Below are positions 1 through 64,000 of a stretch of 64,000 nucleotides of DNA, in pieces. Source of the stretch: Candidatus Calditenuis fumarioli (lineage in GTDB: Archaea; Thermoproteota; Nitrososphaeria_A; Caldarchaeales; Calditenuaceae); assembly GCA_030059665.1 (NCBI GenBank), contig JANVYR010000001.1, positions 96,001 to 160,000 on the forward strand, given 5' to 3'. Each line of letters starts with the position of its first letter. Position 1 is the stretch's first letter. Position numbers and translations under genes: made by a program. The notes below the pieces were generated by a model. It had not been told where the DNA came from, did not search any database, and worked only from the letters and a program-made list of their open reading frames with translations.

Positions 1-76
1 TGTCGATCAGGCAGAGCGAGCTCTCGAGGACGTAAACGCCCTCGAGCCCCTTATGCACTCGTTGAGCTGCCTCCAT
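1..76 (-). CDS. Citrate synthase / 2-methylcitrate synthase, 5' end only (runs off the window)
   Basis: Manual translation from ATG at 76 gives MEAAQRVHKGLEGVYVLESSLCLID, the typical xxKGLEGV N-terminus of citrate synthases. It lies directly downstream of prpD and is not in the ORF track because it is truncated. Confidence 0.7.
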   Translation of the reverse strand, partial: MEAAQRVHKGLEGVYVLESSLCLID

Positions 77-205
77 GCATATTGTAAAATGCGTCCCCCT
101 CTTTTAAATTTAGTCCGACGGTTCGACGGGAGACCGAAAAGAAAGATTCGGCCTGCAGCGCTGACGGTCGGAGCGATCGAACCCTGCGGGGTTGGGGTTT
201 CGAGC

Positions 206-1570
206 TCACAACGCGAAGTGGGAGGTGATCCGCGATAGGTCGTCGAGCTCCGGGAGCCTCCAGGCCAGCCCGTGCAGCTCCTCCGCCCTCTCACGGCCGA
301 GGACTGGCGATGCAAGCCTGAGGAACTTCTCCGAGAGCTGTCGGTCGGTCATCGGGTTCCTGAAGTGTCCGGACGGGTAGATCACCTCCTCTGTGACGGT
401 CCTGCCGTCGGAGGTCCTCACGCTCACCCTGTTGGGCACCGCCTCGGGGTAGAGCTCGTCGTACCTCGGGTCGACCTCGACCCTCGTCCGGGACATGAGC
501 TCGAGGAGCCTGGGATCGCTCAGCTTGTCGGGCGTGTACGAGTCCGTCCATATGTCGCCGTCGAGCAGCGTCCTGACGGTTATGTAAGGCAGGCTGTGGT
601 CGGCGGTCTCCCTCGTCCTCGGCCTCCACTTCTCCGGGTCCTTCGCGATGATCTTGTGGGAGACGGTGAAGGTAGCGATCTCGATCGACTCGATCGCCGC
701 GCTTCCGATCCTCTCCTTGATCCTGATGGCAGCCTCGACCGCAGACATGGAGTGGTACTCGACGGGCCACCTCTTGATGCTGGTCCTCAGGAGCCTGAAG
801 GGTTCGCCGTCAACCCCTCCCAGCCTCGGCAGCTGGTGCATCCCGCCCGCAACGACCCTCCAGAATCCCATCTCGCCCTCGAAGATCGGTGAGGGACCGG
901 TCATGCCGTTGGACGCGAGGAGGGCCGCGAAGACCCCGTGTCTAGAGGCGTTCGCTGCCGCACAGCCCTTCCACATGCTGAGCTCCCCGGCCCTCGTCTG
1001 CCTCAGCGCAGCCGCGTTGACACCGGCGATGTTCACCGCCTGCTCCGCCCTCTCCGGATCGAGCCCCAGGAGCCTCGAGGCCCCCGCGGCCGCGCCGATC
1101 GCGATGTAAGCGACGTGATCGTACCCCCTGTCCCTCAGGGTGGCCGTGTCCGCGAGCGCCAGTGCAACCTCGTAAGCCACCGCGATGGAGGCGATCAGGT
1201 CACGGCCGGTTGCGCCGAGGGCCTCGGCCAGCGCGAGGAGCCCGGGTATCATGTCGCTCGGGTGAAGGGCCTCCCTCGAGAGGTACGTGTCGTTGAAGTC
1301 GAGGTACCTCACGGCGACCCCGTTGACGAACGCGGCCCAGTCGGGGGAGGATTTCGCTTTCGAGCCGAAGAGGGATGAGGGCCCGCCCGAAGCGAACCTC
1401 TCCGCGGCCCTTCTCGCGGCCTCGAGCGGCTCGGAGCCGTGGGCGCCGTACATCACCCCGAGCGAGTCGACGAACCTCCGAACGACCTCCCGCACGACCT
1501 GTTCCGGCAGGTCCCGGAAGCTCAGAGACGACGAGTACTCGGCGATCAGGCGCGCAGCGGTCCTCACCAA
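206..1570 (-). CDS. prpD: MmgE/PrpD family protein (2-methylcitrate dehydratase)
   Basis: 454 aa with LDFNDTY, HPSD, LSMWKG and GHFRNPM motifs of the PrpD family. Confidence 0.9.
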   Translation of the reverse strand: MVRTAARLIAEYSSSLSFRDLPEQVVREVVRRFVDSLGVMYGAHGSEPLEAARRAAERFASGGPSSLFGSKAKSSPDWAAFVNGVAVRYLDFNDTYLSREALHPSDMIPGLLALAEALGATGRDLIASIAVAYEVALALADTATLRDRGYDHVAYIAIGAAAGASRLLGLDPERAEQAVNIAGVNAAALRQTRAGELSMWKGCAAANASRHGVFAALLASNGMTGPSPIFEGEMGFWRVVAGGMHQLPRLGGVDGEPFRLLRTSIKRWPVEYHSMSAVEAAIRIKERIGSAAIESIEIATFTVSHKIIAKDPEKWRPRTRETADHSLPYITVRTLLDGDIWTDSYTPDKLSDPRLLELMSRTRVEVDPRYDELYPEAVPNRVSVRTSDGRTVTEEVIYPSGHFRNPMTDRQLSEKFLRLASPVLGRERAEELHGLAWRLPELDDLSRITSHFAL

Positions 1571-1609
1571 GTCGGACTCACCGCGTTCCTCGCAATTCCC
1601 ATCAACAGA

Positions 1610-2371
1610 TCAACCCTCCTCCCTCGTAGGCCTTGTGGCCGCGTGGGCACCAGCTGTGACGTCGATCCTCGAGATGGCCCTGAGGACTGCCCTGCCTACC
1701 CTCTCGACGTGGCCCTTGAGCTCCTCGGCGTGGTGCATAGGAACGTGCTCCACGAGGTTGTCGCTCACCAGAAGTGCCGCACCCGACTTGACGCCGCGCA
1801 TCATGCAGATCCCGAATACCGTGGCGCACTCCATCTCCACGGAGATGTACCCGCGGCCGACCCACTTCCTGACGAACTCGGGGTCCTCGGCGTAGAAGGC
1901 GTCGCTAGAGAAGACCGGCCCGATGAAGTGCCTTATGCCTTCCCGCTCGAGCTCCTCGACCGTCGCCCTCAGGACGTCGAAGGAGGGCACCGGGGTTATC
2001 CTGGCGTCAGGGATGTACTGGAGCAACGGGCCGCTGACGTACGCCGCTCCGGTGGGAACCACCACGTCGCCTATCCTCATCCCCGGGAGGAAGGCCCCTG
2101 TGGTGCCGAGCCTGAAGATCAGCCTCGATCCAAGCATGATCAGCTCCTCGACGATCCCCGCAGCTGACGAGCCGCCGACCCCGTGGGTCGCAACGGTGAC
2201 TCGCACGCCGCCGAACCTGCCGGTGTAGGTCAGGAAGCCCCTGCTCTCGTTCACCAGCTTGGCGTCCTCCAGAAGCCCCGCCAGCTGCCTCGCCCTCGCG
2301 GGATCCCCCACCACGATCGAGCGCTCGGCGATCTCCCCTGGTTTAGCCCTGATGAAGACCGGCTCCGGCAC
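1610..2371 (-). CDS. Purine/uridine nucleoside phosphorylase (PNP_UDP_1 family)
   Basis: VGDPARAR, THGVGG, RLGTTGA and SVEMECA motifs. Start re-set to GTG 2371 (VPEPVFIRAK); the longer ORF to 2659 overlaps the Ub gene. Confidence 0.9.
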   Translation of the reverse strand: MPEPVFIRAKPGEIAERSIVVGDPARARQLAGLLEDAKLVNESRGFLTYTGRFGGVRVTVATHGVGGSSAAGIVEELIMLGSRLIFRLGTTGAFLPGMRIGDVVVPTGAAYVSGPLLQYIPDARITPVPSFDVLRATVEELEREGIRHFIGPVFSSDAFYAEDPEFVRKWVGRGYISVEMECATVFGICMMRGVKSGAALLVSDNLVEHVPMHHAEELKGHVERVGRAVLRAISRIDVTAGAHAATRPTREEG

Positions 2372-2488
2372 GCGGCCCGTCCCCCGCTGGGCCTTTTGAG
2401 CTTTCCCCCCAGCCTGAACTGAACGGATCGGTCGAAGGTTCCGACCCCGCTGATTCTTACCGGCAGGGGAACGCGGCCACGGAATCAC

Positions 2489-2496
2489 TTTTATTA
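2489..2496 (+). promoter_or_regulatory. TATA box of the ubiquitin operon (probably leaderless transcript)
   Basis: TTTTATTA in a GC-rich background, about 27 nt upstream of the Ub ATG at 2523. Confidence 0.55.
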
Positions 2497-2522
2497 GGGG
2501 TAGTTGCGGACTCGTCCCAGCG

Positions 2523-2759
2523 ATGAAGGTCAGGATCGTGCCGGCGGTTGGTGGAGGGCCCCCTTTGGAGATAGACGTTCCTCCCTCAACGACCATCGGG
2601 GCGATCAAGCTCAGGGTCTGCGCGATGAAGAAGCTCAGGCCCGACGACACCCGTCTCACCTACAAGAACAGGGCCCTCAGCGACACTGAAACGCTCGAGT
2701 CGGCCGGGGTCTCCGACGGCGACAAGCTCGTCCTCGTGACAAGGACCGTCGGGGGCTGA
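2523..2759 (+). CDS. Eukaryote-type ubiquitin homologue (beta-grasp) ending in GG
   Basis: 78 aa with a ubiquitin-like pattern (TIGAIK...RLTYKNRALSDTETL...VLVTRTVGG-stop), directly upstream of E2 and E1. Confidence 0.92.
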   Translation: MKVRIVPAVGGGPPLEIDVPPSTTIGAIKLRVCAMKKLRPDDTRLTYKNRALSDTETLESAGVSDGDKLVLVTRTVGG

Positions 2760-2763
2760 GCGG

Positions 2764-3267
2764 TTGCAGAGGGAGGTCCAGGAGCAGATCGGCTTCATGC
2801 CGGAGCCCCTCTGGTTCAAGAGGATAGCGCTGGAGTACCAGCTGATCAGGAACTACGAGCCCACCTTCGACGCCGTCGACGGCGACCTCACCCATTACAG
2901 AGGCGTCATAGTGGGGACGGGCTACTACGAGGGCGGTTTCTTCCTGGTGGAGATCTTCCTGGACCGCACCTTCCCCTACACGCCCCCCAGGGTGGTCTGG
3001 CACACCAGGATCTGGCACCCCAACTTCACCGATGAATCGCCAGCGAGGATCTGTGAGTCGATCCTGACGAAGGACTGGCACCCCAACACCAACGTGATAG
3101 CTGTGATCGAGGCGCTGAAGAACCTCCTCTCCAACCCCAACCCCGACGACCCGCTCAACGCATGGGCGGCCTACGAGATGAAGAACTCCTTCCACACCTT
3201 CATCGCAAGGGTCCGGCAGTACATCGAGCTGTACGCGTCCCCGGAGAAGGTGCTGAGGCAAGGGTAA
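2764..3267 (+). CDS. Ubiquitin-conjugating enzyme E2 (UBC fold)
   Basis: FPYTPPRV, WHPNF (HPN motif), catalytic Cys in RICESIL, DWHP and PNPDDPLN. Start is TTG 2764 or ATG 2797. Confidence 0.95.
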   Translation: MQREVQEQIGFMPEPLWFKRIALEYQLIRNYEPTFDAVDGDLTHYRGVIVGTGYYEGGFFLVEIFLDRTFPYTPPRVVWHTRIWHPNFTDESPARICESILTKDWHPNTNVIAVIEALKNLLSNPNPDDPLNAWAAYEMKNSFHTFIARVRQYIELYASPEKVLRQG

Positions 3268-3271
3268 CGAC

Positions 3272-4456
3272 TTGAGCGCAGGGAGCGAGCTGAGCGAGCG
3301 CTACGACCGCCAGATGCGGATCTCCGGATGGAACCAAGAGCTGGTCAGCGGAGCCTCCGTGCTGATCGCCGGCGTAGGAGCCCTCGGCTGCGAGGTCGCC
3401 AAGAACCTCGCCCTCTCCGGTGTCGGCAGGATAGTCTTGGTGGATCGGGACGTCGTGGAGCTCAGCAACCTGAACAGGCAGATGCTCTTCGACGAGTCCG
3501 ACATAGGGAGGAAGAAGGCGGAGGCTGGCGCTGAGAAGCTGAGGGCCATGAACCCCCACATCAGGATCGAGGCCTACCCCTCAGACCTGAGGGACCTCCC
3601 CGCGGAGCTCTTCGCCTCGGTCGACGTGATCTGCTCGTGCCTCGACAGCTGGGGCATCAGGAGGTGGCTCAACTCCGTCGCGGTCCTGAACAACAAACCC
3701 CTCGTCGACGGCGGCATCGAGGGCATGGTCGGGAACGTGCAGGTCGTGATCCCGGGCAGAACCGCGTGCCTCGAGTGCCACGGGACCACCCTCATCCCGC
3801 AGGAGGAGAGGATGGCCGAGTGCACGCTCCGACGGAGGAGGCCGGAGGAGCTGATCGAGGACCTCAAAGCTCAGGGCCTCGAGATCTCCCGAGAGCAGGC
3901 GGAGGCCCTCTTCAGGCACAACCTGAAGACCGTCTTCGACCTGAAGTACACGCCACCCGAGTCGGTCCCAGACGGAGAGGTCAGGTCGCTCCTCGAGTCC
4001 ATCAGGGAGAAGCTCAAGCCGAGGATGCCGGCAGTCCAGAGCGTCTCGTCCGTGATCGCCGGGATCGTCTCGACCGAGGTGCTGAAGATAATCCACCGCG
4101 GATCCATCGGTAGACCCATGAGGGGCCTGCTGGTCTACGACGCCTCCAACTCGAGGTTCACGAGGGTGCCTCTGAAGAGGATGGAGAACTGCATAGTCTG
4201 CGGCCAGGTGGACACCTCACCGCCCGAGGTCACCCTGGAGGACGGCGCCACCGTTTACAGGCTCAAGGAGGTGATAGCGGAGAGGTTCGGCTTCCCGGAT
4301 GCGGAGGTGATCCACGGTACCCGCGTGCTCGGGGAAGACGCGCCGCTCTCCTCCGTCCTCGGGCCGTCCGGGGAAGGGCTCCTGTACGTTGTCACGACGA
4401 GGAGGTACGAGCCCCTTCCCATCGTCGTCAAGCTCAGGGCACCGGGAGACCGGTAG
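3272..4456 (+). CDS. Ubiquitin-activating enzyme E1-like (ThiF/UBA adenylation domain, catalytic Cys, C-terminal ubiquitin-fold domain)
   Basis: YDRQ, GVGALG, SNLNRQMLF, two CxxC zinc pairs (CLEC, CIVC), ECT-type catalytic Cys with a helical insert, and a C-terminal Ub-fold-like segment. Confidence 0.93.
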   Translation: MSAGSELSERYDRQMRISGWNQELVSGASVLIAGVGALGCEVAKNLALSGVGRIVLVDRDVVELSNLNRQMLFDESDIGRKKAEAGAEKLRAMNPHIRIEAYPSDLRDLPAELFASVDVICSCLDSWGIRRWLNSVAVLNNKPLVDGGIEGMVGNVQVVIPGRTACLECHGTTLIPQEERMAECTLRRRRPEELIEDLKAQGLEISREQAEALFRHNLKTVFDLKYTPPESVPDGEVRSLLESIREKLKPRMPAVQSVSSVIAGIVSTEVLKIIHRGSIGRPMRGLLVYDASNSRFTRVPLKRMENCIVCGQVDTSPPEVTLEDGATVYRLKEVIAERFGFPDAEVIHGTRVLGEDAPLSSVLGPSGEGLLYVVTTRRYEPLPIVVKLRAPGDR

Positions 4457-4507
4457 TGCTTCGGGAAAGGACAAAAGGACGCATGCCCTCTGTTCCCGGG
4501 TAGGAGG

Positions 4508-5071
4508 ATGGCGTCGGACGAGGAGGGAGCTGGCAGGTCCCAGGAGCTCGCGGAGCTGAAGTCCTGGCTTGAGAGGAGGATCTCGGAGCTCTCGGCAGAG
4601 CTGGAGAGGCTGCGCGCGGTCATGAGGTACGTCGACGAGCTCCTCGCCGAGTCGAGCTTCAGGAGGGCCGACTCCCTGGTCACGAGGAGAGCGACCGAGG
4701 AGATGAGGGCGCCGCATCCGGAGGAGAGGCCGTCCCTGAGGACGATCAGGAGCAGATCCGGAACCGCACTGGCCACCCTCACCTACACGCAGGACGTCGC
4801 CAGGTTCGTGCTGAACCCTGACATCGTGGTTACGAAGGACCACAGGCCCTTCGCATCGTTCCTGCTGAAGAAGGTCCTCGAGGGCTACGTCAACCAGGAC
4901 ATGGAGCTGGTGAGCAGGGGCCTGCTCGACGCGAACCTCGCTTTCAGCTACGAGGTGGTCTACGAGGGCGAGAGGGTCAAGGAGATCGAGGTGAGGAATT
5001 ACCGGGAGGAGGCGAGGTTGAGGGAGATCATCAACGCCGTCCGTTGGACGCTCGAGACCGCGCTTGCCTGA
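4508..5071 (+). CDS. Hypothetical protein with N-terminal coiled coil
   Basis: 187 aa with heptad-like ELKSWLERRISELSAELERLRAV; co-oriented 51 bp after E1; host-like codon usage. Confidence 0.7.
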   Translation: MASDEEGAGRSQELAELKSWLERRISELSAELERLRAVMRYVDELLAESSFRRADSLVTRRATEEMRAPHPEERPSLRTIRSRSGTALATLTYTQDVARFVLNPDIVVTKDHRPFASFLLKKVLEGYVNQDMELVSRGLLDANLAFSYEVVYEGERVKEIEVRNYREEARLREIINAVRWTLETALA

Positions 5072-5086
5072 TCGCTCCTCCTCCGA

Positions 5087-5962
5087 TCAAGCCTGCGACT
5101 GGCTCCCAACAGAGACGTCCTCGGCCGGTCTCCAGACGTCCCTCAGGCGGTCCATCAGCGTCCTCCTGAGCCTGACCGTAACGTTCCTCGAGACCTCGAT
5201 CATCTCGTCGAGGAGGGACTCCGGTATCAGGCCCGGCGAGTCCTTCTGGATGGCCGCCAGCTCGTCGTCCGTTCCCCACCCTATCACGATCGAGGCGTCC
5301 AGCGCCGGCTCCTCAAGCGCCGTCGGGTCCACGATCACCTTGTCCCTGAGGATCCCGATCATCGCCGCGGTCGGGAGCTTCACCAGCGGAAGCGGCACCC
5401 TCTCGCCAGCGACCTTCGTGACCACCCCGTTCTGGACCTCGTACCTCTGGACCCTTGCCGATGCGAGGGCAGCGGTGGCCGCCAGAACCGCAGGCGCGAA
5501 GTAGTCGCCGTCGAAGTCGAGGACGTAGACGTCGACGTAGACGACTCCCACCTTCTGACCCGGGACGTAGACCAGCTGGTCCAGCCGGAGTGCCTGCGAC
5601 TCCCTGATGCACCTGTCGACGAACCTGGAGAGTTCTATCGCGTTCTCGTCCGGAGGCCCCGGCTCGAAGGTCCTCGACGCGAGGGGTAGGAGCTCCGCGT
5701 TGACCGTCAGGTTCCCCTTGTCAGGCGTGTCGGGGTAAGGCGACCCCAGATCGTACTTCACGCCAGCGACGACCCTCGTCTTCCCGAGCGTGACCATCGC
5801 CGAGCCCTCCGCCTTCTCGACCACGTTCAGCTCCACCGAGACGGGCCTGTGCTGGAGGAGGCCCCTGCCGTCGATCCGTCTGCCCTGGAGCAGCAGCTCG
5901 TACAGCTTCCTCTGCAGTATCTGCGTCGGGTAGGGCTTCTCGCCGAGCCGGAAGACGCTCAA
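5087..5962 (-). CDS. rrp42: Exosome subunit Rrp42
   Basis: RNase PH fold (RIDGR, GSAMVTLGKTRV, GPPDENAIEL, VDPTALEE); adjacent to rrp41. Confidence 0.95.
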   Translation of the reverse strand: MSVFRLGEKPYPTQILQRKLYELLLQGRRIDGRGLLQHRPVSVELNVVEKAEGSAMVTLGKTRVVAGVKYDLGSPYPDTPDKGNLTVNAELLPLASRTFEPGPPDENAIELSRFVDRCIRESQALRLDQLVYVPGQKVGVVYVDVYVLDFDGDYFAPAVLAATAALASARVQRYEVQNGVVTKVAGERVPLPLVKLPTAAMIGILRDKVIVDPTALEEPALDASIVIGWGTDDELAAIQKDSPGLIPESLLDEMIEVSRNVTVRLRRTLMDRLRDVWRPAEDVSVGSQSQA

Positions 5963-5963
5963 C

Positions 5964-6692
5964 TCAATCGGTCACCTCTCCGTAGGCCGCGAACCTCTTC
6001 TGGAGCGCCTTCTTCTGGGCCTCGTAGAGGACCTCTATCCCCTTCTTGGCCATACGCATGGCCTCCGAGAACTCCTCCCTCGTGAGCCGGCCGTTTAGCT
6101 GGAGCAGCACGATCGAGTTTATCGAGGGAGCCATCCCAACCGGCAGGTCGGCCTCGCAGTTCTTGTCCTCCTCCTCGCTCAGGTCCAGGACCAGCCTACC
6201 GGCAACCTTACCCACGGCGACGCCCGCAACGAGATCGGCCATAGGAATCCCAGCGTCGGCCAGCGCCAGAGAGGCGGCCGTGAGCCCTGCGGTCCTGGTT
6301 CCTGCGTCGGCCTGGATCACCTCCACGAAGACCTCGATCATCGACCTCGGGTACTCCTCCAGGAACAGGACGCTCTCCAGGGCCTCCCTGATGACCTTCG
6401 AGAGCTCGTGCTCCCTCCTCGTCATCCCAGGGGCCTTCCTCTCGGAGACGCTGAAGGTCGCCATGTGGTACCTGCACTGGAGGATGGCCCTGTGGGGCTG
6501 CGCGATATGCCTCGGATGCGCCTCCTTCGGGCCGTAAACCGCGGCGTAGATCTTGGTCTTCCCCATCTCGATGTAGGCGGAGCCGTCGGCGTTCTCCAGG
6601 ACCCCGACCTCCATCCTGAAGGGCCTCAGCTCGTCGGGCTTCCTGCCGTCGACGCGGGTACCGTCCTCCCTGATGAGCAATGCCTTCTCCAT
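5964..6692 (-). CDS. rrp41: Exosome catalytic subunit Rrp41
   Basis: [37 protein letters not shown] 6692 overlaps the rrp4 stop. Confidence 0.95.
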
Positions 6693-7378
6693 CACTCCTC
6701 CACCAGCTCCTCCCAAAGCGCCCTCCTCAAGACCCCCATCACCTTCTCCTTAAGGCCCTCGAGCGTCGGCTCGGTATCGACCAGCCTGATCGCCGACGCG
6801 GCTGCGAACTCGTTCTTCGTCGACGGCCCGACGATCGCGATGTAGCCGTTCATGCCGATGTAGAGCTTGCACTGGGACTCGCGCTCGATGGTCTCTTGGA
6901 GCTCCCTGTCCCGCACCAGCAACCTCGGTACCCTCGTGGGCGACATGGTGACTATGAAACCCCGGGTTATCCTGTGGGCGTCCTTTCCTCCCTTCAGCAT
7001 CACGCCCTTCACCCCCGCGAAGGCGATGGCCGTGTAGATCACGTCGCCTATCGTGACCTGGGACTCCTTCCCGGACTTCTTCGCTTTCTTGGCCCTGAGG
7101 ATGCCGGTTATGCCCCAGCCGAGGTCGAGCTCGTAATAACTCGGCTTGATGTCGACGACGATCCCTATCACCCGGTCGTTCTCCCTCGGCTTGTAGGGCC
7201 CCCTGGCCGGAATCACCTCAGCCTTCTGACCCCTGATCCTCACCATGCCCGCAACGGCCGAGCGGACCAGACCTCCGTGGACGTAGGTGAACCTACCTGC
7301 CTTGGTCCTCTCGTCCGTCAGCGGCTGCCCTGGCAGGACGAAGTCCTTGTCGTTCACCAGCTCGGTCAAAGTTCGCAC
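6692..7378 (-). CDS. rrp4: Exosome RNA-binding subunit Rrp4 (S1 + KH)
   Basis: [28 protein letters not shown]; conserved position in the operon. Confidence 0.9.
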
Positions 7379-7427
7379 CTTCCTATATCACGAACGCCAT
7401 GTTCATTAATGAATCGGTTCCCCTCGG

Positions 7428-8114
7428 TCAGAGGGCCCTGACGTCACCCTTCCCCGAGGTTATCTTCATCACGCGCTCGGTGATCTCCGCCAGAAGCCCG
7501 GCAGGCGCCTCGACCTGGCAGACCCAGGTGCCGTCGCCCTTCCACTCCTCCCTGCTCAGCTTACCGATGCCCCTCAGGTATGACGCGACCCTCGGCTGGA
7601 ACTCCCCTGGGACCCGGACCTCGAAGACCCTCAACGCGATCTTGATGGGGAGCACCGGCCTCAACCTCTCGATCACCTTCCCCACCTGGTCGGAGGGCTC
7701 CGCGAACGGGTCGATCTGGACGCCCACCTCCTCCATCGCGAGCTCGATCCGCTGCGGCGGTATCGGGGCGTTGGTCCTCGGGTCGACCGCGTTCCTCGAG
7801 ATCAGGTCGATGATCTTCCGCCTCTTCTCCTCGATCAGTGCCCTCCTCTGCTCAGCCGTCACCTGGAGGTCTCCCTCCTTGAGGATCACGATGGCTATCT
7901 GGTAGGGGTCGGTGGTCCCGAAGGCCTTCCTCAGCTCCTCCTCCTTGGCCCTGATCCCCTTCTTAGCGTCCCTGAAGACCTCCGGGTAGACGAGGACCTT
8001 CTGGGAGGGCTGGGCCTGACCGAGCTTGATCTTCAGGGCCAGGTCCGGCTCCACCAGGACCTCGAAGGTCGTCCCCTTCCTGCTGATCCTGGCCACCGTG
8101 TACTGCTGCGGCAT
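7428..8114 (-). CDS. Ribosome maturation protein SBDS/Sdo1
   Basis: FEVLV, VFRDAKKG, FGTTD, DPRTNAPIPPQRIE; first gene of the exosome operon. Confidence 0.95.
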   Translation of the reverse strand: MPQQYTVARISRKGTTFEVLVEPDLALKIKLGQAQPSQKVLVYPEVFRDAKKGIRAKEEELRKAFGTTDPYQIAIVILKEGDLQVTAEQRRALIEEKRRKIIDLISRNAVDPRTNAPIPPQRIELAMEEVGVQIDPFAEPSDQVGKVIERLRPVLPIKIALRVFEVRVPGEFQPRVASYLRGIGKLSREEWKGDGTWVCQVEAPAGLLAEITERVMKITSGKGDVRAL

Positions 8115-8223
8115 CCCACCCTGCAACCTCTTCCGAACCTAAATGCCTTGTCTGGGAGGCGGTAACAGAAAGGGGTGGGGATTCACGGTATTTTGGTGAG
8201 GGCCGATCCCGTTGAGGCAGGCG

Positions 8224-10008
8224 ATGAAGATCAGGGTCGCGGTGCTGGAGCTGGAGAGGTGCCAGCCTGACAAATGCGGTACGCCCTGCATAGCCTTCTG
8301 CCCGCCGGTGAGGAACGGCATCGAGGCGATAGCGCTCGGACCCAACGGGTTCCCCTACGTGAACGAGGAGCTCTGCATCGGCTGCGGCATCTGCGTCGCC
8401 AAGTGCCCCTTCGAGGTCATCACGATCGTCAATTTGCCATCGGAGCTCGGAGAGGACCTGGTCCACCAGTACGGCGTCAACGCGTTCAGGCTTTACAGGC
8501 TCCCGCACGTCCAGAGGGGGAAGGTGGTGGGCGTCCTGGGCAGGAACGGGACCGGGAAGTCGACCGCCTTCAGGATCCTCTCCGGCCAGCTCGTCCCCAA
8601 CTTCGGCGACCTCGAGGGGAGGAAGGGGTGGGAGGAGGCGAACCTCAGGTTCAGGGGTACCGTCCTACAAGACTACTTCAAGGCCCTCGGCTCGGGGAAG
8701 ATCAGAGTCTCCCTCAAGCCGCAGCAGATCGAGCTCCTCTCGAGGGCCGTTCGGGGGAAGGTGAGGGAACTCCTGAGCAGGGCTGCCTCCGGAGGCGACT
8801 TCACCAGGGTGGCCGAGGAGCTGGACCTGGTCCACCTGCTGAACAGGGACGTCTCGGTGCTCAGCGGAGGGGAGCTGCAGCGCCTCGTGATCGCCGCCAC
8901 CATCCTGAGGGGAGGAGACGTCCTCATCTTCGACGAGCCCACCAGCTTCCTCGACGTCCACCAGCGCTTCCGCGTCGCCTCGGTGATCAGGTCCCTCGTC
9001 AGCGAGGAGAGGGCGGTCCTCGTCTCGGACCACGACCTGGCCTTCATGGACTACGTATCTGACTCGGTCTTCGTGCTGTACGGCGAGCCCTCGGTCTACG
9101 GCATAGTCTCGGGACCGTACGGCGCCAGGGAGGGGATCAACTGCTACCTCGAGGGTTACCTGCCCCTGGACAACGTGAGGTTCAGGAACTTCCGGATCGC
9201 CTTCCAGGTGAAGGGTCCGGAGGAGAGGGCGGAGGAGACCGGAGCTCCTGGGCTGTACTGGCCGGCGATGACCAAGACCTTCGAGGGCTTCAGGCTCTCG
9301 GTCCCGGAGGGATCCATCCCGAGGGGTGAGGTGCTCGCGGTCCTGGGCCCCAACGGCATCGGCAAGACAACCTTCGTGAAGCTCCTCGCGGTTCAGCTCG
9401 AGGACGACAGCGGCCTGAGGCTCGATTACGCATCGGTGAGCTACAAGCCCCAGCACCCGGTCCCGAGGCCAGAGACCGTCGAGGAGGTACTCCGGAACGC
9501 GGCGGGTGAGAGGTTCGAGGGCGAGTTCGTCCAGTCGGAGCTGATCAGGCCCCTCAGGCTGGAGAAGCTGATGGAGAGGAGGCTCGACGAGCTCAGCGGC
9601 GGAGAGCTCCAGAAGGTCTCGATCGTGGAGGCCCTCTCGAGGCAGGCGGACATCTACTTGCTGGACGAGCCGAGCGCGTTCCTCGACGTGGAGGAGCGCT
9701 ACGTCATCGCCAGGACGATACGGAGGATAGCAGCGGACCTGAGGGCGCACATCGTCCTTGTAGAGCACGACCTGATGCTGGTGGACTTCGCCGCGACGAG
9801 GGTGATGGTCTTCACCGGCAGACCCGGGATCGAGGGGAGGGCGCTGCCGCCGATGGACCTGAGGTCCGGCTTCAACGCGCTCCTCAGGGAATTGGGCATC
9901 ACCTTCAGGAGGGACCACGAGACCAAGAGGCCGAGGGTCAACAAGCCCGGCTCGAGGCTGGACAGGATCCAGAAGGAGACGGGAGAGTACTACTATCTGG
10001 CCGCCTGA
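8224..10008 (+). CDS. Ribosome recycling ATPase ABCE1/RLI1
   Basis: N-terminal 2x[4Fe-4S] Cys motifs, two ABC domains (GRNGTGKST, GPNGIGKTT, LSGGELQ twice) and RVNKPGS. Confidence 0.97.
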   Translation: MKIRVAVLELERCQPDKCGTPCIAFCPPVRNGIEAIALGPNGFPYVNEELCIGCGICVAKCPFEVITIVNLPSELGEDLVHQYGVNAFRLYRLPHVQRGKVVGVLGRNGTGKSTAFRILSGQLVPNFGDLEGRKGWEEANLRFRGTVLQDYFKALGSGKIRVSLKPQQIELLSRAVRGKVRELLSRAASGGDFTRVAEELDLVHLLNRDVSVLSGGELQRLVIAATILRGGDVLIFDEPTSFLDVHQRFRVASVIRSLVSEERAVLVSDHDLAFMDYVSDSVFVLYGEPSVYGIVSGPYGAREGINCYLEGYLPLDNVRFRNFRIAFQVKGPEERAEETGAPGLYWPAMTKTFEGFRLSVPEGSIPRGEVLAVLGPNGIGKTTFVKLLAVQLEDDSGLRLDYASVSYKPQHPVPRPETVEEVLRNAAGERFEGEFVQSELIRPLRLEKLMERRLDELSGGELQKVSIVEALSRQADIYLLDEPSAFLDVEERYVIARTIRRIAADLRAHIVLVEHDLMLVDFAATRVMVFTGRPGIEGRALPPMDLRSGFNALLRELGITFRRDHETKRPRVNKPGSRLDRIQKETGEYYYLAA

Positions 10009-11276
10009 GAACCCCTCGATCCACTCCGGTTGGGACCCTTCCTCGATCTCCTGTCAGCGAGTATCACGTACCGCCTCGGGTACGATATCTCGATGCCCTG
10101 GCGCTGGAACTCTTGCTTGATCTGGTACAGCAGCTCCTTGGAGAGCTCGAACGCGGTGGCCTGATCCTTCGCCCTCACGAGCAGCCTGAGGCGAACCCCG
10201 GATTCGCCGAGCTCCATCACGTGGACCGCAGGGAGGCCCGGCGTCGGCAGCGCCAACGGGTGCTTCTCCGCAAGCTCCTTCATGATCGCCATCGCCTTGT
10301 CCAGGTCGCTCTCGTAGGAGACGTCCACGAAGACCGGGACTAGCATAGTTGGGTCCACTATCGAGTAATTTGCGATGACCTCGTTCTGGAATATCGCGTT
10401 CGGAACCACCAGCCTCCTGTTGTCCCAGGTCCTGAGGACGGAGTGGAAGAGCCTGATGTCCTCGACGAAGCAGAACTCGTTCCTGAACATCACGGCATCG
10501 CCTATCCTGAAGGGCCTCGTGACCGCTATCATCAGTCCCGAGATCAGGTTCGAGAGGGTCGACTGAGCTGCGAGACCGATCACGATCGACGCGAACCCGG
10601 CCGCGATGAGGGAGGATGCCGCAATCCCGATGGCCTCCGGGAAGGTAACCAGCAGGACCGCGACGATCCCGAGGATCCCGAGGAAGACCACGACGGCCCT
10701 CCTGAGGAAGGTGATGGCCGTGAGGAAGCTCCTGTCGCCCTCCGCGCTCGATATCACGTGGTGGAGCACCAGGTCGACCGCCGCGGCTACTACATAGACC
10801 ACGAGGACACCGGATATCAGGTTGACGACCCTCCACTCGAACTCGCCGACGCTCGGCGCGAGGTGAGAGCGGAGGAAGAGCTGCGCGCCGAGAAGGACGC
10901 CCAGAAGGTAGACGCCGGCGTTGGTGAGCCTGCCGAGCCCCTGCAGACCGGCCCTAGCAGCCACCTCTACTGCCACCGCACCCACCACAGCCCTGACGCC
11001 GATCATCAGCCCCACCAGGAGCGCGACGAACCTGGCATTCTCCGGTGAGACGTACAGGGCCAGCTCTGAGGGAAGCGCCGGTTGCAGCGCCGCGATCACC
11101 GAGCCCAGCGCGTACCCGACCAGCACAGCGGTGACGGCCCACCTGATGCCCGAGAACAGACGGGCCGCGTACGGCCAGCGGGAGACGGACCTCAGGACCC
11201 GTTCCGAGAGCAGGAAGACCACGACCGCCAGCGCCGCGTATACGGCAGCCTCCACCAGCCTCGCCTCGGTCGCCAT
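9993..11276 (-). CDS. Small-conductance mechanosensitive channel (MscS family)
   Basis: Multiple TM segments, then IGLAAQSTLSN, RPFRIGD, VVPN, VSYESD. Confidence 0.9.
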   Translation of the reverse strand: MATEARLVEAAVYAALAVVVFLLSERVLRSVSRWPYAARLFSGIRWAVTAVLVGYALGSVIAALQPALPSELALYVSPENARFVALLVGLMIGVRAVVGAVAVEVAARAGLQGLGRLTNAGVYLLGVLLGAQLFLRSHLAPSVGEFEWRVVNLISGVLVVYVVAAAVDLVLHHVISSAEGDRSFLTAITFLRRAVVVFLGILGIVAVLLVTFPEAIGIAASSLIAAGFASIVIGLAAQSTLSNLISGLMIAVTRPFRIGDAVMFRNEFCFVEDIRLFHSVLRTWDNRRLVVPNAIFQNEVIANYSIVDPTMLVPVFVDVSYESDLDKAMAIMKELAEKHPLALPTPGLPAVHVMELGESGVRLRLLVRAKDQATAFELSKELLYQIKQEFQRQGIEISYPRRYVILADRRSRKGPNRSGSRGSQAAR

Positions 11277-11355
11277 CACCGGCAGGGGTCAGTCCAGCTG
11301 CCCTTTAGAAGCTTAGCTCTCCCCCAGTGCGGTGCGATCGCCGCGCTGCATGCCC

Positions 11356-11685
11356 TCACCTGCGACCGGGCTGCTGACCTATCTCCCGCTCCGTCTCCCT
11401 CCTCTTGACCGCCCTATCGAAGACTATCCAGTTCCTGTACCACTCCTCGTTCTCCCTCCTAAGAAGCTCCAGAATCCACGCGGTCAGCTCTTTCGCGGTG
11501 ATCCTCTCGAGGTTCCTCTCGAGCAACCTGGCCTCGACGATCTTCGCGATCTTCCTGGCGGCCTCGGGCGTCGCACCCGATTTGAGGCAGCTGACCACGA
11601 CCTTCTCGTAAATGAAGGGCTCCTCGGTCCCGTCCCGTTTGACCACCCTGATCTCTCCCACGTCCGTGAATGCGATTGCCGGCAC
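11356..11685 (-). CDS. Stand-alone ATP-cone domain protein
   Basis: VVKRDGTEEPFIYEKV motif of ATP cones; 109 aa with no catalytic domain. Confidence 0.85.
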   Translation of the reverse strand: MPAIAFTDVGEIRVVKRDGTEEPFIYEKVVVSCLKSGATPEAARKIAKIVEARLLERNLERITAKELTAWILELLRRENEEWYRNWIVFDRAVKRRETEREIGQQPGRR

Positions 11686-11752
11686 GATAAGCGTTTCCTG
11701 CAGGAACCGGTAGAGGTGAAGGGTTGATCAGGAGTCTCTGCTGAGGGGTCCC

Positions 11753-12205
11753 GTGGAGTCGCGGAAGGTCGAGAGGCATGGATCGCTGATCGCCGGGAGG
11801 TTCGTCAGGGGAAGCTTCTGGGAGGCCGTAAACCACCTGGGTGAGGTCCGGATGGTGATCCACTCCTACTCGGTCGACGTGGACGGCGGGCCGGTGATGG
11901 TGCTCCTCGGACCCGAGCAGAGGAGGGAGGACCTCAGGTGCTTCGTCGGCTTCCGGATCAGGGGCGGGTACAGGGTACCGGCGCTCGCGGCCCTCGAGGA
12001 GCGGCCAGGCCTCTACCTCGTCGACGAGGTGACGGGCCCGATTGAGGAGCACATCAGGAAGGCGACGGCGCTCGCGGGCTCTCCGCCGGAGCGGTGCACG
12101 ATAGAGTTCCTCGTCAACCCGCTGGACTACCCGGAGAGGATGCTGAGGTCACTCGTCTACGTTCCCCTCGAGGATGAGCTTCAAAGCGGCCCGCAGGTCC
12201 CGTGA
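11753..12205 (+). CDS. Hypothetical protein, possibly GyrI-like small-molecule-binding domain
   Basis: 150 aa; weak resemblance (GPIEEH, TIEFLVNP) to GyrI-like effector domains. Confidence 0.5.
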   Translation: MESRKVERHGSLIAGRFVRGSFWEAVNHLGEVRMVIHSYSVDVDGGPVMVLLGPEQRREDLRCFVGFRIRGGYRVPALAALEERPGLYLVDEVTGPIEEHIRKATALAGSPPERCTIEFLVNPLDYPERMLRSLVYVPLEDELQSGPQVP

Positions 12206-12925
12206 GTACCGCACCCCCCTCGCCTCCCACCGAGGGTCCGGGTCCCTCCAGACGATGACGGACGGAACGCCTGCCCTGAGGGCCATCTCCGCGTCGGTCT
12301 CGGGGTTGTCGCCCACCACTACCACCTCGCTCCTGTCCAGGCCCATCCTCCTGAGGGCCCTGTCCAGCATCAACGGCTCCGGTTTGCCCACCACGATCGG
12401 GTTCCTTCCGGTCACCGCCTCGATCGCAGCGACGACCGCTCCCGCTCCCGGAACGGGCCCGTGCTCCGTGGGCAGGTAGCGGTCCCTGTTGGTGGCGACG
12501 AAGAGCGCTCCCCGCCAGATGGCCCTGCACGCCCTCATCAGCTTCGAGTACGTCAGCTCCCTGTCGAGCCCGACCACGACCGCCTCCGCCTCCTCCTCGC
12601 CCACGACGCGGTGCCCGGCCCTGACCAGCTCCTCTACCAACCCCGCCTCTCCGATCGGCAGAACGCCAACCTCGCCTCGCGTCTCCAGCAGCCACCTCGC
12701 CGTGACGTAGCTCGAGGTGAGGACCTCGTCCATCGCGGCGACAATGCCCATCCCGTTCAACGCCCGGTGAAGGTTGCGGACCGAGTAGGTGGAGTTGTTC
12801 GTGAGGAAGGCGAGCCTCAGACCCCTTCGCCTGAGCTCGGAGACCACCTCAACTGCGCCCTCCCGCGGCCTGAAGGAGACGAAGAGGGTCCCGTCGAGAT
12901 CGAAGACAACGCCCCTGATCGGCAT
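12149..12925 (-). CDS. HAD-IIA family hydrolase (NagD-like)
   Basis: FDLDGT, LTNNS, ATNRD, GKP, VGDNPETD motifs. Confidence 0.93.
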   Translation of the reverse strand: MPIRGVVFDLDGTLFVSFRPREGAVEVVSELRRRGLRLAFLTNNSTYSVRNLHRALNGMGIVAAMDEVLTSSYVTARWLLETRGEVGVLPIGEAGLVEELVRAGHRVVGEEEAEAVVVGLDRELTYSKLMRACRAIWRGALFVATNRDRYLPTEHGPVPGAGAVVAAIEAVTGRNPIVVGKPEPLMLDRALRRMGLDRSEVVVVGDNPETDAEMALRAGVPSVIVWRDPDPRWEARGVRYSRDLRAALKLILEGNVDE

Positions 12926-12999
12926 CCCTGCGCACTGAAGCGGGCCGCTCATTGAACCTAACCTCTCAGTCAAATACGCCTCCGCCCATCGGGTGACGG

Positions 13000-13533
13000 A
13001 TGGGAGGCCTCCAGCTCGAGGCTCTGATGGGAGCTCTGATCTACGTCATCCCGGCGTACGTCGCGAACGGAGCTCCGGTCGTGCTGGTCAGGGCGGTTCA
13101 GAGGCCGAGGCCGATCGACCTGGGAAGGACCTTCCTCGACGGGCGCAGGGTCCTGGGCGACGGGAAGACCTTCGAGGGCCTCATCGGCGGCCTCCTCTCC
13201 GGTACCCTCACCGGAGTCCTCGTTCACCTCCTCGTCCCCGGTCTCTACAGGTCGCTTTTCGAGCCGTTTTCGCTCTCCGCAGGCGCCATGCTCGGCGACG
13301 TCATAGGGTCCTTCGCCAAGCGGAGGTTGGGGATCTCACAGGGTGGCCCGCTTCCGGTGGTGGACCAGATCGGGTTCCTGGCCGTTGCGTTGCTGCTCGC
13401 ATGGTCCCTCTACGGCCCGAAGGAGTGGTCGGACGCCGCGACGCTCTTCCTCCTTTTCTCGATCACCGCGGCCCTTCACCTCGGAACGAACGCCGGAGCC
13501 TACGTTCTCGGCCTGAAGTCGAGGTGGTACTGA
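13000..13533 (+). CDS. carS: CDP-archaeol synthase
   Basis: PAYVANG, PID.G, GDGKTFEG, GDVIGSFAKRRLG, DQIGF. Confidence 0.9.
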   Translation: MGGLQLEALMGALIYVIPAYVANGAPVVLVRAVQRPRPIDLGRTFLDGRRVLGDGKTFEGLIGGLLSGTLTGVLVHLLVPGLYRSLFEPFSLSAGAMLGDVIGSFAKRRLGISQGGPLPVVDQIGFLAVALLLAWSLYGPKEWSDAATLFLLFSITAALHLGTNAGAYVLGLKSRWY

Positions 13534-13902
13534 GTGCGGGTCAGCTCCGTCAGGGCGAGGGCCATCTGCTACGCCACCGAGTCGGAGGAGCGCGTCGCCA
13601 GGGCAGTCGGAAACGTGCTCGGCGTCGACGTATCGAGGAGGGCCAGGTGGTTCAGGACCACGGGCATCTTCGGCGAGCCTCTCTCGGTCCTCGAGGTGGA
13701 GCTGACGGGTGAGGAGGCTGCGGCCGCGGCGGAGAGGTTGCTATCGCTGCTCAGGGAGGAGGAGCTCGAGGAGCGTACCGAGAGGTCTGGCGAGGGCGAG
13801 GTGATCCACCTCAGGTTCGACAAGCAGGCCGCCTTCCAGGGCAAGCTGGTGCTGGGCGAGAGGGACGCCATCAAGGTCGAGCTGAGGAGGGTCAGGACTT
13901 GA
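13534..13902 (+). CDS. DUF54/UPF0201 putative RNA-binding protein
   Basis: ATESEERV and HLRFDKQAAFQG; usual neighbour of RNase P genes. Confidence 0.8.
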   Translation: MRVSSVRARAICYATESEERVARAVGNVLGVDVSRRARWFRTTGIFGEPLSVLEVELTGEEAAAAAERLLSLLREEELEERTERSGEGEVIHLRFDKQAAFQGKLVLGERDAIKVELRRVRT

Positions 13903-14558
13903 GGCCCTACGCGGACATCTGGTGGAGGCCCACCTCTCCGGACCTTCTGCGAGAGATGCTCGTCCTAGCTCGGGAGATGGGTTACAGGGCCGTCGCGGTC
14001 GAGGGCGACCTGACCGGAGCTCCATCGGTGGAGGGCGTAGAGGTGCTGCGCAGGGTGACGCTCAGGCCCAAAGACGTCGGACAGCTCTACTCACAGCTTT
14101 CGAGGCTGAGGTGGAGGTACCACGTCGTCTCGGTCATACCTCCAAGCAGGGAGGTGGCTATGGCCGCGCTGAGGGACAACAGGGTGGACACGGTCGTCAT
14201 GCTCGGCGACGAGCCGATACCGGTCGATCACCACGTTGCCGAGGTCGCAAGGGCGGCGGTGGAGGTACCGCTGAGCAGGCTGCTCGAGGAACCGGAGAGG
14301 TCGCTCTCATGGCTGCTGAGGTCCGCGAGGTGGTTCAGGAGGGGGAGGGTGAGGGTGACCGTATCCTCCGGCGCCTGTGGTCCTATCGAGTTGAGGAGGC
14401 CCGTCCAGCTGGCATCCGTGCTGATCGTCGCAGGCGTTGAGCCCGAGGTCGCGAGGAGAGCGGTCTCTGACCTCCCCTACAACGTCATGCGGGAGAACTC
14501 GCTTCGCCTTGCAGGACTGATGGACCCATCAGGTGTCTGGGAGGTGACGGAGAGGTGA
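13899..14558 (+). CDS. rnp3: RNase P protein component 3 (Rpp30)
   Basis: PHP-like barrel with RVDTV, VSSGA and RRPVQL; adjacent to pop5. Confidence 0.8.
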   Translation: MRPYADIWWRPTSPDLLREMLVLAREMGYRAVAVEGDLTGAPSVEGVEVLRRVTLRPKDVGQLYSQLSRLRWRYHVVSVIPPSREVAMAALRDNRVDTVVMLGDEPIPVDHHVAEVARAAVEVPLSRLLEEPERSLSWLLRSARWFRRGRVRVTVSSGACGPIELRRPVQLASVLIVAGVEPEVARRAVSDLPYNVMRENSLRLAGLMDPSGVWEVTER

Positions 14559-14872
14559 GGAGGAAGCGGAGGTACCTGGTCATCAGCGTCAGACCTCCCG
14601 ACTCCGTCGACGGTCAGAAGGCGTTCGAGGCCCTCAAAGACTCGGTTCGCAAGCTCTTCGGCGAGGTCGGTCTCCTTTCGTCGGACCTCAGGCTGGTGCG
14701 AGGTGAGGGTCACAGGATCGTGGTCAGGTGCTCCTCGGATCAGACGTGGAACGTAGTTTTCGCGGCTACGCTGGTCAGCGAGGTGGATGGGAAGAAGGTC
14801 GCCCTGGACGTCGTCAGGGTCTCGGGGACCTTGAGGAAGGTGAAGGGATTCCTCGCAGGGGATCACTCCTGA
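14555..14872 (+). CDS. rnp2: RNase P protein component 2 (Pop5)
   Basis: RKRRYLV, LFGEVG, VSGTLRK. Confidence 0.88.
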   Translation: MRRKRRYLVISVRPPDSVDGQKAFEALKDSVRKLFGEVGLLSSDLRLVRGEGHRIVVRCSSDQTWNVVFAATLVSEVDGKKVALDVVRVSGTLRKVKGFLAGDHS

Positions 14873-15735
14873 GCCCTGCCGCAGCTCGGACAGAAGACCT
14901 CCTCGTACGGCATCTGCGCGCCGCAGAACTTGCAGCGCTTCGTCAGCTCCGCTCCCTCCCTCATCCGCTCCCGCTCGAACCTCTTGGCCACGAGGACAGC
15001 CGTCTCCGTCAGCAGCACCATCGGCAGGAACAGCACGGTGTTGGCCACCAGCCAGCCGTCGGGCGTTATGATGGCGATGATGATGTACAGGATGCCGTAG
15101 ACATAGAGCCTGTTGCGGGTGACTATGGACGTGCTCAGTATGCCGAGCCTCACCAGGAGCACGAAGATCGCGGGGACCGTGAAGAGGAAGCCCATCAGCA
15201 CCACCGTCGAGAAGACCATCATGTAGTAGTCCCCTGCGGTTACGGTGAACTCGGCGCCTATCACGTCGGCGAAGAAGGCCATGAACCTGATAACCAGGGG
15301 CATAACGAGGAAGTAGCAGAACAGCGCACCGATCGCGAAGAGCCCGACGAATGCGGCCATGAATCCCCAGATGAGCCTCCGCTCGTGGGGATAGAGCGCC
15401 GGGTTGACGTACGCGTATATCTCGTAACCTATGATGGGTGAGATCGTGGCGAGCGCCATGAGGGCCGAAGCCACGAAGTAGACCTCCAGCGGAGACGTCA
15501 CCGTGCCCGCGATGATCCTCGCCCTGCCCCCTGCGAGCTCGAGCGTCTTCTCCAGCACGAGGTTGATTATCGGCCTGTAGGTCCCGGTCACCAGCTCCTC
15601 TGGATTCGGCGAGATGAAGTCCCTCGGGAAGGCCATCCAGAAGACGAGCGCAACGACGAAGGAGACGATGACGACCTTCAGCCTGTTCCTGAGCTCGATC
15701 AGGTGCTCGGTGAACGTCATCTCCTTGTCAGACAT
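14863..15735 (-). CDS. tatC: Twin-arginine translocase subunit TatC with C-terminal zinc ribbon
   Basis: MTFTEHLIELRNRL, PALYPHE, AIITPDG; the tail has CxxC...CxxC. Confidence 0.92.
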   Translation of the reverse strand: MSDKEMTFTEHLIELRNRLKVVIVSFVVALVFWMAFPRDFISPNPEELVTGTYRPIINLVLEKTLELAGGRARIIAGTVTSPLEVYFVASALMALATISPIIGYEIYAYVNPALYPHERRLIWGFMAAFVGLFAIGALFCYFLVMPLVIRFMAFFADVIGAEFTVTAGDYYMMVFSTVVLMGFLFTVPAIFVLLVRLGILSTSIVTRNRLYVYGILYIIIAIITPDGWLVANTVLFLPMVLLTETAVLVAKRFERERMREGAELTKRCKFCGAQMPYEEVFCPSCGRAQE

Positions 15736-15835
15736 GCCCCCACCCTATCCAAGTAGCCCGGTCAAAACGGTATCACATGCGAAGTTCGCGGCGGACTACG
15801 ACGACATTCGGACGACGCGAAGGCACGCAGCGTTG

Positions 15836-18322
15836 TCACCGTTGGGGCCTGAAGTCGTGGACGTAGTCCCAGAGCTCTAGGTACCGCGGGTCGATCCCCT
15901 TCTCCCTCACCGCCCTCTCCAGCTCAGCCCTGTCGGTCTCAAGCAGCAGCTGGATCAGCCTCGGCACCTCCTCCGGGTCAGCCTCCGCGAGGGCGAAGAG
16001 GATCCTGGCGTTGTGCTGGACGTAACGGGGACACAGGAGCAGCGCCTTGAGGAAATCCATCACCTGAGGTGCCCTCGACCTGTCGAACCTCGGCGCGTTG
16101 GCGACGACCTCGGCCCTCGCCCGCTCAGGCGTCGTCCCCAAAATCTTGGCCACCTCCTCCGCCGCCAGGTCGGCGCTCACCTCCCGGAAGGGGCCGCTCG
16201 CGTAGGCCCTCGAGAGGACCTCCCTCACCCTCTCAACCAGCTCCGGGTCAGCTCTGCCGGTCAGGTTCACTGCGATCCTCTCGGCGGCTATCCTGTCCTG
16301 CTCCCTGTAGAAGAGCCTCGTCCACTCGTAGTGGAGGTTCCACACCTTCTCGAAGAGCGCCTCGTCGATCACCGTACCCGCCCTAACCGGCTCCACCTTC
16401 CTCGAGAGGACGACGCCGTTCTCGGTGACCTCGGGTCCCAAGAGGTGGCCGTCCCGGGTGATCCGCGCCTTCAGCCTCAGGAGCGTCCAGAGCCACGCGG
16501 TGTAGATCCTGTAGGTTGCCAGGTCGTTCATGAAGCGCTGGTTCAGCTCGTAGTCGTCGATGGCCGCTGCGAGGTTCCCGTTGAGTATCTGGAAGGCGTA
16601 GTTGGCTGCCATGTAGAAGGCGTGCTGGACGTGCTCGACGGTGACCTCGCCGTCGGGTATCCCGTAAAGAGCCTGCCAGAGCCCTCCCCTCCCCCAGAGA
16701 CGGTCCGAGAAGAGGTCCTCGGGCCTCCGGAGAGCGGTGAGCGGGATCACCCAGGGCTTGATCCTGCCGTCCTCGGTCAGGAGGCCCAGCTCCCGGAACC
16801 TCCTCCTCTCCTCCGGCGTCAGGCCGCTCTCGGGCGTCGGCAGCCTCGTCCCGTCGACCTCGACGTACTGGACAGGCGCGTCGATCATCTTCTGGAGCTC
16901 CCTCAGGTCGGCCCTCAGGGGCTCGTTCCCCGCGGCGACGTACTGCTCCTCCTTCGTCGCTACCCAGCTCTGCCTGAAGAGGTCGTAGAGCCTACCCCTC
17001 ACCTTCCCCGAGAGGACGTCGTCGAGCGAGACCTCCGCGCCCGGTGGGAGGTCTTCCTCCGCCAGGAAGATGAGCCCGGTGAGCCTCTCCCTCAGCTTGT
17101 CCAGCCTGATCCCCCTGATGGCCCTGAGGTTGTACCTGTACCTCCTGTAGTAGTCCGTCTGAGGGTAGAGCATGACCGCCGCCATTCCACCGACAGGGGC
17201 CGTGACCGCCTCTCCGTCCCTCAGCCCCGCGATCAGCATGAGGAGGGCGTTGTACCGCTGGTAGGCCATCATGTTGGGTGAGGTCATCGTGACGTTCTGC
17301 GGGTCGGGGTAGTTCCTCTCGTCCTTCCACATCTCGATCAGGGACCCGAGGTAGTCCCAGCGGCCGTTGCTGGACTTCACCAGCCTCTCCCTCCAGATCC
17401 ACATGATCACCGGAAGGTAGAGGCCAGCGACCCCCTCCTCGTAGAGCATCGCGATCTTGATCTCGCCCGTTCTCAGACCCATGTAGCCCTCGAGCCCCCT
17501 CATCAGCTTCTCGACGACGAGGGCCTCCTGTGGGGTCATCACCTTCGGAACGTAGAAGTAGATCCCCGAGCCCGCGGACCTGAGGGACTCGTAGTTGTTG
17601 AGCGCGTAGATCACCGAGGAGACGACGATCGCAGGTGCGGGCTTTCCGTCGACGAGGACGTAACGGTCGAGTAGGTGGATGCCGGGAATCCTGTGGAAGA
17701 CCGCAGGCCACTGGGACCTCGGTTTCCTGAGCTCGTAGACCTTCCCGCCCTCGAGGTAGGGCCTGGGGACCCTGCCCTCGAGGACCCGCTTCACGTTCAG
17801 CCTACCCGCCCACACCGGCGGCGCCCTCAGCCCTGAGCCGTAGGGCACGTACCAGGCGGGTGAGGCGTCCTCCTCGTCCTCGAAGGCGGTGACCACGTCA
17901 GCGTTCAGCTGGTGGATGGCCCTGCTGAGGGGGTACCAGGGGCCCGTCAGCTCGAGGCCCGCCCGCCGGACGGGGTTGATCTCATCGGGGACCGGCACGT
18001 TCTCGTTCAGGCGCCAGCGGAGCGGGGTCTCCCTGCCGTGGAGGTTGTCCAGCATCCCCTGCACGATCTCCCTGAAAGTCCTTGTGTTGCCGTCAGCATC
18101 GGTGAACCTCTCCTCCCAGTCCGGGAACCTCCACTTCTCCACCACCGGTCTCGGGTCGTCGAGCAACCTCCTCCTCAGCGCAACCGCAGCGTCGATCTCC
18201 GGCCTCAGCCTGACCGTCAGCTCGCCGATGACCTGCTCAACCACAAGCCTCCTCCCGTTGACGACCTTCTCCCCCAGCAGCTCTCCGTACTCGGACCTGT
18301 CGACGAGGACATCCACCTTCAA
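15836..18322 (-). CDS. Malate synthase (long, about 830 aa crenarchaeal type)
   Basis: ELTGP, FEDEEDA, YFYVPK, GRWDY, PVGGMAA, MNDLATYRI. Confidence 0.85.
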   Translation of the reverse strand: MKVDVLVDRSEYGELLGEKVVNGRRLVVEQVIGELTVRLRPEIDAAVALRRRLLDDPRPVVEKWRFPDWEERFTDADGNTRTFREIVQGMLDNLHGRETPLRWRLNENVPVPDEINPVRRAGLELTGPWYPLSRAIHQLNADVVTAFEDEEDASPAWYVPYGSGLRAPPVWAGRLNVKRVLEGRVPRPYLEGGKVYELRKPRSQWPAVFHRIPGIHLLDRYVLVDGKPAPAIVVSSVIYALNNYESLRSAGSGIYFYVPKVMTPQEALVVEKLMRGLEGYMGLRTGEIKIAMLYEEGVAGLYLPVIMWIWRERLVKSSNGRWDYLGSLIEMWKDERNYPDPQNVTMTSPNMMAYQRYNALLMLIAGLRDGEAVTAPVGGMAAVMLYPQTDYYRRYRYNLRAIRGIRLDKLRERLTGLIFLAEEDLPPGAEVSLDDVLSGKVRGRLYDLFRQSWVATKEEQYVAAGNEPLRADLRELQKMIDAPVQYVEVDGTRLPTPESGLTPEERRRFRELGLLTEDGRIKPWVIPLTALRRPEDLFSDRLWGRGGLWQALYGIPDGEVTVEHVQHAFYMAANYAFQILNGNLAAAIDDYELNQRFMNDLATYRIYTAWLWTLLRLKARITRDGHLLGPEVTENGVVLSRKVEPVRAGTVIDEALFEKVWNLHYEWTRLFYREQDRIAAERIAVNLTGRADPELVERVREVLSRAYASGPFREVSADLAAEEVAKILGTTPERARAEVVANAPRFDRSRAPQVMDFLKALLLCPRYVQHNARILFALAEADPEEVPRLIQLLLETDRAELERAVREKGIDPRYLELWDYVHDFRPQR

Positions 18323-18375
18323 GGCCCCACGCCCTAATTCATGGGTACCCTGTTTTTTCCCTTCCGTTGAGAGGT

Positions 18376-19911
18376 TCAGCAGGGCTCTATCGTGGCCGGA
18401 GGCTTGCTGCTTATCGCGTAGCAGACCATCGTGACCCCTGGCACCTCGTTCGTTATCCTGCGGGATATCCTGTCGAGGAGCTCGTGGGATGCCCTGAACC
18501 AGTCAGCGGTCATGCCGTCCTCGCTGGTTACTATGCGAACGACCACGATCCTACCGTGCTCCCTCTCGTCGCCCTTCACACCGACCCACCTGTCCTCGCC
18601 TACGACCGCGAAGGCCTGCCAGACGGAGTCGTAGAGGCCGGCGCGCTCGAGCTCCTCCTCGACGATCGCTGAGGCCGCGCGGCACACCTCGAGCTTCTCC
18701 TCGGTCACCTCACCGATCACCCTCACCGCCAGCCCCGGACCCGGGAACGGATGCCTCCTCACGATCCTCTCGGGGACGCCCAGCGCCCTCGCGACGACCC
18801 TCACCTCGTCCTTGTACAGGTCCCTTAGCGGTTCGATCAGGTCGAGCCCTAGGTCCCTCGGGAGACCTCCGACGTTGTGATGAGACTTGATCACGCTCGT
18901 GGCCGAGCCTGTCGCGCCGCTCTCCACCCGGTCGGGGTAGATGGTTCCCTGGGCGAGGTACCTGGCGTTGGGAACGGTCCGGGCCACCTCCTTGAAGACC
19001 TCAGCGAAGAGCCTTCCGATGACCTTCCTCTTCTCCTCCGGATCGACGACCCCCTTCAGCGCCTGAAGGAACCTGGACCTCGCGTCGACGAAGTGGACGT
19101 TCCTTATTCCGAGACCTTTCAGCGCCTCGAGCACCTCCTCCACCTCGCCCTTCCTCATCAGGCCGTGGTCGACGAAGACCACGTGCAGGTCGTCCCCCAC
19201 GACCCTGTGAAGGATCAGGGCCGTCGTGACCGAGTCGATTCCGCCGCTGACGCCGCAGATCACCGCCTCACCCGGTCTGACCGAGCGCCTGATCTCCTCC
19301 ATGATCTCCTGCACCCTGTCCACCGGGCTCCACCTCTCCCTGAGGCCCGCGGCCATCCGGAGGAAGTTCTCCAGGATCCTCGTTCCGTTCTCGGTGTGGC
19401 GCACCTCCGGGTGGAACTGGACCGAGTAGATCCCCCTGTCAGGGTCCTCCATCGCCGCTATCGCGCCCTTCTCCGAGACCGCCGTCACCCTGAAGCCCGG
19501 AGGGGGCTCGAGGACGACGTCGCCGTGGCTCATCCAGACCACCTGCCTTCGACCGAGTCCAGCGAAGAGCACCGACTCCCCCACCACCTCGACCTCGGTC
19601 CTCCCGTACTCCCTGAGGGCCGAGCGCTCGACGCGGCCTCCCATCAGCTTCGCGATCAGCTGGTGCCCGTAGCAGATGCCGAGGACCGGAAGGCCTGTTC
19701 TCAGCACCTCCTGATCTACGGTTGGAGCTCCTTCCTCGCTGACCGACTTGGGGCCTCCCGAGAGGACGAGGGCCGAGTAGTCCTTCAGGTTGACCTCCTT
19801 CAGCCTCGCGAAGTCCACGACCTCGGAGTAGACGCCCAGCTCCCTGCACCTCCTCGCGATCAGGTGGACGTACTGGCCGCCGAAGTCGACGATCAGCACC
19901 TTCTCCCTCAT
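18376..19911 (-). CDS. guaA: GMP synthase (fused glutamine amidotransferase + ATP-PPase)
   Basis: DFGGQY, GICYGHQ, QFHPE, SGGIDS, IKSHHNVGG, RHPFPGPGL, KPPATIE. Confidence 0.97.
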   Translation of the reverse strand: MREKVLIVDFGGQYVHLIARRCRELGVYSEVVDFARLKEVNLKDYSALVLSGGPKSVSEEGAPTVDQEVLRTGLPVLGICYGHQLIAKLMGGRVERSALREYGRTEVEVVGESVLFAGLGRRQVVWMSHGDVVLEPPPGFRVTAVSEKGAIAAMEDPDRGIYSVQFHPEVRHTENGTRILENFLRMAAGLRERWSPVDRVQEIMEEIRRSVRPGEAVICGVSGGIDSVTTALILHRVVGDDLHVVFVDHGLMRKGEVEEVLEALKGLGIRNVHFVDARSRFLQALKGVVDPEEKRKVIGRLFAEVFKEVARTVPNARYLAQGTIYPDRVESGATGSATSVIKSHHNVGGLPRDLGLDLIEPLRDLYKDEVRVVARALGVPERIVRRHPFPGPGLAVRVIGEVTEEKLEVCRAASAIVEEELERAGLYDSVWQAFAVVGEDRWVGVKGDEREHGRIVVVRIVTSEDGMTADWFRASHELLDRISRRITNEVPGVTMVCYAISSKPPATIEPC

Positions 19912-19960
19912 CCGGCACTGCTCTTTCTCCCCCGAGGAAATAAGGGAGACCTCGCGTTAA

Positions 19961-20048
19961 CGGGCCCGCCGGGACTCGAACCCGGGACCTCCGGCTCTCC
20001 CCATCAATTTAGAAGGCCGGCGCTCTGTCCAGGCTGAGCTACGGGCCC
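19961..20048 (-). tRNA. tRNA-Arg(TCT) with a 13-nt intron at 37/38 (19997-20009); CCA not encoded
   Basis: Cloverleaf: acceptor GGGCCCG/CGGGCCC, D-arm GCTC/GAGC, anticodon stem CCGGC/GCCGG with loop CTTCTA[intron]A, T-loop GTTCGAG. Confidence 0.95.
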
Positions 20049-20142
20049 CACTGCCGTGAATCCGAGCCACGTATTGTCCTTTTGGTTCAGGTCGGCACGG
20101 CGCGACACCTTGATCCGTTGGCTGGCGAACCTCGAAATCGGG

Positions 20143-20658
20143 ATGCCCGGAAAATTCAACCTCATCGCCACGACCCTCAGGGGCCAGGAGCCGCTCGGCG
20201 TCGCGAGCCTCACCAGCATCCTCTCGGAGCTGAACGATCCTGACCCGAAGGTGGAGATCACGGAGATACACGGCGTCATCACCGCGCATACCTCGCTCGA
20301 CCCGTTCCACGTGATAGAGAGGATCAGGGAGATGGCGACGCGCGAGCCCTGGAAGGTCTCGGGGCTGATGAGGGTGATACCTGTAGAGCGGGTGGTGGAG
20401 ACCAAGCTCGAGAGGATAGCGGAGGCCGCGGAGTCCCTGAAGGGCAGGATACCTCCGGAGGCGACCTACAAAGTGGTGGTGGAGAAGAGGCACACCCAGC
20501 TCTCGAGCAGGGAGATCATCGAGGCGGTGGCGTCCAAGATCGACCGGAAGGTGAACCTCGAGAGGCCCGACTGGATCGTCCTGATCGAGGTCCTCGGAGG
20601 GCTGACGGGCGTCTCGGTCCTGAAGCCCGATCAGGTCCTGAGCTTGGTCAAGGTCTAA
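20143..20658 (+). CDS. THUMP domain RNA-binding protein
   Basis: TYKVVVEKRH, KVNLERPDWIVLIEVLG; start re-set to ATG 20143. Confidence 0.88.
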   Translation: MPGKFNLIATTLRGQEPLGVASLTSILSELNDPDPKVEITEIHGVITAHTSLDPFHVIERIREMATREPWKVSGLMRVIPVERVVETKLERIAEAAESLKGRIPPEATYKVVVEKRHTQLSSREIIEAVASKIDRKVNLERPDWIVLIEVLGGLTGVSVLKPDQVLSLVKV

Positions 20659-21553
20659 CCTCAGACACCGAGATTTTCCTGGAGAGCTCGGACGCGGCCC
20701 TCCTGATCGCATCGCCGTCGAGCGCCCTCGGACCGGCGTGCCTGACCCGCTGATCGACCGCAGCGAGCCCGAGAGCGGTTGCGTACACCAGATCTCCCGT
20801 CTCCATCAGCCCCACCAGCAGGGCCCCTCCGAAGACGTCGCCGGCGCCGACGGTGTCCACCGCCTCGACCTCGGTCCTACCCCTCACCAGCCTCAATCCG
20901 TCGGAGACGAAGGATCCCCTCGAGCCAGCGGTGACCGCGACGATCCTGCCGGTCGAGAGGGCCAGACGGACGGCGGCCTGTGACGGTTCGGCGTAACCGA
21001 GCGCAGCGGTCTCCTCCAGCGCCAGCCTTAGCACGGACACCGAACCAAAGGTCTCCAGGTCCAACGACCCGACCTCCAGCCTGACGTTCCCGTCCTCATC
21101 GAAAGCCCTCATCAGCCCCTGAGGGTCGAGGGCAGTCCACCGGTAAAGCCGTGATGTAACCGCTATGTCCTCGGGCCTCAGCTCTCCCGCCACGGGCCCG
21201 TAGTACATCGCGTCGAGCTCCAACGTCAGGTCCTCCGCCCGTACGTCAGGTGCCCTCGCGAGCAACCTCAACCTCCTTCCGCCCTCGGGGAGCTGTACGA
21301 TCTCGTAGCGCGTCGTTTTCGCGCCTCTGACGACCCTGACCCGTTCGACCGAGACGCCGAGCCCTCTCAGCCTCTCAAGCGCCGCGAGTCCGTCGTCGCC
21401 TATGACCGAGATCGCCAGCGCGGTGTGACCGAGCGAGGCCACCGTGAGGCCGGCGTAGGTGGGAACCCCTCCGACCGACTCGTAGCTGAGCCTCCGTCCG
21501 GTGACGCGGTCGATCACCACGTGCCCCGCTATGCCGACCCTGAACCTTCTCAA
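20648..21553 (-). CDS. PfkB family carbohydrate kinase
   Basis: GGVPTY and the C-terminal DTVGAGDVFGG signature. Confidence 0.9.
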   Translation of the reverse strand: MRRFRVGIAGHVVIDRVTGRRLSYESVGGVPTYAGLTVASLGHTALAISVIGDDGLAALERLRGLGVSVERVRVVRGAKTTRYEIVQLPEGGRRLRLLARAPDVRAEDLTLELDAMYYGPVAGELRPEDIAVTSRLYRWTALDPQGLMRAFDEDGNVRLEVGSLDLETFGSVSVLRLALEETAALGYAEPSQAAVRLALSTGRIVAVTAGSRGSFVSDGLRLVRGRTEVEAVDTVGAGDVFGGALLVGLMETGDLVYATALGLAAVDQRVRHAGPRALDGDAIRRAASELSRKISVSEVRP

Positions 21554-21744
21554 CGGTCCTCACGCCCCCGGCAGGGAGTCGGCTAAGCCTACCGGACCTC
21601 TCCCTATATCTCCGCTTGGCACCTCAGAACCGCTGCGACCGGGTTCGTTTCTGCGGATCTTCTGGTCCCATCCCACCGCCGAGAGCTGGGCCGTTTGAGG
21701 AGGGGATTACCACCAGGACCGGTGCCTGACGTCGCGGAGATCCG

Positions 21745-21896
21745 CTTCTGTTGCTTAATTAGCTTTTATAAGAATGCTTAACTGCGATGAAGCAAGTCCG
21801 TCTGCTCTTTATATACCCACTTGCAAAAACGGGGGCAGGCGGAGGTGAGCTGAAAATATCCTAAAATTAAGGCGAGATTCCCGGAAATTGGGGTCG
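21745..21896 (+). promoter_or_regulatory. CRISPR leader
   Basis: AT-rich non-coding tract with TTTTATAA and TTTATATA boxes, immediately before repeat 1 and opposite the degenerate terminal repeat. Confidence 0.75.
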
Positions 21897-22636
21897 GAAT
21901 CTCGCGAAGAGAGTTGAAAGTGATTATCTGAGCGATCTCAAAGCAAGTGCCGCATCCCTCAGAATCTCGCGAAGAGAGTTGAAAGATTAGATATGTGCCA
22001 GCGCCGAGCGCCAAGCTCTTTAGCCAAGTTTCGAATCTCGCGAAGAGAGTTGAAAGTGGCGAACAGTAGATGGGCCGCCCCGCCGAATACCTCCGAATCT
22101 CGCGAAGAGAGTTGAAAGTTGGAGAAGTAATGTGCTTCCGGGAACTCCAGAAGCGAATCTCGCGAAGAGAGTTGAAAGGCTCACATCTACTGCCACGACC
22201 ATCCTCCGCCGAGTGAATATGAATCTCGCGAAGAGAGTTGAAAGCAAAGTTACCGTATAAGCCGCTTCATACCTCCCCAACCACATGAATCTCGCGAAGA
22301 GAGTTGAAAGCACGTAGGAGCCGCACCGTTTCCGAGCACCATCGTGTTAGAATCTCGCGAAGAGAGTTGAAAGCATGCGCACGTCTCCTCATATCCTACT
22401 ATATAGCCTGAATCTCGCGAAGAGAGTTGAAAGAGACATATTCCCTTGAGGTTTACAACGGCTCGGGAGCGACATTCAATATATTTGGCGAGAATCTCGC
22501 GAAGAGAGTTGAAAGCAGATCGACCGGATTTGCTCCTCCGTATAGTCCGGCGAATCTCGCGAAGAGAGTTGAAAGCTTATACCCACGCCTCTTCAGCTCC
22601 TCCTCAAAGTCCGAATCTCGCGAAGAGGGTTGAAAG
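21897..22636 (+). CRISPR. CRISPR array, 12 repeats GAATCTCGCGAAGAGAGTTGAAAG (24 nt) and 11 spacers
   Basis: Repeats start at 21897, 21962, 22033, 22095, 22155, 22221, 22287, 22350, 22410, 22492, 22552 and 22613; the last has one A>G change. Spacer lengths are 41, 47, 38, 36, 42, 42, 39, 36, 58, 36, 37. Confidence 0.98.
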
Positions 22637-22674
22637 TTAAAAGCGATTCCCGGTGGCTGAAGGCGGTGTGCGGA

Positions 22675-23919
22675 GTGGGCCATCCTCACCTGAAGGAGAT
22701 AACCGGCAGCCATGGCGACGAGCTGAGGGGGAAGAGGATCGCGCTCTGCGTAGCGGCCAGCGCATCAATCTACAGGGCACCTGAGCTCGCGAGGCTGCTG
22801 ATGAGGCACGGAGCCGACGTGGTACCGGTGATGACGCCCGAGGCCGCGAACCTCCTGAGCCCGGAGCTGATGAGGTGGGCCACTGGGAACGACCCGCTGG
22901 TGGAGGTGACCGGCCGGATCGAGTACGTCGAGCTCACGGAGGGAGAGGGGAAGGTCGACGCGGTCGTCGTGGCTCCGATGACGCAGAACGTCGCGGCGAA
23001 GATCGCCAACGGGTTATCGGACGATTCGGTGTCCCTTCTGGTCTCCTGCGCGCTCGGGAACGGGATCCCCGTGGTGGCTGCGCCGGCGATGCACGCCTCG
23101 ATGCACTCCTCCCCGGTCGTGAGGGAGCTTCTGGAGAGGTTGAGGTCGTACGGCGTCACGCTCGTGGGGCCCCTGCTCGAGGAGGGGAAGGCGAAGCTCG
23201 CCCCGCTCGAGGACGTCCTGGACGCGGTCGTTTATGCGACGTGGCCGAAGAGGCTGCAGGGTAGGAGGTTCGTTGTGACCGCCGGACCCACCAGAGAGAG
23301 GATCGACATGGTCCGGTTCATCACCAATCCCTCCAGCGGCAAGATGGGCTTCGAGGTCGCGCGGGTCCTCAGGGCCCTCGGTGGCGACGTGACGCTCGTC
23401 CACGGCCCGGTCAGCATCAGGCCTCCCTGGGACGTGAGGGCAGTCAACGTCGAGTCGGCGAGGGAGATGCTCGAGGCGGTGCTGAAAGCCTCCGAAGGGT
23501 CAGACGGGTTGTTCGCGGCGGCAGCGGTCGCTGACTACGAGCCCTCAGAGCCCCACCCGGGCAAGATCGAGAGCAGGAAACACCCGGTGCTCCAGCTGAC
23601 GCTCCGCGCGACGCCGAAGGTGGTCGAGGAGGTCAGGAGGGCCTACCCGGACCTGGACCTGGTAGTCTTCAAGGCCTCCTACGGGCCCGTCGAGGACCCC
23701 GCATCGGTCATCGGAGATTACGCGCACCTCAACCCCGTGATCGTCGCTGTGAACGACGTCTCCCGCGGAGGGATCGGCTTCGGGGCTGAGGAGAACGAGC
23801 TGCTGGCGATCACCCGTTCAGGTCTGGTGAAACGCATAGGGCCCGCGAGGAAGTCGAGGGTAGCGAGGGAGCTGGTGGAGCTTTACCTCGAGGAGGGGTC
23901 TCGGGGCGGACGGGGATGA
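22675..23919 (+). CDS. coaBC: Phosphopantothenoylcysteine decarboxylase/ligase
   Basis: APAMH, TAGPTRE.ID.VRFITNPSSGKMG, AAAVADY. The ORF-track start inside the repeat is probably an artefact; GTG 22675 preferred. Confidence 0.93.
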   Translation: MGHPHLKEITGSHGDELRGKRIALCVAASASIYRAPELARLLMRHGADVVPVMTPEAANLLSPELMRWATGNDPLVEVTGRIEYVELTEGEGKVDAVVVAPMTQNVAAKIANGLSDDSVSLLVSCALGNGIPVVAAPAMHASMHSSPVVRELLERLRSYGVTLVGPLLEEGKAKLAPLEDVLDAVVYATWPKRLQGRRFVVTAGPTRERIDMVRFITNPSSGKMGFEVARVLRALGGDVTLVHGPVSIRPPWDVRAVNVESAREMLEAVLKASEGSDGLFAAAAVADYEPSEPHPGKIESRKHPVLQLTLRATPKVVEEVRRAYPDLDLVVFKASYGPVEDPASVIGDYAHLNPVIVAVNDVSRGGIGFGAEENELLAITRSGLVKRIGPARKSRVARELVELYLEEGSRGGRG

Positions 23920-24245
23920 CCTGCTACGCCGTCGAGCTCTTCGTCCAGGGCAGGGGCTGGAGGCCGTGGCGCGAGGTCACGGGAGAGGACGCGCTGTTCC
24001 CGACGGAGCAGGAGGCGATGGACGCGGCCGCGTCGCTGATCGTCACGGCGATCTCGTCCTCCGGGCACCCCTACGGCTCGAGGGAGGGAGACGTGGTCGG
24101 CTTCAGGGTCAGGCCAGCCGGAGACGTCGGCTGCGACCGGACCGCTTCCACCCCAAGGACCGTCAAGTTCGGGGACGTCTCCCACAGGTTCTTCCGGAGG
24201 GGTGATGCGTACGTCCTCTATAAGACCTGGTCCTGGCCCGACTGA
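23916..24245 (+). CDS. Hypothetical protein (109 aa)
   Basis: ATGA start/stop overlap with coaBC; fills the gap before the ROK kinase. Confidence 0.6.
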   Translation: MTCYAVELFVQGRGWRPWREVTGEDALFPTEQEAMDAAASLIVTAISSSGHPYGSREGDVVGFRVRPAGDVGCDRTASTPRTVKFGDVSHRFFRRGDAYVLYKTWSWPD

Positions 24246-25224
24246 GGGGAGGGAAACGGTCCTCGCGGTCGACATCGGTGCCAGCAGGATCAGGGCGGCC
24301 CTCGTCGACCCGTCCGACCTCGGGGTGATGGCCATCACGGAGACGCCCACCCCCCAGTCTCCGGACCCGGAGGCGATACCCAGGGCGCTGGTCAGGCTGG
24401 TCAGGGAGGGTCTCCGCGTCGAAGGGGTGAGGAGAGCCGGGATCGCGTCGATAGGCCCGATCGATTCGAGGAGGGGCGTGATAGAGCTGGCTCCCAACGT
24501 CGCCGGCAGGCCCAGGTCCATCCGGGTGGCCGAGGCGCTCTGGGACGAGCTCGGGATCACAGAGGTCTACATGGCCAACGACTGCAACGCGGCGGCCTAC
24601 GCCGAGCACTTCGCGAGGTCTGGGGAGGAAACGGGCGACCTGCTCTACGTCACGGTGAGCACCGGGATAGGCGGTGGCGCGGTCCTCGAGGGGAGGCCGG
24701 TCCTCGGCCGGAAGGGGAACGCGGCGGAGATCGGCCACTCGGTCATAGACCCCTCAGGTTACATGGGTTGCGGTTGCGGCGGTGCGGGCCACTGGGAGGC
24801 CTACTGCTCCGGAAGGAACATACCGCGTTTCGCGAGGAGGCTCGCCGAGGACGGCGAGTTGCCGAGGGATAGCGCGCTCTACCGGCTCGTCGCGGACGGC
24901 GATTTCGAATCCCGGGAGGTCTTTGAGGTCTACCGGAAAGGCGACGAAGCCTCAAGGCCCTTCTTCTCAAGGCTGGCTGTGCTGATGGCCGCAGGGCTCT
25001 CGACCGCGATCAACCTCTTCTCGCCGGACCTCGTGGTGCTCGGGGGTGCGGTCTTCCTGAGGAACGAGGACTTCTTCGCATCAGAGGTCCTTCCGAGGCT
25101 GAGGGGTTTCCTGATGCTCCGGGAGCCGAGGATCGAGAGGCCCCGCTTCGGCGAGCTGTCTCCCCTGATGGGTGCCGCCCTCCTGGCGATGCACAGGGTC
25201 GAGTCGGCTCTGGTGAAGCTTTGA
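24202..25224 (+). CDS. ROK family sugar kinase (glucokinase-like)
   Basis: AVDIGAS, NDCNAAA, STGIGGG, AEIGH, CGCGGAGHWEAY. Start uncertain. Confidence 0.92.
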   Translation: MMRTSSIRPGPGPTEGRETVLAVDIGASRIRAALVDPSDLGVMAITETPTPQSPDPEAIPRALVRLVREGLRVEGVRRAGIASIGPIDSRRGVIELAPNVAGRPRSIRVAEALWDELGITEVYMANDCNAAAYAEHFARSGEETGDLLYVTVSTGIGGGAVLEGRPVLGRKGNAAEIGHSVIDPSGYMGCGCGGAGHWEAYCSGRNIPRFARRLAEDGELPRDSALYRLVADGDFESREVFEVYRKGDEASRPFFSRLAVLMAAGLSTAINLFSPDLVVLGGAVFLRNEDFFASEVLPRLRGFLMLREPRIERPRFGELSPLMGAALLAMHRVESALVKL

Positions 25225-25283
25225 GCAGCCACCTCCCCTCCCTCACGATAGCTCTATTTCGGCCACAGTAGCGTTCGGTCCCG

Positions 25284-27098
25284 GTGAGCTCCCAGGGCAA
25301 CGCCAGGAAGGTGATAGTCCCAGACACGAGCGTCCTGATCAACCGGACCCTCAGCAGGATGATCGAGTCCGGAGAGCTGCAGGACGCGGAGGTCGTGATA
25401 CCGATACCGGCGCTCGACGAGCTCCAGGCGCAGGCCTCCAGGGGGAGGACCGAGGGGAAGGTCGGGCTGGAGGAGATCAAGAGGATCAGGGAGCTCGGCG
25501 CCGGAAGGAACGTCACGGTGAGGTTCTCCGGTGAGCGGCCGACGCTGGAGGAGATCAAGCTCGCGAGAGGTGGAAGGATAGACGCGCTGATCAGGGACGT
25601 GGCGAAGAGGGAGGGCGCGGTCCTATACACGTCCGACTACGTCCAAGCGCTGGTGGCGGAGGCCGAGGGCGTACCGGCCGTCTACGTCCCGAGACCGGAG
25701 GAACCCCTCAGGCTCTCGATCGAGGAGATGCTGACGCCAGACACGCTGAGCCTCCACCTCAAGGCGGGAGCCCCTCCGATGGCGAAGAGGGGTAGACCTG
25801 GAGCGATGAGGCTCGTCAGGCTGAGGGACGATCCAATCACGGAGGAGGAGGTCCAGCGCCTGATAGACGAGCTGCTCTGGGCCCTCAGGAGCTCCAAAGA
25901 AGGAAACGTCGAGATCGTGAGGTCGGGTGCGATGGTGGCTCAGCTGGGAGACCTCCGCATCGCCATCGCGAGGCCTCCCTTCAGCGACGGCCTTGAGCTG
26001 ACGGTCGTGAGGCCGATCGTCAGGATGTCCCTTCAGGACTACGGGCTGAGCCAGAGGCTGATGGACCGTTTGACGAACAGGGCTGAGGGCATCCTCATCG
26101 CCGGCCCACCGGGTTCCGGCAAGACGACCTTCGCCTCCAGCCTGGCCGAGTACTACGCGAGCCTCGGTCGGGTCGTGAAGACGCTCGAGTCCCCGAGGGA
26201 CCTGCAGGTGGGACCGCACATCACGCAGTACGGTCCGCTCGAGGGCGACTTCGAGAAGACGCTGGAGATCCTGCTGCTGGTACGACCGGACTACACCATC
26301 TTCGACGAGATGAGGAGGCCGAAGGACTTCCAGGTGTACATCGACCTGAGGCTCGCGGGCGTCGGGATGGTGGGCGTGATCCACGCGAGCGACCCGATAG
26401 ACGCGATACAGAGGTTCCTGGACAAAACGGAGCTGGGGATGCTGCCGCACATCGTCGACACGGTGATCTTCCTCAAGGACGGAGCCGTCCAGAAGGTCTA
26501 CGAGCTCTCTTTGACGGTGAGGCTGCCGACGGGGATGAAGAACGAGGACCTCGTCAGGCCGGTGGTGGAGGTGAGGGACTTCGAGACCGGTGAGCTCGAG
26601 TACGAGATCTACACCTACGGAGAGGAGCGGGTCGTCGTCGCGGTGGGGAAGGGAACGTTGAAGGAGGTGGGGGATCGGGTCTCGGCGCTTTTCAGGGCCC
26701 GGGGACTGCAGGCCCCTTCGCTCGAGTACTCCCCGGATGGCACGATCGCGGTTCTTGTCGACAGGGCGGAGTTCGAGCGGCTTCCGCGGGACCTCGTCAG
26801 GCAGGTGAAGGACCTCGGACGGAGGTTCGGGGTCAGGTTGAGGCTGAGGCCGGTGCCCCCGTCGCTGGGGAGGGAGCTGGACTTCTCCTTGACCGAGTCG
26901 GGCAACTCGATCGTCTTCCAGCTGAGGGGCGTCCAGACCGGGAAGCAGGTGACGGTTTACCTCGACGACGAGTACGTGGTGACCCTCACGGTCGGCAAGA
27001 ACGGGAGGGTTAGAGTGGCGAAGGACTCGGACGCTGGCAAGGCACTTCTGGCGGGCCTCGCTGAGGGACGGAGGGTCAGGTTCTTCGCGGCAGATTAG
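25284..27098 (+). CDS. PINA: PIN domain + P-loop ATPase + KH-like C-terminus
   Basis: PDTS PIN start, GPPGSGKT, RPDYTIFDEMR, GMVGVIHA, RPVVEVRDF. Confidence 0.9.
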   Translation: MSSQGNARKVIVPDTSVLINRTLSRMIESGELQDAEVVIPIPALDELQAQASRGRTEGKVGLEEIKRIRELGAGRNVTVRFSGERPTLEEIKLARGGRIDALIRDVAKREGAVLYTSDYVQALVAEAEGVPAVYVPRPEEPLRLSIEEMLTPDTLSLHLKAGAPPMAKRGRPGAMRLVRLRDDPITEEEVQRLIDELLWALRSSKEGNVEIVRSGAMVAQLGDLRIAIARPPFSDGLELTVVRPIVRMSLQDYGLSQRLMDRLTNRAEGILIAGPPGSGKTTFASSLAEYYASLGRVVKTLESPRDLQVGPHITQYGPLEGDFEKTLEILLLVRPDYTIFDEMRRPKDFQVYIDLRLAGVGMVGVIHASDPIDAIQRFLDKTELGMLPHIVDTVIFLKDGAVQKVYELSLTVRLPTGMKNEDLVRPVVEVRDFETGELEYEIYTYGEERVVVAVGKGTLKEVGDRVSALFRARGLQAPSLEYSPDGTIAVLVDRAEFERLPRDLVRQVKDLGRRFGVRLRLRPVPPSLGRELDFSLTESGNSIVFQLRGVQTGKQVTVYLDDEYVVTLTVGKNGRVRVAKDSDAGKALLAGLAEGRRVRFFAAD

Positions 27099-27545
27099 TC
27101 ACGCCTCGACGAACTTCTGACCGGACTCCTTGAGCCTCTGCCTGACGAGCTTGTAGCGCGTGACCCGGTACTCGTCGTAAGCCGCCAGGGCCGCCGAGGC
27201 TGCGGGCACCAACGCCAGCGGAGGCCCGAGCAGCAGCGCCAGCAGGGTCGAGGATGCCACGCCTACGACGTGCCCGACACGTGACCTCGTCAGAACTAAG
27301 ACCGCGCCGACGAGGGAGGGCGCGAGGGCGACGGCCGGGTTGACGGATGACGTGAGGAGGAGGTAGATGCCCGAGGAGAGCAGGATGAGGGCCGAGGCGT
27401 AGGCGTAGACTGGTGACGGGCTTCGGACGACCTCCTCCACCGGGACGAGCGTGTAGTGCCTTCCGCACGAGGGACACACGGCCTTCCATGCCTGGAGCCT
27501 GAACTCCCTCTCGCAGTCGGTGCACCTGAAGAGCCTGGTCTCCAA
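27099..27545 (-). CDS. Zinc-ribbon membrane protein, hypothetical
   Basis: CxxC-x10-CxxC N-terminus followed by 3-4 hydrophobic segments. Confidence 0.65.
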   Translation of the reverse strand: METRLFRCTDCEREFRLQAWKAVCPSCGRHYTLVPVEEVVRSPSPVYAYASALILLSSGIYLLLTSSVNPAVALAPSLVGAVLVLTRSRVGHVVGVASSTLLALLLGPPLALVPAASAALAAYDEYRVTRYKLVRQRLKESGQKFVEA

Positions 27546-27605
27546 CCCACTCCTTGAATTCCCTGCCCTCTCTTGAACGTATGCCGTCGGCGCGGTTCCG
27601 CTCGT

Positions 27606-28841
27606 TCAGCCGGGCGGCTCCTCTCTACGCCGTGCAGGCTCCGGTCCCAACGTCCTCCGCAGGTACTCCTCGAAGGGGATCGGTGCGTTCCAAGAGACCA
27701 GAGCGGGGTCCGGGTCCTTCAGGTGGTGGCCGGTGGCTATGCAGACGTAAACCTCATCGCGTGCCAGGAAGCCCTCCTCCGCCCCCTTCTTCAGCAACGC
27801 TATAGGTGCGGCCCCAGCCGGCTCGGCCGCTATCCCCTCGGTGGTCGCCATGAGCCTCATCGCCTCCAGTATCTCTTCGTCGTCGACGCTGTAGATCCAA
27901 CCGTCTGAGCTTCTCACCGCTCTGACGGCCCTCATCCAGTTGACCGGCCTACCTATTCTTATCGCGGACGCAACCGTCTGCGGACTCTCGACCCAAACGG
28001 GTTCCTCAGAGCCCGTCGAGAACATCCTGGCGAGCGGTGCCGCGCCGGAGGACTGGACTCCGATCATCCTGGGGACCGCATCGGTCAGACCGTGATCTCT
28101 CAGCTCCTCGAAGCCCTTCCAGATCGCTGCGATGTTGCCAGCGTTCCCCACCGGGACAACCACGTTGAGCTCGAGCGAGCCGTTCAGCTGCTCCCAGATC
28201 TCGAAGGCCGCCGTCTTCTGGCCCTCCAGCCTCCAGGGGTTGACCGAATTGAGGACGTGGGCTCCGAGCTGCTCAGCACGATCCAGGACGATCCTCAGCG
28301 CGTCGTCGAAGCTCCCCGAGACCTCGCAGATCGTCGCCCCGAAGAGCCTCGCCTGGAACAGCTTCCCCGACGCGATCCTCCCCTTGGGGATCAGGACGAC
28401 GCACTCGATGCCTGCCCTGGCAGCGTACGCGGCCAGCGATGCGGACGTGTTCCCGGTCGATGCGCAGATGACCCTCCTCGCACCGGCCTCGAGGGCTACG
28501 GTCACGCCGACGCTTATCCCTCTGTCCTTGAAGCTGCCCGTCGGGTTCATCCCCTCGAGCTTCACGTAGAGCTCTTTGACGCCAACGGCTTTTGCGAGCC
28601 GCTCGCACCTCACCAGCCTCGTCATCCCCTCGCCCATGCTGACAGGCTTTCCGAAATCGGGCAGAAGCTCCGCGTACCTCCACATGCTCATCACCCTTCC
28701 CTGGAGCCTCTCCCGGTCGAAGACCTCGTCGACCCTCACCACAACCTCGAGAAGACCACCGCACCGCTCGCAGAAGACCCTCCTGAGGCTGAACGGGTTC
28801 AGGTGACCGCAGGCGATGCACCTCAGCTCATACCGCTTCAC
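27606..28841 (-). CDS. thrC: Threonine synthase
   Basis: NPTGSFKDRG, CASTGNTSAS, PVGNAGN, TGHHLKDP. Confidence 0.93.
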   Translation of the reverse strand: MKRYELRCIACGHLNPFSLRRVFCERCGGLLEVVVRVDEVFDRERLQGRVMSMWRYAELLPDFGKPVSMGEGMTRLVRCERLAKAVGVKELYVKLEGMNPTGSFKDRGISVGVTVALEAGARRVICASTGNTSASLAAYAARAGIECVVLIPKGRIASGKLFQARLFGATICEVSGSFDDALRIVLDRAEQLGAHVLNSVNPWRLEGQKTAAFEIWEQLNGSLELNVVVPVGNAGNIAAIWKGFEELRDHGLTDAVPRMIGVQSSGAAPLARMFSTGSEEPVWVESPQTVASAIRIGRPVNWMRAVRAVRSSDGWIYSVDDEEILEAMRLMATTEGIAAEPAGAAPIALLKKGAEEGFLARDEVYVCIATGHHLKDPDPALVSWNAPIPFEEYLRRTLGPEPARRREEPPG

Positions 28842-28854
28842 GATCCGCAGCCCC

Positions 28855-29049
28855 TCAGCTCAGGATCGCCACGATCCCGGATAGGACCAGCAGCCCGCCC
28901 ACGAAGACCGTCAGCGCCGGAACGACCTCGCCGACCGCGTTGGGGACCGACGTGGCTCCGGCAATCACCGTAAGCCCCAGGTAGACCAGGATCGCGCCCA
29001 TCGCCTTCGCCAAGGCCCTCGCAGCCAGCCGCGCCCACCTGCCGGTCAA
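28855..29049 (-). CDS. Small two-TM membrane protein
   Basis: 64 aa with two hydrophobic helices, co-oriented 13 bp upstream of thrC. Confidence 0.5.
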   Translation of the reverse strand: MTGRWARLAARALAKAMGAILVYLGLTVIAGATSVPNAVGEVVPALTVFVGGLLVLSGIVAILS

Positions 29050-29252
29050 GAACCCACCGCCCCCTCCGCGCAGCCGCCTTCATTTGTATTTCATGGGGGT
29101 CGCTGAAGCCCGTAATAACGGGGGACAGAGGCCCTAGCCCGGAACCTCCAGGTACCCGAGACGACCGGAGCACCCGCCAACCCGATCACGGGACCGCGCC
29201 TCTGGGGTGGACTAGTCAACGATATGAGCAGGTCGACAGATCAATTCTCAGG

Positions 29253-30488
29253 TTGTCGAGGAGGCTGGAACCCGAGGTCGTCAGGGCTGACTTCCCCATC
29301 TTCAGCGACCCGAGGTGGAGGGACCTGATCTACCTGGACAACGCCGCGACCACGCAGAAGCCGAGACAGGTCCTTGAAGCGATAACCGAGTACTACTCCC
29401 GCCTGAACGCGAACGTCCACAGGGGCGTTTACGAGCTGAGCGTTGAGGCGACTGAGGTCTACGAGCGATCGAGGCGCAGGGTTGCCGAGTTCATCGGAGC
29501 TCGGAGCTGGAGGGAGGTCGTCTTCACCAGGGGCACGACGGAGTCGATCAACCTGGTTGCCTACGCATGGGCCCTCAGGAACCTGAGGAAGGGCGACAAG
29601 GTCGTGGTGACCGAGATGGAGCACCACAGCAACGTAGTTCCTTGGCAGCTCGTCTGCTCCCTGACTGGAGCAACCCTAAGCTACCTGCCCGTGACCGACG
29701 ACGGGTACCTCGACCTCTCGTCCCTCGACGCTCACCTCAAGGGTGCCAGGGTCTTCGCTTTCACATACGCATCCAACGTCTTGGGGACCATCAACCCAGT
29801 GAGGGAGCTGGTCAAGGCGGCGAGGGAGCACGGAGCCGTCACGGTCGTCGACGCGGCCCAGTACGTCCCCCACGCTCCAGTCAACGTCTCCGATATCGGA
29901 TGCGACTTCCTCGCCTTCTCGGGTCACAAGATGTGCGGCCCGATGGGCATTGGCGTCCTCTACGGCCGGAGGGAGCTGCTGGAGGAGATGGAGCCGTTCC
30001 AGGGAGGCGGGGAGATGATCAGGGAGGTGAGGTTCGACGGCTCGAGCTGGAACGAGGTGCCCTGGAAGTTCGAGGCGGGAACACCTAACGTCGAGGGCGC
30101 TGTTGGCATCGCGGCCGCGATCGACTACCTCTCCCAGTTCGGGATGGACCAGGTCAGGTCTCACGATTTGAGGCTGACGGAGAAGGCTCTGGAGGTCCTC
30201 GCGGAGGTGCCGAAGATCCGCATCGTCGGCCCCGAGAGCGCCAGGGACAGGTGCGGTCTGGTCTCCTTCACGCTCGCCGACATACACCCGCACGACCTCG
30301 CCGAGTTCCTCGATCGGAGGTTCAGGATCGCCGTGAGGGCCGGGCACCACTGCGCCATGCCTCTCCACACGAGGCTCGGCCTCACCGCTACGACCAGGGC
30401 CAGCTTCTACCTCTACAACTCGGAGCAGGAGGTGGAGGTTCTGGCGAGAGCCCTCAGGGAGGCCCTCTCGTACTTCAGGGCCGCTTGA
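29253..30488 (+). CDS. sufS: Cysteine desulfurase, SufS class
   Basis: YLDNAATTQKP, EHHSN, FSGHKM, EAGTP, RAGHHCA. Confidence 0.95.
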   Translation: MSRRLEPEVVRADFPIFSDPRWRDLIYLDNAATTQKPRQVLEAITEYYSRLNANVHRGVYELSVEATEVYERSRRRVAEFIGARSWREVVFTRGTTESINLVAYAWALRNLRKGDKVVVTEMEHHSNVVPWQLVCSLTGATLSYLPVTDDGYLDLSSLDAHLKGARVFAFTYASNVLGTINPVRELVKAAREHGAVTVVDAAQYVPHAPVNVSDIGCDFLAFSGHKMCGPMGIGVLYGRRELLEEMEPFQGGGEMIREVRFDGSSWNEVPWKFEAGTPNVEGAVGIAAAIDYLSQFGMDQVRSHDLRLTEKALEVLAEVPKIRIVGPESARDRCGLVSFTLADIHPHDLAEFLDRRFRIAVRAGHHCAMPLHTRLGLTATTRASFYLYNSEQEVEVLARALREALSYFRAA

Positions 30489-30526
30489 GGATGAAGCTAA
30501 ATGCGGGACACGGGCGAGTTGAGGCG

Positions 30527-30904
30527 ATGAGGAGGGTCGTGCTTACGGAAAGGGCTCCGAGGCCCGTCGGTCCGTACTCGCAGGCGATCGTCGCCAACGG
30601 CTTCGTCTTCGTCGCGGGCCAGGTCCCTATAGATCCCGAGACCGGGAGGGTCGTCGAGGGAGGGATCAGGGAGCAGACGAGGAGGGTTCTGGAGAACGTG
30701 AGGGCCGTCCTCGAGGCGGCCGGTTCCTCGCTGGAGAAGGTCGTGAAGGTAAACGTCTACCTGAAGCGCGCGGAGGACTTCGCCGCAATGAACGAGGTCT
30801 ACTCGCAGTACTTTCCTCGTGAGCCACCCGCAAGGACGACGGTCGTCGCTGGGATGGTGAGGGACGAGTTCCTGATCGAGGTGGACGTGATAGCCGTCGC
30901 ATGA
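30527..30904 (+). CDS. ridA: RidA/YjgF/UK114 reactive-intermediate deaminase
   Basis: GPYSQA, VAGQVP, F.AMNEVY, PARTTV, IEVD. Confidence 0.93.
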   Translation: MRRVVLTERAPRPVGPYSQAIVANGFVFVAGQVPIDPETGRVVEGGIREQTRRVLENVRAVLEAAGSSLEKVVKVNVYLKRAEDFAAMNEVYSQYFPREPPARTTVVAGMVRDEFLIEVDVIAVA

Positions 30905-30923
30905 GTCTGTGTGCTGATGTGAC

Positions 30924-31418
30924 ATGAGCCCTCTACCCTCGCTACTGCAGATTGTCGAGCTGGTTGTTGCTGCGGTAGTCCTGGCTGTGGTGCTGATTTC
31001 CATCAGGCTCCTGGTCAGGAGGATAGAGCGGCACTACCCCGACGCGAGCAAGCTGTACTACTTCATCACCAGCATCGTCGTTATAACAGCAATAGCAATC
31101 GCAGCCTACCGTTACGGGCTCGTCGACCTGCTGGTGGGTTCGCTCACGGCCATCGGCGCTATGGGAGTGGTGCTGGGCCTGGGGCTCGTTCCGTGGGTGA
31201 GCGACGTTTACGCAGGCCTCATGCTGATGCTCAACCCTCACATCAAGATCGGCACCGAGGTCGAGGTCGCAGGGAAGAGGGGCAGGATAATCCTGATCAC
31301 GCTGACGACAACGCGCATCGCAGGCGACGACTGCATCATCATCGTCCCCAACCGGAAGTTCCGGGACGAGATCGTCGTGATCTACGGCACAAAGCCTTCC
31401 GAGAGGACCTTCCTCTGA
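30924..31418 (+). CDS. Small MscS-like channel protein
   Basis: Three TM segments followed by a beta domain with GTEVEV and IIVPN. Confidence 0.75.
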   Translation: MSPLPSLLQIVELVVAAVVLAVVLISIRLLVRRIERHYPDASKLYYFITSIVVITAIAIAAYRYGLVDLLVGSLTAIGAMGVVLGLGLVPWVSDVYAGLMLMLNPHIKIGTEVEVAGKRGRIILITLTTTRIAGDDCIIIVPNRKFRDEIVVIYGTKPSERTFL

Positions 31419-31419
31419 C

Positions 31420-31737
31420 TCAGTACCTCATGATCTGGACGTGCTTGACGCCCCCCACGTCCCTGCACGCCCTTTCGGGGACGAGGCCCTCCCTCACGGC
31501 CCTTCCGACCACGCCGTTCCCCACGAGGTTCACGATGGTGACCTGCGCTATGAGCGACCTGACCTCCTCCCAGCTCGCGAGCCTGCCCATGTAGAAGCTC
31601 TCCGAGACGAGGACCTCGAAGCCGTCGGCCACCTTCAGCCTCCTACCGAGCAGGTCCCTGTCGCAGGCCGCCAGGATGATTTCGCCCGTGTAGGAGTGGT
31701 GGACCTTCATCCAGTACTTCTCGTCGCCTTCGTCCAC
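31420..31737 (-). CDS. DUF424 family protein
   Basis: LAACD.DLLG, ESFY.G, IVNLVG, HVQI. Confidence 0.85.
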   Translation of the reverse strand: MDEGDEKYWMKVHHSYTGEIILAACDRDLLGRRLKVADGFEVLVSESFYMGRLASWEEVRSLIAQVTIVNLVGNGVVGRAVREGLVPERACRDVGGVKHVQIMRY

Positions 31738-31761
31738 GCAATTCGAGGGCCCGAGTGACGT

Positions 31762-32340
31762 TTAACCTTGCACCTGTCCGGTCTCCTCTGGAGCCCCTCC
31801 GAATCTCCTCCTCTCGCGGAGGAAGGCGAGGCTGATGGCAACGGCTACCCCCCAGAATGCACCCATCACCAGCATCGTCACCAAAACCGAGTTCAGGAAC
31901 CCCTGGAGGTTCTCCAGCACCGTGATCGGGACGTTGATCAGGTATGTCCCGTTGCTCCCGGAGACCGCGATTCCGGCGACGTACCTGCCTGGTCGTTCGA
32001 GGACCAGCTCCGCCTTGAAGATCCCGTTGGCAACCCTGACGGGCCTCGTGAAGTTGACGGGCCTCAATCCGTCGGTGACGACGACGTACGCCGTGACCTC
32101 CGCGGGCCTCCCCTGAAGGTCGCTGATCACCGCGGTCACCCGGAACCTCTCACCCGCCTTCGGCTCGTTGGGCTCCAGGAGGACCTGCACCCTGTACTCT
32201 CCCACCTGCCTCGCGACGCAGACGAGCTGGCTGAACTCGTAGACCCTGAAGTCTGGCGGGCTGTAATTCTCGGCCGCGAGCGATGGCTGGAGCGCAACCG
32301 CAGTTATCAGCAGGGCAACTGCTAGCGCCCGGTGGTTCAT
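31762..32340 (-). CDS. Exported Ig-like protein with C-terminal membrane anchor (YtkA/FixH-like, tentative)
   Basis: Signal peptide, beta-rich core and C-terminal TM; overlaps the SCO stop. Confidence 0.6.
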   Translation of the reverse strand: MNHRALAVALLITAVALQPSLAAENYSPPDFRVYEFSQLVCVARQVGEYRVQVLLEPNEPKAGERFRVTAVISDLQGRPAEVTAYVVVTDGLRPVNFTRPVRVANGIFKAELVLERPGRYVAGIAVSGSNGTYLINVPITVLENLQGFLNSVLVTMLVMGAFWGVAVAISLAFLRERRRFGGAPEETGQVQG

Positions 32341-33011
32341 TGCGAGATCAGCCATCGGGCCGCATCGACGTACTCCTTTTCATCCATTTCCGGCGTCAGC
32401 GCGAGCCTCAGACTGTGGCCCCTGTCGGCACCGAGCACCCAGGAGAAGTGGCTGACGAAGTACCTCGTTCCGGGTGGGAGCTCCTCCGGGTTGACCGGGT
32501 TGCCCTTCTCGTCGGTGTAGTACACGGGCACCTTGTACTCCGCGATGATTTGGAAGATCTTCTCCTTCGGACCGGTGAGGGCTATGATCCTCGGATCGAA
32601 GTACCTGTTCACCCAGTCCCTCAGGGCCTCTGGCGTGTCGCGCCACGGGTCGACAGATACGAAGACGAAGGCTATCTTGTCGGCGTCAGCACCCAGCGCG
32701 TTCAAGGTCTTGGTGAACTTCTGCAGGACCACCGGGCAGACGTCGGGACAGTTGGTGTAACCGAAGTAGATCAGGACCGCCTTCCCCTTCACCATGTCCA
32801 GATTGAAGGGCCTGCCGTACTGGTCCGTCAGCTCCAGCGGCGGAAGCGTTCCGCCCTCCAGCTTTATGGTCGGCTGATATTTGGAACCGGCTCCGGAGAT
32901 CGACGGGATCCCGTAATTCCAGATCACAAGCCCGACGACCAGGCCCACAACTACCGCCAGGAAACCCCAGAGGTACGTCTTGGAGAGGCCCTTGGTCTTG
33001 AGGGCAGCCAT
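32337..33011 (-). CDS. SCO1/SenC copper chaperone
   Basis: FGYTNCPDVCP (CxxxC), VDPWRD, conserved His (VSHF), N-terminal TM. Confidence 0.92.
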   Translation of the reverse strand: MAALKTKGLSKTYLWGFLAVVVGLVVGLVIWNYGIPSISGAGSKYQPTIKLEGGTLPPLELTDQYGRPFNLDMVKGKAVLIYFGYTNCPDVCPVVLQKFTKTLNALGADADKIAFVFVSVDPWRDTPEALRDWVNRYFDPRIIALTGPKEKIFQIIAEYKVPVYYTDEKGNPVNPEELPPGTRYFVSHFSWVLGADRGHSLRLALTPEMDEKEYVDAARWLISQ

Positions 33012-33048
33012 CTGAGTCTCAATCGACTGCGGAGTTGTTAACGATAAC

Positions 33049-33582
33049 TCAGCTACCCTGAGGTGCCTGCCCACTGCGCTCAGAGATGAGCCTCAGGACG
33101 AGGTCCACCGCCTCCCTCGGCGTCTCTGCAGCGTGGACCAGCACCGTTCTCCGCTGGTCGAGATATCTCCCCGCGTACTCGTCCGCAACGCCCCCGGAAC
33201 CCTTCAGCGCCACGATGGGTTTGCCCTCTATGTAGGCGGCTGCGATCTCGGAGAGCGTGCCCGCCCCTCCGCCGACGACGATGACCCCATCGGCCGAGTA
33301 GACGTTGACGAAGTTCCGGAGGTGCCCGATCCCCGTCGCCACTACCACGGTGCTGTATGGGTTGGCCTGGCTCGCGTCCTTCTGCGGTATGATCGAGACC
33401 GTGATCCCTCCGGCCTCGTAGGCTCCCTTGCTCGCCGCCTCCATCACGCCGCCGAGCCCTCCTGTTATCAGCACAGCGCCCCTCAGGGCCACCTCCCTGC
33501 CCACCTCGTACGCGAGCCTCCAGGCCCTCTCGTCGCAGGCGTCGCGGTTGTAACCGATCACCAGTATCTGCTTCCTCCTCAT
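33049..33582 (-). CDS. LOG/TIGR00725 family Rossmann-fold protein
   Basis: TGGLGGVMEA, RNFVN, GGGAGTLSEI. Confidence 0.88.
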   Translation of the reverse strand: MRRKQILVIGYNRDACDERAWRLAYEVGREVALRGAVLITGGLGGVMEAASKGAYEAGGITVSIIPQKDASQANPYSTVVVATGIGHLRNFVNVYSADGVIVVGGGAGTLSEIAAAYIEGKPIVALKGSGGVADEYAGRYLDQRRTVLVHAAETPREAVDLVLRLISERSGQAPQGS

Positions 33583-33688
33583 CCCGGTCCGCGGATCCCT
33601 GACCCGGAGAAAAATGCAACCCGGTCGGCCGCCATGGGAGCGCGGCTCACGACAACTACATATCCGTGCCGGGATCCCATACGTCCGG

Positions 33689-34126
33689 ATGCCAACGAGG
33701 TTCAGGAAGGTGAGGAAGCGCAGGGGATCGCGGACGTACGGCTGGGGTCAGATAGGGCAGCACAGGAAGCACGGCGCGAAGGGAGGGCGCGGCAACGCGG
33801 GGAAGCACAAGCACAAGTGGACCTACGTCATCAAGTACGAGCCGGACCACTTCGGCGAGAAGGGTTTCGTGCCGCCGACGCGGAGGGAGCTGAGGGAGAT
33901 CAACCTCACGGAGCTGTCTGCGATCGCGGAGCGCCTCTCCCGTGACCCCAACGCTCCGAGGGACGAGGAGGGGAGGCTCGTGGTGGACCTGAGGGGCCCG
34001 GAACCCGTCAAGCTCATCGGCTCGGGCGTCCTCCACGTCTCAGGCCTGAAGGTGATCGCCGACTCCTGGAGCAAGGGCGCGGAGGAGAAGCTGAGGGCAG
34101 CGGGATCTGTCGTCTCGGTGAGGTAG
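33689..34126 (+). CDS. rpl15: 50S ribosomal protein uL15
   Basis: RKRRGSRTYGWG, GGRGNAG, FGEKGF, INL.EL. Confidence 0.95.
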   Translation: MPTRFRKVRKRRGSRTYGWGQIGQHRKHGAKGGRGNAGKHKHKWTYVIKYEPDHFGEKGFVPPTRRELREINLTELSAIAERLSRDPNAPRDEEGRLVVDLRGPEPVKLIGSGVLHVSGLKVIADSWSKGAEEKLRAAGSVVSVR

Positions 34127-34129
34127 GGC

Positions 34130-35569
34130 TTGTCGGAGGAGAAGGGCGGGCTGAGGAGGATCGTCGAGGCGCTGACCTATGCGATCCCCGAGATCAAGAA
34201 GCCGACGAGGAAGCTCGGGCTCGGCGAGAAGCTGCTCTGGACCGCTCTGGTGCTGATCGTCTACGAGTCGATGGCCTCCGTCACCCTCTACGGCCTCCCC
34301 CGTGAGTTCACCGGCGGCACCAGTCCAACGCTGCTCAACATCATCTTCGCATCCAGCGTCGGGACGCTGACGACCCTCGGGATAGGGCCGATCGTCACGG
34401 CAGGTCTGATACTCCAGCTGCTGGTGGGAGCGGAGATCATCAGGCTCGACCTGAAGAAGCCCGAGGACAGGAGGCTCTTCACGTCCGCGAGCAGGCTCCT
34501 GACCGTCGTGATAGCGCTCTTCCAAGGAGCGGTCTACGTCTACGCGGGCTTCTTCGGCAACGTGAGCCCCAACGTAGCCCCACTGCTCTTCGTCCAGCTG
34601 GTGGCTGCCACCGTGATAATCATGCTGCTGGACGAGACGGTCCAGAAATGGGGCCTCGGGAGCGGGATATCGCTCTTCATCGCAGCCGGGGTCGCGAGCC
34701 AGATCTTCAACGACCTCTTCTCGCCCTTCGTCCTCCAGGACGGTTTCTACCACGGAGTGATCCTCGCGATGGGTCAGGCGATAGCGGAGGGGAAGCCGCT
34801 TAGCGACGTCTTCATCAGGCAGGTCGGAGGCAGGGGCGACATACTCGGGCTGATATCGACCGTCGCGATCATAGCGCTGCTGCTCTACGCGGAGGGCGTC
34901 CGGGTCGAGATACCGGTCTCGCACGCGAGGTTCGCGGGATACAGGGGGACCTACCCGGTGAAGCTACTCTACGTCTCGAACGTCCCCGTCATCCTCGCCT
35001 CCACCGTCTTCACGAACATCTACTACCTCTCATCGATCGTCTGGTCGAGGTTCAACCCGGACAACTCCAACCAGATCCTGAACCTGCTCGGGACCTTCCG
35101 GATCGACGAGACGCACAGGACTCCAGTTCCCACCGGCGGACTAGCGTACTACGTGATCGGCCCCAACTCGTTCACCGACGCGGTGGCGGACCCGGTGAGG
35201 GCCGCGGTCTTCGCGGTGCTGATGGTGGGCTTCTGCGTCCTCCTCGGCAAGTTCTGGATCTCCGTCGCAGGCCTCGCACCGGAGCGGATAGCGGACCAGC
35301 TGATCAGCGCTGGGATGCAGGTCCCGGGCTTCAGGAGGGCACCCGAGATAGTCGCCTCCATCATCAGGAGGTACATCGACGTGGTCACCATCATCGGATC
35401 GGTCATCGTAGGTCTGCTGGCAAGCGTGGCGGGGTACGTCAACGCCTTCGGCACCGGAACCGGCCTGCTCCTGATGATCGGCATCCTTTACCAGTACTAC
35501 ACGCTGCTCCTGAGGGAGAGGATCGTCGAGATGTACCCGGCGATATCGAGGGTTCTGGGTGAGGCCTGA
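34130..35569 (+). CDS. secY: Preprotein translocase SecY
   Basis: LGIGPIVTAG, GLGSGISLFIA, YVSNVPVIL, VPGFR, GTGLLL. Confidence 0.97.
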   Translation: MSEEKGGLRRIVEALTYAIPEIKKPTRKLGLGEKLLWTALVLIVYESMASVTLYGLPREFTGGTSPTLLNIIFASSVGTLTTLGIGPIVTAGLILQLLVGAEIIRLDLKKPEDRRLFTSASRLLTVVIALFQGAVYVYAGFFGNVSPNVAPLLFVQLVAATVIIMLLDETVQKWGLGSGISLFIAAGVASQIFNDLFSPFVLQDGFYHGVILAMGQAIAEGKPLSDVFIRQVGGRGDILGLISTVAIIALLLYAEGVRVEIPVSHARFAGYRGTYPVKLLYVSNVPVILASTVFTNIYYLSSIVWSRFNPDNSNQILNLLGTFRIDETHRTPVPTGGLAYYVIGPNSFTDAVADPVRAAVFAVLMVGFCVLLGKFWISVAGLAPERIADQLISAGMQVPGFRRAPEIVASIIRRYIDVVTIIGSVIVGLLASVAGYVNAFGTGTGLLLMIGILYQYYTLLLRERIVEMYPAISRVLGEA

Positions 35570-36081
35570 TGCCGATTGCTCCGCAGGCGATCGAGATAAT
35601 GGCCCTGACAGCGGCGCTCTCACTGGCGACGGCCCTCCTGAGGCGCATGGTCTTCACCCGGGAGGACATGCTCCTGATGGCGGAGGTTCAGGAGTACCAT
35701 AGGGAGGTGCTGAAGGCGGTGAGGGAGAAGGACCCGAAGGCCCTCCAGCGCCTGGAGAAGAGGAAGGAGTACTACCAGCGGGTCCAGGCGAGGCTGATGG
35801 GGAAGAACGTGATGCTGATGTTCGCGACGCTCGCCATTTACTTGGGCTTCCTGAGCTGGGCGACGGCCCACTACGGAACCGGTCCCATCCTGAGGGCACC
35901 TCCGGGCTTCTACCTGCCCTTCGTCGTGCACGGGGACGGCATACCTTTCTTCGGCTGGTACATACTCTCGGCCTTCGCCTTCGGTACCCTGCTGAATAGG
36001 GTTATCAATCCGCCGGTCCAGACCTCCCGAAGGCAGCCAGCTCGGGGTGAGAGGGTTGCCGAGCAGAAGGCTGAGGGTTAG
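35569..36081 (+). CDS. DUF106 / EMC3-TMCO1 (Oxa1 superfamily) membrane protein
   Basis: TM, coiled coil, TM, TM with FGWYIL; conserved position after secY. Confidence 0.8.
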   Translation: MPIAPQAIEIMALTAALSLATALLRRMVFTREDMLLMAEVQEYHREVLKAVREKDPKALQRLEKRKEYYQRVQARLMGKNVMLMFATLAIYLGFLSWATAHYGTGPILRAPPGFYLPFVVHGDGIPFFGWYILSAFAFGTLLNRVINPPVQTSRRQPARGERVAEQKAEG

Positions 36082-36340
36082 GAAGGGGATCAGGCGCGTC
36101 TTCGTCAGGACGCCCGGCGGCAGGACCGTCGTCCACTACGAGGACAAGAGGCCCAACTTCAGGCGATGCGCCGTCTGCGGAGAGGTGCTCCACGGCATCA
36201 GGCGCGACGACGAGCGGCCCCTTCCCAAGTCGCAGAAGAGGGTGAGCCGCTACCACGGCGGCAACGTCTGCCACCGCTGCCTCGAATCCAGGATAAGGGA
36301 AGTCGTGATGGCCGAGTGGGCCGCTCAGACGTCGAAGTAG
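36047..36340 (+). CDS. rpl34e: 50S ribosomal protein eL34
   Basis: RTPGGR, CxxC, SQKRVSRYHGGNVCHRC. Confidence 0.93.
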   Translation: MRGLPSRRLRVRKGIRRVFVRTPGGRTVVHYEDKRPNFRRCAVCGEVLHGIRRDDERPLPKSQKRVSRYHGGNVCHRCLESRIREVVMAEWAAQTSK

Positions 36341-36912
36341 TACCTGACCGCCGTGAGGACGAGCCTCAGCACCTCCTCCTTCCCCAGCCTCGTCGAGTCC
36401 AGCACCAGGTGGAAGGGGCTGAGGTCTTCCCCCCATCGTATCCCGTAAAGGCGCTGGTACAGCTCCCTGTTCCGGGCCTCTCGCTCCGTCAGTACCCTCA
36501 GCGCCTCCTCGTAAGCGAAGCGACCCCTCTTGGCGAGACGCCTCGCCCTCGTCTCGAGCTCGGCCTTAAGCCAGATCTTGAAGCCGTCCTGCACGAGCCA
36601 AGGTATCACCCATCCGTCGATGACCGCGGGCCCCTCCCTCGCTATCTGGATCAGCTCCTCATCGACCTTCCTGTCGAACTCGAAGTTCTCCTCCCGCATC
36701 CTGAGGAACCTCATCCCCTCCTCCGTGTCCCACCACTTCCTCCCCTTCGCGTTGAAGCCCATCTTCCTCGCCAGCCTCATCAGCGCGTCCCCTCCCGAGT
36801 AGTACGGGATACCGAGGCGTCTGGCCAAGGCCCGTCCTAGCGTGCTCTTCCCCGTCGCCGCCTGCCCGGAGATCAGCACCAGCAACCTCTCCCTCCTCGA
36901 TCCCACGACCAA
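36325..36912 (-). CDS. cmk: Cytidylate kinase (archaeal type)
   Basis: ISGQAATGKST, DRKVD, RY..LYGI, DST. Confidence 0.88.
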   Translation of the reverse strand: MVVGSRRERLLVLISGQAATGKSTLGRALARRLGIPYYSGGDALMRLARKMGFNAKGRKWWDTEEGMRFLRMREENFEFDRKVDEELIQIAREGPAVIDGWVIPWLVQDGFKIWLKAELETRARRLAKRGRFAYEEALRVLTEREARNRELYQRLYGIRWGEDLSPFHLVLDSTRLGKEEVLRLVLTAVRYYFDV

Positions 36913-37041
36913 CCCTCCTCGGGCCGGTGTTCAGGTCGTCGGCAAAATAGACTTAGCAGCCCACCAGCAACCTCTCCCGGTCTTCCGTCCCTTTGAATCC
37001 GTGACGGTCGCGACCTGCCTGTGAGGCGCGCGTAATCTGGA

Positions 37042-37317
37042 TCAGATCTCCAGGCCGAAGGCCCTCACAAGCCTATCGAAGCGCTGGAACTCCTCGACGA
37101 ACCGCACGCCCTTGTCGGTCACGTGGAAGAGCGTGGGGTCGTTCTGGTGACGGCCCAGAAGGCCCTTCGCGACGAGCTCCTCGAGGTAGCGCTGGAGCCT
37201 GTCGTAGGGGAGGTTAGCGTCCCGCATGATCGTGGTGATCCTCGCGTGCCCTTCGCTCATCACCGCGTTCAGGATGTCGTAGTAGATCCTCACCCGCGAG
37301 CGGTAGGCCCTCCTCAA
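37042..37317 (-). CDS. Winged-helix DNA-binding protein (DUF4364-like)
   Basis: YRSR.RIYYDIL, ANL.Y, VTDKG.RF. Confidence 0.8.
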   Translation of the reverse strand: MRRAYRSRVRIYYDILNAVMSEGHARITTIMRDANLPYDRLQRYLEELVAKGLLGRHQNDPTLFHVTDKGVRFVEEFQRFDRLVRAFGLEI

Positions 37318-37946
37318 CCCCTCATCGCCTCGAGGGCACCGAAGAGGATGAGGAGGAGTGAGAGGAGCTGGACCGCGTGGCCGGCGAAGTACAGGATGAA
37401 GTTGAGCGGCGTGAGCGCGAAGAGGAGGTGGCTCGCGAGCAGCGCCCAGAACCCTAATGCGACGCTCCCGGAGCCCTTGGAATTGGTCCTCTTCCAGTTG
37501 CCGGTGGACGCGGCGACCACGTAGGCCAGCAGGACCACCGACATCAGCTCGAAGGCCGGGTTGTAGATGAGCAGGACCGGAGGTGGAACAACCGCCAGCT
37601 CCGTTGGCGCCCTCGGAGCCTGATAGAGGACGTATGCGAGCACGAAGAGGAGATAGGCAGTGAGCCTGACGAAGGAGTACAGAAGCTCCACCTGGAAGAG
37701 GTACGGCATAAGGGTCCTGCTGAGGTCCCGGCCGAAGAACCCGAACAGGGATGCGCCGACGATCAGGGCCCTGACGAGCATCGCACCGCCCATCAGCCCG
37801 AACCCCGCGCTGAGCATGGCGAAGACCCTGGAGCCGAGGTTCAGGTGAGCTCGTAGGAAGCTGAGGGAGATGAAGGCGCAGATCGCGAAGCTGATGAGCT
37901 CAAGCACCACGTCTATCCTGATAACGCTGAAAAGGATCCCGATCAT
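37314..37946 (-). CDS. Polytopic (about 7 TM) membrane protein, sensor-like
   Basis: Regular hydrophobic helices; 4-bp overlap with the wHTH gene. Confidence 0.7.
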   Translation of the reverse strand: MIGILFSVIRIDVVLELISFAICAFISLSFLRAHLNLGSRVFAMLSAGFGLMGGAMLVRALIVGASLFGFFGRDLSRTLMPYLFQVELLYSFVRLTAYLLFVLAYVLYQAPRAPTELAVVPPPVLLIYNPAFELMSVVLLAYVVAASTGNWKRTNSKGSGSVALGFWALLASHLLFALTPLNFILYFAGHAVQLLSLLLILFGALEAMRG

Positions 37947-38000
37947 CGGGTCGCAGGAGCACGGGTCGTTATAATGGTTTGACGTCTGCGCTGAGCGTTA

Positions 38001-38017
38001 GGAAAAAAGGAAAAAAA
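38001..38017 (-). terminator. Oligo-T terminator
   Basis: TTTTTTTCCTTTTTTCC on the minus strand, about 25 nt after the stop of 38044..38553. Confidence 0.6.
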
Positions 38018-38043
38018 CGGTTTGCGGGGTTGTACCTGTGGTT

Positions 38044-38553
38044 TCAGGCGGTCGTCTGCTGCTGTGTGGATGGTGTCGACGGTGGCACGCGAGCCCCTCC
38101 CCAAGACGATGCGACCAGGCCGGTGTCGAGGTCCCTGATCTGCTGCACGATCACGGACGTCCTCGAGGACCCATTCGGCAGCGTAACCGTCACCCTCAGC
38201 GCGTCGACCTCGATCCTGTCGCCCTTGCGCAGCTTGCCGTCGAAGACGAGCTTGACGAGGCTCACGAACCGGTTCTCGACCACGAGGACGTTCGGTACCG
38301 AGAGCTTCACCTCGCCCTGCTGGGTGCTCAGGACCATCAGGCCCAGATCGAGGTCCGACAAAGTGCCGGTATACTGGACCTGCTCCTGGGTGACCGTCGC
38401 GTTCCTCCACCATCCTCCCCTTCCTCCGAATCCCCTGCCGCCGTGGACGAAGACCGTCTCGGCGTACCCAGCCATCGCCGGAAGTAGCGCTGCGATCATC
38501 AGCACTCCCACCGCGCCTAACGCAACTCCGACCAGCAGGCTCTTCCGGACCAT
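38044..38553 (-). CDS. Exported hypothetical protein (possible OB-fold)
   Basis: Signal/anchor helix, Gly-rich linker, beta-rich domain and low-complexity tail. Confidence 0.65.
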   Translation of the reverse strand: MVRKSLLVGVALGAVGVLMIAALLPAMAGYAETVFVHGGRGFGGRGGWWRNATVTQEQVQYTGTLSDLDLGLMVLSTQQGEVKLSVPNVLVVENRFVSLVKLVFDGKLRKGDRIEVDALRVTVTLPNGSSRTSVIVQQIRDLDTGLVASSWGGARVPPSTPSTQQQTTA

Positions 38554-38603
38554 CTCGTACCTCCGATGTCTGATCCTCGCTTAAAACGTGGTGAACGAAT
38601 CGT

Positions 38604-39200
38604 CTATGGACCCTTCCACCAGAAGCTGTCGATCGTGATCTGCTGCGCCACGGGACTCTCCAGCGCCGCCGCGATCGCATCCGCCAGCCTCCTGAGGTCG
38701 AGGCCGGCGAGCTCCTCGAGCCCCGATGTCTCCAGCGCCCTCAGCGCCCTCCTCAGAACTCTCCTGTAACCCGTCTCGTCGCCCCGCTGGAGCTTGACGT
38801 GGGCCGCCGCGAAGAGGATCAGGCCGTTCAGCGCTGCCTTCTCCCTCCCCTGGGCAGTCCTCCAGACGCCCTCCAGCACCTCGTGGGCCTCCCAGTACCT
38901 GTTCTGACCGATCAGCTCGACTGCCTCCCTCACAGCCTCGGCGATCGACCCTGCAGATTTCTCGCCGACCTGTACCGCGTACTCCACCTCCGAGAGCGTC
39001 GAGAGGCGCCTCCGGACCGCCTCCACGTCAACCGCCATCAGGTCCACCTCGAGCCTCCTCGGGCCGATCCTGACGTCTATCACCTGCTCGGAGATCCCCC
39101 TCAGGAGCTCCCTGACCTCCTTCAGGAGCTCGTTGTGCTGGGATGGATCGACGCCCCAGTTCCTGAGGGCGACGATGAACCTGCGCGCGGGAGAGGCCAT
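38604..39200 (-). CDS. DUF309 family protein with an extra N-terminal domain
   Basis: RYWEAHEVLEGVW and GLI..AAA.VK. Confidence 0.82.
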   Translation of the reverse strand: MASPARRFIVALRNWGVDPSQHNELLKEVRELLRGISEQVIDVRIGPRRLEVDLMAVDVEAVRRRLSTLSEVEYAVQVGEKSAGSIAEAVREAVELIGQNRYWEAHEVLEGVWRTAQGREKAALNGLILFAAAHVKLQRGDETGYRRVLRRALRALETSGLEELAGLDLRRLADAIAAALESPVAQQITIDSFWWKGP

Positions 39201-39225
39201 CGCCAGGGAGAGCGCTTGAAACCGC

Positions 39226-39777
39226 TCAGGGCTCGAAGGGCTGGAGGACCTGGCCCACGGGCTTGACGCCCCTCCTGAGAAGCCGCTTCACCACCCTCCT
39301 CCGCAGCGGGTCCGGTATCCTCAGCTGCCTGTCGTTGTAGACGGAGGGATGGTACGGGTCTATTGCGATCACCTCGAACCAGTAGTACATGCTGTCGTAC
39401 GTCAGAGGATAGCCGCCGATGACGTGGAGGTTCGGGTGCTCCTTCCTGACCCTGTTGATGGCCTCCTCCAGCATGGTGACGTTGACCTTGTGCTTCACGA
39501 CTCCGAGCGCCTTCGGCCTCCTGCCCGAGTCGGGCCTCGGCTTTGCGAACCCTCCCCTCCTCACCCTAACCCTGAAGACGACGAAGCCCTGCTTCGCCCT
39601 GTAGCCTATCTGCCTGGCCCTGTCCAGCCGGAGCGGCTTCTCGACCCTGACGACCGCGGGCTCCCGCCGCCACCTGATCCTCCTCTCCCTCAGCAGCTTG
39701 ATCAGCTCATCGGGCTTCTCGCGCCAAAGCTGGTTGAGCCTCGCGTATGCTCCGGGCATCTCCTTTTCCCGTCTCAC
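39226..39777 (-). CDS. rpl15e: 50S ribosomal protein eL15
   Basis: RLDRARQIGYRAKQGFVV.RVRVRRGG, YYWFEVI.IDP.HP. Confidence 0.96.
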   Translation of the reverse strand: MRREKEMPGAYARLNQLWREKPDELIKLLRERRIRWRREPAVVRVEKPLRLDRARQIGYRAKQGFVVFRVRVRRGGFAKPRPDSGRRPKALGVVKHKVNVTMLEEAINRVRKEHPNLHVIGGYPLTYDSMYYWFEVIAIDPYHPSVYNDRQLRIPDPLRRRVVKRLLRRGVKPVGQVLQPFEP

Positions 39778-39804
39778 CGCTCAGAACCGCCTAAAGAACG
39801 TCCC

Positions 39805-41520
39805 TCACAGCAGCAGGGGAATCAGCGCGGATAGGGCCATCAGCAGCAGGTAGATCGCGATCGACCTCCTCATCAGGGCCGCGAACTTCTCCATCGCCCG
39901 CTCCCCGAGGACCGGAACCTCCCTGTGTTTCACCTCGACCACCGAGACCTCGGCACGCTCCAGCCCCGCGAGTGCGGCCGCGGACAGCTGCCGGAAGACC
40001 TCGGCCACCTCCTTCGCGCTCACCCCCTCGCCGACCGGCCTGTAACCACGGCCTCCGAGCCTGACGCCGTTGACCGCGTGCGTGTCGGTCGTCAGCAGCT
40101 CCGCGAAGTCCCATCCGTCCCCCTTCAGGACGCCGAGGACCTCATCCCTGACGTGGGGGAGGGCGTTGTTCCCGTCGACCACGGCCAGAGCCATCTTCTT
40201 GCCGCCGACCTCGATTCCTAGCAGCGCGAGCCCTGATGGGCCGATGCCGTCGTGGGGGCCGTACTCCTCCGGGATCTTCCTGACCAGTGCCACCCTCACG
40301 GGCCCCTTCACCCTCTCGGATCCGAGCAGCTCGCCGATCGCCCTAGCAATCCTCCGCAGCTCGCCCTCTCCGAGGCCGTCGTAGCCGTCGTGGTACGAGT
40401 TGTGTGGGTCGATCACCCTGATTCTACCCTGCGGGAAGAGGCGCTCCAGCTCCGGAGGTATGTCCTCCATCGGCTCCGGGTTCAGCGTCGGCACCACGAG
40501 GGTCAGGCCGTCGGCCTCCAGACCCATCACCTTGACGCCCTCCACCTCCCGCTGCGGCAAAAGGGAGAGCGTAGCCGACCTAACGCCTGCTGGCACTTCG
40601 CTCAGGGCCTCAGCCACCTCGACCGCCACCCTCCGCACCTCGCTGCCGTCGAAGAGGTCCGCTCCATGACCCGAGCAGCCCTTCACGACGAGGCCGTCGA
40701 CGCCGCGCCGAGACAGCTCCAGCTCGATCAGGTAGTTCATCATCGAGCTCCCGACGTTCCTGAAAGGTCCGAAGTGGAAGCCCGTCACCAGGAGAGCGAC
40801 CCTCCTTCCGGAGGCGCAGTCGAAGAGGAGCGCTGTGGTGGTGAACTCTTTCCGCTCCATGAGGGGCCTCAGCTCCCGCTCGAGCGATTCGGCCCGTCCT
40901 CCGAGGATCACGCCGACGAACCCCGCCGCGAGCCTGATCGGCGATAGCCCCTCCGGTCCCAGCGAGAGCAGGATCACCGAGAGCGCGGAGAGCGAGAGAC
41001 CCCAGAGGATCGACGCGATGACGGGCAGGGCAAGCTCCTCCCGCACGAGTCCCAGAGGGGCCCTCACCAGTGACCCTGTGACGCCAGCCACGACCCCCTT
41101 CCACCTCCTGGAGTCGAAGGTCGCAAGGACCGTGGTCCTCACGTAGGCCGCGAGCGAGAGCGATGCGAGGAGGGCACCGTAGGCGATTCGTGGTGTGCCC
41201 AGCACGAGTGCTGCCAGCGCGCCGATCACCGAGCCAGCGAGAATGAAGTAGTTCTCGAGCAGTGTCATCATGTTCAGCCTCCTGACGGTGGCCACGTCCG
41301 AGCCGCGGAAAGCCGTCACCGAAGCGAGCAGGTTGAGCGCGATCGGCCCGATTCCCAGGGAGAGGACCCAGAGGAGGGCCTGCTGTGGAGGGAGACTGCC
41401 CTGACCGAGCACGGCGCCAACCAGCGCAGCCGTCAGCAGGATCAGGACCGGTGCGAGGCGCGAGCCGGGAGGCCTGAAGAGGTACCTGTACTTGGCTGCG
41501 ATCCGAGAGGTGGCATCCAA
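39805..41520 (-). CDS. DUF2070 family membrane protein
   Basis: N-terminal TMs; HFGPFR, DPHNS, DGNN, TTDTH motifs. Confidence 0.82.
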   Translation of the reverse strand: MDATSRIAAKYRYLFRPPGSRLAPVLILLTAALVGAVLGQGSLPPQQALLWVLSLGIGPIALNLLASVTAFRGSDVATVRRLNMMTLLENYFILAGSVIGALAALVLGTPRIAYGALLASLSLAAYVRTTVLATFDSRRWKGVVAGVTGSLVRAPLGLVREELALPVIASILWGLSLSALSVILLSLGPEGLSPIRLAAGFVGVILGGRAESLERELRPLMERKEFTTTALLFDCASGRRVALLVTGFHFGPFRNVGSSMMNYLIELELSRRGVDGLVVKGCSGHGADLFDGSEVRRVAVEVAEALSEVPAGVRSATLSLLPQREVEGVKVMGLEADGLTLVVPTLNPEPMEDIPPELERLFPQGRIRVIDPHNSYHDGYDGLGEGELRRIARAIGELLGSERVKGPVRVALVRKIPEEYGPHDGIGPSGLALLGIEVGGKKMALAVVDGNNALPHVRDEVLGVLKGDGWDFAELLTTDTHAVNGVRLGGRGYRPVGEGVSAKEVAEVFRQLSAAALAGLERAEVSVVEVKHREVPVLGERAMEKFAALMRRSIAIYLLLMALSALIPLLL

Positions 41521-41625
41521 CCCGATGTGCCACCGGCAGGTCCGATAATAACTGCATCTTGAGGGGAAGAGCAGAGGAACCTTTGGCGTAAGGCGATCGG
41601 ATGCGAAACCGCTCCGCAGCTGCCT

Positions 41626-43344
41626 TCAGGCCCGCAGCTCGTAAACTGGCTTCGGAGACCACCCGGGTGGAAGGATGATCTCCTCGACGGAGCGTCCCGG
41701 CGGTACCATCGGGAAGACCTTCTCGTCCCTGCTGACGGGTACGTCCAGCACGACAGCCTGGTCGTTCCGGACGGCCCTCCTGACGTGGGACCTGAGCTCC
41801 TCGTAGCTTTGGACGAAGTGCCCCTCGACCCCGAAGGCCTCCGATAGCCTGACCAGGTTCGTGATGTCGGAGAAGTCAACGTCCTTGAACCTCTTGCGGT
41901 AGAAGAGGTCCTGCCACTGCCTGACCATCCCCAGCGACCTGTTGTCGAGTATCACGGTTATGACCGGAAGGTCGTACTCGGCCACGTTGCTGAGCGTCTG
42001 GCAGGTCATCAGGAAGCTCCCGTCGCCGTCGATGTTCAGGACGGTCCTGTTGGGAGCGGCCACCTTCGCACCGAAGGCCGCAGGGAGCCCGAAGCCCATG
42101 GTCCCGAGGCCCCAGCTGCTGATGAAGGTCCCAGGCTCGAGGACGCGGTAGAAGAGCTGCGCCCACATCTGGTGCTGGCCGACGCCGGTGGTGACGATGG
42201 CTGACCTCGGCATCTCCTCCCTCAGCACCTTGACCACCTTCGCCGAGGAGAGGGTGCCCTCGTCGTTCTGGGAGAGCATGTACTCGTCATACGCAGCACC
42301 TATCTCCTTCAGACGCGATATCCAAAGAGGGTCAACCTCAGCCCTGCCCGGCCTGAGCGATCTAAGGATCGACCTGAGGACCTGCTTCGCGTCGCCGCAG
42401 AGGAAGACGTCAGGTTTCACGGCCTTCGCGTTCTCGGATGGATCGACGTCGATGTGGATGACCCTTCGCTTGCTGGAGAACTCCGCCGGCGGCCCTATGG
42501 CCCTGTCCGAGAGCCTCGTGCCGACGCAGATGGCGAGGTCCGACTCGACCAACGCGAGGTTCGCCTCGACCCTTCCGTGCATGCCCACGACGCCGAGCAC
42601 GTTCGGGTGGTCCTCTGGGACGCAGTTCTTCCCTGGAGACGTTGTGACGATTGGGGCCTGGAGCTTCTCCGAGAGTTCCAGGACCTCCGAGGTCGCGTCG
42701 CTGAAGTGAACGCCCCCGCCGACCAGGATGATCGGCTTCCTCGCTGACGACATCAGCTCGACGGCCCTCTCGATGGCTTCGGGATCCGGTACCGGAGTCG
42801 GAAGGACGAAGCCCTCTTCGGGCTCAGGGAGGCCCTCCCATTCGCCGACATCGGCCTGGAAGACGTCGCGGGGGACGTCGATGAGCGTCGGTCCGGGCCT
42901 GAGGGAGATCGAGCAGCGGTATGCGTTCACGAACTCCCGGTGAAGCCTGCTCGGGTCCAGAACCGTGGTGGCGTACTTCACGTGGGCCGTCACCAGACCC
43001 ACTATGTCGGCCTCCTGGAAGGCATCGGTGCCCATGAAAGAGCGGACAACCTGGCCGGTTATCGCCACGAGGGGCGAGCTGTCCATGGCCGCGTTGACGA
43101 TCCCCGTGATGAGGTTCGTCGCCCCGGGTCCGGAGGTCGCCGTCACGACTCCAGGCCTTCTCTTCACCCTGGCGTAGCCCTCTGCTGCGTGGGCAGCCTG
43201 CTGCTCGTGCTTCATCAGGAAGGACCTGATCTCCGAGTCGACCAGCGCGTCGTAGAGCGGCAGGTTGGCGCCACCGGGGATGCCGAAGACGGTGTCGACG
43301 CCGAGCCCCTCCATGGTCCTGACCAGCTTACGCGCGGCGTCCAT
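41626..43344 (-). CDS. ilvB: Acetolactate synthase large subunit
   Basis: FGIPGG, HEQ, TSGPGATN, FQEAD, GVGQHQMW, GDGSF...N ThDP motif. Confidence 0.95.
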   Translation of the reverse strand: MDAARKLVRTMEGLGVDTVFGIPGGANLPLYDALVDSEIRSFLMKHEQQAAHAAEGYARVKRRPGVVTATSGPGATNLITGIVNAAMDSSPLVAITGQVVRSFMGTDAFQEADIVGLVTAHVKYATTVLDPSRLHREFVNAYRCSISLRPGPTLIDVPRDVFQADVGEWEGLPEPEEGFVLPTPVPDPEAIERAVELMSSARKPIILVGGGVHFSDATSEVLELSEKLQAPIVTTSPGKNCVPEDHPNVLGVVGMHGRVEANLALVESDLAICVGTRLSDRAIGPPAEFSSKRRVIHIDVDPSENAKAVKPDVFLCGDAKQVLRSILRSLRPGRAEVDPLWISRLKEIGAAYDEYMLSQNDEGTLSSAKVVKVLREEMPRSAIVTTGVGQHQMWAQLFYRVLEPGTFISSWGLGTMGFGLPAAFGAKVAAPNRTVLNIDGDGSFLMTCQTLSNVAEYDLPVITVILDNRSLGMVRQWQDLFYRKRFKDVDFSDITNLVRLSEAFGVEGHFVQSYEELRSHVRRAVRNDQAVVLDVPVSRDEKVFPMVPPGRSVEEIILPPGWSPKPVYELRA

Positions 43345-43345
43345 C

Positions 43346-44872
43346 TCAGCCCCTCGCCTCCACCGACAGGGCCTGCGAGACCGCTCCCGCCACGGCCATG
43401 GCCACCGCCAGCCCCGGGTCGTGGGCTAGGCCCCTTCCCGTGAGGGTTTTGGAGTTGACAACGACCACGACCTCCGCCTCAGCGGGGTACCTGTCCGGGT
43501 CCGGCGGGACGTACAACGCCAAGTCCTCCAGGCGCACGTCGCCAACAAGCGCGCTGACCGCTCTCCTCATCGCATCGATCGAGGCGGAAACGGTCGACCT
43601 TCCGATTCCCCTGGACTCCATCCGCTCGCCCCTGACGTTGAGGACGAGGCTGCAGGCGAAGGTCTCGCCGTCCTTCGCGTACGAGATCGACTCGACGGAT
43701 ATCGATGGCTTCGAACCGTCCAATACGCCTATCACGTCCCTCAGCAGCAGCTCCTCCGTCACCCGCATCCCCATATCGCCCAGCTCCTTCACCCTCTCCA
43801 GCACGCGCCTCGTCTCCTCGTGGCTGAGGTTGAAACCGTGCTGCTTCAGGACCTCAAGCACCGCATGCGTCCCCGAGTGCTTCCCCAGCACTATCCTCCT
43901 CCTCTTACCGACGACCTCTGGCATGACCGGTTCGTACGTCGCAGGGTTGTTGATCACGCCGTGGACGTGGATACCGCTCTCGTGCGAGAAGGCGTTGTCA
44001 CCCACCACGGCCTTGTTCTTCTGGACGACCATCCCCGTCAGCCGGGAGACGAGCCGCGAGACGCTCGCCAGCTTCTCGAGCCTTATGCCTGTCTTTACGC
44101 CGTACAGCGTCTCCAGCGCCAGCACCACCTCCTCGAGGCTCGTGTTGCCAGCCCTCTCGCCGATGCCGTTCACGGTGACGTGGACGATCTCCGCTCCGCC
44201 CTCGACGCCGGCCAGCGTGTTGGCAGTTGCGAGCCCCATGTCGTCGTGGCAGTGAACGGCCACCGGAAGTCCCGTGACGCCCTTCACCTCCCTCACCAGC
44301 TCCTTCATCACCTCCGGTATCGCGACGCCCACCGTGTCCGGGATGTCGACGCTGTCCGCCCCCGCCTCTGCCGCTCCCCTGTACACCTTCAGGAGGAACT
44401 TCCTTTCGGACCTCGTGGCGTCCTCGCAGGAGAAGTGGACCGTCACGCCCCTCGACTTGGCGTACTCGACCATCTCGACGGCCCTGCTGTAGACCTCATC
44501 CGGCGTCATCCGGAGCTTGTACTTCATGTGGAGCTCCGAGGTGGCTATGAAGACGTGGACCCAGTCGACCCCAGCGTCGACGGCCCTGTCGATGTCTCCC
44601 TTCTCGCACCTGCTCAGCGCGCAGATTTTCGACGGGAGCCCGAGCCTAGCGATGGACCTGACGGCCTCCATCTCGCCCCTCGAGACCGCCGGATATCCGG
44701 CCTCGATCACCGCTACGCCGAGATCCGCCAGCGCCTCCGCTATCCTCAGCTTCTCCTCCACCCTCAGCGCCACACCGGGACTCTGCTCGCCGTCGCGCAG
44801 CGTCGTGTCGAAGACCTGGACCCTCTCCGGCAGCGATGGATTCCGTCCCAGAACGAACTCTCTCCAGACCAT
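43346..44872 (-). CDS. leuA: 2-isopropylmalate synthase (or citramalate synthase) with regulatory domain
   Basis: DTTLRDGEQ, HCHDD.G, NGIGERAGN, HESGIH; SD GAGGTGA precedes ATG 44872. Confidence 0.85.
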   Translation of the reverse strand: MVWREFVLGRNPSLPERVQVFDTTLRDGEQSPGVALRVEEKLRIAEALADLGVAVIEAGYPAVSRGEMEAVRSIARLGLPSKICALSRCEKGDIDRAVDAGVDWVHVFIATSELHMKYKLRMTPDEVYSRAVEMVEYAKSRGVTVHFSCEDATRSERKFLLKVYRGAAEAGADSVDIPDTVGVAIPEVMKELVREVKGVTGLPVAVHCHDDMGLATANTLAGVEGGAEIVHVTVNGIGERAGNTSLEEVVLALETLYGVKTGIRLEKLASVSRLVSRLTGMVVQKNKAVVGDNAFSHESGIHVHGVINNPATYEPVMPEVVGKRRRIVLGKHSGTHAVLEVLKQHGFNLSHEETRRVLERVKELGDMGMRVTEELLLRDVIGVLDGSKPSISVESISYAKDGETFACSLVLNVRGERMESRGIGRSTVSASIDAMRRAVSALVGDVRLEDLALYVPPDPDRYPAEAEVVVVVNSKTLTGRGLAHDPGLAVAMAVAGAVSQALSVEARG

Positions 44873-44882
44873 CTCGATCACC

Positions 44883-44951
44883 TCAGAGGAGGAGCAGCGG
44901 GGAGGGCGCCTCGATCACGCTACTCGTCGCGCACCCCAGGAACGAGCTCAT
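44883..44951 (-). CDS. Putative leucine leader peptide MSSFLGCATSSVIEAPSPLLLL
   Basis: 22-codon uORF ending CTG CTC CTC CTC TGA; the stop overlaps the leuA SD. Alternative GTG start at 44918. Confidence 0.55.
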   Translation of the reverse strand: MSSFLGCATSSVIEAPSPLLLL

Positions 44952-45207
44952 TCGGGACCAAGCAATACAGCCCCACCCGCTTGCTCCAACGTCAGAAACC
45001 GGCCTGATTTAAACCTACGCTTAGGAGCGTGCCGGTCCTATCCCAGAGGGGAACTTGTCCCGCAGCGCTCCACGAACAAACTGCGAACGACCTGCGAGGA
45101 TTCCCGGATCGATGGGGGTACAACGACACGGGCGATCGCGGCCTGTCGGCCTCGTGATTGCTCAGCTCTCTTTGCGTTTTTTACCGCGAAGGGAACCCCA
45201 TCACCGG

Positions 45208-47094
45208 ATGGAGGGCCCTGTGATACGGAGGCTGATCCGAGAGGCGAGCGAGGCCCTCGAGGCCGCCGGCCTGAAGGACCCGAAGGTGACGCTGACGAAG
45301 TCAGTGAAGTTCGGACTCCTCACGTCCACTTCGTCCTTCGAGGAGGCCCGCAGGACAGGCGTGGATCCCATGGAGAGGGCGAGGTCGGTCCTGGGGCAGC
45401 TCAGGCTTCCGGAGGGCTCGCTGCTCGAGAAGGTCGAGGCCGCACCTCCAGGTTACATCAACTTCCATCCCAGCTGGGGCGAGCTGGCCCGCGCGGTGGT
45501 GAGCGAGGTCCTCGCAGCTCCGGACGCTTACTTCAGGGTTGAGGACGGACCGAGGGAGGTCGTGGTCGAGCACACGAGCGTCAACCCCAACAAGGCGCTC
45601 CACATAGGCCACGCGAGGAACGTCTGCATCGGCGACACGATAGCCCGGGTGATGAGGAAGGCCGGTGCGAGGGTTCTGGTGATCAACTACGTCGACGACA
45701 GCGGCGTCCAGATGGCGGAGCTCCTCCTCGGCTTCCGGCTCCTCGGTTACCCGCTCGAGCCGAGGGAGGGGATGAGGTTCGACGAGTACTGCGGCGACGT
45801 CGTCTACGTCGAGGTCAACAGGAGGGCTGAGGCGGATCCGGAGGTCGAGAGGCAGAGGAGGGAGATAGCGAGGAGGATCGAGCAGAGGGGGACCGAAGAG
45901 TTCGAGCAGGCCAGGAGGGTGGCGCTGATGGTCCTCAGGGACCAGCTCAAGACGACCTCGAGGCTCGGTGCGACGTACGACCTGCTGGTCAGGGAGAGCG
46001 ACGTGGTGGTCACGGGCCTCTGGGCCGAGGCCTTCCGGAGGATGAAGGAGGCCGGACTGGTCAGGTTCGTTGAGGAGGGCCCCAAGAAGGGTTGCTGGGT
46101 CGTGGACCTCTCCGGACACCCGGTCCTCTCGAAGGAGGGAGACGAGGTCTTGGTCAAGAGCGACGGCGCAACCACCTACGTCGCGAGGGACATAGCGTTC
46201 GCGATGTGGAAGATGGGCGCGTCGGAGACGAGGCTCCTCTTCAGGCGCATCGAGCTCGACGGCCAGACCGTCACGATGTCCGACGTCGAGGGCGAGGACC
46301 TCGGGCCCTTCAGATCCGATCTGGTGGTGACGGTGGTGGACTCGAGGCAGAGGAGGCCGCAGGAGGTGGTCAGGTACGCGCTGGAGAGGATGGGCGTCAA
46401 GGGCAGGTACGTCCACTACTCGTACGAGCCGGTTGCCCTCAGCAGGAGGTCGGCGGAGCTCCTGGGAGTGAAAGCCGAGGGCGAGGTGGTCCACATGAGC
46501 GGCCGGAGGGGACTGTACTTCAAGGCGGAGGAGGTGTTAGACAAGCTGAAGGAGGTCGCGGCCCGCGAGACAAGGGCCAGGAGGCCCGATTGGAGCGAGG
46601 AGAAGGTGAGGGAGGTGGCCGAGGCGCTCGCGGTGGGAGCGTTCAGGTACGGCATGCTGCGGATCGAGAGCGACCGTCAGATCGTCTTCGATCTGGAGGA
46701 GTCGCTCCGCCTCGAGGGAGACACCGGACCATACCTCCAGTACTCGGTCGTGAGGGCGAGGAAGATCCTGCAGAAGGCCAGGGAAGCGGGAATCGGACAG
46801 ATCGCCCCCGATCGCTCACCACCGGCCGAGCTGAGCGAGCACGAGCTGCAGCTGGTCAGGGAGCTCGCGGTGACGCCGCTGGTGATGGAGGAGGTGGTCA
46901 GGACGCTCTACATCAGGTCGCTCGTGACCCACGCGAGGAACCTCGCCATGCGCTTCAACGAGTTCTACGAGCGGTGCCCGGTCATCGGCAGCGGCGAGTG
47001 GGAGGGTTTCAGGCTCTCGCTGGTCGGCGCTTACGATCGGATCGAGTCGAGGCTGCTGGAGCTCCTCGGCATACCGGTGCTCGACGAGATCTGA
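45208..47094 (+). CDS. argS: Arginyl-tRNA synthetase
   Basis: PPGYINF, EHTSVNPNKALHIGHARN (HIGH), GDTGPYLQY, FNEFY. Confidence 0.95.
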   Translation: MEGPVIRRLIREASEALEAAGLKDPKVTLTKSVKFGLLTSTSSFEEARRTGVDPMERARSVLGQLRLPEGSLLEKVEAAPPGYINFHPSWGELARAVVSEVLAAPDAYFRVEDGPREVVVEHTSVNPNKALHIGHARNVCIGDTIARVMRKAGARVLVINYVDDSGVQMAELLLGFRLLGYPLEPREGMRFDEYCGDVVYVEVNRRAEADPEVERQRREIARRIEQRGTEEFEQARRVALMVLRDQLKTTSRLGATYDLLVRESDVVVTGLWAEAFRRMKEAGLVRFVEEGPKKGCWVVDLSGHPVLSKEGDEVLVKSDGATTYVARDIAFAMWKMGASETRLLFRRIELDGQTVTMSDVEGEDLGPFRSDLVVTVVDSRQRRPQEVVRYALERMGVKGRYVHYSYEPVALSRRSAELLGVKAEGEVVHMSGRRGLYFKAEEVLDKLKEVAARETRARRPDWSEEKVREVAEALAVGAFRYGMLRIESDRQIVFDLEESLRLEGDTGPYLQYSVVRARKILQKAREAGIGQIAPDRSPPAELSEHELQLVRELAVTPLVMEEVVRTLYIRSLVTHARNLAMRFNEFYERCPVIGSGEWEGFRLSLVGAYDRIESRLLELLGIPVLDEI

Positions 47095-47149
47095 GACCGG
47101 CGGAGGCCGCGTGCAAACCAAAATAGGACCGCAGAAGACGTCAGGGTGC

Positions 47150-47212
47150 GGATGAAGAGACCGACCTGCAACGACGGGTCTCCCGGATGAGATGCATGCC
47201 TCCTCTCTGACG
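47150..47212 (+). ncRNA. Candidate C/D-box guide sRNA
   Basis: C-like ATGAAGA (47152), 12-nt guide, D'-like ACGA, hairpin CGGG-TCT-CCCG, C'-like GATGAGA, 14-nt guide, D box CTGA (47207); intergenic and about 60 nt. Confidence 0.55.
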
Positions 47213-47275
47213 ACGCGTTGGCCAGTAGCTCCCGATCCTCCGCAGTCGAGGTTCCGGCTTTTGGGGTTCCGCGCG

Positions 47276-48178
47276 TCAGCTCCTCGGAAGCCTCCTGTAG
47301 GAGCCCTCCGGAGCCAGATCTCGCACCGCCTCGGGGTGTATCATCTCCGCAAGGGCCTCCACGCCCTCCACGATAGACGGGCCGTGGCCGCTGAACCTGG
47401 CCTTGGCGTCGACCGCGTAGATCGTTCCCGTCGAGAAAGCGGGCGTGGACCTCACCCAACCGGATTCGAGGAGCTGTAGCGCATCGCGGTAGGAGCGCTC
47501 AAGCCTGAACCCGCACGGCCCCACCACGATGACCTCGGGACCGTACGCCGCCGCGTCCTCCCCGCGGATCCTCTTGGAGGGCCTTCCGGGATCTCCGAAG
47601 TCGACGCCGCCGGCGACCTCGATCATGTCCGGAACCCAGTGACCCGAGCAGAAAGGCGGATCCACCCATTCCAGGAAGAGCGTCCTCCTTCTCCGGAGAC
47701 CGCTCACCAGCTCCCTGACGTTTTGGAGCCTCAGCTCGACCCTCTCCACCAGCTCCCTGGCCTCCCGAAGCCTTCCGGTGACCTCACCCAGCCGGAGGTA
47801 CTCCTTCAGCACGTCCTCAAGCCTCTCCGGCCCGACCTCAACGACCCTCGCGATGGCGTGCAACCTATCGCCGAGCGCGTCCGGTGTCACCGCGCAGACG
47901 TTGCAGAGCCTCTGGACCACTATGAGGTCAGGGTTGAGCTGCTCGATCAGACGGAGGTCGACCTCGTAGGGGTTCTCTCCGCGCTCCGAGAAGGACCTGA
48001 CGGCCGCGTCGATCTCCGCCTCGGTCATCGAGTCCGGATCGATCTTCGACCTCACCACGACGGCCCTTCTCCCCGGCTCCGGATCAGGGCAGGCGTAGGT
48101 GATGCCCACGACCTCGTCCTCGAGCCCCAGTGCGTAGAGCGTCTCCGTGGCGCTCGGCACGAGCGAGACGATCCTCAC
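47276..48178 (-). CDS. Cobalamin/iron-siderophore-type binding protein (BtuF-like), no signal peptide
   Basis: RIVSLVPSATE, LNPDL, EWVDPPF..GHWVPDM, PEVIVV.PCG. Confidence 0.82.
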   Translation of the reverse strand: MRIVSLVPSATETLYALGLEDEVVGITYACPDPEPGRRAVVVRSKIDPDSMTEAEIDAAVRSFSERGENPYEVDLRLIEQLNPDLIVVQRLCNVCAVTPDALGDRLHAIARVVEVGPERLEDVLKEYLRLGEVTGRLREARELVERVELRLQNVRELVSGLRRRRTLFLEWVDPPFCSGHWVPDMIEVAGGVDFGDPGRPSKRIRGEDAAAYGPEVIVVGPCGFRLERSYRDALQLLESGWVRSTPAFSTGTIYAVDAKARFSGHGPSIVEGVEALAEMIHPEAVRDLAPEGSYRRLPRS

Positions 48179-48342
48179 GGCACTTGGAAATCTCTGCGCG
48201 GATATCTCGTTATCGGAGCGACGCGCTCCTCAGGGTATTAGTCCAATGATTGAGAGGACCGATTTCGGGTTAAGAGCGCTCGAACTCATGGTAGGGGTTG
48301 AAGGGTGAAGGATATCTACCACGAGCAAGAATTGGTCCGGGC

Positions 48343-48771
48343 ATGAGCGGGTTGGACGACTCGGAGCTGGAGCGGATCAAAATGCGGAAGCTGATGGAGA
48401 TGATGAGGGAGACCTCTCAGCCGAAGAGCCAGCCGGAAAAGCCGGTTCTCGACCACCCGGTTGACCTGACCGACGCAGACTTCGACGAGTTCGTGAGGTC
48501 CCACGACCTGGTGGTGGTAGACTTCTGGGCCGACTGGTGCATGCCCTGCAGGTTCATGGCGCCGGTGGTCAAGGAGCTGGCCAAGGAGATGGCGGGCAAG
48601 GTAGCCTTCGGGAAGCTGAACGTCGACGAGAACCCGAGGACCGCGGCCAGGTTCGGGATAATGAGCATACCGACTTTCCTGGTCTTCAGGAACGGCAAAC
48701 TGGTGGACGCCCTGGTCGGCGCGATGCCGAAGCAGAGGTTCAAGGCGGCCATCGAGCGCTACCTAAGCTGA
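48343..48771 (+). CDS. trxA: Thioredoxin
   Basis: DFWADWCMPC (WCxxC), MSIPT; helical N-terminal extension. Confidence 0.93.
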   Translation: MSGLDDSELERIKMRKLMEMMRETSQPKSQPEKPVLDHPVDLTDADFDEFVRSHDLVVVDFWADWCMPCRFMAPVVKELAKEMAGKVAFGKLNVDENPRTAARFGIMSIPTFLVFRNGKLVDALVGAMPKQRFKAAIERYLS

Positions 48772-48773
48772 GC

Positions 48774-49268
48774 TCACACGCCGAGGTAAAGGTCGGGCTC
48801 CTTTATCCCCACCGAGTGGAAGACCTCTGCCTCAACCCTTCCCATACCCTCACCGCCGCGCATCCTGAGCTCGTTGTACCTCCGGTAGAAGGCCGCCCTG
48901 ACCTCCTCCACATATGAGAAGAGCTCGTTCATGTCCCTGTACTGGCCCCTCATGGTCCTGTACCTTATGCCGTCCCGTTCGACCTCCGCGAAGAGGGCGG
49001 TGATGGTTCCCGGAGCCTTCTCGTACCCCTTCTTCTTACCCCGGCCTGAACCCCTCGCGACGGCCTCGACCAGCACCGAGACGCGCCTCGCGCCCTGTCC
49101 CGACCCGAGCTGCATGTCCAGCGCGAACCCGCACCTTCCGAACCTCGCGTAGATCCTCTTCTCCATCGGGTAGTGCCTCAGCGTCGCAAGCCCCGTGAGC
49201 CCCTCGTCCTCCAGGTACTTCAGTATCTCACGGACTATCCTCGAACCAGCCCGTTGCACGTCCTCCAC
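48774..49268 (-). CDS. Hypothetical protein (164 aa)
   Basis: Fills the gap downstream of rfcS with host-like codon usage. Confidence 0.65.
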   Translation of the reverse strand: MEDVQRAGSRIVREILKYLEDEGLTGLATLRHYPMEKRIYARFGRCGFALDMQLGSGQGARRVSVLVEAVARGSGRGKKKGYEKAPGTITALFAEVERDGIRYRTMRGQYRDMNELFSYVEEVRAAFYRRYNELRMRGGEGMGRVEAEVFHSVGIKEPDLYLGV

Positions 49269-49312
49269 CGATTGCCTTCCTCATTTATATGTTTGGTAAG
49301 TCGATCGGCTAT

Positions 49313-50296
49313 TCACGAACGCTTGCCGGATAGGGCGTGGAGGGCGGAGAGGACCGTCATGATCTGGACCTCGGGCGTGGCTCCTTGGGAGATGCGGTAG
49401 TCGACCTCGCCGAGCAGGCTGAAGAGTTTGGCCTTCTCCGTCTCGGGTATCGAGAGGTAGAAGAGCTCGCTGTACATGCTCGAGACGATCTCGCGCTCGG
49501 AGACGCCGTCGACGTACAGCGCCTGCCAGAGGAGCTTCCTCGCCTCCGTCAGGTTCCCGGAGAGGGCGAGCTCCATCATCCGCCTGGCCTCTATCCCAGC
49601 CGCGAGGCCCGCAACCCGGTAGAGCAGGTCCACGGTTATCCTCTTGGAGTAGACGGATGCCGTCTGGAGGAGGTTCAGGACCTTCCTCAGGTCGCCCTCC
49701 GAGATCCTGTAGAGCTCCTTCACCACCTGTTCGTCCACCTCGAGCCCCTCGTTCCGCGCTACACGCTCCACCATCTGACGTACCCCGTCCTCCTCTATCG
49801 GCTTGAACCTGAACACAGCGCAGCGCGACTGTATCGGCTCGATGATCCGGTTGAAGTAGTTGGCTGCCAGGATGAACCTGCACGTGGTCGAGAACTGCTC
49901 CATCACCCTCCTGAAGGCGTGCTGGGCCTCTGCGGTCAGCATGTCCGACTCGTCCAAGAGCAGTATCTTGAAGCCGGGGCCTGCCATGGGGATCGTCCTG
50001 GCGAAGTTCTTCACCTTCTCCCTGATCACGTCTATCCCCCTCTCGTCGCTGGCGTTGATCTCGAGGAAGTGGCCGTCCTCGATGTAGCGCTCGCCGTAGA
50101 GGTCCCTCGCGAAGGCATGGGCGGTCGCTGTCTTGCCCACACCGGGTGGACCCGTGAAGAGCATGTGGGGGATGTTGCCGGTGCGGATCGCGTTGGTCAG
50201 CGCCGTCACGATCGCCTCCTGGTTGATCACCTCCTTCAGCGTCTTGGGCCTGTACTTCTCAATCCACGGTATGGCCTCGGTCAACCCATTGAGCAC
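49313..50296 (-). CDS. rfcS: Replication factor C small subunit
   Basis: PWIEKYRP, GPPGVGKT, NASDERG, LDESD, IQSRC, GDLRK. Confidence 0.96.
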   Translation of the reverse strand: MLNGLTEAIPWIEKYRPKTLKEVINQEAIVTALTNAIRTGNIPHMLFTGPPGVGKTATAHAFARDLYGERYIEDGHFLEINASDERGIDVIREKVKNFARTIPMAGPGFKILLLDESDMLTAEAQHAFRRVMEQFSTTCRFILAANYFNRIIEPIQSRCAVFRFKPIEEDGVRQMVERVARNEGLEVDEQVVKELYRISEGDLRKVLNLLQTASVYSKRITVDLLYRVAGLAAGIEARRMMELALSGNLTEARKLLWQALYVDGVSEREIVSSMYSELFYLSIPETEKAKLFSLLGEVDYRISQGATPEVQIMTVLSALHALSGKRS

Positions 50297-50383
50297 CTGA
50301 GGAAGACGCTAAAAACGCTTCACAGTAAGCCCGGCACAAATGTCACAAAAATGGAGAGGGTTCGACTCCGTTTAAGTCTGGGG

Positions 50384-50983
50384 TCAGATGTTCCTGCTCG
50401 CCTCTGAGGTGGCTGACCTCAGCGCCTCCGGCACGTCGGGGAAGGCGGTCTTCATCCTCTGGGCTGCGATCTCCGCGGCCTCCTGGAGGATCTTCTGGGC
50501 CTCCGGGTCCGAGACGGTCACCGTCGTGGTGGTGCCGGTCACGCTTCCCACCTCGGCGATCAGGTTCTCGAGGACCTCGTCGACGTACTTCAGGTTCTGG
50601 GCCACCTCCGGGACCACGCCGGAGAGGTCGGACTGGACCTGCCGGATGATCGCGGCCGCCGGGCCGAGGACGTGCATCACGTCGCCGAACTCCTTGACGG
50701 TCTCCAGCCTCAGGATCACCTTCTCCAGCGACAGCTGGCTCCGCATCACAACCCTCGTCATCTTCCTCAGCTGCGCTATCTCGTTGGCGTAGACCGTCGC
50801 CCTGCTGACGTCGCCCTCCTGCTGGGCCCTGACGCACTGCTCGAAGAGCTCCTTACCCCGTGCGGAGAGCCTGGCCGCGGTCCGGTTCAGCTTGTCGGCC
50901 TGAAGCCGGAGCGTCATCATCACCTCTGTGAACCTGGCGTCGTTGGGTCCGATCAGCTCCTGCCTGCCGAACGGAAGTCTCAT
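50384..50983 (-). CDS. ESCRT-III / Snf7 family protein (CdvB paralogue)
   Basis: ATVYANEIAQLRK, LE.VILRLET, EAQKILQEA; C-terminal FPDVP. Confidence 0.88.
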   Translation of the reverse strand: MRLPFGRQELIGPNDARFTEVMMTLRLQADKLNRTAARLSARGKELFEQCVRAQQEGDVSRATVYANEIAQLRKMTRVVMRSQLSLEKVILRLETVKEFGDVMHVLGPAAAIIRQVQSDLSGVVPEVAQNLKYVDEVLENLIAEVGSVTGTTTTVTVSDPEAQKILQEAAEIAAQRMKTAFPDVPEALRSATSEASRNI

Positions 50984-51069
50984 CTCGGCAGGTTAGGGAC
51001 CGCTGTGCGAATTTAGCTGCTCGCGCCCTTTCGGAGCCGATACATTCGCCGTGAATACTCCGATAATCC

Positions 51070-51825
51070 TCAGGACCTCTCCGGAGGGCTCCTGGTTGAG
51101 AGCTCGTCCGCGAGGTGCGCTGCGAGGACCGGTAGGTGTTCCGGAGCCAGCTCCCTCACCCTCAGGCCCTCGAGCTCCGGGGGGCATGATAGGCCCAGCT
51201 CCTTGAGAGCCCTCGCGAGTTTCTTCCTCCTGAGCGTGAACAGTCTCCGCAGGACGTCAACGAGCGACTCAGGCGGGGTCATCGGGTCCTCCCTCCTCCT
51301 GAGCACCACCACCCTCGAGGTCACCTTGGGCCTCGGCGAGAAGGCGGACCTTCCCACCTTGAACTGGGGCTCGACGCGGTAACAGGACCTGATGAGTAGG
51401 CTCGTGAGCACGTACCTGTCTTCTCCTGGCTCGGCTGTCAGCTTCTCCGCGAACTCCTCCTGGAGCAGGAGGACCGCCAGCTCGGGCCTCGCCCTGAGGG
51501 AGAGCCACCTGAGGAGACGGGTCGAGATGTAGTACGGCGGGGAGGAGACGACCTTGTTGAAAGGTGGCAGATCCAAGCTCAACGCGTCGCCGTTCAAGAC
51601 CGTCACGTTGGGATACTCCCTGAGGGCCTCCCGCGCTCTCCTCGCGAGGAACGGATCCAGCTCGACCGTCACCACCCTGCAGCCTGTCGAGGCGATGAAC
51701 CTTGTCAGGAAGCCGTCGCCGGTGCCGACCTCGAGGACCACGTCATTACCTCCCAGCTCCGCAAGCTCGACCATCATCTCGGCGACGCGCTCGTCCCTCA
51801 GGAAGTGCTGCCCGAGCCGGGCCAT
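51070..51825 (-). CDS. ksgA: 16S rRNA dimethyladenosine transferase KsgA/Dim1
   Basis: LGQHFL, EVGTG.G, PPYYIS, FSPRPKVTS. Confidence 0.93.
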   Translation of the reverse strand: MARLGQHFLRDERVAEMMVELAELGGNDVVLEVGTGDGFLTRFIASTGCRVVTVELDPFLARRAREALREYPNVTVLNGDALSLDLPPFNKVVSSPPYYISTRLLRWLSLRARPELAVLLLQEEFAEKLTAEPGEDRYVLTSLLIRSCYRVEPQFKVGRSAFSPRPKVTSRVVVLRRREDPMTPPESLVDVLRRLFTLRRKKLARALKELGLSCPPELEGLRVRELAPEHLPVLAAHLADELSTRSPPERS

Positions 51826-51917
51826 CGGCCCGATAGCTGATCGGGATCGCCGCGTGAAAGGTCTTTGCAGGGGTTCGACGGTAGGCGTTATCAGGGGCGT
51901 CGGGTCCGTTAGTCCGC

Positions 51918-53246
51918 ATGACCTTCGCCGTTCCCGGAAGGGTCCTGGGGATATCCGGAAGGACCCTCTTCTGCCTCCACGGATATGCGCCGCACTACGC
52001 AGAGGACGTCATCGACCCAGTATCGGGCGAGAGGGTGCTGGTGATGGCCGATCCGCACATCAGGAGGTCCGCGTACGTCTATTCGCTCGAGACCGGCAGG
52101 TTCCTGTGGGAGTTCAGGGTTCCAGGAGGGGCCATCAGCTCCAACCCCCACATAGCCCGTATGGTCACGGAGGAGGTGCGATCAATAGGTGCGGAGCCAG
52201 GTGACGTTATCTGCGCCGACCTGGACAACAACTTCCTGCTCGTCGATCGTAAGACGAGGCGCGTCAAGTGGAGCTACAGGCCCCCCGACGCGAGGTGGTC
52301 CCACGACTGCATCCCCCTCGAGGGCGGGGACCTCGTGATCACCGACTACGCATCCGGTTTCGTCAGGAGGATAGGGCCCGACGGAACTTTGCGGTGGAAC
52401 CTTCAGCTGGGACCTGGGGTAGCCAAGCTTTCAAAGGTCGAGGGGAAGACTCCGAGCGGAATCCACCGGAACGACTTCGGCGGCGACCTCCTCGTGGCAG
52501 TCAACAGGAGCACCTATGGCGTCTACGAGGTCGACTCCGGGAGCGGTCGCATCACGTGGAGGTGTCCGCCGGAAAGGGATGAACGTGGACTGAAGAACGC
52601 CTTCTGGACGCTGAAGCCCCACTCGGCGTTGAGGATGGGCCTCGCGGAGCTCGACGGCAACCTGACCGTCATCGGCCTCGAGGCGGGCGGAGGGGTGGTC
52701 GCGGTGGACAGGGACTGCAGGCCGAGGTGGGGGTGGATGAAGCCGCTCTCGGCGATTACGGACCCGTTGCGTGGTAGGTGGGAGATCTACAGACCGACCG
52801 CGCTGGGCCTCTTCGAGACGACCCACGTCTTCGCAACGCTCGACGGCAAGATCGGTTTGATCGACTGGGGATCGAGGTACGCGTCGAGGGTCCTGGAGCT
52901 GGACAGCATACCCACCTCGAACCTCTACTGGCTTCTGGCCTACAGGAGGATGGCGCTCGAGGAGCCGGAGTTCCTGGATCCGCCCGTGGAGACGGCGGAG
53001 TGGAGGGCGGTCCGGTTCACCGCGTTCAACCACGGAGGTTCCACCCTCGTCCTCGAGTTCCTCGTCACGCCAAGCCCCTACGTCGACTGCACCGACGGAT
53101 CGATGTGGAGGAAGTTCCTGGAGCTCAGGGTAGACCCGGGAGGTTCGGAGGAGGTGGAGCTCTCTGGGCACGCGGCCTGCAGGGTCTCCGCCAGATCCGC
53201 CGGAGGGGAGACGGAGTACTCGGTTTTCGTGACGATGATGGTTTAG
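51918..53246 (+). CDS. Hypothetical beta-propeller protein with C-terminal beta-sandwich
   Basis: Repeated G/R-x-x-x-W blade ends (TGRFLW, RRVKW, GTLRW, GRITW, CRPRW); no signal peptide. Confidence 0.7.
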   Translation: MTFAVPGRVLGISGRTLFCLHGYAPHYAEDVIDPVSGERVLVMADPHIRRSAYVYSLETGRFLWEFRVPGGAISSNPHIARMVTEEVRSIGAEPGDVICADLDNNFLLVDRKTRRVKWSYRPPDARWSHDCIPLEGGDLVITDYASGFVRRIGPDGTLRWNLQLGPGVAKLSKVEGKTPSGIHRNDFGGDLLVAVNRSTYGVYEVDSGSGRITWRCPPERDERGLKNAFWTLKPHSALRMGLAELDGNLTVIGLEAGGGVVAVDRDCRPRWGWMKPLSAITDPLRGRWEIYRPTALGLFETTHVFATLDGKIGLIDWGSRYASRVLELDSIPTSNLYWLLAYRRMALEEPEFLDPPVETAEWRAVRFTAFNHGGSTLVLEFLVTPSPYVDCTDGSMWRKFLELRVDPGGSEEVELSGHAACRVSARSAGGETEYSVFVTMMV

Positions 53247-54166
53247 CCCCGACGCAGCGTTCTGGAGCGGGCCGAGAAGACCAGAAGCAGCGCCAGACCG
53301 TAGACGGCTACTGAGGCCGCACCCACTGCCCTCGTCAGCTCCTTCAGCGCCAGCAACACCACTCCCCCAAGCAGAGCACCCAGCGGGCTTCCGAGGCCGC
53401 CCATCGCCGCGATCAGGTACGCCGGTATGTCGGACTCCGCGAGCGTGAAGGTGGAGGGCGAGATGTACCCGGTGGAGAAGGCGTAGAGGAGGCCCGAGGA
53501 GGCCGCGAGAAACGAAGCTGCTGCAGCGGCCAGCTCCTTGTACCTCGCCGGCGATATGGCGTTGGCTTTGAGCAGGTCCGGGTCCTGGCCGGCGGCCGTA
53601 AGCAGCAACCAGAAACGCCCTCCCCTCACGCGGTGCAGCAGCAGGGACGCGGAGGCCGTCAGCACCAGGCCCAGAACGGCGTAGGTCCTCAGCGAGGCGA
53701 TCGGGCTCAGGCCCGCTGACTGGAGCGGGTCGTCGACGGGCAGTCCGACCTCTCCGAAGGTCACCGATCTGTTTCCCAGGATCACCGCCTCGAAGGCCAG
53801 CGAGGCCAGGATCGTGAGGATCCCCACCCGTATTCCCCTCAGGTCCCAGGACGACGCGAGCCGGATCAGAGCCACGCCGAGGCCAGTTCCCGAGAGGAGG
53901 CCGAGCGGCACGGCGACCGATGGGCTCAGGCCAGCGTGGACCTGGGTCAGGGCTGCGACGTAGGCCGACGTTCCGGCTATGGCTCCGAAGCAGATCACCA
54001 CCTGGTTTCCGACGCCGAAGAGGAGCGTCACCGCTAGGCCGAGCGAGGTGTGGAAGGCGTAGACCGTGTAGAGCCTTAGCAGGTAGACGCTGTCGGTCAG
54101 CACCGCTGCGGCTCCGAGGGCCGAGGAGCACGCCAGCACGAGCGCCTGAAGGCTCTGGGACCTCAA
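53243..54166 (-). CDS. livM: Branched-chain amino acid-type ABC permease (LivM-like)
   Basis: Polytopic; GLGSPLGALLGG; operon context. Confidence 0.85.
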   Translation of the reverse strand: MRSQSLQALVLACSSALGAAAVLTDSVYLLRLYTVYAFHTSLGLAVTLLFGVGNQVVICFGAIAGTSAYVAALTQVHAGLSPSVAVPLGLLSGTGLGVALIRLASSWDLRGIRVGILTILASLAFEAVILGNRSVTFGEVGLPVDDPLQSAGLSPIASLRTYAVLGLVLTASASLLLHRVRGGRFWLLLTAAGQDPDLLKANAISPARYKELAAAAASFLAASSGLLYAFSTGYISPSTFTLAESDIPAYLIAAMGGLGSPLGALLGGVVLLALKELTRAVGAASVAVYGLALLLVFSARSRTLRRG

Positions 54167-55002
54167 TCCCCAGCACCGACCGCCCTCAGCAGGAGAGCCG
54201 CAGCCAGGAGGATCGCCAGGTAGGTCAGGTACGTGCCCATCAGGTACGCGAGGAGCGAGTTGACGAGGCCGATCGCGATCCCCGCGAGGACCGTGCCCGC
54301 AACATTCCTCATGCCGCCGGCGACCGAGACCACCAGCGAGAGAACGGTCAGCTCCATTCCCCGAGACGGCTCAACCGGGACCGTGAGGCCCCTGATCAGG
54401 CCAGAGAGGCCGGCGAAGAGCGAGGCCATCAGCACCGTGAGCAGGGCGATCCTTCCGACGTCAACCCCGAGCGACTCCGCGAGCTCCCTGTTCTGGAACG
54501 ATGCCCTCACGGACCTCCCGAACTTGGTCGCAGTGAGCAGCAGGTGAAGCGCCGCTATGGTAACCGCTGAGAGCGCGAGGGCCAGAAGGGACGAGAACCT
54601 GACCACGAGGCCCACGATCTCCACCTGGAGAGGGCCCACGACCAACGAGTAGTGCGCTGTCGGGAAGAGGTATACCAGGGAGCCGTGGATCGTGAGCGCG
54701 AGGCCCAGCGTCATCACGAGCCCCAGCACTCCCCTCATCCTCTCGCCAACACCGGAGACGTAGGATGAGACGGCCCAGACCGCGAGGCCCACCAGGAGCG
54801 ACGAGCAGAGCCCCAGGATGAGCGCGACGGGAAGCGGTGCGCCGAGGGAGAGGAGGACCGCAGCGGTCACGGTCGCTACCACGACCGATTCGCCGTGTGC
54901 CAGGTTCAGGACGCCTGCGATCCCGTGGACGACGGTCATTCCCACCGCGATGAGCGCGAGCTGGAGGCCGTTCGAGAGGCCGTCGATCAGGAGGTCCAGC
55001 AT
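54163..55002 (-). CDS. livH: Branched-chain amino acid-type ABC permease (LivH-like)
   Basis: ALIAVGMT, LNLAHGE, TKFGRSVRA. Confidence 0.88.
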   Translation of the reverse strand: MLDLLIDGLSNGLQLALIAVGMTVVHGIAGVLNLAHGESVVVATVTAAVLLSLGAPLPVALILGLCSSLLVGLAVWAVSSYVSGVGERMRGVLGLVMTLGLALTIHGSLVYLFPTAHYSLVVGPLQVEIVGLVVRFSSLLALALSAVTIAALHLLLTATKFGRSVRASFQNRELAESLGVDVGRIALLTVLMASLFAGLSGLIRGLTVPVEPSRGMELTVLSLVVSVAGGMRNVAGTVLAGIAIGLVNSLLAYLMGTYLTYLAILLAAALLLRAVGAGD

Positions 55003-55004
55003 GC

Positions 55005-55718
55005 TCAGCCCCAGAGAAGGCTCCTGATGAGCGCAGAGACAGCGACCGGGTCGGAGACCTCTCGCTCCGCCAGGACCTCTCCGGAACGCATCACGAGGAT
55101 CCGACGGGAGAGCTTCAGCGCGACCTCCAGGTTCTGCTCCGCCAGCAGGACCGATAGGCCCGACCCCTCAAGGGAACGCATTGATCCGAGGACCGCGGCC
55201 ACCGCTCTCGGTGAGAGGCCGGAGCTGGGCTCGTCCACCAGCAGCAGCCTGGGGGAGGACATCAGGGCCATCGCGATCGCGAGCATCCTCCTCTCGCCGC
55301 CGCTGAGGTTGCCTGCCTTGACGCGGAGCCGCTGCCTCATCCACGGGAAGACCTCGAGGACCCTCTCCAATGCCTCACCGAAGCTCTCCTTCCTGGGGCC
55401 AGCCTCCCACGAGACTAGCAGGTTCTCCCGCAGGGTCATGAGCGGAAAGACCTCCCTCTCGGATGGCACCAGCCTGATCCCGAGCCTTGCCCTTTCGTTC
55501 GCGGGCAGAGCCGTGACGTCCGAGCCGTTGAAGATCACCCTGCCGCCATCGGGCCTCAGGAGGCCCATGATCGCCATGAGCAGGGTCGACTTTCCGGAAC
55601 CGTTGGGACCCACGATGGATACCACCTCGCCCTCGCGGACCGAGAGGCTGACTCCCCTCACCGCTCTCGATCCGTTGAGCGTCACCGTCAGGCCCTCCAC
55701 CCTTAGTAGCGCGCTCAC
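55005..55718 (-). CDS. livF: ABC ATP-binding protein (LivF-like)
   Basis: GPNGSGKST, LSGGERRM, VDEPS, LAEQN. Confidence 0.9.
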   Translation of the reverse strand: MSALLRVEGLTVTLNGSRAVRGVSLSVREGEVVSIVGPNGSGKSTLLMAIMGLLRPDGGRVIFNGSDVTALPANERARLGIRLVPSEREVFPLMTLRENLLVSWEAGPRKESFGEALERVLEVFPWMRQRLRVKAGNLSGGERRMLAIAMALMSSPRLLLVDEPSSGLSPRAVAAVLGSMRSLEGSGLSVLLAEQNLEVALKLSRRILVMRSGEVLAEREVSDPVAVSALIRSLLWG

Positions 55719-56425
55719 GTCCCGAAGTAGACCTCCAGGACCTCCCTCCTGACGGCGACCTCTTCAGGCCTCCCCTCCGCCAGCAGGGACCCCTCGTGGA
55801 GCACCAGCACCCTATCGGCCGCCCTCATCAGGCCTGAGATGACGTGCTCGACCCAGATCGCCGCGAAGCCCAGCTCCCTCTTCAGCTCCAGCAGGGCGTC
55901 CACCGCAATGGCAGCCTCACGCTCGGTGAGCCCGCTCAGGTACTCGTCGATCAGTATCGCCTTCGGGCGTGCGATCACGGCCCTCGCCAGCTCGGCCCTC
56001 CTCCGGTCCGCCATCGGAACCCTCGACGGCCTCTCGCCCGGTCTGCTGACCCCGAGCCTCTCAAGGAGCTCTTCGGCCACTCTCCTCGCCTCATCGGGTT
56101 CGAATTCTTCCAGCAGAGGTAGGGCGACGTTGTCCAGCAGCGAAAGGTCCTCTATCAGCCTGGGAACCTGGAAGGTCCTCCGAACGCCGAGCCTCGCAAC
56201 GGCCTCAGGCCCCTTCCCGGTCACGTCCACACCTCCCACCAGGACCCTCCCTCCGTCGGGTCTGAGGAAACCGCTAACGACGTTGAGGAGCGTGGACTTG
56301 CCTGAGCCGTTCGGACCAATCACGCCGAGCACCTCGCCCTCCCTCAGCTCCAGCGAGACCTCTCGGAGCGCCCAGGTCGACCCGAACCTCCTCGAGACCC
56401 CATCGCACCTGATCAGCGCGCTCAT
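55715..56425 (-). CDS. livG: ABC ATP-binding protein (LivG-like)
   Basis: GPNGSGKST, RTFQ, VEH, V.EVYFG. Confidence 0.9.
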   Translation of the reverse strand: MSALIRCDGVSRRFGSTWALREVSLELREGEVLGVIGPNGSGKSTLLNVVSGFLRPDGGRVLVGGVDVTGKGPEAVARLGVRRTFQVPRLIEDLSLLDNVALPLLEEFEPDEARRVAEELLERLGVSRPGERPSRVPMADRRRAELARAVIARPKAILIDEYLSGLTEREAAIAVDALLELKRELGFAAIWVEHVISGLMRAADRVLVLHEGSLLAEGRPEEVAVRREVLEVYFGT

Positions 56426-57636
56426 TCCTTAGGGACGTACGGCTTTACCGGTTCGGAGGTGATGAAGAAAATCCTGAGGTGCCATCCGGATCCGGGGTTC
56501 ACCCTTCCCGGCGGGTCGCCGCGCTCGATCACCGCGAAGCTCATCCTCGCCTCCTTCAGCTCCCCCCATTCGGTGTAGGAGAGGGGCCACAGGTAGAGCG
56601 GTGATACATACCTGCCGCTCCTGATGTGGTCCGCTATCACGCTGGGATCCGTGCTCCCGGTCTTCTCGATGGCGTCCGCGATCATCATCACCGTGACGTA
56701 TCCGGTCACCGCGAACTGCTCCATCAGCGTCCCGAACCTCTCCCTGAACCTCTCCGCAAGGGCCACGTACTCAGGGCTCTCGTAGTTCGCGCAGTTGGTC
56801 AGCAGCACCCTCCCGAAGGCCAGCTCGCCTAGGGCGTTCACCAGAGGCGTCGCTGGAGGTACCGAGCCGGTTATCCACTTCACGTCCAGTCCGAGCTCGA
56901 GCGACTGCCTGACGATGGCCGAGAGCCCCGGCGGATGACCCGTTGCGATGATCAGCTCCGGGTTCAGGTCCCTCAGCCTCCGCAGGTACGGCGTGAAGTC
57001 GCTCTCGGTCAGGGGAGCCACCTCGGTCCTGAGCTGGATTCCGGTGCGTGCGGCGACGCGCTCAACCGCCTCTCTTATCGAATGACCCCACTCGTAATCG
57101 GCTATGACGTTTCCGACCCGCGTGACCTTCATGGCCCTGATGAACTCCTCGAAGAGCTGCTCGTGCATCGAGGCCGACGGGAGGCAAGTCCTGAAGGTGT
57201 ACCTGCTCGACCTCGTCAGAACCCTGTCGGATCCAGCTGCCAGCAGGAAGAGCGGAACGCGGTACCTCTCGGCCTCTTTCGAGAGCGCCAGACCTATGTC
57301 GCTCGAGACGGGCCCAGCCACCGCCACGACCCTCTGGACCTCGACGAGCTCCCTGAAGGCAGATACGGCCTCCGACGGGCTGTTCCTGTCGTCCCTCACG
57401 ACCAGCTCCAACCTCCTGCCGAGGACGCCGCCGCGGTCGTTGACCTCCTCGACCGCAAGGAGCATCCCGTCCCTGTGGTTGACGCCCCAGGCCGCGAAGG
57501 GGCCGCTCAGGGGACCGAGGAACCCTATCCTGATGGGCTCCTGTGCGGAGGGTCTGAGGGTGAGGAGGACCGCTATCCCAGCGGCCGCAGCTGCGAGCAC
57601 GAGAGCCGCGACGAGCAGCAGCGCAGCGCGCCTCAC
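56422..57636 (-). CDS. livK: Substrate-binding protein (LivK-like)
   Basis: N-terminal anchor, IRIGFLGPLSG, GGVLGR, GPVSS, YTFR. Confidence 0.9.
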   Translation of the reverse strand: MRRAALLLVAALVLAAAAAGIAVLLTLRPSAQEPIRIGFLGPLSGPFAAWGVNHRDGMLLAVEEVNDRGGVLGRRLELVVRDDRNSPSEAVSAFRELVEVQRVVAVAGPVSSDIGLALSKEAERYRVPLFLLAAGSDRVLTRSSRYTFRTCLPSASMHEQLFEEFIRAMKVTRVGNVIADYEWGHSIREAVERVAARTGIQLRTEVAPLTESDFTPYLRRLRDLNPELIIATGHPPGLSAIVRQSLELGLDVKWITGSVPPATPLVNALGELAFGRVLLTNCANYESPEYVALAERFRERFGTLMEQFAVTGYVTVMMIADAIEKTGSTDPSVIADHIRSGRYVSPLYLWPLSYTEWGELKEARMSFAVIERGDPPGRVNPGSGWHLRIFFITSEPVKPYVPKE

Positions 57637-57729
57637 GCGTCTCCCTTCCTTCCGCCCTCACCTATACCTTGAATTCGGTGCAAAGTTCGCGGTGGGAAGC
57701 AGGACGCTCCGCGATTTGCAGACGACACC

Positions 57730-58740
57730 TCACCTCCTGAGCTGGTAAAGCTTCCTCCTGAAGTCGTCGGGGTCGTTGGTTCGCCTGACGACTCCCCTGG
57801 CGACCAGCACGCTGAGACAGTACCTCAGGGTCCTCTCGGGGAGACCGGTCTCGGCCAGCAGCTCCTCGAAGGTCATGGTCCCCCGGTACTCGAGGACCTT
57901 CCTGACGAGCCTCGCCGACGGCGGCAGGGGCAGGTTCTCCTCCGCCAACAGCACCTTCCTCTCCATCTTCCCCGCGATCGCAGGCCTTCCGGGGAACCTG
58001 ATCAGCCTCAGCGGCCTCTCGGAACGCGTGAAGACCACCTCCGAGCCGACGGGTCTCCTGATCAGGCCGTCGACGACGAGCTCGACACCGCCCTCCGCCT
58101 CTATCTCCGAGACCCTGACCTCGCTTCCTGCGGAGACGACAAGGGGCCTCCTCGTGAGGTCGACCGAGTTGATCGGAACCACCTGGAAGACCTGCGCGTC
58201 GTGGTGGATCAGCACGCCACCGGCAGAGAGGGCGTAGGCGCTCGATCCAATGGGCGTCGAGACCAGAACGCCGTCGGCCCTGTCACCCCAGACGGGTTCG
58301 CCGTCCAGGAAGAGCATGTATCCCATCAGCGTCGCCGTCCTCTTAGGGAAGACCGCGCCCTCGTTGACCGCGACGAACGAGTCGCCCTCGTCGACGGTGC
58401 ACCTCAGCAGGGGGACCTGCTCGACCCTGAAGTTCCCCTCAACCAGGTGAGCTGCGGCCTCGGCGAGGTCCTCCAGCTCGACGGAGGTCAGGAACGACCT
58501 GGTGGGCTCGAGCCCGACGATCAGCAGGCTCGCCTCCGGCAGCGGTCCCGAGTGGAGGAACCTCAGAACGTCCCTGTCGTCGCCGACCACCACGAGCACC
58601 TCGCCCTCGAGCTCTGAGGCGCGCTGCGGTTGCACCGCTGAGGCCCTCACCCCTGCCCTCTCCAGGACCCTGCAGACCTCCCTCACCAGGTCCGAGACGC
58701 CAAGCCCCGTTACCGTCACCGAGGTCACAACGTCCCCCAT
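57730..58740 (-). CDS. NAD kinase-like domain fused to a C-terminal winged HTH
   Basis: AVNE, ADGVLVSTPIGSSAYALSAGG; the GGDG motif reads GDDR; C-terminal LPPSARLV...TGLPERTLRYCL HTH. Confidence 0.85.
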   Translation of the reverse strand: MGDVVTSVTVTGLGVSDLVREVCRVLERAGVRASAVQPQRASELEGEVLVVVGDDRDVLRFLHSGPLPEASLLIVGLEPTRSFLTSVELEDLAEAAAHLVEGNFRVEQVPLLRCTVDEGDSFVAVNEGAVFPKRTATLMGYMLFLDGEPVWGDRADGVLVSTPIGSSAYALSAGGVLIHHDAQVFQVVPINSVDLTRRPLVVSAGSEVRVSEIEAEGGVELVVDGLIRRPVGSEVVFTRSERPLRLIRFPGRPAIAGKMERKVLLAEENLPLPPSARLVRKVLEYRGTMTFEELLAETGLPERTLRYCLSVLVARGVVRRTNDPDDFRRKLYQLRR

Positions 58741-58876
58741 GACGTCCCCTGCGCTGACTGGCCGGCTGCGGCGATATCTCCCTTCCAGCCAGGTGTTGGC
58801 GGCCTTCGGGGAGGCTCGTGCGTTTCGATGCCGCTCGAGGCGGGCGCAAAGGACCAGTCATCCCTAAAGTACCGGC

Positions 58877-59530
58877 TTGAGAGGCGATGTGGGGTTGGAT
58901 CTGGCTGGGGCGCTGAGGGCGATCGCCGAGAGCTACGGTTACGGCGGCGTCTTCCTCGTCTCGCTGGTGGGGAGCCTCGTCCCCTTCCTGCCGGTGCCAT
59001 ACCTGTTCGTGGTGGTCCTGCTCAGCAAGACGCTCGACCCGCTGCTGCTGGGGTTAGTCTCAGGCGCAGGCGGGGCCCTGGGGAAGCTGACCTCGTACGC
59101 CTTGGGCAGAACCGGGTACAGGCTGCTGGCCGAGCCGAAGAGGAGGCAGATGGACGCCCTCAGGGAGCTGCTGGGGAGGTACGGAGACTTGGCGGTCTTC
59201 CTCTTCGCGCTCACCCCTCTGCCCGATGACGTCTACTACATTCCCGCAGGGATGATCAAGATGCCCCTCTGGAGGTTCATGCTGGCCAACACCGCTGGGA
59301 AGGTGGTGCTCGCGGTCTTCGTGGCCTACACGGGCGGGATCTACCTGGACGTTCTGGAGACGGCGCTGGGCAACACGCTCGGCGTCCTCGTCGGCATCGC
59401 AGCCCTCTCGGTCATCACCGTTCTGGTCCTGCGCACCGACTGGGAGAAGGTGCTGATTCACCTCAGGTCCGGCGGCGTGCGGGAAGTGGTGAGGAACCTC
59501 GACGAGATCCTGGGGTTGAGGAGGAGGTGA
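58877..59530 (+). CDS. DedA/VTT domain membrane protein
   Basis: PFLPVPY, G..SY.LGR, LTPLPDD, F...GK. Confidence 0.88.
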   Translation: MRGDVGLDLAGALRAIAESYGYGGVFLVSLVGSLVPFLPVPYLFVVVLLSKTLDPLLLGLVSGAGGALGKLTSYALGRTGYRLLAEPKRRQMDALRELLGRYGDLAVFLFALTPLPDDVYYIPAGMIKMPLWRFMLANTAGKVVLAVFVAYTGGIYLDVLETALGNTLGVLVGIAALSVITVLVLRTDWEKVLIHLRSGGVREVVRNLDEILGLRRR

Positions 59531-60756
59531 CCGGGAGGCGCCTGAGGAGCAGGGACATCACCGCGATCGACCTGAACTCGGAGTACCTTGGGGTTCCTCG
59601 CCGGATCCTGATGGAGAACGCGGGCGCCGAGGTGGCGAGGGCCGTGGCTGAGAACGTGGATGACCTCGGCTCCAAGCGCGTGGTCGTGCTCGCGGGGTCT
59701 GGCAACAACGGGGGCGACGCGCTGGTAGCTGCCAGGCACCTCGCGTCGTTGGCTAAAGAGGTGCACGTGCTCCTCATCTCGAGGACCGGTGAGCCGAGGA
59801 CGGAGGAGGCCAGGGACGCGTGGGAGGCCGTCAGGAGGATGGCGTTTACCGTCAGGTGCCACGTCCTCACGGGCGATGAGGTGCCCACCGAGCTGAGGGA
59901 GCTGATCTCCTCCGCGGACGTCATCATCGACGGGGTCTTCGGTACCGGTATCAGGGGCGATATCGGAAGGCCGTACTCGGAGGTCTTCGCGCTGGTCAAC
60001 TCCTCCAGGGCCACCGTCTTCGCCGTCGACGTCCCTTCGGGCGTAAACCCGGATACCGGAGAATACAGCAAACGGGTGAGGGCGGACTTCACCGTCTGCC
60101 TCCACGCGGCGAAACCCTTCGTCGACCTCGTGGACGCCGGGAGGGTTCTGGTCAGGCCGATAGGCGCGCCGCCGGAGGCGGAGCTCATCGCGGGCCCCGG
60201 CGATGCTGAGGTCGCCCTCTCTGGACTCAGGCGTGACGTGACCGTGCGGATGACGTACGACGGCTCCGAGCTGGCCCTGGGCGCGCGGCTCCTCCTCGAG
60301 CGCTTGGTTGCAGACCTAAGGGTTGTCGGGGGAGAAGGCTTCTCGGTGGACGCGGAAGGTGGGGCCCAGTTCTCGACCGTGCGTGGGAGAGGCGTGCTGC
60401 TAATCACCTCAGGTGCCCACCGCGATCCAGGCGAGGCGCTCAGCAGCGTGAGGGCGCGCTCCGAGTCGGCCGGATGTCCTGTGTGGGCCCTCGGAGGCTT
60501 CGACCCCTTCGCATCGAAGGATCACCTCAAGGCCAACTGGCTCGAGCCCGAGCACGTCACAGAGCCGACGAGGGGGGCCATGGTGGCGCTCGCGGCGCTG
60601 CTCTCGGCATCGGTCGAGCTGCACTACGCTGTTGGAGCCTCGATCTACCTGACCCGCAGGGTCCTGAGGGAGACGGCCAACCCGCCGTCGGACGTCGGAG
60701 CGTACCTGAACGCTCTGTGCGACCGGATCGAGTCGTCCAGTCGTCAGAACAGGTAG
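59527..60756 (+). CDS. nnrE: NAD(P)HX epimerase (YjeF_N) with a divergent C-terminal domain
   Basis: LMENAG, GSGNNGGD, DGVFGTG, AVDVPSG. Confidence 0.85.
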   Translation: MTGRRLRSRDITAIDLNSEYLGVPRRILMENAGAEVARAVAENVDDLGSKRVVVLAGSGNNGGDALVAARHLASLAKEVHVLLISRTGEPRTEEARDAWEAVRRMAFTVRCHVLTGDEVPTELRELISSADVIIDGVFGTGIRGDIGRPYSEVFALVNSSRATVFAVDVPSGVNPDTGEYSKRVRADFTVCLHAAKPFVDLVDAGRVLVRPIGAPPEAELIAGPGDAEVALSGLRRDVTVRMTYDGSELALGARLLLERLVADLRVVGGEGFSVDAEGGAQFSTVRGRGVLLITSGAHRDPGEALSSVRARSESAGCPVWALGGFDPFASKDHLKANWLEPEHVTEPTRGAMVALAALLSASVELHYAVGASIYLTRRVLRETANPPSDVGAYLNALCDRIESSSRQNR

Positions 60757-61640
60757 GTTCGGAGGACGAGCAGGACCAGCGAGAGGCCGAGCGGGATCGA
60801 GAGGCCCGGGACCTGATCCCACCTGCGCAGCATCGCGAGCGTTGCGTAGTAGCCGGCGATCACGACGGCGTTGACCGCGACGGCCGTGGTCAGGCCCGCG
60901 ATCCTGAACGACACCGATATGGCCATCGCGTAGAAGATCAGGTCCCCGAGGCCCACGCTGGCGTCGCGCATCTCCACCACCATCCCCCTGATGGTCCTGT
61001 ATCCCTCCGAGGGCAGCGCCCTCATCGCCGAGAGGTAGCCCCTCCATACCATGAGGAGATCGAAGAGGGCCGCGGCTCCCATCAGGACCAGAGAGGTGAA
61101 GGGAGGGACGACCGAGGCGATCACGAGCCCTCCCAGCGCGCCGGTAATGGAGCCAGAGACGGCCGCGGCCAGCCCCGTTCTCCTACGGATGAGGTACGTG
61201 CAGAGGGCACCGAGCCCGTAGGAGAGGAGCAGCGTGAGGGAGACGCTCCCGGCGATCACGTGCCCCGATGAGAGGAGCAGGTAGGACATGGACGAACCTG
61301 TGACCAGCAGGTAGAGGGCGGCCGAGAGGAGGGAGGCGAGTGACGGCCTTTTCTTGAGGAGGAGCACGAAGAGCGTTCCCGAGACGCCCACGGCTGCGAG
61401 AAGGACCGTTGCGTTCAGGTACGGCGCGGAGGAGACCTCTGGTGCGCTCGGGGGCTCCTCGAAGGTCACAACCGGCGGCAACGTCTTGATCGGCGGAGGC
61501 GATGGCACGAGTGTGGCTATCGCGGCCCACGTCATGACCGAGAGGATGACCGGAAGGATCAGCGGTGCCGGGTCCGGACGGGAGCCGTCCTTCTTCACCG
61601 GGGAAGATCCGCAATCCGATCCCTGAGGACCATCTGACAT
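60744..61640 (-). CDS. Presenilin-like GxGD intramembrane aspartyl protease
   Basis: About 9 TM, LFDLLMV (first Asp), GLGDLIFY (second Asp), and a PAL-equivalent VPGL. Confidence 0.82.
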   Translation of the reverse strand: MSDGPQGSDCGSSPVKKDGSRPDPAPLILPVILSVMTWAAIATLVPSPPPIKTLPPVVTFEEPPSAPEVSSAPYLNATVLLAAVGVSGTLFVLLLKKRPSLASLLSAALYLLVTGSSMSYLLLSSGHVIAGSVSLTLLLSYGLGALCTYLIRRRTGLAAAVSGSITGALGGLVIASVVPPFTSLVLMGAAALFDLLMVWRGYLSAMRALPSEGYRTIRGMVVEMRDASVGLGDLIFYAMAISVSFRIAGLTTAVAVNAVVIAGYYATLAMLRRWDQVPGLSIPLGLSLVLLVLRTYLF

Positions 61641-61644
61641 CTTC

Positions 61645-62073
61645 TCACATCGAGAGCAGCAGGACCGCGACGGCCGAGAGCGCTATGCCCAGCGCCTTGG
61701 TCAGCGTGACCGGTTCGCCGAGGAGGAGGATGCTGAGGATCGATGCGAGCGAGAGCCCCAGCCGTGAGATCGGGATCACCACGCTCCCCTGGCCGTGCTG
61801 GAGGCCGTGCAGCAGTGCCAAAAGGCCGACGCCTATCGTGATGGCGGAGATCGGCGCGTACATCGCTGCAGCCCTGTTGGGCATGAAACCCGGGCCGGTC
61901 GTGAGCAGGGCGAAGGCTCCGACGAAGCCGAGCAGGATCAGCGTCTCGAGCAGGAGGTATTGCGCCGGCTGGGCTCCCTCGATGGACCCCTTCTTCCTGA
62001 TGAAGTCGGTGAGGCCTATCCCCACGAACGCCACGAGCGCGAACATCAGGTCCGGTCTCAGACCCTGCTCCAA
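61645..62073 (-). CDS. EamA/DMT family transporter (single domain)
   Basis: SVVIPI, LLGEPVT..K.LG; start TTG 62073 or ATG 62046. Confidence 0.82.
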   Translation of the reverse strand: MEQGLRPDLMFALVAFVGIGLTDFIRKKGSIEGAQPAQYLLLETLILLGFVGAFALLTTGPGFMPNRAAAMYAPISAITIGVGLLALLHGLQHGQGSVVIPISRLGLSLASILSILLLGEPVTLTKALGIALSAVAVLLLSM

Positions 62074-62170
62074 ACCCAACCGGCGTGAAGCAGGGCGGTT
62101 AATCTCCGTTATGCGGTAAACCGCGGGCGGCCCTGCAAAGGATTTCTCTGAGCGTGTAGCAGCTCCCCCG

Positions 62171-62593
62171 ATGCCCCGGTCCCTCTCGCCGGAGCTGCTG
62201 ATCGCCGTGGTGGCAGGAGCTGCCATGGTCGTGATCGGGCTGGCGCTCGTCGTGGCGGTCTTCCTGATACCTGCACAGGTATCCACTACCGAGGCCCGTG
62301 TGAGGGTTACTGCGGCCTACTGGAGCCCGGAGCGGAAGAGCGTGGTCGTCCTCCTCCGGAACGAGGGCGGGGCGCCGACCTACGTGACGAGGGTGCTCGT
62401 GGACGGTGTGACCTGCAACGCTCCGGGAACTCCGTCGCCCTCAAGCCCCCTGCACCTGGGCGTGGGCGAGGAGGCGAGGATCGAGGTGCCAGCTGGCCAC
62501 TGCGGGATCGTCACGGGCCTTGCGAAGAGCTACGCGATCGAGCTAGAGATCTCGGGAGGGCCCAGGGTTCAGGTATCCGTCACGGTCTACTGA
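62171..62593 (+). CDS. Archaeal type IV pilin-like / exported Ig-like protein
   Basis: Short basic leader RS|LSPE, hydrophobic helix, and LRNEGG...V.V.G beta domain. Confidence 0.55.
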
Positions 62594-62705
62594 GCGGCTA
62601 CAGGACGACGATTGCTGTTCACGCGGCTCCCAACGTGCCGGAAAGACCCGGGGACCGTTTCCCCTCAGATCATGCTTAAATGAGGCGGGCAAGCCTTCTC
62701 CGTGG

Positions 62706-63101
62706 ATGGTCCGGGAGTTCACGTACCGCGGCTACACGCTGGAGCAGCTGCAGCAGATGAGCATGGACGAGTTCATCAAGCTGCTGCCGAGCAGGCAGAG
62801 GCGGAGCCTGAGAAGGGGTCTGACGGAGGCCCAGAAGGCGCTCCTCGCGAAGGTGAGGAAGTACCGGAGGCTCGGGATCAACAAGGCGATCAGGACCCAC
62901 GCGCGGGACATGGTGATACTTCCGGAGATGGTGGGTATGACGATTGCAGTCCACAACGGCAAGGAGTTCGTCCCGGTGGAGATCGTGCCGGAGATGATCG
63001 GTCACCGTCTCGGCGAGTTCGCCATAACCAACAAGCGCGTCGTCCACGGAAGGCCCGGCGTGGGCGCGACGAAGAGCAGCATGTATGTACCGTTGAAGTG
63101 A
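62706..63101 (+). CDS. rps19: 30S ribosomal protein uS19
   Basis: [34 protein letters not shown]. Confidence 0.97.
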
Positions 63102-63298
63102 CGGAAGGACCGTCATTTCAGCTGAGGGATTTCTACAGAGTTTTGTCGTCACCGTCAGGTTTAACCCTCCACCTCGATGTGCCTTGCGGCCTGATTCCCC
63201 CAGCTCGATGCTCTTCTCCCCTGACGCTCATTTGTCTCAGGTTAACGCTGCGTTCATCCCAACTTAACGCAAGCCGGAAACGGACCGCTCGTCCGCCG

Positions 63299-63322
63299 GA
63301 ATCTCGCAGAGGGAGTTGAAAG
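63299..63322 (+). repeat. Solitary CRISPR-repeat variant GAATCTCGCAGAGGGAGTTGAAAG
   Basis: 21/24 identical to the array repeat; intergenic between rps19 and coxG. Confidence 0.85.
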
Positions 63323-63421
63323 ATCAACCGCGAAGCCGAGGGCTGGACTGCAATGGCAGGGGTACGGTTCTCCGCACACCGAATCGAGGTCAGACAGGAA
63401 GAGGCGTAAAGAGCGGTGCGT

Positions 63422-63868
63422 TCACTTGGCCTCCTTCTCCACGATCTTCCGGAGGTTCTCGATGATCTGGGTCACTTTGTCCTTGGTGACGCTCTCGATC
63501 AGCCGGCCGCCGACGCTCGCCACGAGACCTCCGACCGTCAGGTCAGCTGACCAGTCGACCTTCGACCCGGAAGGAGAGGGGGACACCCTAGCGTCGATAC
63601 GGACGTTGACGGTGGACTGGAGGCCGCTTCCCTTGCCGACGACGGAGAGGAAGCTGGGGGGCTCGACCTTCTCGTAGTTGAAGTCCACCTTCATCGTTCC
63701 CCGAATGGGGCCAAGCGAGATCGTGAACTCGACGTTGAAGTTGTCCTTGTCCTTCACGGTCACCTTCTTCACGTCCGGTATCGCCTTGCTGAACTTGTTC
63801 GGGTCCGTTGCCACCTTGAAGAAGACCTCCGGAGGGGCCTTGAGATCGAACGAGCCCTCGAACTTCAC
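63422..63868 (-). CDS. coxG: CoxG/SRPBCC family protein
   Basis: Helix-grip pattern with GGLVASVGGRLI. Confidence 0.82.
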   Translation of the reverse strand: MKFEGSFDLKAPPEVFFKVATDPNKFSKAIPDVKKVTVKDKDNFNVEFTISLGPIRGTMKVDFNYEKVEPPSFLSVVGKGSGLQSTVNVRIDARVSPSPSGSKVDWSADLTVGGLVASVGGRLIESVTKDKVTQIIENLRKIVEKEAK

Positions 63869-64000
63869 GCCACCCGACCATTATGCGTCAATTTATACCG
63901 GATCGCGGCAGTTGGGTTCAGTGGCGGTCGAGGTTCCGCATCCGTCCAGCGCCTCGGAGAGCACCGGACCAACGGTTGGCCTGCGGCAGCTTAACGATGG

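Follow-up and report, generated by a model that had tools for sequence, protein, structure and literature searches.

The minus-strand leuA-ilvB operon of Candidatus Calditenuis fumarioli, which lies in the 64,000-nucleotide stretch of DNA analysed here (the window), is preceded by a short open reading frame that closes with four consecutive leucine codons. Comparison of sequences across Caldarchaeales shows that this leader frame and its run are conserved and that their geometry is fixed. Because the frame containing the Leu run has been kept across the order, it is probably read by ribosomes as an amino-acid gauge, and we lean towards the view that the translated leader senses charged tRNA-Leu (Ile/Val in some genera) and thereby sets the translation of leuA-ilvB. 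We infer this regulation from the arrangement described below; its likeliest form would be ribosome stalling at the run that alters access to the leuA start site. A translational mechanism appears likeliest because the leader lacks a terminator, matches no Rfam family and has no helix with statistical support that would sequester the Shine-Dalgarno (SD) sequence.

The first gene of the operon, leuA (43346..44872, minus strand), encodes a 2-isopropylmalate synthase of 508 aa with the Pfam domains HMGL-like, HCS_D2 and LeuA_dimer, and it exceeded the cut-offs of the NCBIfam models TIGR02090 and NF002085 (553 bits for the latter, cut-off 517). The second gene, ilvB (41626..43344, minus strand), starts 2 nt past the end of leuA and encodes the large subunit of biosynthetic acetolactate synthase (625 bits against TIGR00118, cut-off 538). 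This order is general: of 47 unique leader loci, 44 have an IlvB N-terminus after leuA, and the contigs of the remaining 3 end early. Upstream of the leader, the TTTAAA box reported in the initial annotation is indeed found at 45008..45013 on the minus strand and aligns with the TATA-like boxes of the relatives measured by hand, which read TTTATATA, GTATAAAT or TTTAAAT at the matching place. The predicted transcription start would then lie at about 44982-44987. The distance from the TATA-like box to the ATT motif of the leader described below is 46-52 nt (hand count in a subset of relatives), which is too long for a leaderless leader ORF, and that possibility was ruled out. A DNA operator palindrome, CAAGC-N15-GCTTG, was also ruled out, being absent from genus g3. 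One hot-spring metatranscriptome (run X6, about 5% of which was read) contains the organism, with 7 reads of mixed strands over 851 nt, from which no transcription start could be derived; one RNA fragment among these 7 reads (44900-45050) spans the putative TATA box.

The leader was initially annotated as a minus-strand ORF of 22 codons at 44951-44883, MSSFLGCATSSVIEAPSPLLLL*, starting with ATG. Inspection of the sequence confirmed that this ORF is present, that it ends in the four Leu codons CTG CTC CTC CTC (44886..44897, minus strand), and that its TGA (44885-44883) overlaps the leuA SD, GAGGTGA (44884-44878), so that stop codon and SD together read TGAGGTGA (44878..44885, minus strand). The leader stop is separated from the leuA ATG by 10 nt. 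The proposed start codon did not hold, however. In the closest relatives (LeuA identity 88-95%), the conserved frame contains neither ATG nor GTG nor TTG, and ATG 44951 was rejected because it is restricted to this strain and the identical metagenome contig L115. The conserved frame instead begins 15 nt further upstream, at ATT 44966, within a TATTGCTY motif (44967-44960), and the annotated ORF is the 3' part of this conserved leader ORF (44883..44966, minus strand), which comprises 27 codons from ATT plus TGA, (M/I)AWSRMSSFLGCATSSVIEAPSPLLLL*. The candidate leader peptide offers a target for mass spectrometry, MAWSRMSSFLGCATSSVIEAPSPLLLL.

Around this frame, several other elements can be recognized on the minus strand. 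The invariant motif, TATTGCTT (44960..44967), gives ATT-GCT (44966-44961) when taken in the leader frame; shifted to the +1 frame, it gives TTG-CTT (44965-44960), which opens a mini-ORF, TTG CTT GGT CCC GAA TGA (44948..44965), that overlaps the leader ORF. Ahead of the motif lies a G-rich segment, GGAGCAAGCGGGTGGGGC (44970..44987), which includes the SD-like sequence of the leader, GGGTGGGG (44978-44971), and forms the 5' arm of a proposed long-range helix, P1. The outer GGAGC of this segment may sit upstream of the real transcription start. The proposed 3' arm of P1 is a C-rich, anti-SD-like segment, GCCCTCCCCGCTGCTCC (44891..44907), which encodes the codons APSP and the first Leu codons of the run.

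To characterize the leader across the order, we compared 43 distinct motif-bearing Caldarchaeales leaders from three families; alignment A1 held 25 sequences, codon composition was taken from 32 distinct tails, and synteny from 47 unique leader loci. In all 43 leaders, the ATT frame remains open up to the leuA start region over 11 different lengths of 24-47 codons, while both other frames contain early stops. Close pairs are separated by single 3-nt indels or by sets of indels that compensate each other. The frame ends at the stop in the leuA SD in 36 leaders, at +11 in 6 and at -8 in 1; a Leu/Ile/Val run closes the frame in 36 of the leaders, with the stop 9-16 nt before the leuA ATG, and the spacing from stop to ATG is 9-11 nt in 29 of the 32 distinct tails. 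The leaders of family f4 end at +11 or -8, lack the terminal Leu run and overlap leuA by 14 nt. Relatives with LeuA proteins of only 50-60% identity again show a Leu/Ile/Val run and a stop that overlaps the SD or immediately precedes it, and because of this recurrence the feature is more than chance. The upstream alignment that had been proposed as a check on the initial annotation thus recovered a Leu-run leader ORF kept in frame, with synonymous variation among CTT, CTC, CTG, CTA and TTA.

The limits of the element were also apparent. It is lacking wherever leuA does not come first, as well as in the groups f2 and g15, Bathyarchaeia and Nitrososphaerales. The Terraquivivens variant lacks a candidate start codon in the frame of its Leu codons, and its spacing is fixed, so that it offers no test of the frame. 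Across 76 genomes of the order, matches to the motif pattern beyond the leuA copy stayed at the level of a reversed-pattern control, and of 11 occurrences of GGTG-N5-9-ATTGCT in the present genome, the one at leuA alone fits the architecture. A genome-wide scan for ORFs with a run and a stop in an SD gave 215 matches; it was uninformative because Arg/Gly/Ser runs within GC-rich genes dominated.

The composition of the run points to the products of the operon. In the 32 distinct tails, Leu accounts for 59% and Leu/Ile/Val for 72% of the last six codons, vs. 9% and 22% in the body of the ORF, and 89% of the run's Leu codons are CUY. The run codons also include CTG, CTA, TTA, TTG, ATT, ATC, ATA, GTA and GTT. 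Changes among tails are synonymous or conservative, and Ile/Val codons occur in the runs of some genera, with LIIVVLLLLVVL and ALVLLIIIIL as examples rich in these residues. The idea that the run acts through rare codons was ruled out, as CTC (46%) and CTG (34%) are the commonest Leu codons here.

The start of the leader is conserved in an unusual form. TATTGCT is invariant in the 25 sequences of alignment A1, at the nucleotide level and including the third position of GCT, and the motif is found in all 43 motif-bearing leaders. GGTG lies 5-8 nt ahead of the ATT in every one of them, which is close to the 6 nt from GGTG to ATG at leuA itself. An SD-like GGTGG is present, yet the only conserved in-frame start candidate is ATT, and none is canonical. 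The GTG within GGGTGG was ruled out as a start: it is out of frame in the window's own genome and leader (G000), and L011 carries an in-frame TGA 3 codons upstream of the ATT, which excludes an earlier start there. We know of no documented case of AUU initiation in archaea. Archaeal aIF1 has been reported to discriminate against non-canonical starts (PMC6237735).

In G000, P1 (44970..44987 with 44907-44891) was predicted at -33.4 kcal/mol at 37 C and -15.0 at 75 C. Its arms are complementary and clade-specific: GCGAAGGG with CCCUUCGC in g3, GGGUGGU with ACCACCC in L014, and GUGGGGG with CCCCCAC in g4. RNAalifold recovered P1 in genus g3. Shuffle z-scores for P1 are only +0.5 to -2.4. At the level of genera, RNAalifold gave P1 together with base pairing between the run and codons 3-4 of leuA, and the latter was lost under the shuffle control. 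RNAalifold found no consensus structure for the 25 aligned leaders, and the fold of the whole leader was no better than that of shuffled sequence (z = -0.25). A cmscan search in E-value mode revealed no relevant Rfam match in 43000-47000, with only two chance-level snoRNA matches inside argS, and neither Rfam nor the RNAalifold consensus indicated a conserved ligand- or tRNA-binding fold of the T-box or riboswitch kind. A T-box-like reading was likewise dropped, as the UGGN after the motif is unconserved in alignment A1. The hairpin suggested in the initial annotation, in which CCTC of the Leu codons pairs with GAGG of the leuA SD, can form (44892-44889 with 44884-81, 4-nt loop) but has only 4 bp. 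This 4-bp CCUC:GAGG match occurs in many leaders, and the duplex energies between the run region and the leuA start region were at shuffle level. When a ribosome footprint was blocked in the model of G000, the probability of the SD being unpaired rose from 0.29 to 0.95 at 37 C and from 0.50 to 0.78 at 70 C, a change that was inconsistent across species.

On the reading that we favor, the mRNA would begin about 20 nt ahead of the SD-like GGGTGGGG, and a ribosome would initiate at the invariant AUUG in the AUU register and read 27 codons. When Leu-tRNA is scarce, it would stall on the first Leu codon of the terminal run, with a P-site to P-site spacing of about 28 nt, so that its footprint would extend over the run together with the C-rich, anti-SD-like stretch and end just 5' of the leuA SD. 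The C-rich segment would then be unable to pair with the SD region of the leader (P1) or with the leuA start region; loading of the leader would continue and the leuA start site would stay open. When Leu is plentiful, the ribosome would reach the UGA in the leuA SD and depart, and the leader would close again. Part of the effect may go via reinitiation 10 nt downstream. Stalling within the last Leu codons would place the ribosome over the SD itself, and the direction of the response would therefore depend on the position of the stall.

Under positive translational coupling without amino-acid sensing, which we regard as unlikely, the leader would deliver ribosomes to leuA by termination-reinitiation or by unfolding, and the Leu run would be a by-product of a need for pyrimidines near the SD. 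The leader and leuA, with 10 nt between stop and start here and an overlap of 14 nt in f4, show the proximity typical of termination-reinitiation pairs (within about 10-14 nt or overlapping); the distance rule comes from Haloferax, in which reinitiation is still 40-60% efficient at 13-14 nt (PMC10666635). The high share of CUY codons also agrees with a demand for pyrimidines, but the remaining run codons listed above keep the class of amino acid rather than the pyrimidine content, and the enriched amino acids are the operon's own products. In addition, coupling alone would lower leuA output under Leu starvation. Somewhat less probable still is a structured leader RNA or protein-binding site, riboswitch-like or LEU-element-like, in which the open frame would be incidental. 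It would suit the nucleotide-level conservation of TATTGCTY, the complementary and clade-specific arms of P1 and the absence of a canonical start codon. However, neither RNA nor protein binding can account for a motif-to-stop interval that stays divisible by three in all leaders, over 11 lengths, or for the lack of stops in that frame alone, and we found no Rfam match, consensus fold or unusual stability for the leader. Classical transcription attenuation, with the position of the ribosome deciding on early termination at an oligo-T tract or through aCPSF1/FttA, would fit the leader-peptide-like architecture and the T5-T6 tracts found 13-21 nt inside leuA in AT-rich relatives. These tracts, however, are Phe-Leu codons of the conserved N-terminus in AT-rich codon usage; between the leader ORF and leuA of the window there is neither an intrinsic terminator nor a T tract, nor room for a terminator in the 10 nt available, and the leuA start reads GAGTTCGTTCTG. 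We consider attenuation highly improbable. The initial annotation had allowed for control of either translation or transcription; the 10-nt distance from stop to ATG and the missing terminator make transcription-level control unlikely, and translational control is the part of that proposal that we favor by inference.

The start motif raises two further alternatives. TTG is an accepted archaeal start codon, and the mini-ORF at 44965-44948 might be translated alone, as the real, very short leader, with a single Leu codon in second position, while the long frame would go unread. In every distinct motif-bearing leader, f4 included, TTG-CTY in the +1 frame is followed by a stop after 5-10 sense codons; the base after TATTGCT, the seventh of ATTGCTY, is T or C only, which is synonymous in the TTG-CTY frame; and Terraquivivens has an equivalent, GTG AGC CAA CTC GAA TAA, with its Leu codon, of which the long frame is the -1 frame. 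The mini-ORF leaves unexplained the multiple-of-three link between motif and stop, the stop-free long frame and the Leu/Ile/Val run near the leuA SD, and we find it very doubtful that it alone is translated. A speculative extension of our own reading, to which we give a small chance, is that AUUG is a two-register start that is itself leucine-sensitive, used as AUU for the long frame or as UUG for the +1 frame. The initiator tRNA would match two of three bases on either AUU (next codon GCU, Ala) or UUG (next codon CUY, Leu). With plentiful Leu-tRNA, UUG complexes would finish the 5-10-codon decoy ORF; with scarce Leu-tRNA, the AUU register alone would elongate, so that the long frame would be entered, P1 opened, and ribosomes of the long frame would reach the leuA start site and then stall or reinitiate. 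Such a start would explain the invariant UAUUGCUY, the restriction of its last base to T or C, the missing canonical start and the universal mini-ORF, f4 included.

In bacteria, the sensing of amino-acid supply by leader peptides is textbook knowledge, and we found no description of it for archaea in the literature searched. The Caldarchaeales leader would be a compact, order-wide archaeal example, with a stop built into the SD of the regulated gene, no terminator and an invariant non-canonical AUUG. It makes testable whether archaeal ribosomes serve as metabolite gauges, whether AUU or a choice of register is used at archaeal starts, and how leuA-ilvB is controlled in archaea without known regulators of the synthesis of branched-chain amino acids (BCAA: Leu/Ile/Val).

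Among known systems, the enterobacterial leuL (RF00512) and ilvL/ivbL leaders resemble the Caldarchaeales leader in that a short ORF ahead of the operon carries a series of codons for the operon's products, on which a ribosome gauges charged tRNA, as proposed here. Like leuL, the present ORF carries its run of regulatory codons upstream of the cognate operon. The enterobacterial leaders begin with AUG and work by alternative hairpins and an intrinsic terminator located well ahead of the first gene, whereas the Caldarchaeales leader is archaeal, has no terminator, Rfam match or conserved canonical start, and places its stop inside the leuA SD. In ermC and cat-86, a ribosome stalled a few codons before the downstream SD opens that SD, and the end of the leader is complementary to it. 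There, unlike in our proposal, an antibiotic together with the nascent peptide stalls the ribosome, rather than a lack of charged tRNA, and the SD-sequestering hairpin is clear. An AUU start behind an SD is known from E. coli infC (IF3), where the weak start forms part of the control. This full-length gene senses IF3, whereas the AUU of the Caldarchaeales leader is only a candidate start. The actinobacterial LEU element is a Leu-run uORF before leuA whose Leu codons were proposed to pair with the leuA SD and control translation initiation; its authors reported that mutations of the Leu codons left regulation unchanged, and they favored a protein partner (Seliverstov et al. 2005, PMC1262725). 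In that element, a pseudoknot or hairpin between run and SD is closed by a base stem. In the Caldarchaeales leader, by contrast, the run adjoins the SD, so that no such structure can be enclosed; the 4-bp pairing is at shuffle level, and the only sizeable helix joins the SD region of the leader to the segment before the run. The uORF of Corynebacterium ilvB-II (Narunsky et al. 2023, PMC10272879) is bacterial, has an in-frame start in all representatives and was proposed to act by transcription attenuation; like the Caldarchaeales leader, it was found by comparative analysis as a conserved, BCAA codon-enriched ORF, in that case upstream of ilvB.

Within the window, leuA (44872-43346, minus strand) carries the Pfam domains HMGL-like, HCS_D2 and LeuA_dimer, and its product scored 553 bits on the NCBIfam model NF002085 (2-isopropylmalate synthase; cut-off 517). 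ilvB (43344-41626, minus strand; TIGR00118, 625 bits, cut-off 538) begins 2 nt past leuA, and a DUF2070 gene comes next. On the other side, argS (ATG at 45208, plus strand) is divergent from leuA, with 335 nt between the two genes. Because the sequence before argS (45165-45210) holds no SD-like element and a T-rich box, GTTTTTTAC, lies approximately 30 nt upstream, the argS mRNA is suggested to be leaderless and to diverge from the leuA promoter region.

Regions upstream of leuA were drawn from 41 genomes of the order, from GTDB genome contigs and from metagenome contigs, which gave a deduplicated set of 47 leaders, and six further distinct leaders were added. The closest public contigs came from Candidatus Calditenuis (Calditenuaceae, Caldarchaeales). 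Of the 47 unique leader loci, 44 kept leuA-ilvB synteny, the remaining three being contigs that end early. Because this synteny is kept, the leader stands ahead of both the enzyme that opens the Leu branch and the first one shared by Leu, Ile and Val synthesis, a gene content that fits a Leu/Ile/Val-rich sensor. Where leuA has another gene ahead of it, in family f2, genus g15 and Nitrososphaerales, the leader was absent, and it was also missing from the leuA upstream regions compared in Bathyarchaeia.

The initial annotation had described a minus-strand ORF running from ATG 44951 to CTG CTC CTC CTC TGA, and this ORF is present: its TGA (44885-44883) overlaps the leuA SD, GAGGTGA, and lies 10 nt from the leuA ATG, while the TTTAAA box is found at 45013-45008. 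When the upstream regions were aligned across Caldarchaeales, the Leu run proved to be conserved in nearly all relatives, and alignment from the right on the leuA start revealed a stretch rich in pyrimidines ahead of T(G/A)(A/G)GGTG, again in nearly all of them. The proposed start did not hold up. ATG 44951 was seen only in this strain and one identical contig, and in the closest relatives (L006, L116-L120 and L134; LeuA 88-95% identical) the frame is without any ATG, GTG or TTG.

All leaders of families f1 (Calditenuaceae) and f4, and of the f3 genera g9, g13 and g14, share the arrangement GGTG(G)-N5-8-TATTGCTY, which follows a TATA-like box by approximately 46-52 nt (distances counted manually for several leaders). 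TATTGCT is invariant in an alignment of 25 sequences, and the motif lies at 44967-44960 (minus strand) in the window. Its ATT and the distal stop share a frame in all 43 distinct leaders, at frame lengths of 24, 25, 27, 28, 30, 31, 32, 33, 34, 37 and 47 codons. The stop falls at -12 to -19, on or just 5' of the leuA SD, in 36 of the 43, at -8 in one, and at +11 in six f4 leaders, which overlap leuA by 14 nt. The +1 frame meets a stop after 5-10 codons and the +2 frame after 4-56 codons (30 leaders measured). No conservation is seen in the central part of the ORF. Three close pairs (L007/L008, L012/L013 and L012/L019) differ by one 3-nt gap each, and the several small indels between the window's own leader and L120 sum to 3. 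Because only translation depends on multiples of three, we take the long frame from ATT to be translated. A start earlier than ATT meets an in-frame TGA three codons 5' of ATT in L011, and the GTG within GGGTGG is out of frame in the window's leader. GGTG precedes ATT by 5-8 nt, near the 6 nt that separate GGTG and ATG at leuA itself. As the frame is kept, an earlier start is ruled out in L011 and the spacing resembles that of leuA, the conserved leader is placed at 44966-44883 (minus strand; 27 codons, (M/I)AWSRMSSFLGCATSSVIEAPSPLLLL). The AUU start of this frame is one main weakness of the model.

Two variants were observed. In L134 (metagenome contig Ga0272447_1002819; LeuA 95% identical), the promoter differs and the SD-like GGGTGGGG upstream of ATTGCTT is replaced by GGGCGATCC; this strain retains ATTGCTT, a frame of 28 codons and the tail LLLL. 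In the f4 leaders L026, L028, L029 and L203, the ATT frame is Val-rich without a terminal Leu run (e.g. IASRVVCITCSSDAASVAVVFVVFPVGGFHGVA) and stops 11 nt inside leuA, and these leaders resemble a coupling-type version of the element.

In the frame of the stop, the run is rich in Leu (e.g. PPLLLL, RILLLW, LLALLK, LLLVVL, LKLIIL, ALLLL and ALVLLIIIIL). Over 32 distinct tails, Leu made up 59% of the last six codons vs. 9% of the ORF body, and Leu, Ile and Val together 72% vs. 22%; the stop lies 9-11 nt from the leuA ATG in 29 of these tails. The Leu codons of the runs are CTT (54), CTC (47), CTG (7), CTA (3), TTA (1) and TTG (1), beside 13 Ile and 11 Val codons, and this strong CUY bias may come from a second, nucleotide-level constraint. 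In the window's genome, CTC and CTG are the commonest Leu codons, and tRNA-Leu genes with GAG, CAG and UAG are present. The segment just 5' of the run is C-rich, which accounts for its frequent Pro codons (APSP, PPL, EPPL).

Shifted to the +1 frame, the motif spells TTG CTY. Archaea are known to initiate at TTG, and a TTG mini-ORF of 5-10 sense codons exists in every motif-bearing leader, f4 included; the window's copy is TTG CTT GGT CCC GAA TGA (44965-44948, minus strand). Base seven of the motif is only T or C, and both give Leu in the +1 frame. A different 5' module, GGTGAG-CAAA-GTG AGC CAA CTC GAA TAA, occurs in Terraquivivens (genus g6 of f3) and likewise provides an SD and a five-codon ORF containing a single Leu codon. 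The distal Leu run of this genus is in the -1 frame of the mini-ORF in eight of nine sequences; the Leu frame there lacks a conserved start, and the spacing is fixed. That a choice of register at AUUG, dependent on Leu-tRNA, links the mini-ORF and the long frame seems unlikely.

The initial annotation had also proposed that CCUC of the run pairs with GAGG to sequester the leuA SD. This pairing comprises 4 bp, duplexes between the run and start regions were at shuffle level, modelled accessibility of the leuA SD changed inconsistently from species to species, and a helix sequestering this SD is not supported by the modelling. An Rfam search of 43000-47000 gave no match, the whole-leader fold was no better than shuffled sequence (z = -0.25), and RNAalifold returned no structure for 25 leaders. 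One helix, P1, recurred, in which the G-rich segment of the leader's own SD would pair with a C-rich, anti-SD-like segment before and partly inside the run. In the window, GGAGCAAGCGGGUGGGGC (44987-44970) faces GCCCUCCCCGCUGCUCC (44907-44891) on the minus strand, with -33.4 kcal/mol at 37 C and -15.0 at 75 C; the corresponding arms are GCGAAGGG and CCCUUCGC in genus g3, GGGUGGU and ACCACCC in L014, and GUGGGGG and CCCCCAC in genus g4. Because its shuffle z-scores were only +0.5 to -2.4 and cognate arms barely beat non-cognate ones (-18.8 vs. -16.3 kcal/mol), P1 is plausible, not established.

Further potential pairings were noted. A 9-nt direct repeat, GTGATCGAG, has one copy within the leader ORF (44919-44911, minus strand) and the other reaching from the last bases of the leuA SD into the spacer (44881-44873), and CTTGGTC (44962-44956), directly after ATT, is able to pair with either; the repeat may be due to chance, since it was not seen in the closest relatives. 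In genus g3 (L012-L020), a small hairpin lies right after the motif, 6-25 nt past ATT, with complementary differences between species in its arms (GGGGCU/AGCUCC, GGAGGC/GUCUCC or GGAGC/GCUCC), and the +1 and +2 frames end within its loop.

Control of either transcription or translation had been envisaged. Control by termination is unlikely in the window, because there is no terminator and only 10 nt separate stop and start; the leuA start site is the target suggested by the fixed geometry. In the AT-rich relatives L016, L017, L019 and L022, leuA codons 5-8 hold T5-T6 tracts (e.g. TCTTTTTTG) 13-21 nt inside the gene, of a kind able to terminate archaeal transcription; they encode a conserved N-terminal Phe-Leu, and the window has no such tract. 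A metatranscriptome from one hot spring (X6) holds the organism at at least 99% identity, with only 7 reads on 44500-45350, in both orientations; these are too few to place the transcription start and may include DNA carry-over. One fragment (44900-45050, first mate on the minus strand) spans the leader, the putative TATA box and 40 nt past it, and its source could be antisense transcription, read-through or carried-over DNA.

With leuA initiation as the target, a ribosome awaiting Leu-tRNA with CUG 44897 in its A site would cover approximately 44912-44886, that is, the C-rich segment and the whole run, ending just 5' of the leuA SD. Its P site would be approximately 28 nt from that of a ribosome starting at the leuA AUG, which is roughly the spacing of stacked ribosomes. 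In this stalled state P1 would be blocked, leaving the leader's own SD open and the leuA start region single-stranded; a ribosome at the last Leu codons or the UGA would instead cover the leuA SD, and after release P1 could close. Reinitiation 10 nt downstream would also be possible; in Haloferax, its efficiency stays at 40-60% at 13-14 nt (PMC10666635). Stalling, occlusion and reinitiation could combine in several ways and the leuA response could run in either direction, which is a main weakness of the model.

No account of archaeal leader-peptide sensing turned up in the paper library searched. Because it has no terminator, enclosed pseudoknot, clear sequestering hairpin or canonical start, the leader is not a member of the leuL, ilvL, ivbL, ilvB-II uORF, LEU element or erm/cat-type families. 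Its logic is nevertheless that of the bacterial leader peptides leuL, ilvL and ivbL and of the Corynebacterium ilvB-II uORF (PMC10272879), and the closest architecture is that of erm/cat-type translational attenuation and of the actinobacterial LEU element, in which a Leu-run uORF has been proposed to pair with the leuA SD (PMC1262725).
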